From Auanema rhodensis (lineage: Eukaryota > Animalia > Nematoda): a DNA stretch of 64,000 bases. Shown here in pieces: positions 1 to 64,000 of this stretch; position 1 is the first letter of the stretch; each line of letters starts with the position of its first letter. Where the stretch lies: NCBI GenBank assembly GCA_964057225.1, contig OZ059896.1:17608001-17672000 (forward strand). Reading direction: 5' to 3'. A model generated the notes under the pieces. It saw nothing but the letters and a program-made list of their open reading frames with translations. It searched no databases and was not told the DNA's origin. The translations under genes and the position numbers were made by a program.

Positions 1-2403
1 TATCAAATGAATACAACTCGTTTCAATGATGGTAAAGATGCCCAGGTAAACAAATAGTTACATCATAATCGTCATCATCACCATCATCGCCATCATGTTC
101 CCTGAGGCTAAATTCCGGAACTGCATACTCAGTTTATAGAGTATGTTGTTTTATATTATTAAATAAAGATATAATATACTAAAACTTAATCCAAATGTGA
201 TTTGAACAAAAACTAGTAGTTTTGGTACATGTTACTTAAAAAAACTATCAACAGAGATAGAACCGTTGATCAACATATTTGCGGAAAACAAACTGAACGC
301 AACTATGGTTTAATTGAGAATGAAATTTTGAAGAAATTGATTGAGAAGTAGAATAAACTTAAGATGCTCCAAAAATTAAAAAGTTAAGGCCTTTTTGGTA
401 CGGATCAAATAAGAAAATTGTGACGAATCAGTCCCTATTAAAGAAATGCTGGGAAAAGGAATAAGAAATACGAGAGAGAAAGGGAGAGAGAGAAGGAAGT
501 TGAGAGAGAAGAAGGGAGAAAAAGAGAAAGAAAGAGATGGACAGAGATACTAAAATGGAAACATTTTTCGAGAGAACCATGAGAAACAATAATGTGAGGG
601 ATATGCAAAAAAAATGAAGAGATAGGGAGTCAAATAGAGTAAGAGAGAACGAGAGAATCATCTGGTTATAGAAAGGTGAGGTAGAATAAAGAGATGAGAC
701 GAAGATGAATCAAAAAAGAATTCAGAAAAAGGAGCGGGATCAGTTGTGCAAATAGAACGGACACTATTTCTCGTGGACAATAAACTTCACATAAAGTGAA
801 AAAGAAACAGAAGCAATATGGTATGAAATAGAGAGAAAAAGATGAAGCATAAAGTGAAAGATTATATATATGTACATACATGTATAGAGGGCCAGAGAGT
901 TTAAAATTTGTAGTTCTGGAAGCTTGTAAAATCACCAAAAAAATGTGTCTATATTTGGACATGGCAATTGAATAATGATGGATATTCGTGTAAATAGCTT
1001 CCAATTAATATAATTTGTACATCCTTGTATATGAAATATTTCTTTTGTGGAGCAATATGCTCGAAATAGAAATCTTCAAAATGTTGTTGTTCTTTCAAAT
1101 GTGCGGACTTGTTTTTTGAATCACATAACTGTATTGATGTAACACAATAAAGATATTGTTCGAGCATTCTGTTATTAAGTTCAGCTGTTTTGTACTTTGG
1201 GATGGCATTTAACATCATTATTTCTGACATAAAGCTGATAAGTTGTAAGACAGAATTCTTACAATTTTGTTCATAAAACATTACTAAAGGATGTGGTTGA
1301 CTTTAGAAGAGTGAACTAAGTTTATTTACATGATTTACTAACTAAAAGTAAACATATGGACATTAGAGGTATGTATATAGAAAACGAGAATCGTCATCAA
1401 TTGTTGAAAAAAAATGGAAATAGGCAATATAATAGTTTTCTGAATATCAAACAACGCCAACTGTTATTGTAAATTGAAAAATTAAAATTTCACTTAATTT
1501 TTTTAAATAAAACAGTTTATTTACTCAGAAAGTATGGTATATGCGGTCGGCATCACTTGCCTGTCAGAGCGAGAGTAGGCAAATCAAAGATTTTTTGAAT
1601 TCAAACCTTCAATTTGTTTCTTTCTCTCGATTCTCCGTCCTTTGGTTGTTCTCTTATTTTCTGGTTTATGACCGATTTTTTTGGAAAATAAAGTCTTAAG
1701 CCCGAACAAGCTATTCGACCGTCTTTGCTCTCTTACGTCCAATGACAAATTTTTTGGAACATGAGAACTGATTTAACATAAAGAAAAGAGGAAAGGTTTG
1801 AGAGAACAAAGCTAAGATGGAGTGATGGCCGAACAAAACAAAATAAAGAGATAGAGTTGAAAATGCACAGAGAAAAGAAAAATAGAATAAGAGAAAGAGC
1901 TTGGGATAGTGTCACCATTTTCGGAATCCGGAGATGACAACTGGATAGCTGTGGTTAAACCGGATTCGAAGATTGGGTAAACGGCTTGAGAGCATCGGAG
2001 CCTCTATGATTTACCGTATCATAGAAACTTAGACGATTTGCGAACTGCGGTAAACTGAGACTGACAGTGAGCCTGCAATGTGCTGAAAAGCAAGATAAGC
2101 ATTTTTGTTGTATGGAATAAACAATCTAGCATCTTTTTTATTTTTTTCTATTCAGCAAGATAGTTAAAAACGTAGACATAAATTTATAGTTTCCATCTTC
2201 CACTGCTGCTTGAATGAGAAAAATAGAAGACCAACTTTAAAAGCTTTTATCATTCTCTTCTGACGTCATGAGGCATAGAAAAAGTATTCACCAACTTGAG
2301 TTTGAGTGTATCGTTTGGCGATTCTTTTCATCATGCACTATACTAACTGACTGATTTGTGATAAGTACAGGTATATCTGTGATACACACAAACACACACA
2401 CAC

Positions 2404-2531
<128 letters not shown>

Positions 2532-4627
2532 GAACAGAAGGAGTGAGACAAACATTAAAAGTTGAAAAAATACTTTTATCAGATTAGTTTGTAGCAACAG
2601 TTAAGGTAATATGTACATAGGAAGACGAGGATCTCTATTTGCTCTAAATGAGCTCGCTCCGACTGGCACATACAGCTCAGCTTCATCAAAGCCACTTCAT
2701 TTCTTTTCCAAAAATCAACAAAACTTAACATTTTTTGTGACCAAAAAATTATTTGTTCTATTGACCATATGAAATATGTGTAGAATGATTACAAATATAG
2801 AAAAATATATGTAATAAGTATATATATAATATATATTATAAAATAAAAAAAATATTAACATTATAATAAAAACTGTTATAAAAGAATGTATGCAACAGCT
2901 TTTATAAATATTCGAAGAGAATAGACGGAAGGGGGTGGGGGGTTGTTGTAGCAGTTTTATATGATATTCATATATTATATGATGATTAAGAATCAAATTC
3001 TCCGTTATATATAGTTAAGATGAGGAACAAAAAAGATATAAAAACATAATATATAATCATAAAATGGTATTATATACTAAGAATATAAAATAGACAAAAT
3101 AGGAAATAATAAGAAAAAATTGATTCAAAGAAAATGTAATGTGAAGAGTGCTAAATATGCAAAAAAATTGAATCATGATTGATTACACACAGACGGAAAT
3201 GTTTGGTTGATATTTTGCAAAACAATTTGGAAGAACCTACAATAATTTGTAATTTATGACAAATTTAATCGAAAGAACTTCTATGTGGAAGTGAATTGAG
3301 GACAAAGAAATCATATTTGAGAGGTAAAAGAAACTGAGTAAAAATACTATAGAGGTAGTAAGTAGAAGAGAGGGAGAGTGAAAAAAAAAGAAGAGTTAAT
3401 AAAAAGGAGAGAGAGAGAGAGAGATAAGTGTAAGTACAAGCAGAGTGACAACGAAGAAGACGGTCACCCTCCGTGAGTCGTGACCATAGTTGTTGTCTGA
3501 CCATCGTCGATGGTTTTTTTCTGACGAAAAGAAACGAAAAACGAATGACACCAGAAGAACTAAACTAGTTAAAAACTAAATAAACTAATTTCTATTAAAT
3601 AAATCAAATAAAATAATTCATAAAAGCATCAAAATGTTTTTTTGTTCTTTTATATGAAAAGGAATTCAAAAAATGCTCAAAAACTGATCATGTATCGACA
3701 CTACAGTTTGAATGAGCTGTTTTAATCTCGCAATCTTAAATCAAGCAGTTTCATTTAAAAATTTAAACTAATAAGTTAAAAATGAAGAACAAAGTTTATA
3801 TTAAACGAGCAAAAAACATTTTTATAACATCATATACAAATGATGTGTATCGTATCTTCTCATAATTTCTCATATTCAACAATCCCCTCTGGTATATCCT
3901 TTCGAGTATATGGATTGAATGCTTTATGCGGCTGAATCAATAGGGTCTATACAAAGTTTTATGATAAAAATAAATAAATATGTATATATGATAGATGTTT
4001 GAATAAATTTTAAATACAAATTCAATGAGGAGAAAAATATTTGAATAATTGTTAATACCAAAATATAATTGTCTAATTTAAATAATAAAAAAACGGTTTT
4101 TTGTATATTAGACTAAAGATTTTCATAGTTTTTTTTCAATTCCTTTTGTTAAGAAATTGTGTGTTTGAATATAGAATTTATAAGAATAGATAATAAAGAA
4201 GTATAGAAGATATGCATTTGACGTCGAAATTCACGTTCGAAGTGAGATGTTTTCTTTATTTTTTGTCGGAAAACGGTATGAAACGGTTGCTTCAGTGTTA
4301 TTCGTTTATCTTTTTTTATTTCCCTTTCCACTTTTCTTCTTTCTTATCTATTTTCTTCCTAATATTTTCTTCCCTCTCTATTTTTCTCTCTTTCTCTTTC
4401 TCTCTCTCTCTTGTTTTTTTCTATTTTTCTTTGTCTATCTCTTTCTGTCGTCCCACCAAACTCCACGTTTGATGTTCTTGCAGCATTTTACTCATGCTTT
4501 AAATCTTTATTTACTTCACTCATTTGCTATTATATCGATAAGAAAATATTGTATTATTCTGTGTTCAAAACAACATATGAAGACTAAGAATTTAAAAATT
4601 TAAAAAATTTATATTGATATCGGATGT

Positions 4628-7600
4628 TTATAGGCATCCAACGGGGACGCGAAGCTTTTGGACAAGGTATTCATCTAATCTATCGAGCATAGACTTTGGA
4701 AGATATCCCTTGCGAGACATTTTTCTGAACATATCAGCCTTGGTATCAGACTTAGATACACACTTGAAGACGGTGTTAACTTCAGTGGTCTTTGAAGCTC
4801 CATTAGAACACTTAAGGATTGGCTTGTCAGAGAAACACATACGGCTGTTCTCCTCGATGACGTGAGTGGAATTTTTGTGCTAAACGTTAGTAGAATAAGA
4901 AATCATAAATGAATGTAATATAAGAGCTTACTAGATCCAAGCTCGAACTTGTCCTTTGGCATCTCCTCAACAATTTCTTCCATTCCCATGTATTCGTAGT
5001 TCTCTTTCTTGCTTAAAACCATATCTTGGTTCTTGCACTCCTCGATCAAGTAGCTACGGTGGAACTCTTCGATGTTCTCAGTGTCTTCGTTGTCAGCACG
5101 ACGAAGATCGTTAGACTCCTGAAATAAATATGATAAAACTACTGCAAAATACTTTAAATGCTACATCGTTGTCGTAGTGTCCGCACATTCCGCATTGCTT
5201 GTTCTTGAAGAGTGGAGACATCTTGATCTTGGTCTCGTATCCGTTGAAGATAACGGTCAAGTATGGAAGTTCGATCTCGTAGGTCTTTTCAGACTTCAAA
5301 TAGATGTGATACTTCTCCATGGTCTTTACGTTGCTGATGATTTCGTTGTTAACCTTGACGTACATCTTTCCGGTAGAACGCTTCTCAAGCTCATAAATGT
5401 TCTTTCCAGACACGACTTGGATGGTTAATTCCTCGCTCTTATCCTCAGTCTTTTTAGCGAGAACCAAGAATTTGGGCTTTTCAGTCTCAGAGCAGTCTTT
5501 GGCAACAATGGAATAACAAGTGGTTAATGGAGCACGGTAGACAACACGGTCGAAGGTCTTCACCTTTGATTCAGAGACCTTGCACTCGGCGCGGACTACA
5601 TTTTCCATCTTGTTAATGACGTGCTTGACGTTGTGAACTGGTCCATAATGAGTTTGAATGTTGAGAACTGGAAGACGGTATGGCATACGCATCTTGTTAA
5701 AAGTAACTTCTTCATCATCCTTTCTGATGGTCAAGTTGCAGTATTGACGGTCTACTGGCTCAATAGTGAGATAGACAGCGAGGCGGTGCTCCTTCAACTC
5801 AGTATCAATAGTCTTGTAGTCAACATCCATCCAGTTGTAGATTCTAAGGATAGTCATGATATTGTCAATACGCTCCTCGAGGGCACGATCAAGATGGTAG
5901 CTAGCAACAAGGTTGTATTGGTCGAGACGGCCGGCTTCAGAGAGAATTTCATAAAGCTTCCAGCTGTTCTCAGCCTTCTTAAGGTTGTTCTTCTCAAAAT
6001 CGGAATTCTTCATCAGGTCGCTGAACCACTCACGTTGTTCCTTGCTGTGCTCTCCGTGGAGTTTAAGGTTAACGAAGTATTTCTCGTCAGATCCCCAGTT
6101 GACTTGAAGGAAACTAACGACATCACGGTGAAGTTGTTTCTTCAACTCTTCCAAGCTCCAGGAGAACTTGGGGTAGAGAGTTTGAGCGACGGCGCGAAGC
6201 TTCCAGTCAGAGGTTTCAGTCTTCAATGGAATGCGATCTGCCTCAACGGACCAACGGCAATAACGCATGTGCTCGTCACAGGTGGTTTCGACCAAGAATT
6301 CGGCCATCTTGGCTTCTGGGGACTCAGAAGATTCAAGATGCATCTTGATGAAGTGCTTGTAAGCCTTTTCGATGTTCAATTCCTTGTAATACTTGTTGAA
6401 GTGCTCTAACTCTTCCTCGTTCTTGTCTTCACCCTTGTAGAAGTCTTCGAAGTGAGGGTTGAGCATGTTTTCGACTACCTCGAAAAGCTTAGTTCTCATC
6501 TGAACAGTGTATTCACGTGGCATAACGGTCTTAACGAAGTCAAGATCGAACTTGTGGTTGGCAAAGAAGGTATAGATTGGGTGGTAGTTGTAGGTATTAC
6601 GCTCAACTGGCAAGTTGAATTCTCCCTTAACCTCAACGTCAAGTCCGGTGTTCTTGAAGTAGTTGCGGACGTAGTTGATCTTGTTCCACAATCCAAGGTT
6701 GTTCTTGAGTGTGATCTCTTCTGGCTCAGGATAGTGCTTAATTCCAGACTTCCAGACTCCCATGAAAGTGTATGGGTGTGAGCGGATTTGGACAAGCTTT
6801 TGAGAGGATTCGAAGGTCTTCCAGATATTGCGAAGAATGACCTCTCCGTTCTCCCAGGATCCAATAGTTCTCAAGTTAATTGGGAAGTTGACAAAGAGAT
6901 GTTGGTTGACTCTGAGTCCGTGTTGAACAAGACGAGTGTTGAAGGAAACCTCAACTTGGTGGGCAAGGGTGACGATTGGTTCAGCTTGAAGATGAAGGTT
7001 GAATCCAGTCCATTTCTTGCTATCAACAGGAGTGAGCTCGAGCTTAGCCTGTCCCTTAGCGGAGAAAACTACTGGGAGACGAGCTGTAAACAAGCATGGA
7101 AGTCCATTGTAGGCAGGTTTCTTAACAGCCAACTCATAAACATAGAAGACAGAGTTGAAATTGAATGGAAGGTTTTGAGCGAACATCTCTTCGATGGATC
7201 CGATCATGATTTTTCCATCTTGAATGAGGTTCTTGATGGTCTCTGGCACGTTTTCCAAGTCAAGAGGAACGAAAGCGAAGTCCAAATCACGGAAACGGAA
7301 GTAGATGACAGCGCGGGAATCGTTCTTGTTAACGGTACGACGGGTGATTCCAACCTTCTGAATGAGGCTGCGGATGTACTCGACTGGGTTGATTCTGATC
7401 TCTCTCTTTCCACGGACAATAAGGTTTTCCATGGAGATCTTCTCGTGCATCTCGAAGAACTTCTGGAGAAGAAGATCAACGTTGTGTTGGGTAATTCCGA
7501 AGTCAAGAAGGCTATTTTGCCATTCAGATCCGAATACTCCTTCAAGACTGGCGCGGACTTCTTCAGGGAGAAGGCTGGAGTTAGTGAAGATGGAGTCAAG

Positions 7601-9821
7601 CTTTAATCCAAGTCCGGCTTCCCAGAGGTTATCGTACATGGTCCACTTGTTTTGTTGAGAAAGCATAATCTTTTCGGTTTCTGGGTAAAGAATTTCGAGT
7701 TGGCGAACACGTTGAGCAAACTTGCGCTCGTGAACAAGCTTAGACTCAGCAATAGCCTTCAAACTGCTGCGAACGTAGGTGTGCATTTGACGGCTACGCT
7801 CGGTTGTCAAGCGCTTGATAACTTGGAGAATGAGGGACTCGGATGGCTCAGTGCGGAGAATTTGAGCCCAAGCGGCCATGCGAACTTCTTGAACTTCGGT
7901 TTGATCAAGAACAACAGAGAGAAGAATCTTCTGGATCTTCAAAGGCATGCGAAGACGGCGGAGAGCATAGATAGATTCGACACGGGCTTCAGATTGGTGT
8001 TGACGGTTCATGATGTACTTCTCAAGAGCATGAACGGAGATGTCGATTCCAGCGTTGGCAATGGTCTTAAGAAGAAGGACCTTCTCATAGCGGTCAGAAG
8101 CGCTGTTAAGCTTGTTGAAAAGCTTCTCAATAAGTTTCATTTTAAGTTCACGGTTGCAGATTGGCATGGAGTTCTTAGGGTTGTTGTACCAGTTGATTCT
8201 TTCAACCTTCTGTCCACAGAATCCGTTAAGGAGAGCTCCATAAGTAAGCCAGCAGGATTGGCGAACAACATTGTTACGTTGAGCTTGGGAGCTCTCGCAG
8301 AAGTTGTAGATATCCTCAGAGATATGTTCAGAAGATCTGGGGACTTGAGTGAGAGTCTTAAGAACTTGAACAGTCTTGGCGGCGGTAATTTGGTTCTTGT
8401 AGAACTTCTGGAGAAGGTGACGAATGGTTGAACGGGATCCAGCAATAGCAAGAGCATCAGTGAAGTAATCACGGACCTTCTCTTGTTCGCGCTCGCTCAA
8501 TTTGGTGAAGAGCTCAGATTTGAACCAGACCTTTTCGATTTGACGAATTTCAGTCTCAGATGACCAACGAAGAACTTGAACGAAACGAACAAAGCAGTTG
8601 GCAAACTCAGGCTTGTCAATGTGCTCAACTAATTTCTTAAGAACACTGAAGACAACATCTACACGGTTCTCGAAGCTAACGATCTCACGTTGATACTTCT
8701 CTTCACCAGTCATCATGAATTTCTCCTCAGCGATTTCGCTAGCCATGTTGTAGATGACATCCTCCTTTCGGACTTGTCCAACCAACTTGTAGTCCTTTCT
8801 GATAGGCTCTTCCTTGATGAGCACAAGCTTGTTCATGGTCTCAGCGGTGAAGAGTGGCTCAGCAGACTCAACGAAAGATTGGAACATCTGACGTCCAGTG
8901 AACATATTTTTGACAGGGATCCATTGACGCTTATCACTGTCCATTCCAAGGGTAAGTTTGTGGTGAACATAGTCGGTGCTATCCTTCTTGAGAAGGTCAG
9001 TAAATCCAGAATACAATTCTGGGACGTAGCTGCAGTTGTCGAAGTTGACGTACTTGATGTATTCGAGTTCAGTCTTGTTCTCGAAGTTCAAAACGTACTT
9101 GACGTCACATTGACCGTAGAACATGCGCTAGAAATATCACGCTTGAAATAGAAACTCGAAAGATAACTCATACCTCGTGAGCAACAAACTCCTTGTAGTC
9201 AGAAACTTCACTCAAAACTTCATCGTCATTTTTGAACAAATCGACTCTCTTCTTGTTGAGATTGACCTATTCATGAGTTTATATCAGAATACGGTTTTAA
9301 AGAACTAACCTGGAGCATATCAACGATGCTCTTTTTGATGTTCATGGACCACATGTCATCCTTGGTCAAGAACTCGATCTCGTTGACCAAACCATTCTTG
9401 TAGTTAACACGGAAAGGAAGAGTCAAGAATTCCTTGAGCTCCTGCAACACAAAAAGAAAATTCATAAAATCATAAAAAAATGAAAAGAAAGCAATAAAAA
9501 ACTTTAAATTAAACTTACAGCAGAATAACTGTCTTGGTCAACGGTTTCTCTGACAATCTTTCCATTTTCAATGTTGTTAACAAGAATATTCTTAGCCTCG
9601 ACGTAGAGCCATTCGTTGTCCTTAGTAGGAGTAACAATGATATCAGCAGCCAAATTAGCGTAGCTACGAGAATCAGAAGAGAGTGGAGTTCTTGAAGTCA
9701 TCTTAGACTCATATCTGTATGTATATTGACGTCCATTGGCAAATCCAAAGTTCTCATTAGAGATTGGGATTGAAGCCAGAGCTAGACTCGCGAGGAGTCC
9801 GACGGCAACCAGAAGCCTCAT
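4628..9821 (-). CDS. vit-6: Vitellogenin (yolk lipoprotein precursor), vit-6-like, ~1640 aa, 6 exons: 9821-9519, 9441-9310, 9266-9174, 9127-5165, 5118-4932, 4879-4628
   Basis: Signal peptide MRLLVAVGLLASLALA; Vitellogenin_N-like start (FANGRQYTYRYES); 1337-aa ORF with KTIANAG; RGKR convertase-type site; VWD domain (VKTFDRVVY...CYSIVAKDCS...QCGMCGHYD); Cys-containing tail (MCFSDKPILKC...VPVGCL*). Introns are short and GT-AG. The last junction has a one-base phase mismatch (see findings). The vit-6 subtype is inferred from recall of the C. elegans protein. Confidence 0.93.
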
Positions 9822-9908
9822 ATTGCTGAATCTGGTAGTTTAGAGGAGAGGCAGATCCAATCAGATGCTACACACACTCAGACAACGGTATTAATGAATT
9901 ATCAAGCG

Positions 9909-9961
9909 CTTATATAGAGTTGAAAGATTGACATTCGTGTGTCGGTGAAAGAAGCTATCAG
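9909..9961 (-). promoter_or_regulatory. Vitellogenin proximal promoter: TATA box, VPE1 (TGTCAAT) and GATA/VPE2-like site
   Basis: Minus-strand TATATAAG at 9909-9916, exact TGTCAAT at 9927-9933, CTGATAG at 9955-9961, all ~90-140 nt upstream of the ATG. This matches known Caenorhabditis vit promoter elements. Confidence 0.75.
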
Positions 9962-10570
9962 TATTGGATGAACATATGAATGACAGCTGCCCGCTCTTAG
10001 AATGCTTAGACCCTCATATCAAAGTCCTTTAACATACATAACTTTAAATTTTCTTTTTCTACATTTACTCTTGCACAATTTCATCATTTATTTGGTTATA
10101 ATTAAGAAATGATTCTGAACAAAAGTATTGAGCAAGGGAGAATGGGGGTGGTTGAAATTGGAATATTAAGGAGATTCAGAATTCGATTAGCTCCTACTAT
10201 GAGCACATTATATACAGATTTTAATATTATTTTTTTAATTCCTCAAGTATTACAATTATTTTTTTGAATATTATCTTTTTAATTTTGATTTTTTTAATGT
10301 TATATAAGTTTTTTATTTAGAAAAAATGAAAACTGCATTAATAAGAAAAGATATATGCTGTAGTTGTACATATATTTTATATTTTTATAATTATTATCCT
10401 TTTCTTCAACTATTTGATTAATCAGAATTAATAATATGAATATTTCTATTTCTATATACATACTATATATATATATATGTAATTTATCGAAATCATTTAT
10501 TAAATTGTGCATGAAATTCAACAATTACATTTTGAAATCTCTCAATTTATTAAAGTTGTTCTTCCAAGCA

Positions 10571-13460
10571 TTAAGCTCTAACTTCCAGTAAAAGTGTATC
10601 TGTTTTAACTTTTTTCTTGCAAAGTAATGGTAATTCTTTGGCAGCACGTTGAGCCTTAAAAATTTGATTAGAAAGTGTATTCCTACAAAAACATATATTA
10701 CCTCTTCAGGTGTTTTTCCTTTTGTCTCAGGTAAATAGTAATAAAGAATAATGGCTGAGATGATACATGGGGGAAAGAAGAGCAGAAGATAAGCTAGAGG
10801 TCCTCCTAATACAATCTTTAATGGGAAATATACAGCAAGCAGAATGGATCGTCTGAAAATCAATTTGATCGGATAAGATCTATCATGAATACGCTGTAAA
10901 TTTTATGAAACAGTATGAGCTTTTTCTTGGAAACCTAATGAAAATGAACGTACACTCCATTAAAAACTACATTCACCCATGTACAAGCTGCTCCACGACC
11001 ATTCTGAGAGACTAATTCACCTAAAAACAGCTGATAAGCTGTTGTTGTTGTAAGTTGTAAGTTTCTAACCTGTTATAAAGAATGATATGGGAGCAGGTCC
11101 AACACAGATTACAAAGTTGAAAATGCAAATTGCTAATACAACTCCCCATCCAATTATAAGATTCTTAAATAAATAAATATATATTTTTTTATAATTTCTT
11201 TATTAACAACCGTTTATTTTGGTCTTTTAAATTTAAGTTAAAACGTACACCAGATTTCTCGAATAAGATCATAAACATGTAGATTATAACATTGATAAGG
11301 CCCAACAATCCAAATGTACTCAGAAGTAATGGTCGTCGTCCTTTACGATCAATGAGGAAGGACGAAAAGATGACTCCGAACTAGAACATCGTTTTTGGTT
11401 AAAAATAACTTTTTTTTTTGTTGATATGGTTAAAATGCTTTTCTATTTAATGATTAGAATATTTTTTTTGTTTTTTGTTTGGATTCCTTCTCTCTTTCAG
11501 TCTACTTTTGCAATCAGTTTAATCTTACCACAGTCATCAAACAGAAGGTAATATTACCAATAGAAGCTTCAAGAGATGAGAGTCCCACGGATTGAAGAAT
11601 TTCAAAGGCAAACGCATTGATAGCTATAATATATTTATATTATCTTTAAATTTCTGATACAGATAATCAGTTTCTAACCAGCAATTCCACTCAATGTGGT
11701 AGCTGTAATGATTGTTGAGCCAAGGAGTGTTCCTCTTAATGATTGCTTATCCTCAAAATCATATTTCCATAACAAATTTATAACATGAAATTATAATAAA
11801 CCTTGAATACAGAGAACAATCCAAATGTTTCCTGTTGTCCATTAGTCTGCTCCAGCTCAATAATAAGCTTTTCAGCGCTGCATTCTGTAATTTTTAATCA
11901 AATTTTCATATTTAATATAGTTTTTTAAATCTAATTTTTTTAATATACAATCAAATAAAATAGAATAGACTTTAATTATATTTTTTTGTTGTTGATAATA
12001 ATTGAGTTAATTGTAAGTAATTGGTCTAACCATCAATATCATGATAATAAATGACAGACAATTTGGCTTGTTCTCGTTTTGCAAGTGATAACAAATATCT
12101 GAAAAAATAGAATTAAAAAATAAAAATTCTTATAATAATCTTAATAATAAAAACAAAAAAGCAGTAATGTCATTCAAGTTATGGCCTTATTTGCTGTTTT
12201 TTTTAAATATTAAGATAAAGCCGTCAATCATAGATGGTGTACCTGCATTTTCATCTCAAATCTCTCTTTCTTTCTCTCTTGCTCTCTCTCTCGCTCATTT
12301 GAATGTATATTATCTCTTAATTTTTATATAATTTTTTATAAATTTGAAACTTTATTTCGAATATTTCAGTGATATATAGTTTTCGATTATCTGATAACAT
12401 ACCCTGGACTTTCTTTCATGAAAGCACAAACAATTGTGACAATTATGGTGAAAACAAGCTCAATGGCATATAATATCCACCAGTTATCTTTTGTTCCCAA
12501 AACCTAAAAATATTGTTAAAATGATAATTATTGGTTATTTGATATGTTGAAACTGCTTTCTGTTACATCTTTTCTCACTAATATTATGCAATTTTCATTC
12601 TGATAACAGTTGAAACAGCAAAATCGTATGAAAATGTAATACATGCCTGAGGCATTGCTACAGTAGCTCCAACAACTAAAGCTATTTGTATCATAATTCC
12701 AGTAGCTAATGAGATCACCCCACGACATCTGGCTGGGCTGCAAAAATAAATTAAAGATATACCTTATTTTTTATTTTGAAACTTTGAATTTGACTATACT
12801 GTATGAATTAATTAAATTCATTTAGATCATTACCTACATACCTACATTCGGTTATAAATAATGGAGCAATACCAAGTGAAATTGATATTGCTGCTCCAAG
12901 TATAATACGAGAAACGGCATATAGTATATGATTAATGATCTGAAAGTATTTTATAGTTAATATTAGTTACTTTGAAGTATGTTATACAAAAAAGCTTATA
13001 ATTGATAATGCACATCCAATAGATTGGAATATGAGTGAAATCACTAAGCCTCGTGTTCGTCCAAATTTATCAGCAACATATTGAATGAGAAATGCTCCAA
13101 TTGTTGCTCCCCAAAACAATGTGGATACAATAATACCCCAATTGGCCTGAAAGTTAAATAATGTTTCATAAATGCTATTACATATGTATATTTAAGTTCA
13201 AAGTTCAATTGATGAGTTATATGATAATTATTGTAAATTAAAGCTAATTGACATACTTCAAGTTCATTCGTTTTTAAATGGATTCCTTGATTAATTAGAG
13301 ATGAATTAGTAAATTGAATGAATGCTTCTTGAGCTGGATTAGTAATCAACAGCTGATATCCGAAATTGAAACCGCCGCCTACAATAGTAAAATTTATTTC
13401 AACAAGAATTGTAAATAGTATTCGATGACGAAGTGTACTATTGAATTCAGAACATCATAT

Positions 13461-13523
<63 letters not shown>

Positions 13524-13688
13524 GTTCACTTCTCTTCTGATATTGATCTATAAAAATACTTCTAAACTAACATTAGCTCAATATGCTTATATAATATTCT
13601 ACAAAATATTTAATTACCTAAAGAAACAAAAAATGCTACAAACGCAATGTTTTTGCCCGGCAACTGAGATGGCTGTTCCGATGAAATA
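10571..13688 (-). CDS. MFS sugar porter / GLUT-like facilitated hexose transporter, multi-exon; 5' start uncertain (candidate ATGs at 13792 or 13802)
   Basis: Spliced minus-strand exons give sugar-porter motifs: GGGFNFGYQLLITNPAQEAF, DKFGRTRG, KESPG, IDRKGRRPLL, VGPAPISFF, LPETKGKTPEE, ending ...LLLEVRA* at 10571. Many short GT-AG introns. Confidence 0.85.
13466..13518. repeat. (TC)n microsatellite in a transporter intron
   Basis: Pure TC run. Confidence 0.95.
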
Positions 13689-14972
13689 CTAAATATAAAT
13701 AAATTAAATTCTTATACAATATTTATGTCATTTTTCATATATTATATTTAATAATTTTAAAATAAAATGTTTACTGAATTGGAAATTTTCATTTTTTTTC
13801 ATTTTATGATAGGAACATCGTTACATGTAACTCAAAGCATCTTATCGATAATTTGATAAGAAAAACACATGCAGATCAGCTAGTTACATGCTTTAAGCAA
13901 TTTGATTGAACATTTTGAAATAGAATAATGGATATGAAGATAAAAATTTTCATGAACCATACTTCAATGAAACAATGAAATTTACCTTTTTCCAAAAATC
14001 ACTTTATCTTTCATTGAGATTTTCTTTTGTTATCTGAATATGTTTAGTAGAAAGATAAACGAAACAGTCTCAAAAAAGCTCAAAATATCAAGTTGAATGA
14101 GAAAAGTTTGAACATCTTTGCTTTAGATCAATCAAGCAGCGGATTACACATTGTGGAAATGTTGTTGAAGATTGGTAAATATATTGAAAGAAACAACCAA
14201 AAAATTTCTGTCAAAAGGTGTCAGAAGGACAATCTTGAATTGAGAGAGGACGAAAGAAAAAGAGAAAATGAGGGATAAAAGATTTTGGGTTTAATGGCAA
14301 GATGTCACGTCAAAAGGTAAGATATGTTGAGTTCAGAAATGAAAAAGATGTCACAAGATTCGCTTTCTTTCTGACCTCTCTATCCTTTTCTCAAACTTAA
14401 TGGATGAGTTCAGTCCAAAGCTTTTTCCAATCTTCAATTTTTGTTCATCTTTAAGTAAATGAAGATCAGACAAAAGAGAAAAGGTTAATGAAATACGATT
14501 CTTGATAATAGAACTGTCTGTAGGCTGTATGTGTGTGCATGTGTATTGGAGTATCTTGTATCTTCTAACAGAATCCCCCCAATTCTCCATTACTATTTTC
14601 TTATGAACAATATCAAAAAGCATATATATTTCAACAAAGCTCATGATGTAACCCTTTATGTTCAAGTATAATCAATAGTATAACAATTAAGTCTTCAATA
14701 ACAAACAGTTCAACGATTTTAAAGATGAAAAAACTTCATTGTTGATACTACCGCAGAAGCATTTCTATATTACGTAGCTTCTTATTCAGACATACCCAAT
14801 AGAACAACTTTCTCAGGATATTTTCATAAAAGCCATACAATCACAATATGTTTTGATAATAATATCCTGTCTGTGATAGTATGAATGTAAAGAAGAATAA
14901 GGACGGGAGGAGATATTACAGAGATCACTAAATAGATATGTGAAAAGAAAAAAAAGAGAAATAGATTGAAAG

Positions 14973-14975
<3 letters not shown>

Positions 14976-15033
<58 letters not shown>

Positions 15034-15098
15034 CGAGAAAGATAGAGAGAGTAAGAGAGAGAAAGAGAGAGAGAGAGAGATAGAGAGATAGAGAGAGA
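14976..15098. repeat. (AG)n microsatellite, poly-G and degenerate AG tract
   Basis: Direct inspection. Confidence 0.9.
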
Positions 15099-15568
15099 GC
15101 TGCAGTAGAAATAGAGATAGGTAAATGAAAAAAAGAATAAGTCAACTAAAATATAATTATGTATATTCGAGTGAAATAACTGAGTTTCACGAACTACATA
15201 CACAAGTACAATACGTGATGATTGTAAAGAAATGAAATAAGAAAACAGATTTTTCATAAATTTTTGTATTTCAATCCAGAATTATATGATATAATCTTTG
15301 GCTTAATATGAATATTTAATAAGATCTATAGATATGTATTTAAGTATATCTAAACATTAGGAAACATTACATTATTAAAAAAAATTATATACATATATAT
15401 CATTATCTGTTATACATATATAAATATAAATATAAATACATACATACATATTCATATTAATCTATATTTAATGAAATATTCAGATTATTACTTATAATAG
15501 AATACATAGAACTATTTTATTATTAATTTAATATAGTAAGTAGTGGCTTCTTCTTCATGCTATATGCT

Positions 15569-18121
15569 TTAAACATTAGTTGTAGTTCGACCATGCGGAG
15601 GTCCCACTGTCCAATCACGTGTTATATTGTTAAAATAGATATTTCTTTCTTCTTCCTGAAGATAAAAAAAGAAAGATAAAAGATGCTATTTGAGAAAAGT
15701 AATATCATTCAAGAACTTAGCCAATATTCAATTCTACTTTTTTCTTTTTTTACTAGCAAATAGAAAGCTTCTTCTTCATGTTTTAATTATTTGCTTCTTT
15801 TACAAAAGGTCATCCTTCTTTTGCTTTTGGAAAATCGAACAAGAAGCTCAGTGTGCAAGAAATAAAGAAAGAAAGACAGAGAGAGAGAGAAAGAAAGAAA
15901 GACAGACAGAGAGAGAGAAAGACAGAGAGAGACAGAGACAAAGAGAATAAAAGTAAAAGATATATTATAAACTATTACTTTTGTTTTAATTAAGTTATGC
16001 CCATATCGATCACGTATTGGTTTTTTAGATAAATCAGCATCCACGGAAACGTTTTTACCGAAAACCTTAAAATATTTAATTAAAATAAATAATTATTAGT
16101 TATATTTTACTCGTTTAAGACTTTTCTTAGTTTCTTCAGCACATGTTGGATCCTGGCAATGTATAAGAAATGGCACTGTTAAACCATAACTGAAATTGAA
16201 AAATCAGTTTGAAACTGTAAGTCATATAATTAAATATATTCTATTATAATCCATATGTACAAAGAATAATAAGAATGGTATATATATATATATCATTATA
16301 GTCATTTTAGTACTATTTTAAATTATGGCCTCATAGATTATAATAATATAGTTAATACATGATTATAATACAAAATATCAAACAGATGTTATGAGATTGT
16401 AAATGCTTCATCGAATACATTTTGAATGTTCTATTGAAATACCTGATGCAAGCATAGTTAAATCCCATCTGCATCCAATTCTTCAAGTTGGCATTTTGTG
16501 ATATTAGTTCTGCACTTATTAAGAAGCCGCATAATACACTGAAGATTGTAATACAGATGATAACTTTCTTGAAGAACTGAAATAAGAAGAATATATAAAA
16601 CTATATAGTAATTAACTATATGAAATAGTTAGTTTTATATAGTATTTATATCAAATAGTAATTGAAGAATAAGCTAAACTTACAATAACAGTTTTAATAT
16701 TTTCAACTATTTGATATCGTTGACTTAGTGAATATGGTGATTCTTCACAACTAATGCTTGAAAATATTTTATTATATTGTTTATTATTATAATATCCAAG
16801 ATAAACACAAATCTATAAATATGTGTTATTAATAAAATTTAATTCAATTTGTAGTTTTGAAATATAAAAAAAATATATTAAAAACTTACAAGGAATGCTG
16901 TGATATTAGAGACAAATAAAGAGATGATATGATACCATAATGATAGTAATTCTGAAAAAAAATAATATTATAAATATTAGAATAAGAGAATATGAATAAT
17001 TATATTTTTAAAAAAATACCTAAAATGAATACAATTGAAGAGCACACTGACCATAACAACATAATAAGAGTTATAGCATATCCAATATGTAGTCGATGTT
17101 TTCTTTCATAATCCTATAATATTATTATAGATTTAAAATAATAATATATATTTTAAGAAAAATAATCTCTTCCTTTTGTTTTAATTTATAAGAAATTTTA
17201 GAATTATCCAATCAAATATAAATACTTATAAGCATGCATCACTTATGTAATGTGTTATACATATATGTGACTAAAAGGTTAATCTTTTTTTTTTTTTTGA
17301 ATAAGTTTTAACAAAAAAAATTTTATGATAAAGCTTAAAATATAAAATTAAAATATTACATTCATATAGTATGTTGCCCATAATCTTTCAATTGTAATAA
17401 ATAAAGCGAAATACAATGCAATAAAGAGTAAACAGTTACGGATGAAGCTGGCTATTGAAAATACAATATCATTAGAAAGATGTTCTAAAATGTTAAATAT
17501 TTTTTTTGAAATTGATTAAAAAAATAAAACAAACCATCAGTGAGATCGATCATTTTATATATTTGAATTAATCGAGCAAACATTTGAACAAAATATTGTA
17601 GATAAAGATTTTTTAATAGTAATACCAAATTAGGATGATAATTAAGTGTTACTATAAAATATATTGACATTCCATCGATAATATAGCTAAAAAATATATT
17701 GAAATACTTATAATAGTTTATATAAATATCAAACACAACAACACAACTATAATTTAACTATTTACATTTATAACAACATATAATCAAATGTCTAAAAAAA
17801 ACAGTTTTAACGTTCTTTTCGTAAATTTCGAATTTAATATTTATTCAAATTGAAATTTGAATTTAAGATAAATGCTCAAAGCTCAAGTTGAAGTTTCTTT
17901 TCGAGCAAGATATCTAAGATTGATTGAAACTGCTTTTTCACATATGCATACACTATTCTAAAAAAAACATTGAATAAATACCTTAAACATATAAAAAATG
18001 TTTCTACAAACAATAGAATATTGAAGATTTCTACAGTATGATTATCAGCTGAAGCTGTTCCATTGATTAAGGATATATAACGCATAGTAGTTACGATGTT
18101 TGTACTAAATAAAGATTGCAT
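15569..18121 (-). CDS. Nematode serpentine chemoreceptor (7TM GPCR, Sra superfamily, Sre-like), multi-exon; start at 18121 or 18085
   Basis: Spliced exons give YHPNLVLLLKNLYLQYF, ITIERLWATYY, DYEKKRRLHIG, YSLSQRYQIVENIK and C-terminal IYFNNITRDW...TTNV*. These motifs are typical of Sra/Sre-class receptors. The exon 1 (to 17982) / exon 2 (from 17686) junction is in phase. Confidence 0.8.
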
Positions 18122-19938
18122 TCTTAAACTTTTTTTTCGAGAATAATTGGATGAATATAACGATGACGATGCCAACGGCGACGACGACAACTGCGTTTAG
18201 AAGGACTGAAAGAGAAGGAAGGAGAGAAGGAGGAGAAAGAGACATGGAGAGAGAAACAATGAATTTGCATTAAATATACAATACATTTCTGAGATCAAAT
18301 ATCAAAGTTATAATAGTTAATTCATTTGATCAAAAAAACGGAGATATGCGTTGTGATTAGGAGTTCATGATAAGCAACTTGTTAATTATATTTACACTAT
18401 TCATATAAAAACTTAAATAATTTATAAAATGTAATGAAACAATGAAACAATTAAGATCTTCATCAATTGTATTGTTTTTGTCTTTCACCAAAAGCTATAA
18501 ACAAAATATTTTAATAATTTTTGATAGAAAATACATAAAATTGGAATAAAATACAAAAAGATAGTCTATGTTTAACTATTTGTATAGCTAAATATTTTAT
18601 ATTTTCATAATTAATATCAAATGTACATCTCTAATATTATCTATATTGGATCATAAACATTATATTGATATGAAATTGACTTTAGAAAACAACAAGAACA
18701 GTAAATTACAATTTATTTCTGTAGATTTCAATTGAATATTAAGATAAATTATATATTATATGTATATAATAATATTATTTATTATAGTTTATTTTACATA
18801 TATAAGATGTATATACTTACACATACTCTTTACAATACATTGATAAAGCATGATAACACATTACATCTTCCCTCAATGTTGTATTTTATCAGAATAGATC
18901 TACCTTGTTAACTGTTTTCGAATTTTTTTTTTTTTGACAAATTGTCGATTTTTCTTTCGAAAGTTAACTTACTACTACAATTTTAAATTTTAGAACTCTC
19001 ACGAACTTAAATTAATTTTTTTATAAATTTGTACACATATTGATAATGAAATAAAATAGAATAAACTACATATGTATTCATATCCATATATATTATATTT
19101 GAATGAAAATTACAAATATTGAAGGCATGATATGAAAAAGAAAATTGAGAAAAATGCTGTACTTTTTACATATAAATACATGAAAGTTTCATTTATGCTC
19201 TAGGGAATACATAAAAGTTTGAAAGATGCTACTCTTATATCTTTACTTGCTTGATTATTATAAACTAATAGAAATCATCTATAAATAGATATATAATATA
19301 TATACAATATAATATATAATATATAGTAATAACTTGTATTTTAATTCAATTTAAAATCTATCGAAAGAATCTATCAACTAAACCAATTTTCATGTGATTC
19401 TCATTCTCGATGGTAAATCAGCTCTTAGTTGTTTTCAAAAAAAATTTTTTTTTGAGAAAATCACTGATCATTTTAATAGAACTTTAATGCATTCAAGGAT
19501 GAACTAAGTTGAATTATAGCAAGTATATAGCCGAAAAGTACTAGAAATGAGGTAAAAACGAAGTTATGTTACTCTCGTTATGGTGGTAACAAGCAGCTGA
19601 AGCGGATCACAAAACGAAGAAGAAGAATAAGAAAAATATGGCAAAAAGTCTAAGCATATGAGAGGAAGAGGGGGGGGGGAGCAAGAAGGAACAACACGGT
19701 AAGCTTCAAAAGATATTTTATATCATATTCCTTGTCCATTTAATTGTCCATTTCTTCAAATATGGAAGGAAGGGATTTGTAAAGAGATTTGAATAGATGA
19801 TTTAGGAAAATGCGAAAAAAATTTTCCAAAATAAACAAGATTGGAAAAGAAAAAAAGAACATCAAACATATGTCCGACAACGAAAGTTAACAAAAGAAAT
19901 TTTCATTTCTTGAATAAGTGATTTATTTTATTAATTGT

Positions 19939-19979
<41 letters not shown>

Positions 19980-20291
19980 TAATATATTTTATATTATTAA
20001 ATATGAATAAACAAATAGATATATATGTACATATATATGAAAACATATATAAATAAGAATCTTCAGAAATTCAGAACAATTTTCACTCTATTTTTCGGAG
20101 AAAAATGGTGGGAAAATGAAAAAAACCTTCTTGCTTGCTGCAGAATATTCAAACTGATTATTGAATATGTACCATAAAATTTAAAAACATCAAAAGGAAT
20201 TTTATTTTTGTAGTTTAATGATATGTTTTGTTGAAAGTAGATGGATAATGAAACATTGATTGTCATATAAATATTTTAATAGTTCGATAAA

Positions 20292-20294
<3 letters not shown>

Positions 20295-20342
<48 letters not shown>
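20295..20342. repeat. (TC)n microsatellite
   Basis: Pure TC run. Confidence 0.95.
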
Positions 20343-20345
<3 letters not shown>

Positions 20346-21111
20346 TTCTTTTTACAAGAAAAAAATTAAATGGCATTAGCTTGAGAAGATAGTTTCGTTA
20401 TATGAAAGTTGGGGCAGATATAGAAGAACTGATGAAGATGGGAGGCGACAAGGCTAAATGAAATAAAGAGACGGGCAACATAGGAAAGCTTAAAAGTTGA
20501 AACAATTAAGAAAAGTATTATATGTACGAACATATACTAGTTAAGAAAAATGTTTTGATGATGAAATACAATATCATGTTGAAATATTTGAATACAAGAT
20601 AACTATATATGTATAATTAGACAAATAATTAGCAATTATCTTTGAAATTTACATTACTAGAGACATATATATATATATATATATAGATATAGATATATAT
20701 ATTAATAAGTTATTTTGAATATTCTAATATATAATTTTACATGTTATAGTCCAATTAACGAATAATCTTAATTCAACTACTTATATCATAAACCATGACA
20801 TCATCATGACATGACAAATGCTACGAAATCATTTTGCTTGTATCTTTGATCAAATTTACATAACCTTTTTTCATTTATATACTACTTTGTACAATTTTAA
20901 ATAAGTTATGTAACATATAGATTTTATATTTTATATTTCTTCAAAACCTTTATACTATTTTACTACTTGTTTCTCTGTTTTCATTTGTTCCCTTACAGTA
21001 TGAATGCGGGTTATAAGTAAGGTATAGAGAGTTCAAACAACTTAGTACAAAAGTATTTCCGATTAAATGATTTTTATAATATTTTATCTTTTTCTCTCTC
21101 CCTCTCTCACC

Positions 21112-21666
21112 TGTACCAGTGTTTCTCAATGTGTTTATTCATATAAAAAAATATTTTCTAATAATTATTAAAGAAAAATATTAATTTAGTACTATATTTC
21201 TAATAAAATATTATAAAATAGAATAAACATAATCTTAAAACGATACGATTTGCGATCAAAAAATCGAAGTTCAAGCTCCGCCCCATCCTGGTTTTATTAT
21301 ATAAAACGGACAGTTTGCTTTTAATCGCTTCAAAACCCCGAGTTTTCGGAACTCTTTCTATATTCTTTCTTCAAAAATCATTTGAACAACATGCACCAAG
21401 GAGTTGCCCGTCTAAATAAGCGGAAGGTGACCTTCTGTGAAAATTCTGAAAATCAAACAAAACGAAAGGAGCGAGCACCAAAGTTTTATGGTGAGTCCAT
21501 CTATCTATCTTTCCCTCTCTCTTTCTCTCTATTTCTTCCAATTACTTATTTGAATTTACTTTTCAGAACCTTTTCGGCCACGTCAGTTACAAGCTTTGTC
21601 TTCCTTTGATTTAACCCTTGAAACTGTGTTTGAGGAAGAATTTTCTGAAAAAAATGAGAATTCATC
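21112..21666 (+). repeat. Left arm of a 555-bp inverted repeat
   Basis: Reverse complement of 25462-26016. Coordinate sums at both ends equal 47128 (no net indel), and ORFs 21382..21609(+) and 25519..25746(-) translate identically. Confidence 0.97.
21276..21306 (+). promoter_or_regulatory. GC box (CTCCGCCCC) plus TATA box (TATATAAAA) upstream of microprotein copy A
   Basis: CTCCGCCCC at 21276-21284 and TATATAAAA at 21298-21306, ~85 nt before the ATG; typical Pol II core promoter spacing. Confidence 0.6.
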
Positions 21667-21676
21667 CAATGCTTAG
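21391..21676 (+). CDS. Putative 69-aa two-exon microprotein, copy A (exons 21391-21490, 21567-21676), with RVxF- and LxxIxE-type motifs
   Basis: aacaacATG start, G|GTGAGT donor, pyrimidine-rich 76-nt intron, TTTTCAG acceptor; the frame stays open after splicing: MHQGVARLNKRKVTFCENSENQTKRKERAPKFYEPFRPRQLQALSSFDLTLETVFEEEFSEKNENSSNA*. GC box and TATA lie upstream. Confidence 0.65.
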
Positions 21677-22304
21677 TTAGAATTTGTAACTAAATAGCAA
21701 AAGGTATTGTCTTTGTAGCCTTTAACAAATAAGAAAACATATTTCTTGCTTTAGAAGTCGGTTAAACAATTTTTTTTGTTGTTGCTTCATGATTTCAACA
21801 TGTTGTTGCTGCTGCTACTGCTGGCTAAAGGAAGTATTTATCAGAAATACAAAGCCTATGGAAGTGCCAAAAACACGAAAGACACATCATTCTCTTTGCT
21901 CATTTCTTATACGTATATATATCTATATATATATATGTGTGTATGTTAAGTACATATAATTCTATTGTCATTTCCTTCATCTCATTATGTGTAGTGTTAT
22001 TGCTGAGCTTGTCCTGGCAAAATCGAAAGAATGTGTATTCTATGAATTACATATAGAAAATCAGTGAAAAAAATCGAAAAAATGCATTTTCACCCCCCAC
22101 TGATCATCATATTTGGGACATATATTTTGAAATAAAGACATCATATCTCACGTATTTTATGAATGTTAGTCATCATTTTTGTATAATTGAAACCAGTTTG
22201 TACATATATAGTTTGAAATATCTATGAAAAGATTATAAACCTTCAAATAATTTTTTTACTGTGTAAAAGAGCAAAACAAAGGGTAGAAAGAGAAAGAGAG
22301 AGAA

Positions 22305-22359
<55 letters not shown>

Positions 22360-25300
22360 GAGAAATGATGATAATGATGATGATAAAACCGTATGCTAAT
22401 AAACAAAAAGAAGCAAAAATATGAATATATAATACATAAATCTGATGCTTGCAAGAATATTTTTAAAGAAATAACAACACAAAATAGTATAAGATACTGT
22501 TGAATTGAATAATTAAGTAAATTAAAAGAGCTAATACTCCAATAAACCATATCATTATCATTATTAATTTTTAATTTTAATCATTTCTAAGAACTTGTAC
22601 AATATCTATCGACAATTATTCATAAATCTTCTGGAGTTCTTACAATTACAAGATTTTTTGAATAATATTTACAATATATAGATATAATATAGTATTTATA
22701 TAGTTTATATCATATAACTAATCAATTAAAATATATGTAAATAATTTTCATTTTTCGTTTAAAGTATGACTATGACTATGAGAGTAGTTGAATGAATATG
22801 TAATGTTGACATTTATGTTCAAATGTCCAGTTAAAAGTTGTATGAACTTATACAACATTTTATCTTTAATTTTTCAACTTTCATCAATATTACATACAAA
22901 ATATTTTAAAAATTAAAGGTAATGTTAATTAAATGAAAGAAATGAATTGAAATAAAATGTTGTTAAAATCAAAATTGATACGTAGTTAATTACATATGTA
23001 TGTTTATAAGTATTTATTATTATTATATTATATTTAATTTCTTTCTAAATATATACTATATGTATTATATATTTATATAATATTTATTCAAATTATAAAT
23101 ATATTATATAGTTTAAAACGTAAACTGGTAAATAATTGTTATAAAACGTTTCATATATATACTTATAATATTATATTAATACATATTGTTTATTGAATAA
23201 ATATATGAAATATATATTTTTTGTTGTATATAAATTATATTTACTATTATTATATAAAAGATGAAAATTAAAATATTGTAATATAATGGATTATTTATCA
23301 ACATATTCAATATTTATGTTTCAAAATATGATATAAAAGGACAATTTATATCAATATTTGAAATTTCAAACTTCTGAACTTTATGAAATCTGATGAAATA
23401 CTAGTGTGAACAGAAGCGAATGACCAACAAACAAATACATTATACAAGTTTTTTCCAAAATATTATAGAATATTTTCCAGAATATAAATATTTTTTTCAT
23501 CATCATCATCATATAATAATACTTACTTTTGCTATTAACAGATTATTATTCTTTAAAAATCATTCTAATGTATGAGAAAGAAATGCCAAAGTAAACAGAA
23601 GACGAGGAAATTCTGCTACCAAAAAAATTCTCTACCATGTTGACTTGTGTCTTCTGTACTTTTGACAGTTTTTTTAATATTTTCATCCCTTACGTATTAT
23701 CTTCGTCATTATTTCAAATGATAACTAAATATTTATCAATATTTGAAACAAATAGATAGTTAACTAGTATAGTACCTTCATTGAAAATACATTCAATTTT
23801 ATACTTTTAACAACAAAAAAATTATTTTGAATCAGTAAAGTATTATATTATTAGTAAAATAATAATAATAAACTTTTTTTTTCGGCTGACGTGGGTATAG
23901 TAGGTTAGTAGAGTGTATGAGAAACGTAATGAAAAGGTAGAGACACAGTAGTACAGGTATGAACGAGGGATGTTACGATAAAACAAAAAACCTGCAACAA
24001 GAAATAATAAACTTATTTTTTCTGTTAGTTGATGGAAAGAGAGAACAGAGAGGGGGAATACCGGTAATTTGGGTAATATATCAAGATTAAGTTCATCTGG
24101 TTTTTTAATCACGAAATGTTACACATTTGATCATATTAATGTGTGTATTTCGGAACTTTTGTAAATACTGGCTACCTACTTACATAGTGCTGCTAAGGTC
24201 GCGTTTGTTGCTGCTATAGCAGCTGATGCTGTTCACAAAAATTGGATATTAATCTTCTGAACTTAGTGGCCAAATATAAGAAAAAATGTATTTAACTGTT
24301 CGAACTCTATTTTAGAAAAAGAAGGAATAAGTAAACGAAATAAACTTTGGAATTCATACACTCTGATCGCTAGGCTGTTGCTCTTTTACAATTTTCTTGC
24401 AAACGGGGAGAAAAAGAAAAAGAGCAAATAAACGAATACAAAATACAGTGTGACATAATTGTATGGGAAAAAAATTGTTAAGAGCGGACTTTAATAAATT
24501 TTATTTTCTCTCTTTCCTTAAAACCTTTTTACACTATGTCTCCATTTTTTAATTATCTACCTTTTTTTCTCTCTCTCCCCTCCCCTCTCTCTCTGTATCA
24601 CTCTCTTTCAATGAGAATTCAAAGCCCATTCATTTGTGACTATCAAAATTCTCTTCCTCAGCCGTTTAAACGTTATATTTTTGCTCTCTCTTCTCCTTCT
24701 CTCGCACTCTTCTATGCATCTCTTTACATTTCGTCATTTGAAATCATTTTATGTCATTTTTTTCAATCAGCTATCCCCTCACATTCTGATCTTTGAAATA
24801 ACCGTACAACGAGACTTTAAAGTTTGAACCAATTTTGCGCTAAAACTAGATGGTCAGTTTAATTTTCATTATATGTATGTATGTCAAATGATACCAGTAA
24901 AACATTTTGAAAAGAGTAAGATGCGCTCAAACGGAAAATTGTAAAAAATTGACAAACGAAAAATATTACTGATTGGTTCCACTTGTCATCTTGATACTTT
25001 TACAAGGAACTATAGCAACCTTGCAACTTTTTCGGCAACAAAAGCACGAAACTTCAAAAATGTTACATGAAATTGAAGGAAAAGAAACAGACGATACTCG
25101 AAAAAATATATGTATGTATATATATCTGCATGATATGTATCTGCTATTTCATAGGAAAAATCAAGGTACACACAGTATAGACAAAGAGTTTACTTAAAAA
25201 TATTGAATACAATAAGCAATAGCGTGTTAGACTTCTGTTGTTCATACAGAATGTTGAATTGTGAAACTGATGATTCTTAGGCTTCCCGAAAAGACTGTCG

Positions 25301-25457
25301 ACGGAATGATGTTCGCATGAAATTACTCATTCTTTTCTTCCCTTCAGAAGCTTCTTTGAGAACTTATGACAAAAGACGCAAGTTTTCTACAAAAAAGACA
25401 CAAAATAAATGAAAAATTGTTGAGAAAACAAACCAAAATGCTCTAGCTGACTCCTCA

Positions 25458-25737
25458 CTAAGATGAATTCTCATTTTTTTCAGAAAATTCTTCCTCAAAC
25501 ACAGTTTCAAGGGTTAAATCAAAGGAAGACAAAGCTTGTAACTGACGTGGCCGAAAAGGTTCTGAAAAGTAAATTCAAATAAGTAATTGGAAGAAATAGA
25601 GAGAAAGAGAGAGGGAAAGATAGATAGATGGACTCACCATAAAACTTTGGTGCTCGCTCCTTTCGTTTTGTTTGATTTTCAGAATTTTCACAGAAGGTCA
25701 CCTTCCGCTTATTTAGACGGGCAACTCCTTGGTGCAT
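25458..25737 (-). CDS. Putative 67-aa two-exon microprotein, copy B (exons 25737-25638, 25561-25458)
   Basis: Same as copy A except that it ends ...EKNENSS* with TAG at 25460-25458, just outside the repeat arm. Confidence 0.65.
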
Positions 25738-26016
25738 GTTGTTCAAATGATTTTTGAAGAAAGAATATAGAAAGAGTTCCGAAAACTCGGGGTTTTGAAG
25801 CGATTAAAAGCAAACTGTCCGTTTTATATAATAAAACCAGGATGGGGCGGAGCTTGAACTTCGATTTTTTGATCGCAAATCGTATCGTTTTAAGATTATG
25901 TTTATTCTATTTTATAATATTTTATTAGAAATATAGTACTAAATTAATATTTTTCTTTAATAATTATTAGAAAATATTTTTTTATATGAATAAACACATT
26001 GAGAAACACTGGTACA
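25462..26016 (-). repeat. Right arm of a 555-bp inverted repeat
   Basis: Reverse complement of 21112-21666; the spacer between the arms is 3795 bp. Confidence 0.97.
25822..25852 (-). promoter_or_regulatory. GC box plus TATA box upstream of microprotein copy B
   Basis: Mirror copy of 21276-21306 within the inverted repeat. Confidence 0.6.
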
Positions 26017-27399
26017 CGAGTCTAGTGTATATAAACACCCCCCGTCATCTATCGGATGCTACTCTTGTGCTATCTTGTTCGATTTAAATAAAAACACCTT
26101 TAAATATTCAAATATTTACTAAAAAAAAGACCATTAGGCAGAAACAAAGCAAACTTATAATACTGTTTCTTCATCGTCAATGAAATAACAAATCTAAATC
26201 AATTAAATTCTGATAAAACTATTTTAGAAATCCGCATATAAGAGAGGAAATCATAAATAATTTTCATACACTTGGTGGCTAAATGACATCGTCTGTTGAA
26301 ATAAAATAGAAGCCTAATGGTCAAGATGGATATTATCCCTCTAAGGAATAAACAAAGCCATGATAAAGAGATAGATTTAGAGACAGGGAGAAGGAGAAGA
26401 AAATAGTAAAGAAGTAGAAGGGGGAACGGAAAATGTTAACGAGCAAAACTTAGAAAGTTTTTCAACTTAAAAAGTAAAGTGCTCAATCAATCTATAATAA
26501 GAAAGAATTTATATCTATTTATGCATTGTTTTTTGAAAACGTTTCAACTTTTTTTCGAAACAACGAAAAATGACATCATCATCAAATAGATAAAGATGCA
26601 ATTTTGGTTCAATAGACGATTCAGCCATTTTGAAAACGAAATTTCAAATTCAATGACCAATGCATTCTATAGAACCTTTGAAGATAGGAAAAAAAATGAA
26701 AATGAGAAAAGCTAGACGTATTTTCACACCAAATCTGCTACCAGTTAATACTAGACCAGCAAAGCCAGCTCAGGGAAGCGAAGTAAACGAGCAAAAAGGC
26801 GGTAAAAGCTTTCTTAGAAGAAAAAATAAAAAAAATTCAATTGTTTAAGATGTATTCTTCAAAATGAAATGCATAAACTCTTATAAGATTGATTGATTTC
26901 AGAACAAAATAAACTAAATATAAAATATTTTAAAGCTATCAGAAAGACACGTGACAGTAAGTGTGTCTAACTACTGATGCATATCTAGATTCTGGGATTT
27001 TTCCCTACTTCTTGGGTAATGGGGGACAATAAAATTGAGAAGCACATAAAAGGCGACAATATGCGATACGTGAACACATTAAGCATAACAATTATGAAAC
27101 GGTTAGAGGCTAAATGATACAACAAATTAGTTTTAAAATTATTAGCTGTTTCAATTGGTTAGAGAGCGAGAGAGAGAGATAAAGGAGATGGAGAGAGAAC
27201 CTTAGAAGTCAATGTATAATCAAGAAATTATGCAAAAAATGAATTTTAAGACAGCGAATGAATTAGCACAGTATATAGCAATGAAAACAAACATTTTTAG
27301 TATATCAATAAAACTAAAATCATTCTATGATGAAGTGCATCATGATACATCCTTCTACATCAGATTCATCCATTATTCATAGAAGACTTTTAACCGAAT

Positions 27400-27615
27400 T
27401 TACTTATTGTCCTTAATGTTTCCACGGGATAATGAACGAGCTAGAATAGAAACTTGTTACAACCTCTCTTCATTAATAACTTATTTACCTCGTCCTTCAG
27501 CTTCAACTTGAAGTCTAAGCTGACGGCTAATTTCACGAAGTCGAGCAGCTGACTGTCCTGTCAAACTTGGCTCTCGTCTATCGAGTCCAGCTTGGAAAGC
27601 TTTTACAACTCGAAT
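27400..27615 (-). CDS. mca-3: PMCA distal alternative C-terminus (exons 27615-27489 and 27440-27400)
   Basis: TTCCAG acceptor, then IRVVKAFQAGLDRREPSLTGQSAARLREISRQLRLQVEAEGR, a 48-nt intron and ARSLSRGNIKDNK*. Phase 0, compatible with the LQTQ| donor at 32164. Confidence 0.88.
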
Positions 27616-28611
27616 CTGGAAAAAAGTGATACTGAAAGCGCTCAACGCGTGACACACACAAGGCATATTCAACTAGTAACACAACAAAGCAGCAGATTCA
27701 TGTTATATAAAACCTGCAGAACAGAATTGCTAGCATTCAAACTTATTACATTGATTCAATTTTTCTAAGAAATTCTTTAAAACAGTTACTACAAGCACAA
27801 GAAAATAAATATTTCTACCATTACAGACAACGAAAACGAGCTAAATTTGATCGTACACAAACTTTTTGTCCTGTTTGAACAGAAATAAAAATTTTTAAAT
27901 TTCAAAGTTTTTCCAAATGTTCGACCGCTTAGATCATTTGGTACGATTCGGTATGATTAAATTTTGATAACGATGAATGCAATGTAGAAATATGATGGCA
28001 ATTCCGTTCAGCGAAGTTAGTTTCTCAGCAATCAGATGCAGATTTTGGACAAAAACGAAGTAATATATACGAATGTTTCATAATTCTCTGATTGAAGCGG
28101 TTGAATCAGTTGTTGTCACTGTGTTTGTATCCATCTATGAAGAACAATAACAAGAACAAGAAGGAGTAGAAGTAGAAGTAGAAGAAACGGTATCGGAACT
28201 TCGTAGAAAACTCAAATCACATAGTGCGTACAACCATAGATACTAGTAAGTCACTTGTTAAAAGCAAATAATTCATGTTTTAAAAAAACATAGAAAGCGA
28301 AATAATGAAGCCTCAAAAAAGTAGAAGGCTTTCCAACAAAGTTGCATATAAGATGTAACTTTCTGGTCTAAAATAATACAAGACTCTAGACAGCCTTGAA
28401 TAGAAGAAACAACATGCGCATGAGATGTAAAGCTCATTTTCACAAACAGAAAATAATAGACACACATACACACTGCACAGGCACAACAGACACACTATCC
28501 ATATTCGGTAGTCAACTACTCATTCTCAAGTTTCAGATTAACAATTCAAAAACTCAGTGTGGAAACTTTCAGATGAGAAGTTGGCCACTTTATCTGGAAA
28601 AACTCGCTTAC

Positions 28612-28680
28612 AGCCTGGTCAGTAGGGGCGCTGCTCAGTGGAACAGGAATTAAATGATCAGATCGTTCTCCGCCAATCAC
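28612..28680 (-). CDS. mca-3: PMCA 69-nt cassette exon VIGGERSDHLIPVPLSSAPTDQA
   Basis: TTATAG acceptor, GTAAGC donor, symmetric phase 0, 23 open codons. Matches my recollection of a C. elegans MCA-3 isoform insert. Confidence 0.8.
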
Positions 28681-29887
28681 CTATAACCAACCAGGACCGC
28701 ATAAACGAAATTATACATAACATGATAGGTGATGCCAAAATCAAGCATCAATAGATCTTATTTTACCTAGCCCATTTCAAAGAGCAAATTTTATAAATCA
28801 TTCTTTACATTCGAATTTAAGCTTGTGTTGTTTGAGTGTTCTCCCAATATCATAACGTACATTGAACAAATAGGAATTAAGTGTCATAATAGCGTTTTCT
28901 AATATGATTTTCATCGCATTTTCAACAAAACCTTCAACTGCAGGCTTGGACACACTTATAGGACACGATTGGTGCTTGGAAGGAAGTTGACGATGTGATT
29001 ATTATTTTGAACCAATGAATTACAACAAAGGGACACAAGAGGGAACACAGTCCAGAAATTAGAAGAAGAGACATGAAAATCATAATAATACCATTTATTT
29101 GGTAACAGGTTACAAAAATAGAAAATATTACCTCACGCATCATAACCAATACGAAAACTACTTAAACAAACAATAAGATTTTGAAAGTACATTGTCATGA
29201 AATTAAATAATTAAATAATGTGCTAACATAATGTAAGCTAGATTTTCCCCAAGGGAATAAAAAAACGCGCGTGTGAAATATAACAATCCTCTTCATAAAG
29301 AAAGGCCAAAACATTAGAGGAAAGAGTGTTTCTGCCTTAAATTTACTAACAAAATATAGAGAAGAGTTTGGCAGTATTCAAGGAATACAGGGTTAAGTAA
29401 TCCTGGTAGAAAAAAGAGAACTATAAGTTAAAACAAAATAAAGAAACTATAGTGCTGTTCTGAAAGGGTTCTTGAGGAGGCTTGATGAGGGCAGAAGGGG
29501 CATTAAATGAACAAAACATAAATAGATCTGTTTCTCTGTACATCTTTTTTTATCTAAAAGACTAAAAGACTTATTGAGCTATGCACTACACACCGATCAA
29601 AAACACGCTATAATGGTTTGAGGCAAACGATGAGAAATTTCTGTCAAGCTATCAAAAGCAGTTTGCCTAAACCTTTTACATTCTGACAACCGGGACTTAA
29701 AATAAACAAAAAAGGCAATGGAGTTTTTGAATACAAATTCTCTTACAGAAAGAAATCCCATATTTCTAATTTTTCTGACACTGACTGAATATCAGCAGAT
29801 AAATATCTGAAGGTTTTGGGACACATCTGCTATCTTCTATATCTATAGGGCTATTTTTAAAAATATGTACCACATACAGAAAAAGGA

Positions 29888-38805
<8,918 letters not shown>

Positions 38806-38853
38806 TATGCTGAAAAACAAAAAATTATAAAAGTCACATACATGCTAGCTCAC

Positions 38854-38980
38854 CTGATGGTTGAGCAACAAGGCTCTGGTCTTTCTCACTCAGGTTTTGA
38901 GATGCCACTCAGTACAATTAATAATCAATTTAAGCTGTTACTAAGCGAACACCGTCCTTCTCATGCCCCGTAGGTTGTAC
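38854..38980 (-). other. Probable non-coding 5' UTR exon of PMCA containing a 7-codon uORF
   Basis: TTTTTTAG acceptor at 38981, CAG|GTGAGC donor, 44-nt intron to 38809; contains ATG AGA AGG ACG GTG TTC GCT TAG. Confidence 0.45.
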
Positions 38981-41900
38981 CTAAAAAAATACAGCCCTTG
39001 AAAATTAAAATGTATCATACATAAACGAATGCGATTAAACGAAAAATGCGGAGTCAAATAGTTGTGCGAATTTTCTCGCAATAATAGCAAATAGATAAAA
39101 GACGGATATTCTAAACTTCAAACATGCTGTCAGGATAAGGAACAACTAACTGTTGACGAAATAATGATGAAAATTGCGAGATGATTAAAAGAATATAGAA
39201 ACTCAAATGTCACAAAGACAACGCTTCGGTAAGACGGCAGAACTGGGAATATTACTGCTTACCATTATTTCGGAAGTCAGATGAAGAAGAGAAGAGATAG
39301 AATGTGGAAAGAAAAGGGCCGAAAAGCTAGACGAAGGAGCGAGAGAGTGGGCTGGGAGTTTAAAGCAGATGAAACACTTAAATGGCTCGATTTATCGATC
39401 TTCATAAGACGATGTCTCATTGACTGGTTAAGATTTATTTTGTTTACATGGAGTTGTAGAAAAAGTAATAAAATCAGTGAAAACAGCTGGTAGGTAACAG
39501 GCTGAGCGACTGAACCTTGAAAACAAGGATTCATATATTTCAAAAAGCAGCCAATCTAACGAGTGAGCATTTTCACATGCCACATATGGCAAAACCCAAT
39601 CATGCAAATATTCAGCACGCATACGGCGCCTAGCGACGGATCTCGACTTTTTCGAAGATAATGAGAAAGATTTGCTAGGAAAAGATAGACAGCAGGGAGA
39701 TGTCTATCAAATAGACAACAAGGATACTTTACAACAGCTAGTTGTGCACACTTCCGTTAGCCACAATTCTTCACAAGTTCTTGTAACTTATGTAAAAAGA
39801 AGAAGGTTCAAAGTAAAATTATTTGAACTATCTCCTCGACACTATCTTGGCATGACAGACGTTGCTGATTGATGGCTTAAAATCAACGAGAAACGGCCTA
39901 TTAAATTCGAAATGCAAACATCTTACAAAAACGCAAAATGATTTTAATTCATTTGATCTAAGAAAAATTATAAGGTGATTCTTATAATCAATGTACATTT
40001 ATCTTCCAAGAGGTTCTGCTTAACTAAGGGCAATGCTCTCTATTAATGTATTAAGGCATTGAACAACGTGGAGGAGAACAATGAGATTAAAATACTGAAC
40101 AGAAACTTTGAGATTGTTGAACACAAACCAGCTTTGAAAACAATATCAAGTGGTACGCAACGAGTGCCTTCTAAATTGTTGTTGACCAGAGAAATATGAA
40201 AACTAGTCGATAACCATTAAACATAGATATAGTTCTGTAGAGAAATATAAACTCTTGAATGAAATAGATACTGAGAGATCTGGCGGGGCGGAGGGTGGTG
40301 GTGGCGCGAGGAAAGAATGTAAGGGCGTTGATAGAGACACTGAGCGAGTCGAGTTCATTCAAACAAGTCATAATACTACCGAATTATAATAACTCGGAGG
40401 GTGACTATTTTTTTCATTCAAAATCGGCTAATAGACGGTTTATGCAAACATTTTGAGGGTGGATTATACAGCAGCATGACTAACGAATAATAATAACCTG
40501 CAAAATGATTAGACTAACAGAAGGCTTCCTCTATAACAGAGCGGTGATTATTTGGTTTGAACTAGTCATAAGTAAGACAAATGTGTAAGCATAAGCCAAG
40601 AAAGTGTACAAGCAAATAACAGGACATTAACTATATCGCAAGCGGTCATCACCAAAAGGATAGCACTTGACGTTTAAGAGCAAGCTAAGGATCCTCCTGT
40701 GATATGACAGACTTGGAGATGATAGTAGACATTTTGATCGAAATACAGACAATCGATAAAATAAACTACAGAAAAAAAATATATTGGTGTAATCATCAGA
40801 ATTCATAAAACAACTTGAAAGTGAGTATTGAACACAAAATAAACAGAAAATGTCATGTTAGAGCATTTACCGAAATAAATTTTTTATAAAATATCTTCGT
40901 AGTGTAGAATCATCAAATAAAATAAATTTAGAATTATCAGTAGATTGAGAAGAACTAAACAATAGTAAGAAAGCAAAAATACTGGAAGGGAAAGTAAAAG
41001 AAGCAAGAATAAGACGAAAGGAGTGCCGTTAGCCAGCATATCGATCGTCGGAACAGGCGCGCCTGCCTGCCAGCCGCTCTGCCAATCCACCCTGCCTCGT
41101 TTTTTACCAACACAGGGAGAATTTTAAACGAGATGGGAAATAAAAAACGAAGAAAACAGCGCAACTCTTTGACAAAGTTCTATTTTTACTCGGACATTGA
41201 GTAAATAAATGATACAGGAGAAGTTGACGGACGATCCCTCACGTTCAATCGAGATAATATGAATCTTGTATGAAAAATGCAGTTATAGTGGTCATGATAT
41301 TAGTCAGCGAGCAAGACGTAACCCTCAGCAGTAACCAACGCACAGGACTATGGCAAGCGAAATTAATGCAAGACTACTGAGCGGGGATGGCAAATTGCAA
41401 TGTGTGTGTGGCCATATACGTATCTACCGGATACATACAGCATGATTGTTTTAAAACGGCAAAAACAACCGATCATTATCAAGAAAGCACAAGAAATGAA
41501 AAATGGAAAAATTGAAAAGCACGACTAGATAACACCAGTGATGTTAGGAGAGACGATTGTTGTTTTTTTTTTTTCGAAAAGTGACCCTGTTTTACCAATT
41601 CGAATTAGAGCGCACTTATTATAATCATGAAAAAGGATTGTTAACCTCGTAACGTGGGAATTTCATCCCATTCGAAGGCGGAACATATGAAGCACACAGT
41701 TTACTTAGCACAAAATCAATATTCACACTCGAATGGGAATTAAGCTGTAGTGAAATCAAATTGATAATAAATTGGTATATTATTAATAATCAAAAAAGTG
41801 AATGTATGTATAGATAAGGTCGAGAATAAGTAAATTGGAGCAGCTCTTAAACAGTTTTCGAGAAGTTTCCTTAACCATTAAAAGACTGAATGCTTCAGTT

Positions 41901-43628
41901 TTTGTTCAAAAGTTGTGATTACTTTCTTTTAGTATGATTTCATAGGATGATTAAATGAGAGAAATTATAAAGCATATTTTCTAACTAGTACATCATTTCT
42001 GAACATATTCTTGTAGAAAATAATAAACCAATGTCTCGTTGTTTTCAGCTCAACTGCTTTCTATTTTATGCCACCAGATGCTAAGATGAGTTTTATTCAT
42101 CATATCCGCTAATCTATGTATTAAGGCGTAGTTTAAGACTATTATATATCTGGAAAAGTATTGTTTTACAAGTTTCCTTGCTTTTATGTATATAAAAATT
42201 GCTATATGAACAGAAAAAAAGATGTAAGATTGATTTGGTAAGAAAAATAAAAAATGAAAAAAAAAAATTTTCCCATTAAGAGTTTGACATTATTGTTTTC
42301 ATTTATATTTTCAAAAGAATCGAAATCTCGAAATATTTATCGAGGCAAACCAGAAAAATAGTTCTGCGTCTGTTACGCGAAAACCTTGCGTAAGTCTATT
42401 AGTTGCAGAGAGAAATAGACAATTGTAGTATCTACTAGTATTTTATTGAAATATTTATAAATAATCATTCGCTATATTATGTAATTATTAATGGACATGT
42501 GTGTACTTGTTCGAACCATTAGTTTATCTCATATGTAATGACATCATAAGAGGTGGTACATTGGCCTAGGTATTGACTCTCTCATTTTCAACGTTTTCTT
42601 CATCTTTTTCCTTATTCTTATTTCAGGCTGTTTCATCTTTTCCTCTCACACTAACACACATAACAATTCGAAATGAATAACGGAAAAAGTATTAGTCAAG
42701 AAGAGAAAAAAAATGAGAGAGGAAGATAAATCGAGAGGAAGACTAAGAAGAAGCGAGAACATGAACCGGTTACAAATTTGAACGGTGTCTTTTTTCCAGA
42801 AAAAAAAGAAAACAAGAATATGCTATGATACTCATTAACTACTTTATACTTGCAAATTTTTATATTCATATGCACCAGATAGCTGAACAGACGGAAATGC
42901 TTTTCATTATTTTTGCTAGTGCTCGTCACCCTTGTACATCTTCATCTTACTCTCTCTCCTGTCTTCTCTTCACTGCCTTCATATCTATTCCATTTCCTCC
43001 CCCCTCATTTTTTTATTATCTCTTCTCCTTTCTACCTTTTTCCGCTTCATCTTTCTCGTTTTCTCTCCATCTCTCCCTTTGTGCATTTTTTATTTCTCAC
43101 ACTGTCTCCCCCCCTCTCTGCCGGAGGAGAGTGTGCACGACCAACATCAATTGGCGACAAGCCAGATAAATACCGATAATTTTGGCTTGAAAGCGATACA
43201 AACTAGACTAGATGACAATAAACAATTTGCTCTTCTTTTTTTTTTGGGAATATTCGTTGTGCGTTAGCTGGGGCCAAAGAAGCGTTTAACGGCTATTTCG
43301 GCTTAATTACTTTTTCTTTTGTTTCGGAAAAAATCGAAAAATGTAAGCGAGAAAAGTCAAACAACACTCACTTAGATCGTATATATATACATACATATAC
43401 ATGTATATAAATAAGAAAAATATGTACATCTTATGATTACGAAAATGAGAGCTTGAGAGGAAAAAAGTGGAAATTGGAAATGCAAGTCCTCGAGAAACTG
43501 CTTGAAAAGCTGTGTTAATCGAATAAACGTATTATTAATTGCTGCGATTAATAGTCATATCAAGAATAAAAATGTATGAAAAATATCAAAAGAGAAGATA
43601 AAACTAAAATCTAAGTTAGAAATGAAAC

Positions 43629-44859
43629 CTTATTATATTTGCAAAATCTTGTTCGATGAAGGAATTATCGTTGAGAAGATCTGATTCCACTGAAAAAAAA
43701 TTGAGTTGCTGATGTAAGACGACCACGACTACGAACAACAAAAAGCAAAAAAGTAAAATTAATAGTAAAAATTAAACAAAATATAATAATAGGCGAGAAA
43801 AAAGTTTGAGCGCTTTTCAGGTAATACACATGAAATTAAATCAGCCTGGGAAAAAGGCTATTCAGAAGCAAAGTGGATGTGAATGAGAGAAGGTTGGAAA
43901 GAGAAGACTTGACGAATATCAAAGAAAAAAAAAGATTATTTAAGTAACATTGAAATGAATAACAGTGAATCGAGTGATAGAATGAGACGAAATAGCATGA
44001 CGAGCTTAAAGATATAGAGCGGAAAAGATATTGAGTAGATAATAATAGAAATAAACAGGGATTGAGAAAACGAAAGTTCAAGAAAAAACAAGAGAAACAG
44101 ATCTGAGAAGGGGAGAAAAAGAAGAAGAACAAGAGTCAAAGCATAACTGAAGTTGTTGAAAGTAAAGTAAAAACTAATTTTTCTATTTTTAATTTCAAAT
44201 ATTTACTATAAAATAGAATGAATCATCGTAAAAGCAGACAATGGTGAATTAGCTGAACATTAAAAAAGACTCCAAGCAAGAAGAATGATGAATTACCATG
44301 TGCGAACACATAAATCACAACCGAAATGCAAAGAAAAACCATTTTTTTTCAACTTTCCATCTATTTTGCCAATGCAGTAAGTCCAGAATATAGAATATAG
44401 CATTATTCTCTTACTCTTTCTTCTTTTTCTGACCGAATTCTTAGATGATTTGTGTTTTTCTTGTCATAGTGATCATGAATGATCGAAATGTAAGAATGCT
44501 TCTACATGAATACTGAAGGTATCATTGAAATAGCTTTCAAACCATTAGATTAAGAAAAAAATGAAAATTCTAAGAGTAAGAGAGCAAGAGAGAGATAGAA
44601 TGGAAAAGAGAGAGAGAGGGAGAGAGGACTACGTGTCGTAGTAGATATTAATGGGAAAAAGAAAAAAGTAGATATTATATAAGAAGGAAAAGAAGACGAA
44701 TACGACGTCGACGATGGCGTCGACGAAAAAGAAGAAAAAGAAGATGAGAAATTAGAGTCGGTGACTGCAAAATGTGCTCGTTACAGACCTTTTCTTCTTC
44801 TTCTCCTTCATCGTCTTTCATCTTCTTCTCCTTTTCGCTAACTTACCCTCAGTATCCAT
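43629..44859 (-). CDS. Putative upstream coding exons of PMCA (44859-44847 and 43689-43629) adding a 26-aa N-terminal extension
   Basis: ATGGATACTGAGG|GTAAGT and TTTTTTTTCAG|61 nt|GTTTCA join in frame to the acceptor at 38809, giving MDTEVESDLLNDNSFIEQDFANIISI-MAEYG. Confidence 0.5.
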
Positions 44860-47495
44860 ATGAGCTCTGAATGTTCTCGAATGATATTAAGTAATTGGTT
44901 GCTTCGCGAAAAATTCTCATAAACTTTCAGGAAAAGAATTAATTTTTTTAGATTGTAAAAGTCAATAAAACATGGTATATGGCTGTGTATCATGTACTCA
45001 AATCGGTTTGCATTTCCCTTCAATCTTGTCGACGCTTCGTTCAACTTTTTTTTGTCTGATTGCTTGTTCAGGCATTTTCTATACTTTTCTTCTTTCGCTT
45101 CGGCTTATACAGAGAAATTCAGAAAAAAACTTAGAAATTTCTAGTAATCAAGAAATTAGGTTTAGCTAGAATTCATGTAAATTTATAAATATAAATATAT
45201 TATATATTATAGACCAAAAAAATAGAGAGGACGCTCGAAAAGAATATATGAGATCATTGTTTGGGCTTTTCATGAAATGTTAGAAGAAGTTTTTTGATTT
45301 ATAAGGAAATTTTCAGAACAGCTACTAGTGATTTTCTCACAGTTGTTCATATAAAACAGTCTCACACATTAATTATTTTTGTTTATTCATGATTATAAAG
45401 GAATGATGATGAAGTAATGAGAGATATTCATATATGCACATGCATGTACGGCTTATGTAGGTGTAGTAAAGATGATATTCGTGAAACAACGATGGAATAA
45501 TGAAAAAAGAAAAAAAGGCTAACATGAGTTGAAATGGAGACAAAGACATACATGCATCCAACCATTTTCTGAACCAGATGAAAGGCATAGCAAAGTCCTT
45601 CCCACAAGATCTATAGGATTAATTTGCAGAATAAGAATAATAACAACAAAAAGTTTTTTCTTCGTTGATGCGACCTGTTGTGAATACTGGACGAGTTAAT
45701 CAATTAGATATCTTAAGAGACTACTTAATGGGAATTAGCATTCCGAATCGAAAAAAAACCGTTGACGTCAATCTTAAAATTTGCCTTCAAAGTTCCTGGT
45801 ATTCGCCAACATTGTGGTCTCGAACTGAACAAAACGAATTGCTTTTCGTTATGTTTGTACTTAGCGCACAAATTCTGAAGCAGTAATCGTTCTAGGAAGC
45901 ACGATGAGTCGTCGTCGTTCTGCATGTTGTCGCAGCCGTTGTCCATTGCGGATAACACAACAACGACGATACTTTTCAATTCTTTAACAAGCTGCCGGTC
46001 CTAACACGAATTATGAGGGTTCATGAAGACAACCTCCGCTTCGGCAACCTCTGTTTTTTTAAGTATTCGACAAAGTTTTTTTCCGGCATTGTGGATGAAT
46101 TATGTGTGTTCAATTTTATTTTAATGAGCAGTTTCAGAAACAAAATCATTGAACAAACTTTCAAGTATAGCGAAGCTATTTTAATTGATAGTTAAGCATA
46201 AATTAGTGAAGTATCAATAAATAATTAAAGTTTGAACAGAATATCAGAATTCTGCACTAAAACCTCGCTTGAAGAGGTGCAATTGTGCTGCGTCGGCAAT
46301 GTAGTTGGGAAGAATGAACAGCGCGAGGATAACGCTAGCCGAAAAGGCGGTCAGAATGAGGTAAATGGAAAAGAAGAAGTTTTGAAGCTTTGAGACTGAT
46401 TGGAAATTGGATAAATTCAGACGAAAAGTCGAAGAAAGAAAAAGGGAAGATGGAGCAATGGAAAAAGAGAAGACGAGAGAAGGGAGAGAAAGGGGGACAA
46501 AACGTAAAAGAGTGAATATTGCTAGAGAAATGTGAGAAATAGACGAGGAAGATTAGGAAAGGAACAGAAGCATAGCGGGAAAGATGAGGATGGAAAGAGG
46601 ATCAGGTGGATAAAGAGGGAGCCAGATGAAGAGAAAAAAGAGAGAGGGAACGACAGAGAGAAAGAGAAAGAGTAAGTGAGAGAAGGAATTTATTTTTCTA
46701 AATAAAGGGATGAAATTTATGATACAAATAGCAGAAAATGACAAGATAACCGTTCATCAAAGTTACATGCACATGTAAATGAATAATACATATTATATTC
46801 ACGTATTTTTGGCGGGAAATATACTATATGAGACAAAAACTAGAAGATAAATGAAATAATAGTAAAGATAAAGGTAATAATAGATTTGTGAGCAGTTTGC
46901 CATTCTTATTCCCTTTCTTCACCTTTCAATACATTTCTTTATTCCCATATCTCATCTTTTTTTTTGAATTACAAACTCTTTGTTGCATATGATACTTGGA
47001 TAAGAATCATATAATTTATAAAAAAATACAAAACTGATTGAAGAATTATTAGTTCTTGAGGAAGATCAATCTGGATATGAAATTGTTACGCTCAAATCGC
47101 TGTATGAACAGCATGGCTCGGAGTCTTTTTCAGCATAAGTTTCTGTGCAATGTTGTGAAGTAAAATGTATGAAAGTAGTTGTTTTTACGAAGTGAATCAT
47201 ATATAATTATAGAATGACTATGAAACTGAAAATGTGATCCAGATGACTTTCCATTTAGAATCAATTATTTATATGAACCATGCACAAACTACTAGCTTCT
47301 ATTGGTCTCACTGAGAGAAAACGAAGTTGATTTTAGCCACATATGGAAATCAACAGATGAAATTTCAGAGGGTCTAGTGAGGAACATAGTGAAAATGAGA
47401 GGAACAGAATGATAGGGAGTTGGAAAGAAAAAATGGGAGAGAGAGAAATAGTAAGAGAAGTTGACGAAGAAAAAAAATGAAACAAAGAGAGGGGA

Positions 47496-47497
<2 letters not shown>

Positions 47498-47537
<40 letters not shown>
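47498..47537. repeat. (AG)n microsatellite
   Basis: Pure AG run. Confidence 0.9.
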
Positions 47538-47539
<2 letters not shown>

Positions 47540-48733
47540 CAAAAGAAAAAGAGCACGAGGAGATAGGGAAAGTTCTTTGGAGCAGAGCATGCTCCATCAT
47601 CAGGGTGGCCGACGTTAGAACGACGAAGTTGGCTGCAGCCGGAAAAGCCAACGAGCCTCTGACGTCATAAGAGGATGTAGATGGCTAAGGACGCAGAGAA
47701 TAGAGAAGTAGCATATGAAGGAAAAAGAAGAAAATGAAAGAGCAAGGAGGGTCTACGACAAAGATGTCGGAGCCTGAAGAAAACGAGGCCGAAGAATGAG
47801 AAGAAGAGCAGAAGAAGGACGGAAGACATGATGGACCAATCCTTGCCATAAACGTTTAGTGAAGTACTCAAACTGGCTATTGGCCAGTTGTGTGTAAAGA
47901 AAATTAATCGTATTTGTAGGTAAAACAATAGAAAACGACAAAAATAACGTTTTTGAATGAAGAAGGTTTCAAAGTAAGATGTGAAGAGCTATTTTTCTGA
48001 TTTGTCTTTACAAATATTTCGAGAAAAAGAATAAATAGTATAGTTAACATATAGTTATCTCAGCAATAGTATATTTGAAATTCCTAGAAATCTTTATATG
48101 TGTATGCAACTATGATGAATGAAAATCGATCAAAAAATGGATATTTTTCAAAAAAAACATATCTAACTCATTCATCTCAATTTGTGCTTACAAACATATG
48201 TTCAGGCTTCCATTTTGATTTTTAAATATATTTTTTACGTTTTAAATTTATTTAGCTTCGAAATTTCATAATCTGATTAAATATATTCATCATATATTCA
48301 AAGAATTTTTGATTATATATATAAATATATATTTAAAGGTAAATGTTAATCGGAGAAAAAGAGCCTGAACGTGCTCTGGAGCTCTGTCTGATTCTTGGAG
48401 CAAGGATGGAGTTGGCCGAGCTACTGCGTGGGGCCTTTACGCGGCTCTCACCATCTCCTTTCTTTCTCTTTCTCTCTATCTCCAACTTTCATACGCTGTC
48501 TGACATTTGTTCCGTTTCTTGTTCCATTGCTGCCTCAACATAATGTGCTAGTGAGGGAGGCAAGCTTTTTCCTTTTTCTCCCTCAATTTTCTCTGGCTCC
48601 TCGCCTTCCCTCATTTCTCGTTTCAGTATGTAGTTCTATTTCTCTGCTATGCTTTCTTTCTTTGCCTTTGTGCTAGCAACATCCATACTATTTTCTGAAA
48701 ACTTACTATATGTGTACATCTCTCTCTCTTTCA

Positions 48734-48783
<50 letters not shown>

Positions 48784-49875
48784 CTCTTTCACTATTTCTC
48801 TCTTACTTGCCTTTCTCTAGACACATACCGCATCCATACATGGAAATGCCTCAGCTATGGCATATCTAGTAAGCCTTCTTCTTTCTCTTCATCTTCTCTT
48901 TTCTCCTTTTTAAACGTCCACTTTCTAAAGTCTTATGAGAATTATGGCTAAAATGAAAAGCTTCATCTGTTTAAACTTTGAATTTGAATTTCCATATTTT
49001 TATCTTGGAAATTCGATAAACCTTGTTGAAAAACTACCTCTTTGCTGCCTCTGACATCATTCTATTGAAGCAGAGGACTATCATGGCAGCACAAGAGTGT
49101 GGGCATGCTTTAACATCTCCGCTCAAGCTAAAGCCAAAAAATTTGTTTTTCGACCAAAATACCAACAGCAATGACTGAAGATCAAAAAAAAACTTGAGAT
49201 TGCTTTAGAATCTATATGATTCAACAACATTCGTTCCTTTTTTAATTTCATTTTTTTTAAAAATTTGTTGTTGATTGATGGATGGATGGATCGGTCGATC
49301 GACCTAATAATCAATATTTAAAGCAGATGTTTAAATCAAGAATTAAATTTCGAATAAAGAAGAAAGATTTCAAGGAAAATGAAGCAGATTTAAAAGAAAA
49401 AAATAAAGACATTTAAAGATGTTTAAGAAAGTTGGATGAGATGATACACGAAATAGGATACTTTAATGCAAGGGACGAGAAACTATTGGAAGAGTTAACA
49501 TTCCTCTCTCTTTCATTTTTTTTCAAATTAACTTTAGAATATTAAAGAATAAGCAAAGGAAAATTATAAAAATCTATAAAATTATTTGAAAAGAAAGTCT
49601 AATCATAATGATTTTTACGCATCATATGAAATAATAAAAAAATACTAATAAAAATAATTTCACACAGCATCAATAAGATTTTTATGAAGAATCAGAGATA
49701 AGAATGATGTTATCAAACTAAAACACAAAAAAATGAAATAGAAAGTTTTTGTTGTAGAAACAAAATAAAAAAGGAAATAGTTAAATATATATGAATATAT
49801 AATACATACATATTGTATTTTAAAACAATAATTGAAAAATTATTATTTTTGTAAATATAATCTTTAACTTATATA

Positions 49876-49882
<7 letters not shown>

Positions 49883-49945
<63 letters not shown>
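49883..49945. repeat. (TA)n microsatellite
   Basis: Pure TA run. Confidence 0.95.
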
Positions 49946-49958
<13 letters not shown>

Positions 49959-52900
49959 ATATTATATGTATATATAAATTTTATTTATATAATATATACC
50001 TAAGTATAATAATATCTAGGTAATGTTCAATTAGACAAGCATATATTGGGTTAGTAAAGATTATAATATGATAACAGCTGAATATGCTCTTATCTATATC
50101 AATTTAATTCTTTACTTCTTTTCAACTTCTTCCGCTTTTTCTCAATTTTAATATCGTACTGTTCAGAAAGCAGCTTCTTGCTGTGGTAATCTACCATTTT
50201 ATTATTTCATTCGATGTTCTTGTAGCTGCCATCCTCTATCTATCTGTGTATCTGATTCTCTCACTCTGATTATTTTTGCCTCTCTTCCATTCTCCCTCTC
50301 TCTGTCTCTCTCGCTCTCTCTACAATTTATGTCATTTCACTTATAATAATGTGTACTCTCATTCTATTTGTAAAGTAAAAAGAAATCTTAAAACATGAAT
50401 TTTTAGATGAAGACCAGGGCAGCGTTTTCAATATTCTTCATGATATTAAGGCGAAACTGAAATGAATAAATATAAGAATTTTAATATTAAATTAACTTTT
50501 GATTGAAAGAGAAATACGAAATTATGTTCGCGAGATGAACAGGAGAAACAGTTGAAAGCAATGAAATAGCAGGAAAAGAGATGAAAGTTGAAGTAAGAGC
50601 TTAAAGAAGAAGAGAAAGAGAAAAGAAAAAACAAGTCCATTGACCGAACGAAGTACGTAAAGAATAGCATGGAAGAGTACAAGAAAAAAAACAAAAAATA
50701 AAGAAGAAAAGGAAAAAGAATATGAAGGTTATGAGAGAAAACAGTCTAAACTGTAAATATATGTATGTAATGTAATTATTACAATAATTATAAAATATTC
50801 AGTCATGAATAGTATAAAACATAAAGATGAAGAAGAATAATCAAATCTGATGAAGAAAAAGTTTAAAAAAAGTTTGAAAGAGCAACAATCATAAAGAAAA
50901 TTTCAAACAATTTTGTATTAAATCAAATCTATATGGAAGGGAAATAGAGATTTGCATGAATTTTCATCTGAGAAGGATGAGCAGAGTAATTTGAAAATCA
51001 GAAAGTAGTAGATGGAATGGGATGCAGAGAGAATGTGGTGAGGGAACGAATGTAAGAGGGAAAGCAAGATAGAAGGGCAGACAACGGAGAAGGCAATGAT
51101 GAAAGAGAGAGGGAGTTAGCGATGAAAAGGTGAGAACGAATGACTTTATCACCTATTTATATGAATCATGAACGTATTATAAGCTTTTTTTGTCAAAAAT
51201 AAAAAGGTGAATGAAAAAGCATATGTATAGAAGAGACACAGAGAGAAAAAATAAAAGGGATGAAATGAGAGGGAGTAAGATATGACAGAAGAAAGAAAAG
51301 AGAGCAAGGAATGACCAATGATGAACTATAGAGTATTAGACCGTTTATCAATACTGATCAAAATATTTTATAATTGAGGGGAGGGTGGGGGAGAATAATC
51401 TATAAAATAAATTTTAATAATAAGAGGCTGGGCATAGATTCAAAAAAATGAATTTTCAATAAAGAAAAAGGACTCTTTGGGAACCGAATGTTAAGACTGA
51501 GAGCTAGTAAGAGGAAGGAAGATTGAGTAAGGAAAAGAGAGAGAGAGGGAGGGGGATGGAAGAGAAGAGATGAGCAAAATGGACAAATCAAAATCGAAAA
51601 ACTTCCATTTTAGTCGTTTTATTGACCAAGAGCAAGTGGGATACTTCTTTTTTTATGAATACAACTTTGATTAGACTTTTTCTTTAAAATAGAGAGAACT
51701 CTAAGATGAATATAACGAATGAGTTGGAAGAAATAGGAAAGATATAGTAGAGAAGACAAAAAAGTCAATGAGCTCGAACTATAAACAACATTGTAGAGAA
51801 AAAATATGAAGAAGCCTAACTTTTGTGCTGGTATTACTAATGAAAAAATGAAAAAGAAGAGGATGGAGTTACGTTATTTTTTTTCTATGGAATGAGAATG
51901 TCTTAGTATTCTCTAGAAAAAGGAGAAGAAGAATAAAACTTTGAAAAAACATCGAAAGAATAATAAAAAAGGCGAAAAAATGAAAATTATTTTGCCTTCT
52001 TACAAGTGACTCCATTTCTTTTCAGGTTCCTTTCGCAGTTGCAACATTTCTTCTTCGTCTTTGCTCTTTTTTTTTCGATTCCTCTACTATACTTGATGCC
52101 ATTTTTAGCAGCAAAACACGAAAAAGTCGGCTACAAGAAGCTTTGGATATAGATAGGTATGATGAAGCTCATTGATAGAAAAATGAATATAGAGAAGTAT
52201 ATAAGACAAAAAAGAACATGAAAAAACCGAGAAAGAAAAAGAAAACGAGGAACAAGATGATGTGTTATGACAACAACAATTCAGAGTCATCAAGAATGGA
52301 TCACAACCTGATAGATTCCGTACATGAAAAATGAAAAAAAACAGAAGACTATAAGAAGGTTATACGCACGAAAAAGGAAGAGAGGGATAGAAAGAAAGAA
52401 AGGGAGAGATTGATAGAGAGAGAAAGAGAGAAAGAGAGAGTGAGAGTGAGAGAGAGAGAGAGTGAGAGAGATAGAGAAAAGAGAGATCGAGAGAGAGGGA
52501 GAGAGAGAAGAGAGAAAAATGTCAGAAAAAGCTGAAGGCGATAACGAATAGCTTGCAACCAGAAAATGAACCGTTTTTCTTTCTTTTTGTGAAAAGATGA
52601 AAAGAAACTAAAGAATTTTTAAAAGAGTTCATTAGAAAATTTCTGTCATGCATTGTTTGTCAATGAAATAACTCATCTTATAGTTCAATTTGTGAAAAAA
52701 AAGATAAAAATCTAGAAGAAAGAATTTCGATGAAGTTTTCTTTTATTAGTTTTTCATGTTTAATATGCAAAATATGAAAAATTGTTATTATTTCGAAGTA
52801 TCAAAGTATGAAAAGAATTACTATACATAGATCTTTCGGTACAAACAAATAATTCAAAATATAGAAACAATACAGTTCTGGTTAATTCATAGAAATAAAA

Positions 52901-53569
52901 TATAAGATACCAATATTAGCGGGTGGTCTGAAAATAGTATATTCTGTTTGTCTTTTGATAAGAAAAATTTATAGAGTTTGATATTATATAATTAACGTGA
53001 AAAATAGCATAAACATCAATTTAATCGAAAAGTGAATGTATATTCTAAGAAATATGAAAATTCAGAAGAAAAAAGAAAGAAAGAAATAAGTAAAGCAGAA
53101 CAAAATTACTAACCGCTTCATATGTTGCAACAAACATGAATGATTTTGAATATTCAACATTTCTTTTAAATTTTTAAAATTAAGTGAAATCGGAAAAATG
53201 TTGTTTTCGGAGTTTAATCAGCTATTACATACAACAACATATTTATTTATAATAATTGTAAAATCCCCCTTCCCTTCCCATTCACTCTCTTCTCTTGCTT
53301 CTCATATATTAGCGGATAAAATTGATATATATATATATATATATATAAAATTGTGTTTTTTTTCATAATCTTGCCTTTATGGTGCAAAACTTCAAAAACG
53401 ACAAAAATTTCGTATTTTCTCGTTATTTTGGCTTCGAAAATGATGTTGGAATGTGAGGTAGACAAGACGAGGATATAATGAAAGAGATATACTATGTACA
53501 AATGACAAAACCTATCAATTTTCTTTTGAGCTTTCAAAAACTATATTTTTCTAGAGAGTGAAAGAAAGA

Positions 53570-53690
53570 GGTAGAGAGAGAGAGAGTGAGTAAGAGAGAG
53601 AGAGTGAGTAAGAGGTAGAGAGAGAGAATTGAGAGAGTTTGAGATAGAGAGAGAATTGAGAGAGTGTGAGATAGAGAGAGAGAGAGAGTA
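53570..53690. repeat. AG-rich higher-order tandem repeats (units like GAGATAGAGAGAGAATTGAGAGAGT(T/G)T)
   Basis: 2-3 copies of ~27-nt and ~17-nt units derived from AG microsatellite. Confidence 0.75.
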
Positions 53691-55117
53691 ATAACAAATG
53701 AGAGATCATCGAGAGAGAGAGAGGGGAAAGAGAGAGAAGGAGAGATCGACAGACAAGAAAGGTAGAAAGAATAAAGAGAGAATTGCTATAAAAAACGGAG
53801 AGTCAACCTAAAAAAGAGTTAATGAAGTAAAGAGGAAGATAGATAGTAAGTGAATAAAAACAATAGAATAGAAAGCAAGGAGGAAAAAAATTGTTTTATC
53901 GAAAAACTGTGGCTGATATGGTAATAGTAAGGATAGATCTATTGATAATTCACAATTTTGTCTAATAAACAAAGACAATAATAATAATAGTACTAGTAGA
54001 GAAAAAAAGATGAAAATAAAGAAGCTTGTTTATCCGAACATAACATAACTTAAAGCTGATCTACTACTCTAACCCAAAGCGTCTTAGTCAAAGCACAAGG
54101 CTTTCCATCATTTTTAAATTCAAGCGACTACTTTGTAGTTTTTGCAGTCATCCCAGTCTCTACAGCAGCAGAGGCAGTGGCACCAGACCCAATACATACA
54201 TATAAAAGAAAAAATAGAATATATGTGCATATACATAGGAGATATATGTATATACATATGAAGTGGATGGAAGTGAGAGAGGGCTAGAAGAGGACGAAAA
54301 GAAGGGGCCGAAGACGAAGCGGTAGAATGGAGGAGGAGGGGTGAGAAGAAGTGACTGCCCCTAGAAGGCTGCGCCAGGAGAGAGGGGGAAGATGGAACGA
54401 CTCTCGTGAAGCAACTGTCATCTCAAACTTTCGGCTTTCCAAAGAATGCTTTTCCCAGGAGAAACTATTGGTCAATAGCTCTAGCTCATAAGAGAGAGCA
54501 CAAAAAGGACTAAGGGGGGGGGTGAAAGATGAAAAAGAAAAAGAGAAAGAGAGGAGTAAGAGAGTTAGATTGCCAGTAACATTAATACAGAGATCAACAT
54601 TATTTCTGCAACCAAATATTTTCGATTTCCGTGAAAAATGGCTTCGAAAAGGTAGTTTCCTTGGCAAGATGCGAGCATAGACAATTAGAAGGGACTGTGT
54701 GTGAAAACTGAATGATTACAAAAAGTTGGAAAGGAAGGAAGGAAGGAAAGAAATAAATTTTTTTTCTATTGAAAGAAAGTGAGACTAAAATGGACATAAA
54801 GAGAAAATGATGAAAATATGGAAAGAGAGGGAGCGAGAGAAATAGAGAGAGTTGGCTCTATAAGAATATAGTGGAGACATATAGAGAGTGAAAATGAAGG
54901 AAAGATACAAGAGAATAAAAGATAGAGAGAGAGAGAGAGAGCAGGGGAGACAGACGGAAGGAAATACATGATTCAAACATAAACATGATATAAAAAATTT
55001 ATGAAAAACACATTGACTAAAAGTCTAAACGACAATGAGAAAACAAATGCGTTTTTTCTGTCGATTGACCATCCACAAACTTCAAGTCTTCAGCTATATA
55101 TTTACAGTTAAAGAATC

Positions 55118-55121
<4 letters not shown>

Positions 55122-55178
<57 letters not shown>
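55122..55178. repeat. (TA)n microsatellite
   Basis: Pure TA run. Confidence 0.95.
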
Positions 55179-55182
<4 letters not shown>

Positions 55183-58100
55183 AGTATAATATTATATTAT
55201 ATATTATATATGTGTGCATGGGTGTGTGCATGTACATGTGTGTATGTGTATTTCTATACAAAGCTATGTTTGTATCTTTTCTGACTAAATTTTCTATCTT
55301 TGATCTACATAATAGTTCTTGGGTTTCAATTTTTCTTTTCCTTTTCCCCATCGACCAAAACTGTGTAGTAGATGGGAAAAAAATCATTGAGTTGTCTATA
55401 AGTAGATGCATATGGTGTGTGTATTATGTTTTAAGTTTTGTGTATATGCTGTTGTGTACTTCAAGAGAAAACCTGAGCGCTTACTTTAATTTTTTTTTAA
55501 TAAAAAGTTGTATACTACATATAAATAAATAAATGAATATATATATATATATATATACTATACTATACTATACTGGTGATGAGGAGGAGGAGGCTTACGA
55601 AAATATACAGGATTGTTTTGAAGGTTATTTCAATGAAAAAAATGTTCTACAACACAAAAAATTCTCCTTTTTTGGTATGAAATTCGAAGAAATGGGAGAA
55701 AAGACAAAGCCTTGAAAAAGGAAATTATTGATGAGAGTAAAAGAATGAAATGACCGCTAGGGTTTGTCTAGGGATACAAAGCCGGGAGCACGTTAAATGT
55801 AGTGGTAAAGCTTCAACTCTATGGAGAAAAGAAAAAAGAGTGAATAAGGGACGGAGAGGTAACGAAGCTGAGAGTAACAAGACTTAAAATGCAATGATAA
55901 ATAGAGAAGTTTTGTGTGTGTGTGAGAGAGAGGAAATAGATGCAAAAAAAAGAACTTTAAAAGGTTCTGAAAAATTGAATTCAACGTGTGGTCCGGATGA
56001 CGAAAGAAGTTAGAAGAAGAGATCACCCAATCAGGGAAAACTTTGATCAGAGCTATTGGTAGTTCAGGCTATTGAGATGGACAAGGAGAGAAAAATATGA
56101 GAGAGAAGAAAGAGAGAGAGAGATAGAAAGAAAGAAAGAATTTGAGGGAGAGAGAAAGAGAAAAGAAAGAATAGAAAGAGAGAGCGAGAGAGAAAAAGTG
56201 TTAGAAAGAGAGAGGTAGGTATGAAAAAGTCACCAATGAATGCTTGGAAAAAAATGAGTAGCAGAGGTGACAAATGGAGATTGTGCCATTTAGTTTTGGC
56301 AATGATGGCTGTTGTCAGATCGGCGTATTACAATCCTTTAAGAAGCCTAAGCTGAACATATGGCTTCTCATTTTCTTCTTGGGACTTCTGTCTCTCTCTT
56401 TCTCTTTGTCTTTGTGTCCAGTCCTCATATCTTTCTTTAGGTGAAGTTTCTTCCGCGTTCTTTTCTCTCTCTTTCCATCTACTAGGTATATCTTGTTTTC
56501 TCTGTTGTCTCTGTAAAAACTTCGAATTCATCTCAATATCTCCCCTCTTACTCTCTCTCTTTGCTCTAGAATTTTACCCATTTTACTTATTTATTTTTCT
56601 TGCCATAGCCAGCTCATTCTCTTTTTCCTCTCCCAGTATTTCTGCCAACGAGGAGAATGAAAAGAATTCGACCTTCCCAAAGATATATGTATATATAGAG
56701 AGATAAATAGAGAGAAAAACAGAAAAAGAGGGTGAGAGAGAGAGAGGAAAAGTAGAGAAATAAGTAGGAAAAGAGATAGATTGAGAGATTGGGAGATTGA
56801 GAGGGATGATGCTTAGAACAGACTCACATCCACGGTTCGCACGCATACATGAGTTTATCTGGGTTGTGTTCTGCCTGGGTTAAGAAAGATCCTCAACTAT
56901 ATTACGAGGCTATTTTTTTACAAAACAGCAGGTGTTCTATTGCCTTCTAGCTTAAGATGAATAAAGAAGCCATAAACAAATTTTTTCTCAGGAAAATTTA
57001 ATTATTTTGTTGTTTAATGAATAATAATCATTGCGTTAGTGGTGTATAGAACTTCATGAAACATACATTGCACTTTGATTAGATGTCGAACATCCTACAC
57101 CTAAACCTAGTATGATTAGGTCGAAATTGAAATGATTGATAGAAAATGGTAGAAAACTGGCCAAGTCCATGACAAGTATAGACCAATAAAGTTCAAGTTG
57201 CAGTTAAAAACTCAATCAGTTACTCTTTCAAGTTTGGACAAAAATGTGAAAAGCATTATAAACAGATTATATGTATATTGATACTTTCATTTTTTAAATT
57301 GAAATGAATGTTTTCATGAAAATAAATAAAAGTTTCTAAGAAATTGTTTTTGATTCCAATAAAATATCAAATATAATCTAATACAACGAATATACATGAG
57401 AACAAGAAAAAAAGGAAATTGTTACTTTTGAATTCTTCAACTTCAGATGGCTAGAAGCTAACGGCAAATTATAACGTTATTCACTTCATTTCTACAAATG
57501 TCAGGCACATGAATGGGTTCTTCACAGGAAGAAAAAAAAGTTTTGTTTCTTTTGACGACTCTCGATCGCGAAACAATCGAGATCTCTCTCCCCTCTCTTT
57601 CTCTTTCTCTCTCTAAGGCTCTCTCGATTAGCAAATTAGTAAAATTCATGTCATTGAAAACACTACTATTGTATAAATCATTCAAAATGTTGATGTTATC
57701 TGATAAATTTGTTAACTATGTGTGTGTAGTTTAATTATAATAATAAAAATTATTTTTTAAAATGAATCATGTGATGAAATGAATGATATCACTTCCGCTA
57801 TTGATAAAATTGTTTCTAATACTTTACTTACTAAGATGAAAATTATATTGCTATGAATAAGAAAGCTATTTACGATGACAAGAATGTTGAGCCATCAATG
57901 AAAATGCGAACCAGTAACTAGTTGGTTGCATAAAGAGAGATAAAGAGAAAGATAGATATATAGAAAGGGTAAAAGAGGGGGGGGAAGAGAAAGAGAGAGA
58001 AACTGAGAACGAGGCAGAGAGAAGGTTATCAAGAGTAAAACAGATAGGATGGAAAGGTGGGAGGCTGGGGGTGGAGGATAGCTGATGACTGCTGTTCTAG

Positions 58101-58667
58101 CTCGTCCGATTACATTACTTCAGAAAAGGATAAAAAAGGAAATATTATACAACTAGATTGGATGTGCGAATGCGTGTACGTATATGTGTATAGAGCTGTG
58201 ACAAGATTTTCGGGAGAAAGAAGGAGAGGGGGTATTGTGGGAGGAGGCCAGTAGTTGCATGCTTGCAAGGGCATATGCTGGAGTACGGCATTCAGAGATC
58301 TCTTCGAGAACTAGAAGTTAACTTAGTAAATGACCAAAAAACTGATTATCGTTAGCAGCTCAACGTATTTGCTTGACTAATATAAAATAATAAAATAAAC
58401 TAAAAAGTTTTAAAAATTGAATAATAATAATAATTCAGAAGCCCATTAACAAGTGTAGACTGATGGCCTGTGAAATTTAACTCAACCGAATCATGTGATT
58501 TTTCCATTTTTTCCATTTTTTCTATAACAATGGAGAAATGGGAAAAAATTATAAAAATGCTGCAGTTTTGATAGTATGATTCAGTTATTGACATATATTG
58601 ACAAATGGTTTTGAACATCCCTGTTGTGAGAATGACCTTCAATAGAGATTTTGAAGAGAAATTATAA

Positions 58668-58680
58668 GAGAGAGAGAGAT

Positions 58681-58759
<79 letters not shown>

Positions 58760-58800
58760 AAGAGAGAGAAAGAGAGAGAAAGAGAAAGAAAGAGAGAGGG
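58668..58800. repeat. (AG)n microsatellite grading into (AGAGAGAGAA)n
   Basis: About 60 nt pure AG, then 10-nt units. Confidence 0.92.
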
Positions 58801-60351
58801 AGAGTGAAATACAGAGAAAATTTGCAATAGATGAAATGAGAGAAGCTTGATGTAGATTGAGCTTTAAAGAGAGAGATAACGACGAGTACATCAAATCGAA
58901 TGAGAGGGCATCAAAGATAGGAAGAAAAAAACAAAAAACTGTGTGAAGTGAAGAAAGCATTGAGGGTGGAAAGAGAGAAATAGAGGTGTGAAAGAGAGAG
59001 AGAGAGAGAGGTGCGTAGGTAGAAGTATGAAAAGAAAGAAAGAAAAAGAGAGGAAAAGACAGAGAGAAAAAGAGCAAAAGATTGTGAAGGAAGGAACTTG
59101 ACGATTGTATTTCTCCGCTTAAAAACTAAACTGGTATGCTTCAAATGCTCCATGTTAGTTGTTAAAATTGAAAATATTCATATTTTTGTTAAAAAAAAAC
59201 TTTTTTCTCTGAAAATTCTGCTAAACCTATTCGAAAATGGATACATTACTTCCATGAAAGGAAACACATCGAAACGTGCAGCAAGCCGTGAGAGCAGACA
59301 ATTGGTTAATGGCTTTGAATTTCCACTGGTCTCTTCGGCTTTCAGAAAGGATATTAGGTTTGCCACAGGCAGAAATTCAATGGTTTCAGGGGCAAAAAAG
59401 TCAGAAAGCGACGAGAAGAAAAATATTTCAAGTTGGTAAGTTGATAATTTTTTAAAAAAAAGTTAGAAAGTTATCTGAGAGGGGAGGAGTATGTGAAAGA
59501 GAAATTGAAGATATTTTTAAAAAGTGTTATCCTTTACCTCCTGTCTTGCTTTTTCTTGTCAGATGCGCTTGGAGAGCCGATCGAAGAACAAGATGGATTA
59601 AAGCTGACGATTCATTTAAGAAATTAAGAGAAAAAGAAAATTCTAGCTCTTTTTTCTGCTCGACACTCCGAAACAGAATTAAAGTTGGAAAAAGCGGTTT
59701 TAACTTTAGAAATATGCTCAGAAATGGGTGTGTATTTTAGACAAAATTAAAACTAAAATTATTTCAAATTTTAATATTTCAAAATAGATAAAAAAAAGGT
59801 AAAAATAAAATATTTAAAGTTGAGAAATGAACTGGAATAATTGGTCAGTTGTGATTCGGTCGAATGGTTTGCCAACAGAAATATGAAGCGAGTGAGGTTT
59901 CATAAAGAGAGACCTACAGAGAAGGAGATAGACATTGTGAAGAAAAGGATAACGAAGAGCTGAAAGAGAGAAAACCAGAAGATTGGAGAAAGGAGAAGAG
60001 AGGGAGCAGTGAAAAGGACAGATATAAATTGAGATATTGGGAAAGAGAAATGCAACAACAACGAGAGTTGGATTGAAAGCCCATGAAGAAAATTTATCTA
60101 TTTAGTTGTTATGAGACAATAACTCTTACGTTTTATTTTTAATTTTATGTTTATAGGATAAGGATTAAATCAAAATCAGGTATAATGGTTCAAGGTGGTG
60201 GAACACTGTCGAAGCACAATGAAAGGAGAAATGTAAGACAAGACTGATCTGAATGAAAAGCTCAACAAGAGATGATTGTGATAGAAAAAATAGAGAGAAG
60301 GAGACGTAGATAGACAGAAAGAAAGAAAGAGAGAGAAAGAGAGAGAAAGGT

Positions 60352-60399
<48 letters not shown>

Positions 60400-63300
60400 G
60401 GAATAGAGAAGATAAGTCAGAGGAGATAAGTCAAAGGAGGTTTGTATAGATTTTGAAATCAAAAGTTATGTTTCAATTCTGACAAGCTGACGATCAAAGC
60501 AGGCATTTGGCAACCAACGATAATAACCGATTAGAGTTATCAGTACGTTAGCCTCACAGTTCAAGGTTTTCAGTATAAAATATAAGATCAATGTAACAGA
60601 GAGAAATCATTATTGAAACAGTATAAATTAAAAAATAAGATATTTATCTCTTTTTCTCGTTAGAGTAAAGACTAAGCAGCTTATTATTTGACTGAATGAA
60701 CTATACTAACTAGATGCCTTATCAGATTCAATATGGAAAAATTGGAAACAAAGAAGTCAAAACCGTATGTTGTATTAGCTGTCGGCTGATAGAAAAGACG
60801 TCAAAGATGATGAAGAAGAAGACGATGAAGAGATTTTTTGAAGCCAAATGACCCTACGTGATCATATCAAACTATTGGCAACTGAAGGACGTATTCGAAG
60901 ATAAGTATCAAAAAGACATAAAACTGTGAATGACGTCAATTTCGGCCTCTATTTTTTTTGAGAAAGAAAAACATTCAGAGAATCTTGACAGAAGTCAGTA
61001 TTATGTGAGACCAATGGCATACGAATAGAAAATTGAGTAATTGAAGAGTATTTTGAGAGAGGGAGAGAGAAGAGCGGGTAGAGAGAAATGAATTTGATCT
61101 TGATTATGAAGCATGAAGGTAAAACCAACATGTCCAACAACCCACTAGATGAAAACAAGTATGTTCATACAAATAACGAATAATTCTCTTAAGATCTATG
61201 TAAAAATGTATTGAAATCATAAATAAATGAGTCACAACCAAATCTATATGGAAAATGATTTGACTAGTCATTTTGATCTCTTATAGCTTTGTACATTCAA
61301 AGGAAATCAATGAAATTTAGAGAATTAATTTGAACAATTTCATCAAATTGAGGAAAGCGGATTTTAAACTTAACTAATAATGAGTTTAAAAAAAAGTTTT
61401 TATTGGATAAAACAGAAGAGCGACGAGAAGGATACACAATTGGGAAACAATTTAAGAGGGAAATATGAAGAGAAAGAAATAAAATAGGACATCAAATGAG
61501 CTCAACAGAATGGAAAAGAAGAGGCAATGTAATCAAATGTTTCTAAATTCATGCTAAACGGAAATAAGATCAATTGTTATAAACCTTCTTAAGATAACAA
61601 CAGCTCGCTGAAGAGGATATGTTGAATAGAATGAGCAGGAGTGAACTAAATATCCCTCAGAGTCTCTCGCTTTCTCTCTCTCTCTTTTGCTCTTATTTTT
61701 TCTTTCTGTTTTCACCTTTTCTCGATCTATCTACTTTCTTTTTGTTTCTTTATTGCCTTTATCTCTCAGTATTCCTTTTAAGTATAGACTTAACAGGTAA
61801 TTCAAATCTGAAAACAAGAACTTTCTAACATAGAAGTTTAAAGATAAATTAAAAATTCGAAAATCTCATAAAATGTTATGAAAATAGGTATCATAAATTT
61901 AATTTAATTTTAAAAGATATAGTTAAATTATATTGAAAATAGCATTCGTTATGAGAAATTTGGAGAACAATTCTCTATAAAGAACAAGACAATTGATAAG
62001 ATTATTTGATTTATATAAGGTAGTCATATCTTGAAACTTGGAAACTCATTATCGTCATCAAATTTAAAAAGCATAGTTTTGGGGCTGTACCCAAAACCTG
62101 CTTATGTTTCAAAACTCTTGTTCAACGTACCTACACTGATCCTGAACATTTTTCTTGAAAATATTATTTAATGTTTTCAAAAAATGTTTATAGTTGAGGA
62201 GCAACGGTTAGGGTAGAAACAATGAAGGGCTGTGAAAGTGGTCAATAGGGCAACAGAAATAAAAAGTTTCATCTCGAATCTGCTGGTTGTTGTTTTTTTT
62301 CTTCGAGACAGCTTCAGCGTTTTCTCGTGACTTTTATAATGTTTTCTCATGTTTGATTATCAATTATTTTTGAACTTTTAGCAATCCAAAAAAACGTTTC
62401 TCTTTGACAAAATTGTCGGTTTCGCTAGATGGCAGCGACAAAAATATATTGAATTCGAAATCAGAATGTATCGGTATTGTTCAAGTAAGAAGCTAACAAA
62501 CGACTTACGTAAGTGATAAGAACTTTCTTTCACAGCAAAAGCTTACATGTGCGTCAAATGGTGTTGTGTCATGGAAAGAATTAATGTGATTTACGTCAGA
62601 AGAAATTTGAAAAGTTTCAAGGTTTTGATGATTTTGATAAATAAATACTTGAATTCGTAGTAATATAGCAGTTAAGGAAAAAAAAGAAAAAGAAAAATTG
62701 TGAGTATATTCAATTGATACTATACTATTATTTGGACTTGGTATTGAGACGTTTTGATTTCAAATACGGATATTGAAATGCATACTATGGAATATTTTGT
62801 ATTGTTTAAAGGATGTAAATGCTATTAAGACAATCAATCAGTCAATTAATTTATTTGAACTGAAATGAGAAAAATGGCTATTAGCAATAACATTGCAGAA
62901 AAAAAAGAGTGAGAGAGAGAATTTTGCAACAGACAGAGACAGCCAGAAAGCATACAGCACATATACGCCCTAGTCCATATGAATGGTTTTTCTTCGTTCT
63001 AAATTATAATTATAACTTTTGAAATATATGATTTGTAACAAGTTTGCTGCAATTGCTCCCCATTGGTGGATGTCTTGGTTGTTCGTTTTCTGCATACTAC
63101 GACTTTTCTCAAGTTGTCTCGTACATTTCTAAGTTCGAATCAGGTTATTATCTAATGTATGCACTGAATAGCACTGAATTGAAAAAGTAAAAATAATCAA
63201 GGAAAATGAATAGACAGAAAAGAGACGAAGAGTAAGAAGTAAGCTTAAGAATGAAAGAATAAAAATTTTGTCAAGGAAAGATGTCCTTTGCACTTACGTA

Positions 63301-64000
63301 GGCCGACCCACTGATTTCAAGATTTTTGCTTTCGTTATAATACTGATAAGTTTATTTTATTTGATTTCAAAAATAAAGTAACAAATATAAAAATATTATT
63401 AAGATTGTATTTATAATATACTACTCCATTTCTGAAGTATTATTGTTAAAAGTGGGACAGATTACTTTTATTTGGTTGTGTGTGAAAGGTGGAAAGGACA
63501 TATCCGACAATGACAGAACAACGCATAATAAGATGATGAGAAAGAAAAGAGAGAATTAACGAGGGATGTAGAAGAGGTAGGTACAAAGAGAAAAATAAGA
63601 GAATGAAGCTTAAATTGGATATGATTTTTGACCATAAGAGTTTTGAAGCAGAAAACATAAGTCTAATATCCATTTATACTTATTATATACAAATACTTTG
63701 ATTATTGATGAACTGGAGAAAACATGATTTGAAGACGAGGAGGATATTCGGTGAAAAACAAAACATGAAAATAATTAAAACTGCTTAATTCGGTTAGAAA
63801 ATCTCATTTACAAGGTTATATTTGAAACTGTTTTTCAAAAGAAAAATAATTATTTTGTATGATTATAGCCATAATATATTCTTCTTGAATAACAAACAGG
63901 ACCAAAAATCTTTGAAAAGAAAGAGAAGTTGAAGTTGAAAAGGAGAATATAAGAGATTAAGCAATGAAAGGGAAGAGGATAATGTCCTAACCTTTTGTGA

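Follow-up and report, generated by a model that had tools for sequence, protein, structure and literature searches.

On the reverse strand of the window, by which we mean the whole 64-kb stretch of Auanema rhodensis DNA that was analysed, a vitellogenin gene occupies positions 5111-9839, with one open exon of 1337 aa carrying Vitellogenin_N, open beta-sheet and VWD domains. Its best relatives (Oscheius VIT-6, strongylids and Pristionchus) are about 31-33% identical, and no Auanema match was obtained for it in the database search. Open frames at about 10500-13450, also on the reverse strand, resemble the exons of a sugar/MFS transporter by eye, two single fragments giving no Pfam match, and exons at about 32300-38750 of the same strand belong to a gene resembling those of plasma-membrane Ca2+-ATPases (P-type), the DKTGTLT phosphorylation signature lying in the open frame 34603-34860, with a weak match to the Pfam E1-E2_ATPase model. 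The 18 kb at 14000-32000, between the transporter-like and the ATPase genes, are very AT-rich (GC 0.22-0.34) and gene-poor, and the only coding sequence detectable there is the pair of microprotein genes with which this work is concerned.

Two convergent gene copies in a perfect inverted repeat

The first copy of the gene lies on the forward strand and is composed of two coding exons. Exon 1 (21391-21490, 100 nt) begins with the ATG at 21391-21393, supplies residues 1-33 together with the opening base of codon 34 (Glu), and encodes KRKVTF and the basic clusters. A phase 1 intron of 76 nt (21491-21566, GTGAGT...TTTTCAG) separates it from exon 2 (21567-21676), which supplies residues 34-69, among them EPFRPRQL, SFD and LETVFEEE, and ends in a TAG stop at 21674-21676. 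Left unspliced, the locus reads as a 75-aa ORF with a TTG start (21382-21609). The initial annotation had proposed that removal of this intron turns the 75-aa frame into a hydrophilic 69-aa protein, basic in its N-terminal half and acidic in its C-terminal half, and in-silico splicing reproduced this product: the net charge is +7 over residues 1-40 and -6 over residues 41-69, the GRAVY value is -1.18, and KRKVTF and LETVFEEE occupy residues 10-15 and 51-58, respectively. The GC box, the TATA box and the A-rich start context which had been described with the two motifs were also located. In fact, the ATG is set in AACAACATG, a TATA box TATATAAAA is found at 21298-21306 (forward strand), with a TATAAAAG box at the matching place in Auanema melissensis, and the GC box CCGCCCC (21278-21284) is included in a 32-nt block, CGATCAAAAAATCGAAGTTCAAGCYCCGCCCC, at 21253-21284 of the forward strand. 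Within the window this block is confined to the two gene copies, and 31 of its 32 nucleotides are identical in the A. melissensis orthologue discussed below (88-119 of its contig), where the flanks are unalignable and a TATA box again comes next; the distance from the block to the ATG is 107 nt in the A. rhodensis window and 87 nt in A. melissensis. The block is presumably a candidate transcription-factor site.

A repeat search of the window revealed an inverted repeat whose 555-nt arms are 100% complementary, with 3795 nt between them. The left arm (21112-21666) encompasses the promoter, the 5'UTR, exon 1, the intron and the coding sequence of copy 1 minus its last 10 nt. The right arm (25462-26016) brings with it a second copy, on the reverse strand at 25459-25737, of which the initial annotation made no mention: its ATG is at 25737, its exon 1 (25638-25737) and 76-nt intron (25562-25637) are identical to those of copy 1, its exon 2 spans 25459-25561 with the stop at 25461-25459, and its promoter block lies at 25844-25875 of the same strand. 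The two copies are in convergent orientation. Since the identity of the arms ceases 10 nt upstream of the copy 1 stop, the product of copy 2 has 67 aa, ending in ...ENSS and lacking the final Asn-Ala of copy 1, and the two copies have unrelated 3'UTRs. Copy 2 has a GTGAGG donor at its stop codon, but a further exon downstream was considered and discarded, since splicing at that site would at once produce a new stop. The spacer between the arms is AT-rich and no ORF was found in it; scans of 20100-27500, spacer included, gave no Rfam family or tRNA, and a local tblastn search, with positions 20012-20053 masked, gave no further copy of the microgene in the 64-kb window. The arms are perfect, intron and promoter included, whereas the synonymous sites are saturated with respect to the orthologue, which points either to a very recent duplication or to ongoing gene conversion from arm to arm.

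Long (CT)n / (GA)n tracts at 20292-20355 and 22278-22366, in inverted orientation and about 1.9 kb apart, bracket copy 1, and the CT-rich runs which fill the intron of the microgene and the nearby DNA resemble them. As regards transcription, four sequencing runs, all from one 2019 study and taken to be RNA by guess, contain 33-52% of the words sampled from 20900-22300.

The orthologue in Auanema melissensis

An ORF lodged in perfect 555-nt inverted repeats, with 3.8 kb of AT-rich non-coding DNA between them, may be no gene at all: it could have arisen by chance in the long terminal inverted repeats of a foldback element or non-autonomous DNA transposon, or else be an assembly artefact. Such a reading would also fit the fact that the only counterpart found outside the window sits on a 473-nt orphan contig. 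Nevertheless, the arms themselves do not behave as those of a transposon, since no target-site duplication can be read at their ends, no transposase ORF exists in the spacer, and the element is present in only two copies in 64 kb. Moreover, the coding content was assessed independently of any relative. A codon log-odds score, trained on the clear coding sequence of the window against its AT-rich non-coding DNA, amounted to +0.18 bit/codon for the microgene in frame and was negative in the other two frames. Likewise, a listing of every two-exon ORF reaching 60 aa with GT[AG]AG donors and TTT[TC]CAG acceptors, over approximately 43 kb of otherwise unannotated sequence on both strands, gave exactly two, these being the microgene and its inverted copy.

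The decisive comparison came when 1.84 billion cluster representatives were searched exhaustively with phmmer. One credible homologue was returned, a protein of 70 aa (E 3.9e-17, residues 7-67 aligned to 7-67) deposited in GenBank as CAI4220318.1, "unnamed protein product [Auanema sp. JU1783]". Auanema sp. JU1783 is Auanema melissensis, and the gene lies on the 473-nt contig CALQYR020000763.1 of assembly GCA_943334845.2. BRAKER2 annotated that genome from RNA-seq hints, a transcriptome assembled by Trinity and a protein database, TSEBRA being used for the merging (PMC9984802). The expectation that standard annotation would miss such a gene was, therefore, half right: BRAKER2 did call the orthologue, which was annotated but left unnamed. 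The remaining two matches of the search were spurious, both being long proteins made of repeats, with 9 matching stretches in one and 7 in the other, whose significance arose from the summing of short repeats (RFYEKYNP..., RLNKREVTF...).

The structure of the A. melissensis gene reproduces that of copy 1. Its ATG is at position 206 of the contig, its exon 1 is also exactly 100 nt long, and its intron (47 nt, donor GTAAGC, end CACTTCAG) interrupts the same codon, Glu34, in the same phase. The introns themselves are unalignable and, at 76 and 47 nt, differ modulo 3; the spliced frames nonetheless agree, and the unspliced reading in A. melissensis meets a stop three codons into the intron. At the protein level, 44 of 69 positions are identical (64%). 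The nucleotide differences are distributed 15/15/44 among the three codon positions over 67 codons and, between the A. rhodensis copy and A. melissensis, pS is saturated (0.90) as against a pN of 0.22. The conservation is frame-specific: in exon 2, 25 of 36 residues are identical in the spliced frame, whereas the other frames contain internal stops and reach 11-13. On these comparative grounds, purifying selection acts on the locus as a protein-coding gene whose splice both species require, and splicing is further supported by the RNA-informed annotation of A. melissensis. The spliced protein-coding gene put forward by the initial annotation is thus borne out, and a two-exon nematode gene is almost certainly real. 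In turn, the transposon reading of the palindrome is ruled out by the lack of target-site duplication and transposase together with the coding selection; that no gene exists here, whether for this reason or through an assembly artefact, is highly improbable and effectively refuted by the position and phase of an intron kept while its length changed, and by the codon-position and pS/pN figures.

As a separate observation, the A. melissensis contig includes about 205 nt ahead of the ATG and ends 8 nt beyond the stop, so that its extent is roughly that of an arm of the palindrome. A short-read assembly would break at the edges of a repeat, so the A. melissensis gene may be duplicated too.

The search for other relatives was extended in several directions. 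Word-indexed protein searches, run both with the peptide and with an alignment of the two sequences, gave nothing past the A. melissensis protein, and exact look-ups of six product forms (ATG or TTG start, spliced or unspliced, both copies) found none of them in a 15-billion collection. No Pfam family was assigned by hmmscan to either orthologue at E up to 10, and no match to PDB sequences was found at the same limit. The ESM Atlas features returned no relatives, its structural matches resting on a model of pLDDT 0.25 and being meaningless, and two metagenome scans gave no match, the custom pattern used having been confirmed to match the A. melissensis contig. The family is, as far as detectable by sequence, confined to the genus Auanema; short disordered proteins diverge quickly, and the searches are therefore no proof of absence outside the genus. 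Whatever its function, comparative evidence alone establishes here a lineage-restricted microprotein gene housed in a perfectly homogenised palindrome.

Conserved segments and motif content

The 69- or 67-residue protein is best described, from model predictions, as intrinsically disordered. AlphaFold2, run on the two-sequence alignment, gave a pTM of 0.19, with one short helix at residues 38-45 and no structure at residues 1-37, and the ESM Atlas model of the A. melissensis orthologue had a pLDDT of 0.25; the disorder which the initial annotation attributed to the protein is in keeping with both values. Along the chain, the residues identical in both species are grouped in blocks, namely K10-F15 (KRKVTF), A29-P35 with R37-L41 (APKFYEP.RPRQL), S46-D48, L51-V54 with E56-E58 (LETV.EEE) and E64-S67.

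Two of these blocks carry the docking-type motifs on which the initial annotation was centred. The strict RVxF pattern of protein phosphatase 1 (PP1), [HKR][ACHKMNQRSTV]V[CHKNQRST][FW], is matched in both species by RKVTF at residues 11-15, and the block KRKVTF has all six residues identical, with about five synonymous and no replacement changes. The PP2A-B56 pattern, [LMFI]xx[ILV]xE, is matched in both by LETV[FA]E at residue 51, followed by EE; the sole variable residue in LETVxE (Phe/Ala) falls on the free x position of the motif, and position 4 is Val instead of the preferred Ile, a substitution which is tolerated and weaker. Furthermore, Thr14, inside the RVxF motif, lies in an R-K-x-T basophilic-kinase pattern in both species. 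In the homologue search that had been suggested as a check, the sole detectable orthologue keeps the frame and presents both motifs at identical positions. As for accessory PP1 motifs, neither orthologue has a SILK or MyPhoNE match, and the hydrophobic pair expected 5-8 residues after RVxF is absent, residues 16-28 being polar or charged; SILK, MyPhoNE and the hydrophobic pair are accessory for PP1 binders and not obligatory.

The extent to which such matches could occur by chance was estimated with 300,000 composition-matched shuffles of the peptide. The strict RVxF pattern appeared in 1.5% of them, the B56 pattern in 17.7% and both in 0.25%, while the more specific [LF]ET[IV]FEE appeared in a fraction of 3e-6. 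In addition, a hand calculation gave p ~0.02, with two species, for the eight motif-defining positions all being among the 44 of 69 identical ones. The conservation of the motif positions is thus modestly beyond expectation for two sequences, and suggestive.

These figures have to be weighed against the fact that the best-conserved block belongs to neither docking motif. The central segment APKFYEP[FL]RPRQL, which the initial annotation did not mention, is identical at 12 of 13 positions, with 9 synonymous changes, one replacement and a pN of 0.03, being the most conserved part of the protein. It is accordingly conceivable, although unlikely, that the gene is real and the motif matches coincidental, the protein working through this block (with SFD) upon a partner unrelated to phosphatases. 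Apart from the strong constraint on the central segment, such an explanation would draw on the readiness with which short linear motifs arise by chance, on the initial annotation having been drawn from many scanned ORFs, and on no Pfam or PDB relative tying the protein to phosphatases. It would have to accept, however, that both motifs were kept at all their defining positions with variation only at the free one, that their joint chance occurrence is as low as the 0.25% given above, and that LETVFEE is one residue off a validated B56 ligand.

The motif content also admits a different function, KRK...KRKER fitting a conserved bipartite NLS just as well. A bipartite-NLS pattern (KR, 12 residues, then KRKER or KKKEK, four of five residues basic) and a class-1b NES-like pattern (L41-xx-L44-xx-F47-x-[LM]49, LQALSSFDL) occur at the same positions in both species, and the only predicted helix, at residues 38-45, overlaps the NES-like stretch. 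The microprotein might then shuttle between nucleus and cytoplasm, carrying or trapping a partner in the manner of PKI. The parallel with PKI is one of analogy only: this is a portable regulator of about 70-75 aa, disordered, with an enzyme-docking pseudosubstrate or short linear motif and an NES-like leucine pattern, but its target is a kinase and it shares no sequence similarity with the microprotein. The NES and NLS regular expressions are, nevertheless, very permissive. Moreover, NLS linkers tolerate substitution, so that the invariant V13-T14-F15, kept through some five synonymous changes, would be left unaccounted for, and the conservation of LETVxEEE would remain unexplained as well. 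Shuttling as the main function is for these reasons considered improbable, while, as a property of the protein, it can coexist with PP1 binding, for example in a PP1 export or import factor.

Proposed phosphatase docking and its known parallels

The interpretation which we favour is that of a disordered short-linear-motif protein, encoded by two convergent copies, which would bind at least PP1 or B56 through RKVTF or LETVFEEE; judged from the sequence, its chances fall a little short of even. According to this proposal, RKVTF, near the N-terminus, would dock into the RVxF groove of a GSP-type catalytic subunit of PP1, and LETVFEEE, towards the C-terminus, into the LxxIxE pocket of a PPTR-type regulatory subunit of PP2A-B56, so that the protein could act as a small phosphatase regulator, adaptor or competitor. 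That both PP1 and PP2A-B56 are bound is rather unlikely on present indications, even though the conservation of the motifs and the near-identity to a validated B56 ligand make the dual-docking reading plausible and strengthen it. The central block, in turn, might provide a further PP1 contact, an inhibitory segment or the site for a third partner.

PP1 and PP2A-B56 docking respond oppositely to phosphorylation: RV[ST]F motifs phosphorylated on Ser/Thr lose PP1 binding, and LxxIxE binding rises with negative charge. Opposite responses of this kind are the topic of PMC6715587. In the microprotein, the R-K-x-T basophilic context of Thr14 within RVxF means that phosphorylation of this residue would probably switch PP1 binding off. 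Since the B56 motif already has Glu at its position 2, B56 docking would be constitutive, PP1 docking alone being switchable at Thr14. PP2A-B56 bound through the C-terminal motif may then restore PP1 binding, in what would be a cis version of the PP2A-B56-to-PP1 relay. In its most complete form, the proposal would be that of a minimal 69-residue dual-phosphatase adaptor which binds both enzymes at once, with B56-PP2A keeping Thr14 dephosphorylated and so licensing PP1, as a self-contained PP2A-to-PP1 relay switch, and with the palindrome pair being homogenised by gene conversion, possibly for high or germline-specific dosage; this full scheme is considered quite unlikely.

To our knowledge, work on the PP1 / PP2A-B56 relay has so far been limited to large scaffolds, among them KNL1/BUBR1 and Repo-Man. 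Repo-Man (CDCA2), Ki-67 and KNL1/BUBR1 also combine or relay PP1 RV[ST]F and PP2A-B56 LxxIxE docking, and the microprotein shares with them a phosphorylatable Thr in an RVTF-type motif following the basic KRK, with a B56-type motif on the same polypeptide. Unlike the 69-aa microprotein, however, they are large chromatin or kinetochore scaffolds, and the KiR-SLiM extension past RVxF (a hydrophobic pair and FDE.LP) is missing in the microprotein, where CENSENQ follows KVTF. The literature search gave no description of a microprotein, from nematodes or otherwise, in which RVxF and LxxIxE occur together. If the protein did bind as predicted, it would be the smallest natural polypeptide known with both PP1 and PP2A-B56 docking motifs, offering a compact model for the coupling of the two phosphatases and possibly a ready-made peptide tool in nematodes.

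The closest parallel for the C-terminal motif was already pointed out by the initial annotation, which cited (L/F)ETIFEE sequences of Tantalus/PRR14 type. In fact, FETIFEE in PRR14 and LETIFEE in PRR14L are the B56alpha-binding cores of these proteins, and alanine substitutions, including EE>AA, abolish the binding (bioRxiv 10.1101/788356; 10.1101/2023.04.29.538809). LETVFEE of the microprotein departs from the PRR14L core only in the change of Ile to Val at position 4, Glu2, Thr3, Phe5 and the following EE being in agreement. The likeness is confined to the motif: PRR14, PRR14L and Tantalus range from 585 to >2000 aa, against 69 aa, and the RVxF of the microprotein is not known in them. Membership of the Tantalus domain was considered and rejected, the Tantalus Pfam model being unmatched by either orthologue at E up to 10 and no sign of common descent having been found.

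With regard to size and general character, the microprotein resembles the small PP1 inhibitors, namely Inhibitor-1/DARPP-32, Inhibitor-2 and Inhibitor-3 (PPP1R11/Ypi1), which are, as is the microprotein, small, heat-stable-type and disordered, with a basic RVxF in the N-terminal part. No Pfam or PDB sequence match to any of them was obtained at E up to 10, and the RRRRPT phospho-site of Inhibitor-1, the SILK and HYNE of Inhibitor-2 and the CCC of Inhibitor-3 are not present in the microprotein. As a lead, the segment FYEP.RPR of the central block, 16-19 residues downstream of RVxF, bears what we take to be a loose resemblance to IYEKPRAF of Inhibitor-3.

What the first reader, a model, noticed from the sequence alone, without database searches (positions are those of the whole stretch)
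21112..26016. 555-bp inverted repeat that duplicates one whole micro-gene, arranged convergently
Seen: the two arms look identical by eye and span ~165 bp upstream of the GC box through to the last codons. Both copies point inward across a 3.8-kb spacer with no transposase or other recognisable ORF. Even the intron and AT-rich upstream DNA match. The termini read TGT...ACA (or TA|CCAGTG...CACTGG|TA), but the outer flanks (CACC vs CGAG) show no non-palindromic target-site duplication. Inference, alternatives: (a) palindromic gene pair kept identical by arm-to-arm conversion; (b) very recent inverted duplication; (c) non-autonomous long-TIR DNA transposon whose TIR carries a gene. Convergent or read-through transcription could make long dsRNA and endo-siRNAs that regulate the gene, and recombination between arms could flip the spacer.
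Basis: partly seen in the sequence, partly recalled or inferred. Interest (0 to 1): 0.75.

Follow-up and report, generated by a model that had tools for sequence, protein, structure and literature searches.

The report
Young inverted duplication of tiny gene
A 555-base stretch of unique nematode DNA carrying a candidate 69-codon gene occurs twice, as exact mirror-image copies 3.8 kb apart. It looks like a very recent scar of chromosome-break repair, a kind of duplication already well known in worms and flies, not a jumping gene.

Summary
Arms 21112-21666 and 25462-26016 are 555/555 complementary, tail-to-tail around a 3,795-bp spacer.

- **Copy number:** the arm, its terminal 27-mer and both exon peptides occur nowhere else in the 181-Mb nematode genome. 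Spacer and flanks are unique apart from microsatellites.
- **No transposon features:** no non-palindromic target-site duplication (a 2-bp TA cannot be excluded), no terminal inverted repeat within an arm, no transposase. Reading (c) is not supported.
- **Arm edges:** homology stops dead at all four, with no microhomology.
- **Not quite a whole gene:** the inner breakpoint lies 8 nt before the stop codon. Copy A ends ...SSNA*, copy B ...SS*, and the 3' UTR is not duplicated.
- **The gene is unproven:** TATA-like box, no upstream ATG, canonical GTGAGT...TTTTCAG intron and the best codon score of six frames, but that score is weak and no homologue was found.
- **Local context:** the surrounding 264 kb holds two more inverted duplications (99.7% and 98.1% identical).

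Best reading: a young inverted segmental duplication made by break repair (staggered-break micro-inversion or template switch). Arm-to-arm conversion is a possible helper.

The scan has already noted similar gene-bearing mirror duplicates elsewhere in this genome (s1-420664, s1-420234). This is an ordinary kind, of low to moderate interest. Read support, sister-species synteny and expression could not be tested.

The parts
21112..21666 (+). Left arm of the inverted repeat (copy A): AT-rich upstream DNA, promoter-like region, exon 1, intron and most of exon 2
   Evidence: 555/555 identical to the reverse complement of 25462-26016. Only these two copies exist in the genome.
25462..26016 (-). Right arm of the inverted repeat (copy B), mirror image of copy A (position x in A corresponds to 47128 - x)
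21667..25461 (.). 3,795-bp AT-rich unique spacer. No recognisable gene. Holds a (GA)n tract at about 22285-22366 and a CT-rich tract at about 24556-24600.
   Evidence: Single-copy in the genome except the GA microsatellite. The ten longest ORFs gave no Pfam match above threshold. No Rfam family. No internal inverted homology.
21278..21309 (+). Promoter-like elements of copy A: CCGCCCC box and TATATAAAA about 85 nt upstream of the ATG. No upstream ATG lies between them and the ATG.
   Evidence: Read directly from the sequence. Function not tested.
21391..21490 (+). Copy A putative exon 1 (33 codons plus 1 nt; MHQGVARLNKRKVTF...KFY). Contains an RVxF-type KVTF motif.
   Evidence: First ATG of the open frame, followed by a G|GTGAGT donor.
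21491..21566 (+). Copy A putative intron, 76 nt, GTGAGT...TTTTCAG, CT-rich
   Evidence: Sequence reading. Typical nematode splice signals. Not confirmed by RNA.
21567..21676 (+). Copy A putative exon 2, ending ...NENSSNA then TAG at 21674-21676. The last 10 nt lie outside the repeat.
   Evidence: translate
25638..25737 (-). Copy B putative exon 1, identical to that of copy A
   Evidence: translate
25458..25561 (-). Copy B putative exon 2, ending ...NENSS then TAG at 25458-25460. The stop comes from spacer DNA just beyond the arm end.
   Evidence: translate
21087..21111 (+). CT-rich polypyrimidine tract directly abutting the outer edge of the left arm. A possible fragile or fork-stalling site.
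   Evidence: Sequence. Any role in the breakpoint is inference only.

Best explanation
This is a single, evolutionarily young inverted segmental duplication. A 555-bp piece of unique DNA was copied in reverse orientation 3.8 kb away while a chromosome break was repaired. The piece holds a promoter-like region and all but the last two codons of a candidate two-exon, 69-codon gene. Two routes give exactly this A-spacer-A' layout. One is a micro-inversion of the 3.8-kb segment in which one breakpoint was a 555-nt staggered break that was filled in. The other is a replication template switch onto the opposite strand and back. The arms are identical mainly because too little time has passed: under about 1 million generations at a C. 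elegans-like mutation rate. Arm-to-arm gene conversion may help. SHOWN: perfect identity, copy number of two, unique flanks and spacer, sharp blunt homology edges, no transposon hallmarks, different C-termini of the two ORF copies. INFERRED: the repair mechanism, the age, which copy is the parent, and that the ORF is a real expressed gene.
For: 555/555 identity. The arm and both exon peptides are found only at these two places in 181 Mb. The terminal 27-mer is unique at up to 3 mismatches. Spacer and flanks are single-copy apart from microsatellites. Homology drops to background at all four edges: the outer-flank alignment scores 23, against real AT-rich controls of mean 21.6, sd 7.7. No N or gap occurs in the surrounding 264 kb of a 23.6-Mb contig. 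Two other inverted duplications lie within 60 kb, at 99.74% and 98.1% identity, so such events recur here and then diverge. At their divergence levels a 555-bp arm would show zero differences with P from 0.53 down to 0.0006. Published precedent: newborn C. elegans duplicates are often adjacent and inverted, with a median span of 1.4 kb (PMC2728529). The hsp16 modules form an inverted repeat (PMC3966223). Staggered-break inversions leave inverted duplications of unique sequence, median 321 bp and up to 1.9 kb, often at only one breakpoint (PMC1885836).
Against: No reads were available, so the assembly at this spot is unverified. No sister species is within reach (best vitellogenin relative 31-33% identical), so neither the age, the ancestral spacer orientation nor the parent copy could be determined. 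Perfect identity is equally expected from ongoing conversion. No microhomology was seen at the junctions, which fits end-joining better than microhomology-driven template switching.
Confidence: 0.68

Rival explanations
1. An old palindromic gene pair whose arms are kept identical by frequent arm-to-arm gene conversion, as in Y-chromosome palindromes or the C. elegans hsp16 locus. The perfect identity would then say nothing about age.
For: 100% identity across intron, AT-rich upstream DNA, A7 runs and a CT-rich tract, all expected to mutate fast. In both neighbouring palindromes the mismatches cluster at the outer arm ends (7 of 12 in the outer 613 of 4,990 columns, P = 2e-4; 21 of 33 in the outer 177 of 2,463, P = 1e-16). 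This pattern is compatible with conversion homogenising the inner parts. Conversion between close inverted paralogues is documented in Caenorhabditis (PMC3966223).
Against: No decayed homology lies beyond the arm edges. The neighbouring palindromes with longer arms and shorter spacers are not perfectly identical, so conversion here is not overwhelming. 555-bp arms across 3.8 kb are a modest conversion substrate. The outer-edge clustering in the neighbours may instead reflect older dispersed repeats or tRNA arrays at those edges.
Confidence: 0.17
2. An assembly artefact: a chimeric or fold-back read or mis-join created a false second, inverted copy.
For: Perfect identity is what an artefact would give, and no reads were available to check. 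An earlier follow-up note elsewhere in this genome reported that reads did not confirm one fold-back junction inside a satellite array (s1-384034, unchecked).
Against: The copy is internal to a 23.6-Mb contig with no N within 264 kb. It is separated from its partner by 3.8 kb of unique sequence, not folded back directly. The junctions lie in unique DNA. A 4.9-kb structure is easily spanned by long reads. Comparable but imperfect palindromes lie nearby, and imperfect ones are not what artefacts produce.
Confidence: 0.07
3. A non-autonomous long-TIR DNA transposon (Tc3/Tc7- or foldback-like) with 555-bp terminal inverted repeats that happen to carry a small gene, inserted at a TA.
For: The layout is TIR-spacer-TIR. 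The ends can be read TA|CCAGTG...CACTGG|TA, loosely recalling the CAGTG ends and TA target of Tc1/mariner elements (resemblance from memory; sequence).
Against: Arms, terminal 27-mer (up to 3 mismatches) and spacer all have copy number one. The spacer holds no transposase or other Pfam domain. The identity runs 2 nt beyond the TA, so the TA is not a clean boundary. There is no non-palindromic target-site duplication.
Confidence: 0.03
4. A functional hairpin-RNA or invertible locus. Read-through from one copy across the spacer would give an RNA with a 555-bp perfect stem that is diced into endo-siRNAs regulating the micro-gene; or recombination between the arms would flip the spacer as a switch.
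For: Only the geometry: convergent identical copies, and neither 3' flank has a canonical AATAAA.
Against: No expression or small-RNA data. No conservation is testable. The structure is fully explained as a neutral repair scar, and such scars are common in this genome.
Confidence: 0.05

Closest known systems
Newborn adjacent inverted gene duplicates of Caenorhabditis elegans (Katju & Lynch data set as summarised in PMC2728529), and the hsp16 inverted repeat (Russnak & Candido 1985, cited in PMC3966223)
   Same: A short duplication span of the order of one gene. The copies are close together on one chromosome in opposite orientation. Divergence is zero or near zero. One copy gains a unique 3' end because the breakpoint falls inside the ORF, the 'structural heterogeneity despite zero divergence' of those studies. 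The host is a nematode.
   Different: The arms here are shorter (555 bp, against a 1.4-kb median and 1.9 kb for hsp16). The spacer is longer than at hsp16 (3.8 kb against 416 bp). The orientation is tail-to-tail. The duplicated 'gene' is an unverified orphan micro-ORF, not a known gene family.
Inversion-associated inverted duplications from staggered breaks (Ranz et al. 2007, PMC1885836)
   Same: Inverted duplicates of ancestrally unique, often genic sequence flank a unique segment. The size is within the reported range (46 bp to 1.9 kb, median 321 bp). The duplication often occurs at only one breakpoint. No repeats or transposons lie at the junctions, which are blunt as in end-joining.
   Different: Those inversions are kilobases to megabases long and were polarised with outgroups. 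Here the would-be inversion is only about 4 kb and its ancestral orientation cannot be tested. Those duplicates average 88% identity; here it is 100%.
Conversion-maintained palindromes (human and ape Y-chromosome amplicons; Rozen et al. 2003, cited in PMC3966223)
   Same: Gene-bearing inverted arms with near-perfect identity around a unique spacer.
   Different: Y palindromes have arms of 9 kb to 1.45 Mb and carry multi-copy testis genes. Their age was proved by presence in sister species. None of this is shown here.
Long-TIR Tc1/mariner-type elements (Tc3, Tc7) and foldback elements of nematodes
   Same: Overall TIR-spacer-TIR geometry. A possible TA at each end.
   Different: Single copy, no transposase, and termini shared with nothing else in the genome.

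Membership tests
Young inverted segmental (gene) duplication | Two copies of one sequence, opposite orientation, same chromosome, close together | tested here: met
   Arms 21112-21666 (+) and 25462-26016 (-), 3,795 nt apart
Young inverted segmental (gene) duplication | The duplicated sequence is otherwise unique (copy number exactly two) | tested here: met
   DNA, peptide and pattern searches of the whole 181-Mb assembly find only the two arms
Young inverted segmental (gene) duplication | Near-zero divergence, with sharp homology end points set by the breakpoints | tested here: met
   0 differences in 555 nt. Flanks beyond all four edges align no better than unrelated AT-rich DNA.
Young inverted segmental (gene) duplication | Derived state: second copy absent in close relatives or strains | not testable with these tools
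   No close relative in the collections (best vitellogenin hit 31-33% identity). Metagenome scan blank.
Young inverted segmental (gene) duplication | The duplicated unit is a real, expressed gene | tested here: inconclusive
   Plausible TATA box, ATG, GTGAGT...TTTTCAG intron and stop. The proposed frame scores best of six in both exons, but only 0.065 bit per codon against 0.72 for real genes, and 2.2% of stop-free intergenic stretches do as well. No Pfam, word-search, PDB or Atlas relative.
TIR DNA transposon (Tc1/mariner-like, long-TIR or foldback) | Several dispersed copies, or related elements sharing the termini | tested here: not met
   Copy number one for arm pair, termini and spacer
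TIR DNA transposon (Tc1/mariner-like, long-TIR or foldback) | Target-site duplication flanking the element | tested here: inconclusive
   No non-palindromic duplication (flanks CACC / CGAG). A TA/TA reading is possible, but the inverted identity runs 2 nt beyond it.
TIR DNA transposon (Tc1/mariner-like, long-TIR or foldback) | Transposase gene or remnant inside, or an autonomous partner in the genome | tested here: not met
   The ten longest spacer ORFs gave no Pfam match above threshold. The spacer has no relatives elsewhere in the genome.
Conversion-maintained palindrome | Arm-to-arm identity much higher than the age of the structure predicts (orthologous palindrome in a sister species) | not testable with these tools
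   No sister genome available
Inversion with staggered-break duplication | Inverted duplicates of unique sequence at the ends of a unique segment, with no repeats at the junctions | tested here: met
Inversion with staggered-break duplication | The segment between the duplicates is inverted relative to the ancestral order | not testable with these tools
   Needs an outgroup or population data
Hairpin-RNA / endo-siRNA locus | Both arms transcribed on one RNA, and small RNAs mapping to the arms | not testable with these tools
PP1-docking (RVxF) / B56-docking (LxxIxE) short-motif protein | Presence of the docking motifs in the predicted peptide | tested here: met
   R-K-V-T-F in exon 1 and L-E-T-V-F-E followed by EE in exon 2. 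This is a pattern match only, such motifs arise by chance, and binding was not tested.

The most novel reading that the evidence does not exclude
The pair is not a neutral scar but a self-regulating module. It would be a conversion-maintained convergent palindrome in which read-through across the 3.8-kb spacer makes a 555-bp hairpin RNA. The resulting siRNAs would throttle an orphan phosphatase-docking microprotein (RVxF plus LxxIxE motifs) encoded by both arms. Alternatively, arm-to-arm recombination flips the spacer as a switch.
Probability: 0.05. Interest if true: 0.6.

Novelty: new member of a known kind. Interest (0 to 1): 0.25.

Why it matters
By itself it matters little. It is one more example of the short, adjacent, inverted duplications that dominate newborn duplicates in nematodes, and of the inverted duplications that break repair leaves in flies.

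It has three modest uses:
- It catches such an event at zero divergence with all four junctions intact and blunt. That makes it a clean specimen for working out the mechanism, should reads or related strains become available.
- It shows at birth how a breakpoint inside an ORF gives the two copies different C-termini and 3' ends.
- Together with two neighbouring palindromes at 99.7% and 98.1% identity, it suggests that this chromosome region makes inverted duplications repeatedly. That could be quantified genome-wide.

If the micro-ORF proves to be a real phosphatase-docking microprotein, its immediate doubling would be a small case study in orphan-gene birth and dosage.

Tried and rejected
1. 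**Transposon reading.** I searched the whole genome with the arm, the spacer, both flanks and the terminal 27-mer at up to 3 mismatches. Only the locus itself and microsatellites came back. The ten longest spacer ORFs had no Pfam domain. Rejected.
2. **DIRS-like or LTR element reading.** This was prompted by the TG...CA-like ends and inverted repeats. There is no internal coding capacity, the copy number is one, and the arm does not end in CA. Rejected from the sequence itself.
3. **Non-coding RNA gene in the arm.** Rfam at E up to 1 gave only a sub-threshold snoR13 hit (30.6 bits against a gathering score of 60) straddling the arm end. There are no tRNAs. Rejected.
4. **Decayed homology beyond the arms, as a sign of an old palindrome.** A roughly collinear 257-nt, 59%-identity alignment of the outer flanks turned out no better than unrelated AT-rich DNA. 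Not accepted as evidence.
5. **Microhomology or indel-shifted homology at the junctions.** Only a 5-nt TTAGT match offset by 6 nt was seen, which is compatible with chance (reading).
6. **Homologues of the micro-protein.** Each exon was searched separately by reference. All came back blank: Pfam (only a sub-threshold 'Tantalus' hit, E 0.044), word search, PDB, Atlas and own-genome paralogues.
7. **Steps not taken on the micro-protein.** The large profile search (search of protein representatives) was not run. A 33-40-residue piece would need about 70% identity to be significant in 1.8 billion sequences, and the nearest species in the databases is far more distant, so a blank would have meant nothing.
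8. **Sister-species synteny.** The best vitellogenin relatives are only 31-33% identical, so there is no usable close genome.
9. **Independent contigs.** An exact 33-mer from exon 1 was not found in the metagenome contigs.
Full report
**1. Observation**

The window is AT-rich eukaryotic DNA (33% G+C overall, 28% between 10 and 30 kb). It comes from a 181-Mb, 112-contig assembly, at C4:17,608,001-17,672,000 of a 23.6-Mb contig.
- Its genes and splice signals are those of a nematode. A vitellogenin gene lies on the minus strand at 5111-9821 (Pfam Vitellogenin_N, open beta-sheet, VWD).
- The best relatives of that vitellogenin are nematode VIT-6 proteins at only 31-33% identity.
- Earlier notes of the scan also call the genome a nematode.

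The repeat finder gives one outstanding inverted repeat: 21112-21666 against 25462-26016, 555 nt, 100% complementary, 3,795 nt apart.
- A direct string comparison confirms 555/555. The very next base differs on both sides.
- It is the only inverted repeat in the window that is not microsatellite.

**2. What is duplicated**

Each arm holds the following:
- about 165 nt of very AT-rich DNA;
- a CCGCCCC box and a TATATAAAA box;
- about 85 nt without any ATG, then an ATG (21391 in copy A);
- 33 codons, a G|GTGAGT donor, a 76-nt CT-rich intron ending TTTTCAG, and a second exon.

Translation by reference gives exon 1 as MHQGVARLNKRKVTFCENSENQTKRKERAPKFY in both copies. Exon 2 reads PFRPRQLQALSSFDLTLETVFEEEFSEKNENSS, followed by NA* in copy A and by * in copy B.

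The repeat therefore ends 8 nt before copy A's stop codon.
- The copies have different last codons, stops and 3' flanks.
- Neither 3' flank has a canonical AATAAA.

**3. Is the micro-gene real?**

The evidence is suggestive but weak.
- In both exons the proposed frame has the best codon log-likelihood of the six frames.
- The value is only 0.065 bit per codon, against 0.72 for the window's real genes. About 2.2% of stop-free intergenic stretches do as well.
- G+C rises to 38-42% over the promoter and exons, against 8-22% just upstream.
- Pfam gave nothing above threshold.
- The word search with either exon found nothing. The PDB and the Atlas were also blank.
- There is no paralogue elsewhere in the genome.
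- Rfam and ARAGORN find no RNA gene.

The peptide matches an RVxF-type pattern (RKVTF) and an LxxIxE-type pattern (LETVFE followed by EE). Another first-stage note says the same (s1-421170). These are short patterns that arise by chance, and I did not test binding.

The joined, spliced protein was never assembled, searched or folded. The big profile search was not run, because 33-40-residue pieces have almost no power against 1.8 billion sequences when the nearest species in the databases is this distant.

**4. Not a mobile element**

- A DNA search of the whole assembly with the arm returns only the two arms, plus a 42-nt CT-rich match.
- The terminal 27-mer has no other match at up to 3 mismatches.
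- The spacer matches only itself, apart from its (GA)n tract. The flanks match only themselves and AT/CT microsatellites.
- The ten longest spacer ORFs have no transposase or other domain.
- The flanks (…CACC | arm … arm | CGAG…) carry no direct duplication. A TA/TA reading is possible, but the inverted identity runs 2 nt past it.
- An arm has no terminal inverted repeat of its own.

A single-copy structure with no transposase and no relatives is not an ordinary TIR element.

**5. Edges and junctions**

Beyond all four edges the two sides align no better than unrelated AT-rich DNA. The best outer-flank local score is 23, against 21.6 +/- 7.7 for real controls and up to 24 in shuffles. I saw no microhomology at either novel junction (reading). 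A CT-rich polypyrimidine tract abuts the outer edge of the left arm. Such tracts are everywhere in this genome, so I treat any role as a break site as inference only.

**6. Context**

I joined 100 kb on each side to the window (264 kb, no N). Upstream lie two more inverted duplications.
- One has 4,990-bp arms at 99.74% identity around a 1.7-kb spacer.
- The other has 2,463-bp arms at 98.1% around a 1.9-kb spacer, with tandem tRNA-Gly(GCC) genes in both arms. This second one is the palindrome of note s1-420234.

Inverted duplications therefore arise repeatedly here and then diverge. In both neighbours the mismatches cluster at the outer arm ends (P = 2e-4 and 1e-16). That is compatible with conversion acting on the inner parts, or with older repeats at those edges.

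For the 555-bp arms, zero differences puts a 95% upper bound of 0.54% on divergence. That is about 1.0-1.35 million generations at 2-2.7e-9 per site per generation, a C. elegans-like rate taken from my own knowledge.

Earlier notes of the scan describe many fold-back or inverted duplications in this genome. One is another exact mirror pair of a small gene, judged ordinary (s1-420664). I use these notes as leads only.

**7. Mechanism**

Every reading starts with one inverted duplication of 555 bp of unique DNA. Two repair routes give exactly A-spacer-A'.
- **Staggered-break micro-inversion.** The roughly 4-kb segment inverts, and one breakpoint consists of two single-strand nicks 555 nt apart. 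Fill-in and end-joining then leave the sequence between the nicks at both ends, in opposite orientation. Ranz et al. (PMC1885836) proposed this for 17 of 29 Drosophila inversions. They report duplications of 46 bp to 1.9 kb (median 321 bp), often at only one breakpoint.
- **Replication template switch** to the opposite strand and back.

The blunt junctions without microhomology favour the end-joining route slightly. The two routes differ in whether the spacer is inverted relative to the ancestor, which needs an outgroup.

[quoted passage not shown] Their median span is 1.4 kb, and the copies often have unique exon ends despite zero divergence (PMC2728529). The hsp16 modules form an inverted repeat subject to conversion (PMC3966223). 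The present case fits that known kind.

**8. Verdict**

| Reading | Probability |
|---|---|
| Real-looking, young inverted segmental duplication of a candidate orphan micro-gene, made by break repair | about 0.68 |
| Old palindrome kept identical by conversion | about 0.17 |
| Assembly artefact | about 0.07 |
| Functional hairpin-RNA or invertible module | about 0.05 |
| Transposon | about 0.03 |

The hairpin-RNA and spacer-flip ideas are geometrically possible but have no evidence. This is a new member of a known kind. Interest is low to moderate, mainly as a clean zero-divergence specimen with intact junctions. Nothing here called for a referred step.

Noticed in passing
L032:9941 to L033:4929 and L033:6633 to L034:1622 (G000:C4:17,557,941-17,562,929 and 17,564,633-17,569,622; 38-50 kb upstream of the window): A large palindrome: 4,990-bp inverted arms, 99.74% identical, 1.7-kb spacer. 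Seven of its 12 mismatches lie in the outermost 613 columns (P = 2e-4). This suggests either conversion of the inner parts or a composite origin.
   Followed up: partly
L035:8411 to L036:858 and L036:2772-5233 (G000:C4:17,586,411-17,588,858 and 17,590,772-17,593,233): An inverted duplication with 2,463-bp arms, 98.1% identical, 1.9-kb spacer. Each arm carries tandem tRNA-Gly(GCC) genes spaced 381 bp apart. Mismatches are strongly clustered at the outer end. This is the palindrome of note s1-420234.
   Followed up: partly
window 5111-9821 (-): A vitellogenin (VIT-6-like) gene with a single 1,337-codon exon. Its best relatives in 5.8 billion proteins are only 31-33% identical (strongylids, Oscheius, Pristionchus, Toxocara). 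This species therefore has no close relative, and no proteome of its own, in the collection.
   Followed up: partly
window, many sites (e.g. 2404-2530, 14950-15100, 20292-20353, 22285-22366, 47470-47540, 58650-58810): Long (GA)n/(CT)n and (AT)n microsatellites recur every few kb, and hundreds of near-identical GA tracts exist genome-wide. One CT-rich tract directly abuts the left arm's outer junction.
   Followed up: no
window 25300-25412 (+): In the spacer, just inside the right arm, a good acceptor (tcccttcag|AAGC) opens a short frame ending ...KKTQNK*, with an AATAAA overlapping the stop. This could be the last exon of an unannotated plus-strand gene. If real, it would mean the right arm landed next to another gene's 3' end.
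   Followed up: no
window about 29,888-37,700 (-): Exons of a plasma-membrane Ca2+-ATPase-like P-type pump. The identification rests on reading the ORF translations, plus a sub-threshold Pfam haloacid-dehalogenase match on one exon (19.5 bits against a cut-off of 26.4). A Ser/Pro-rich last coding exon lies at 29888-30253. The palindrome lies about 3.9 kb downstream of this gene's stop codon.
   Followed up: no
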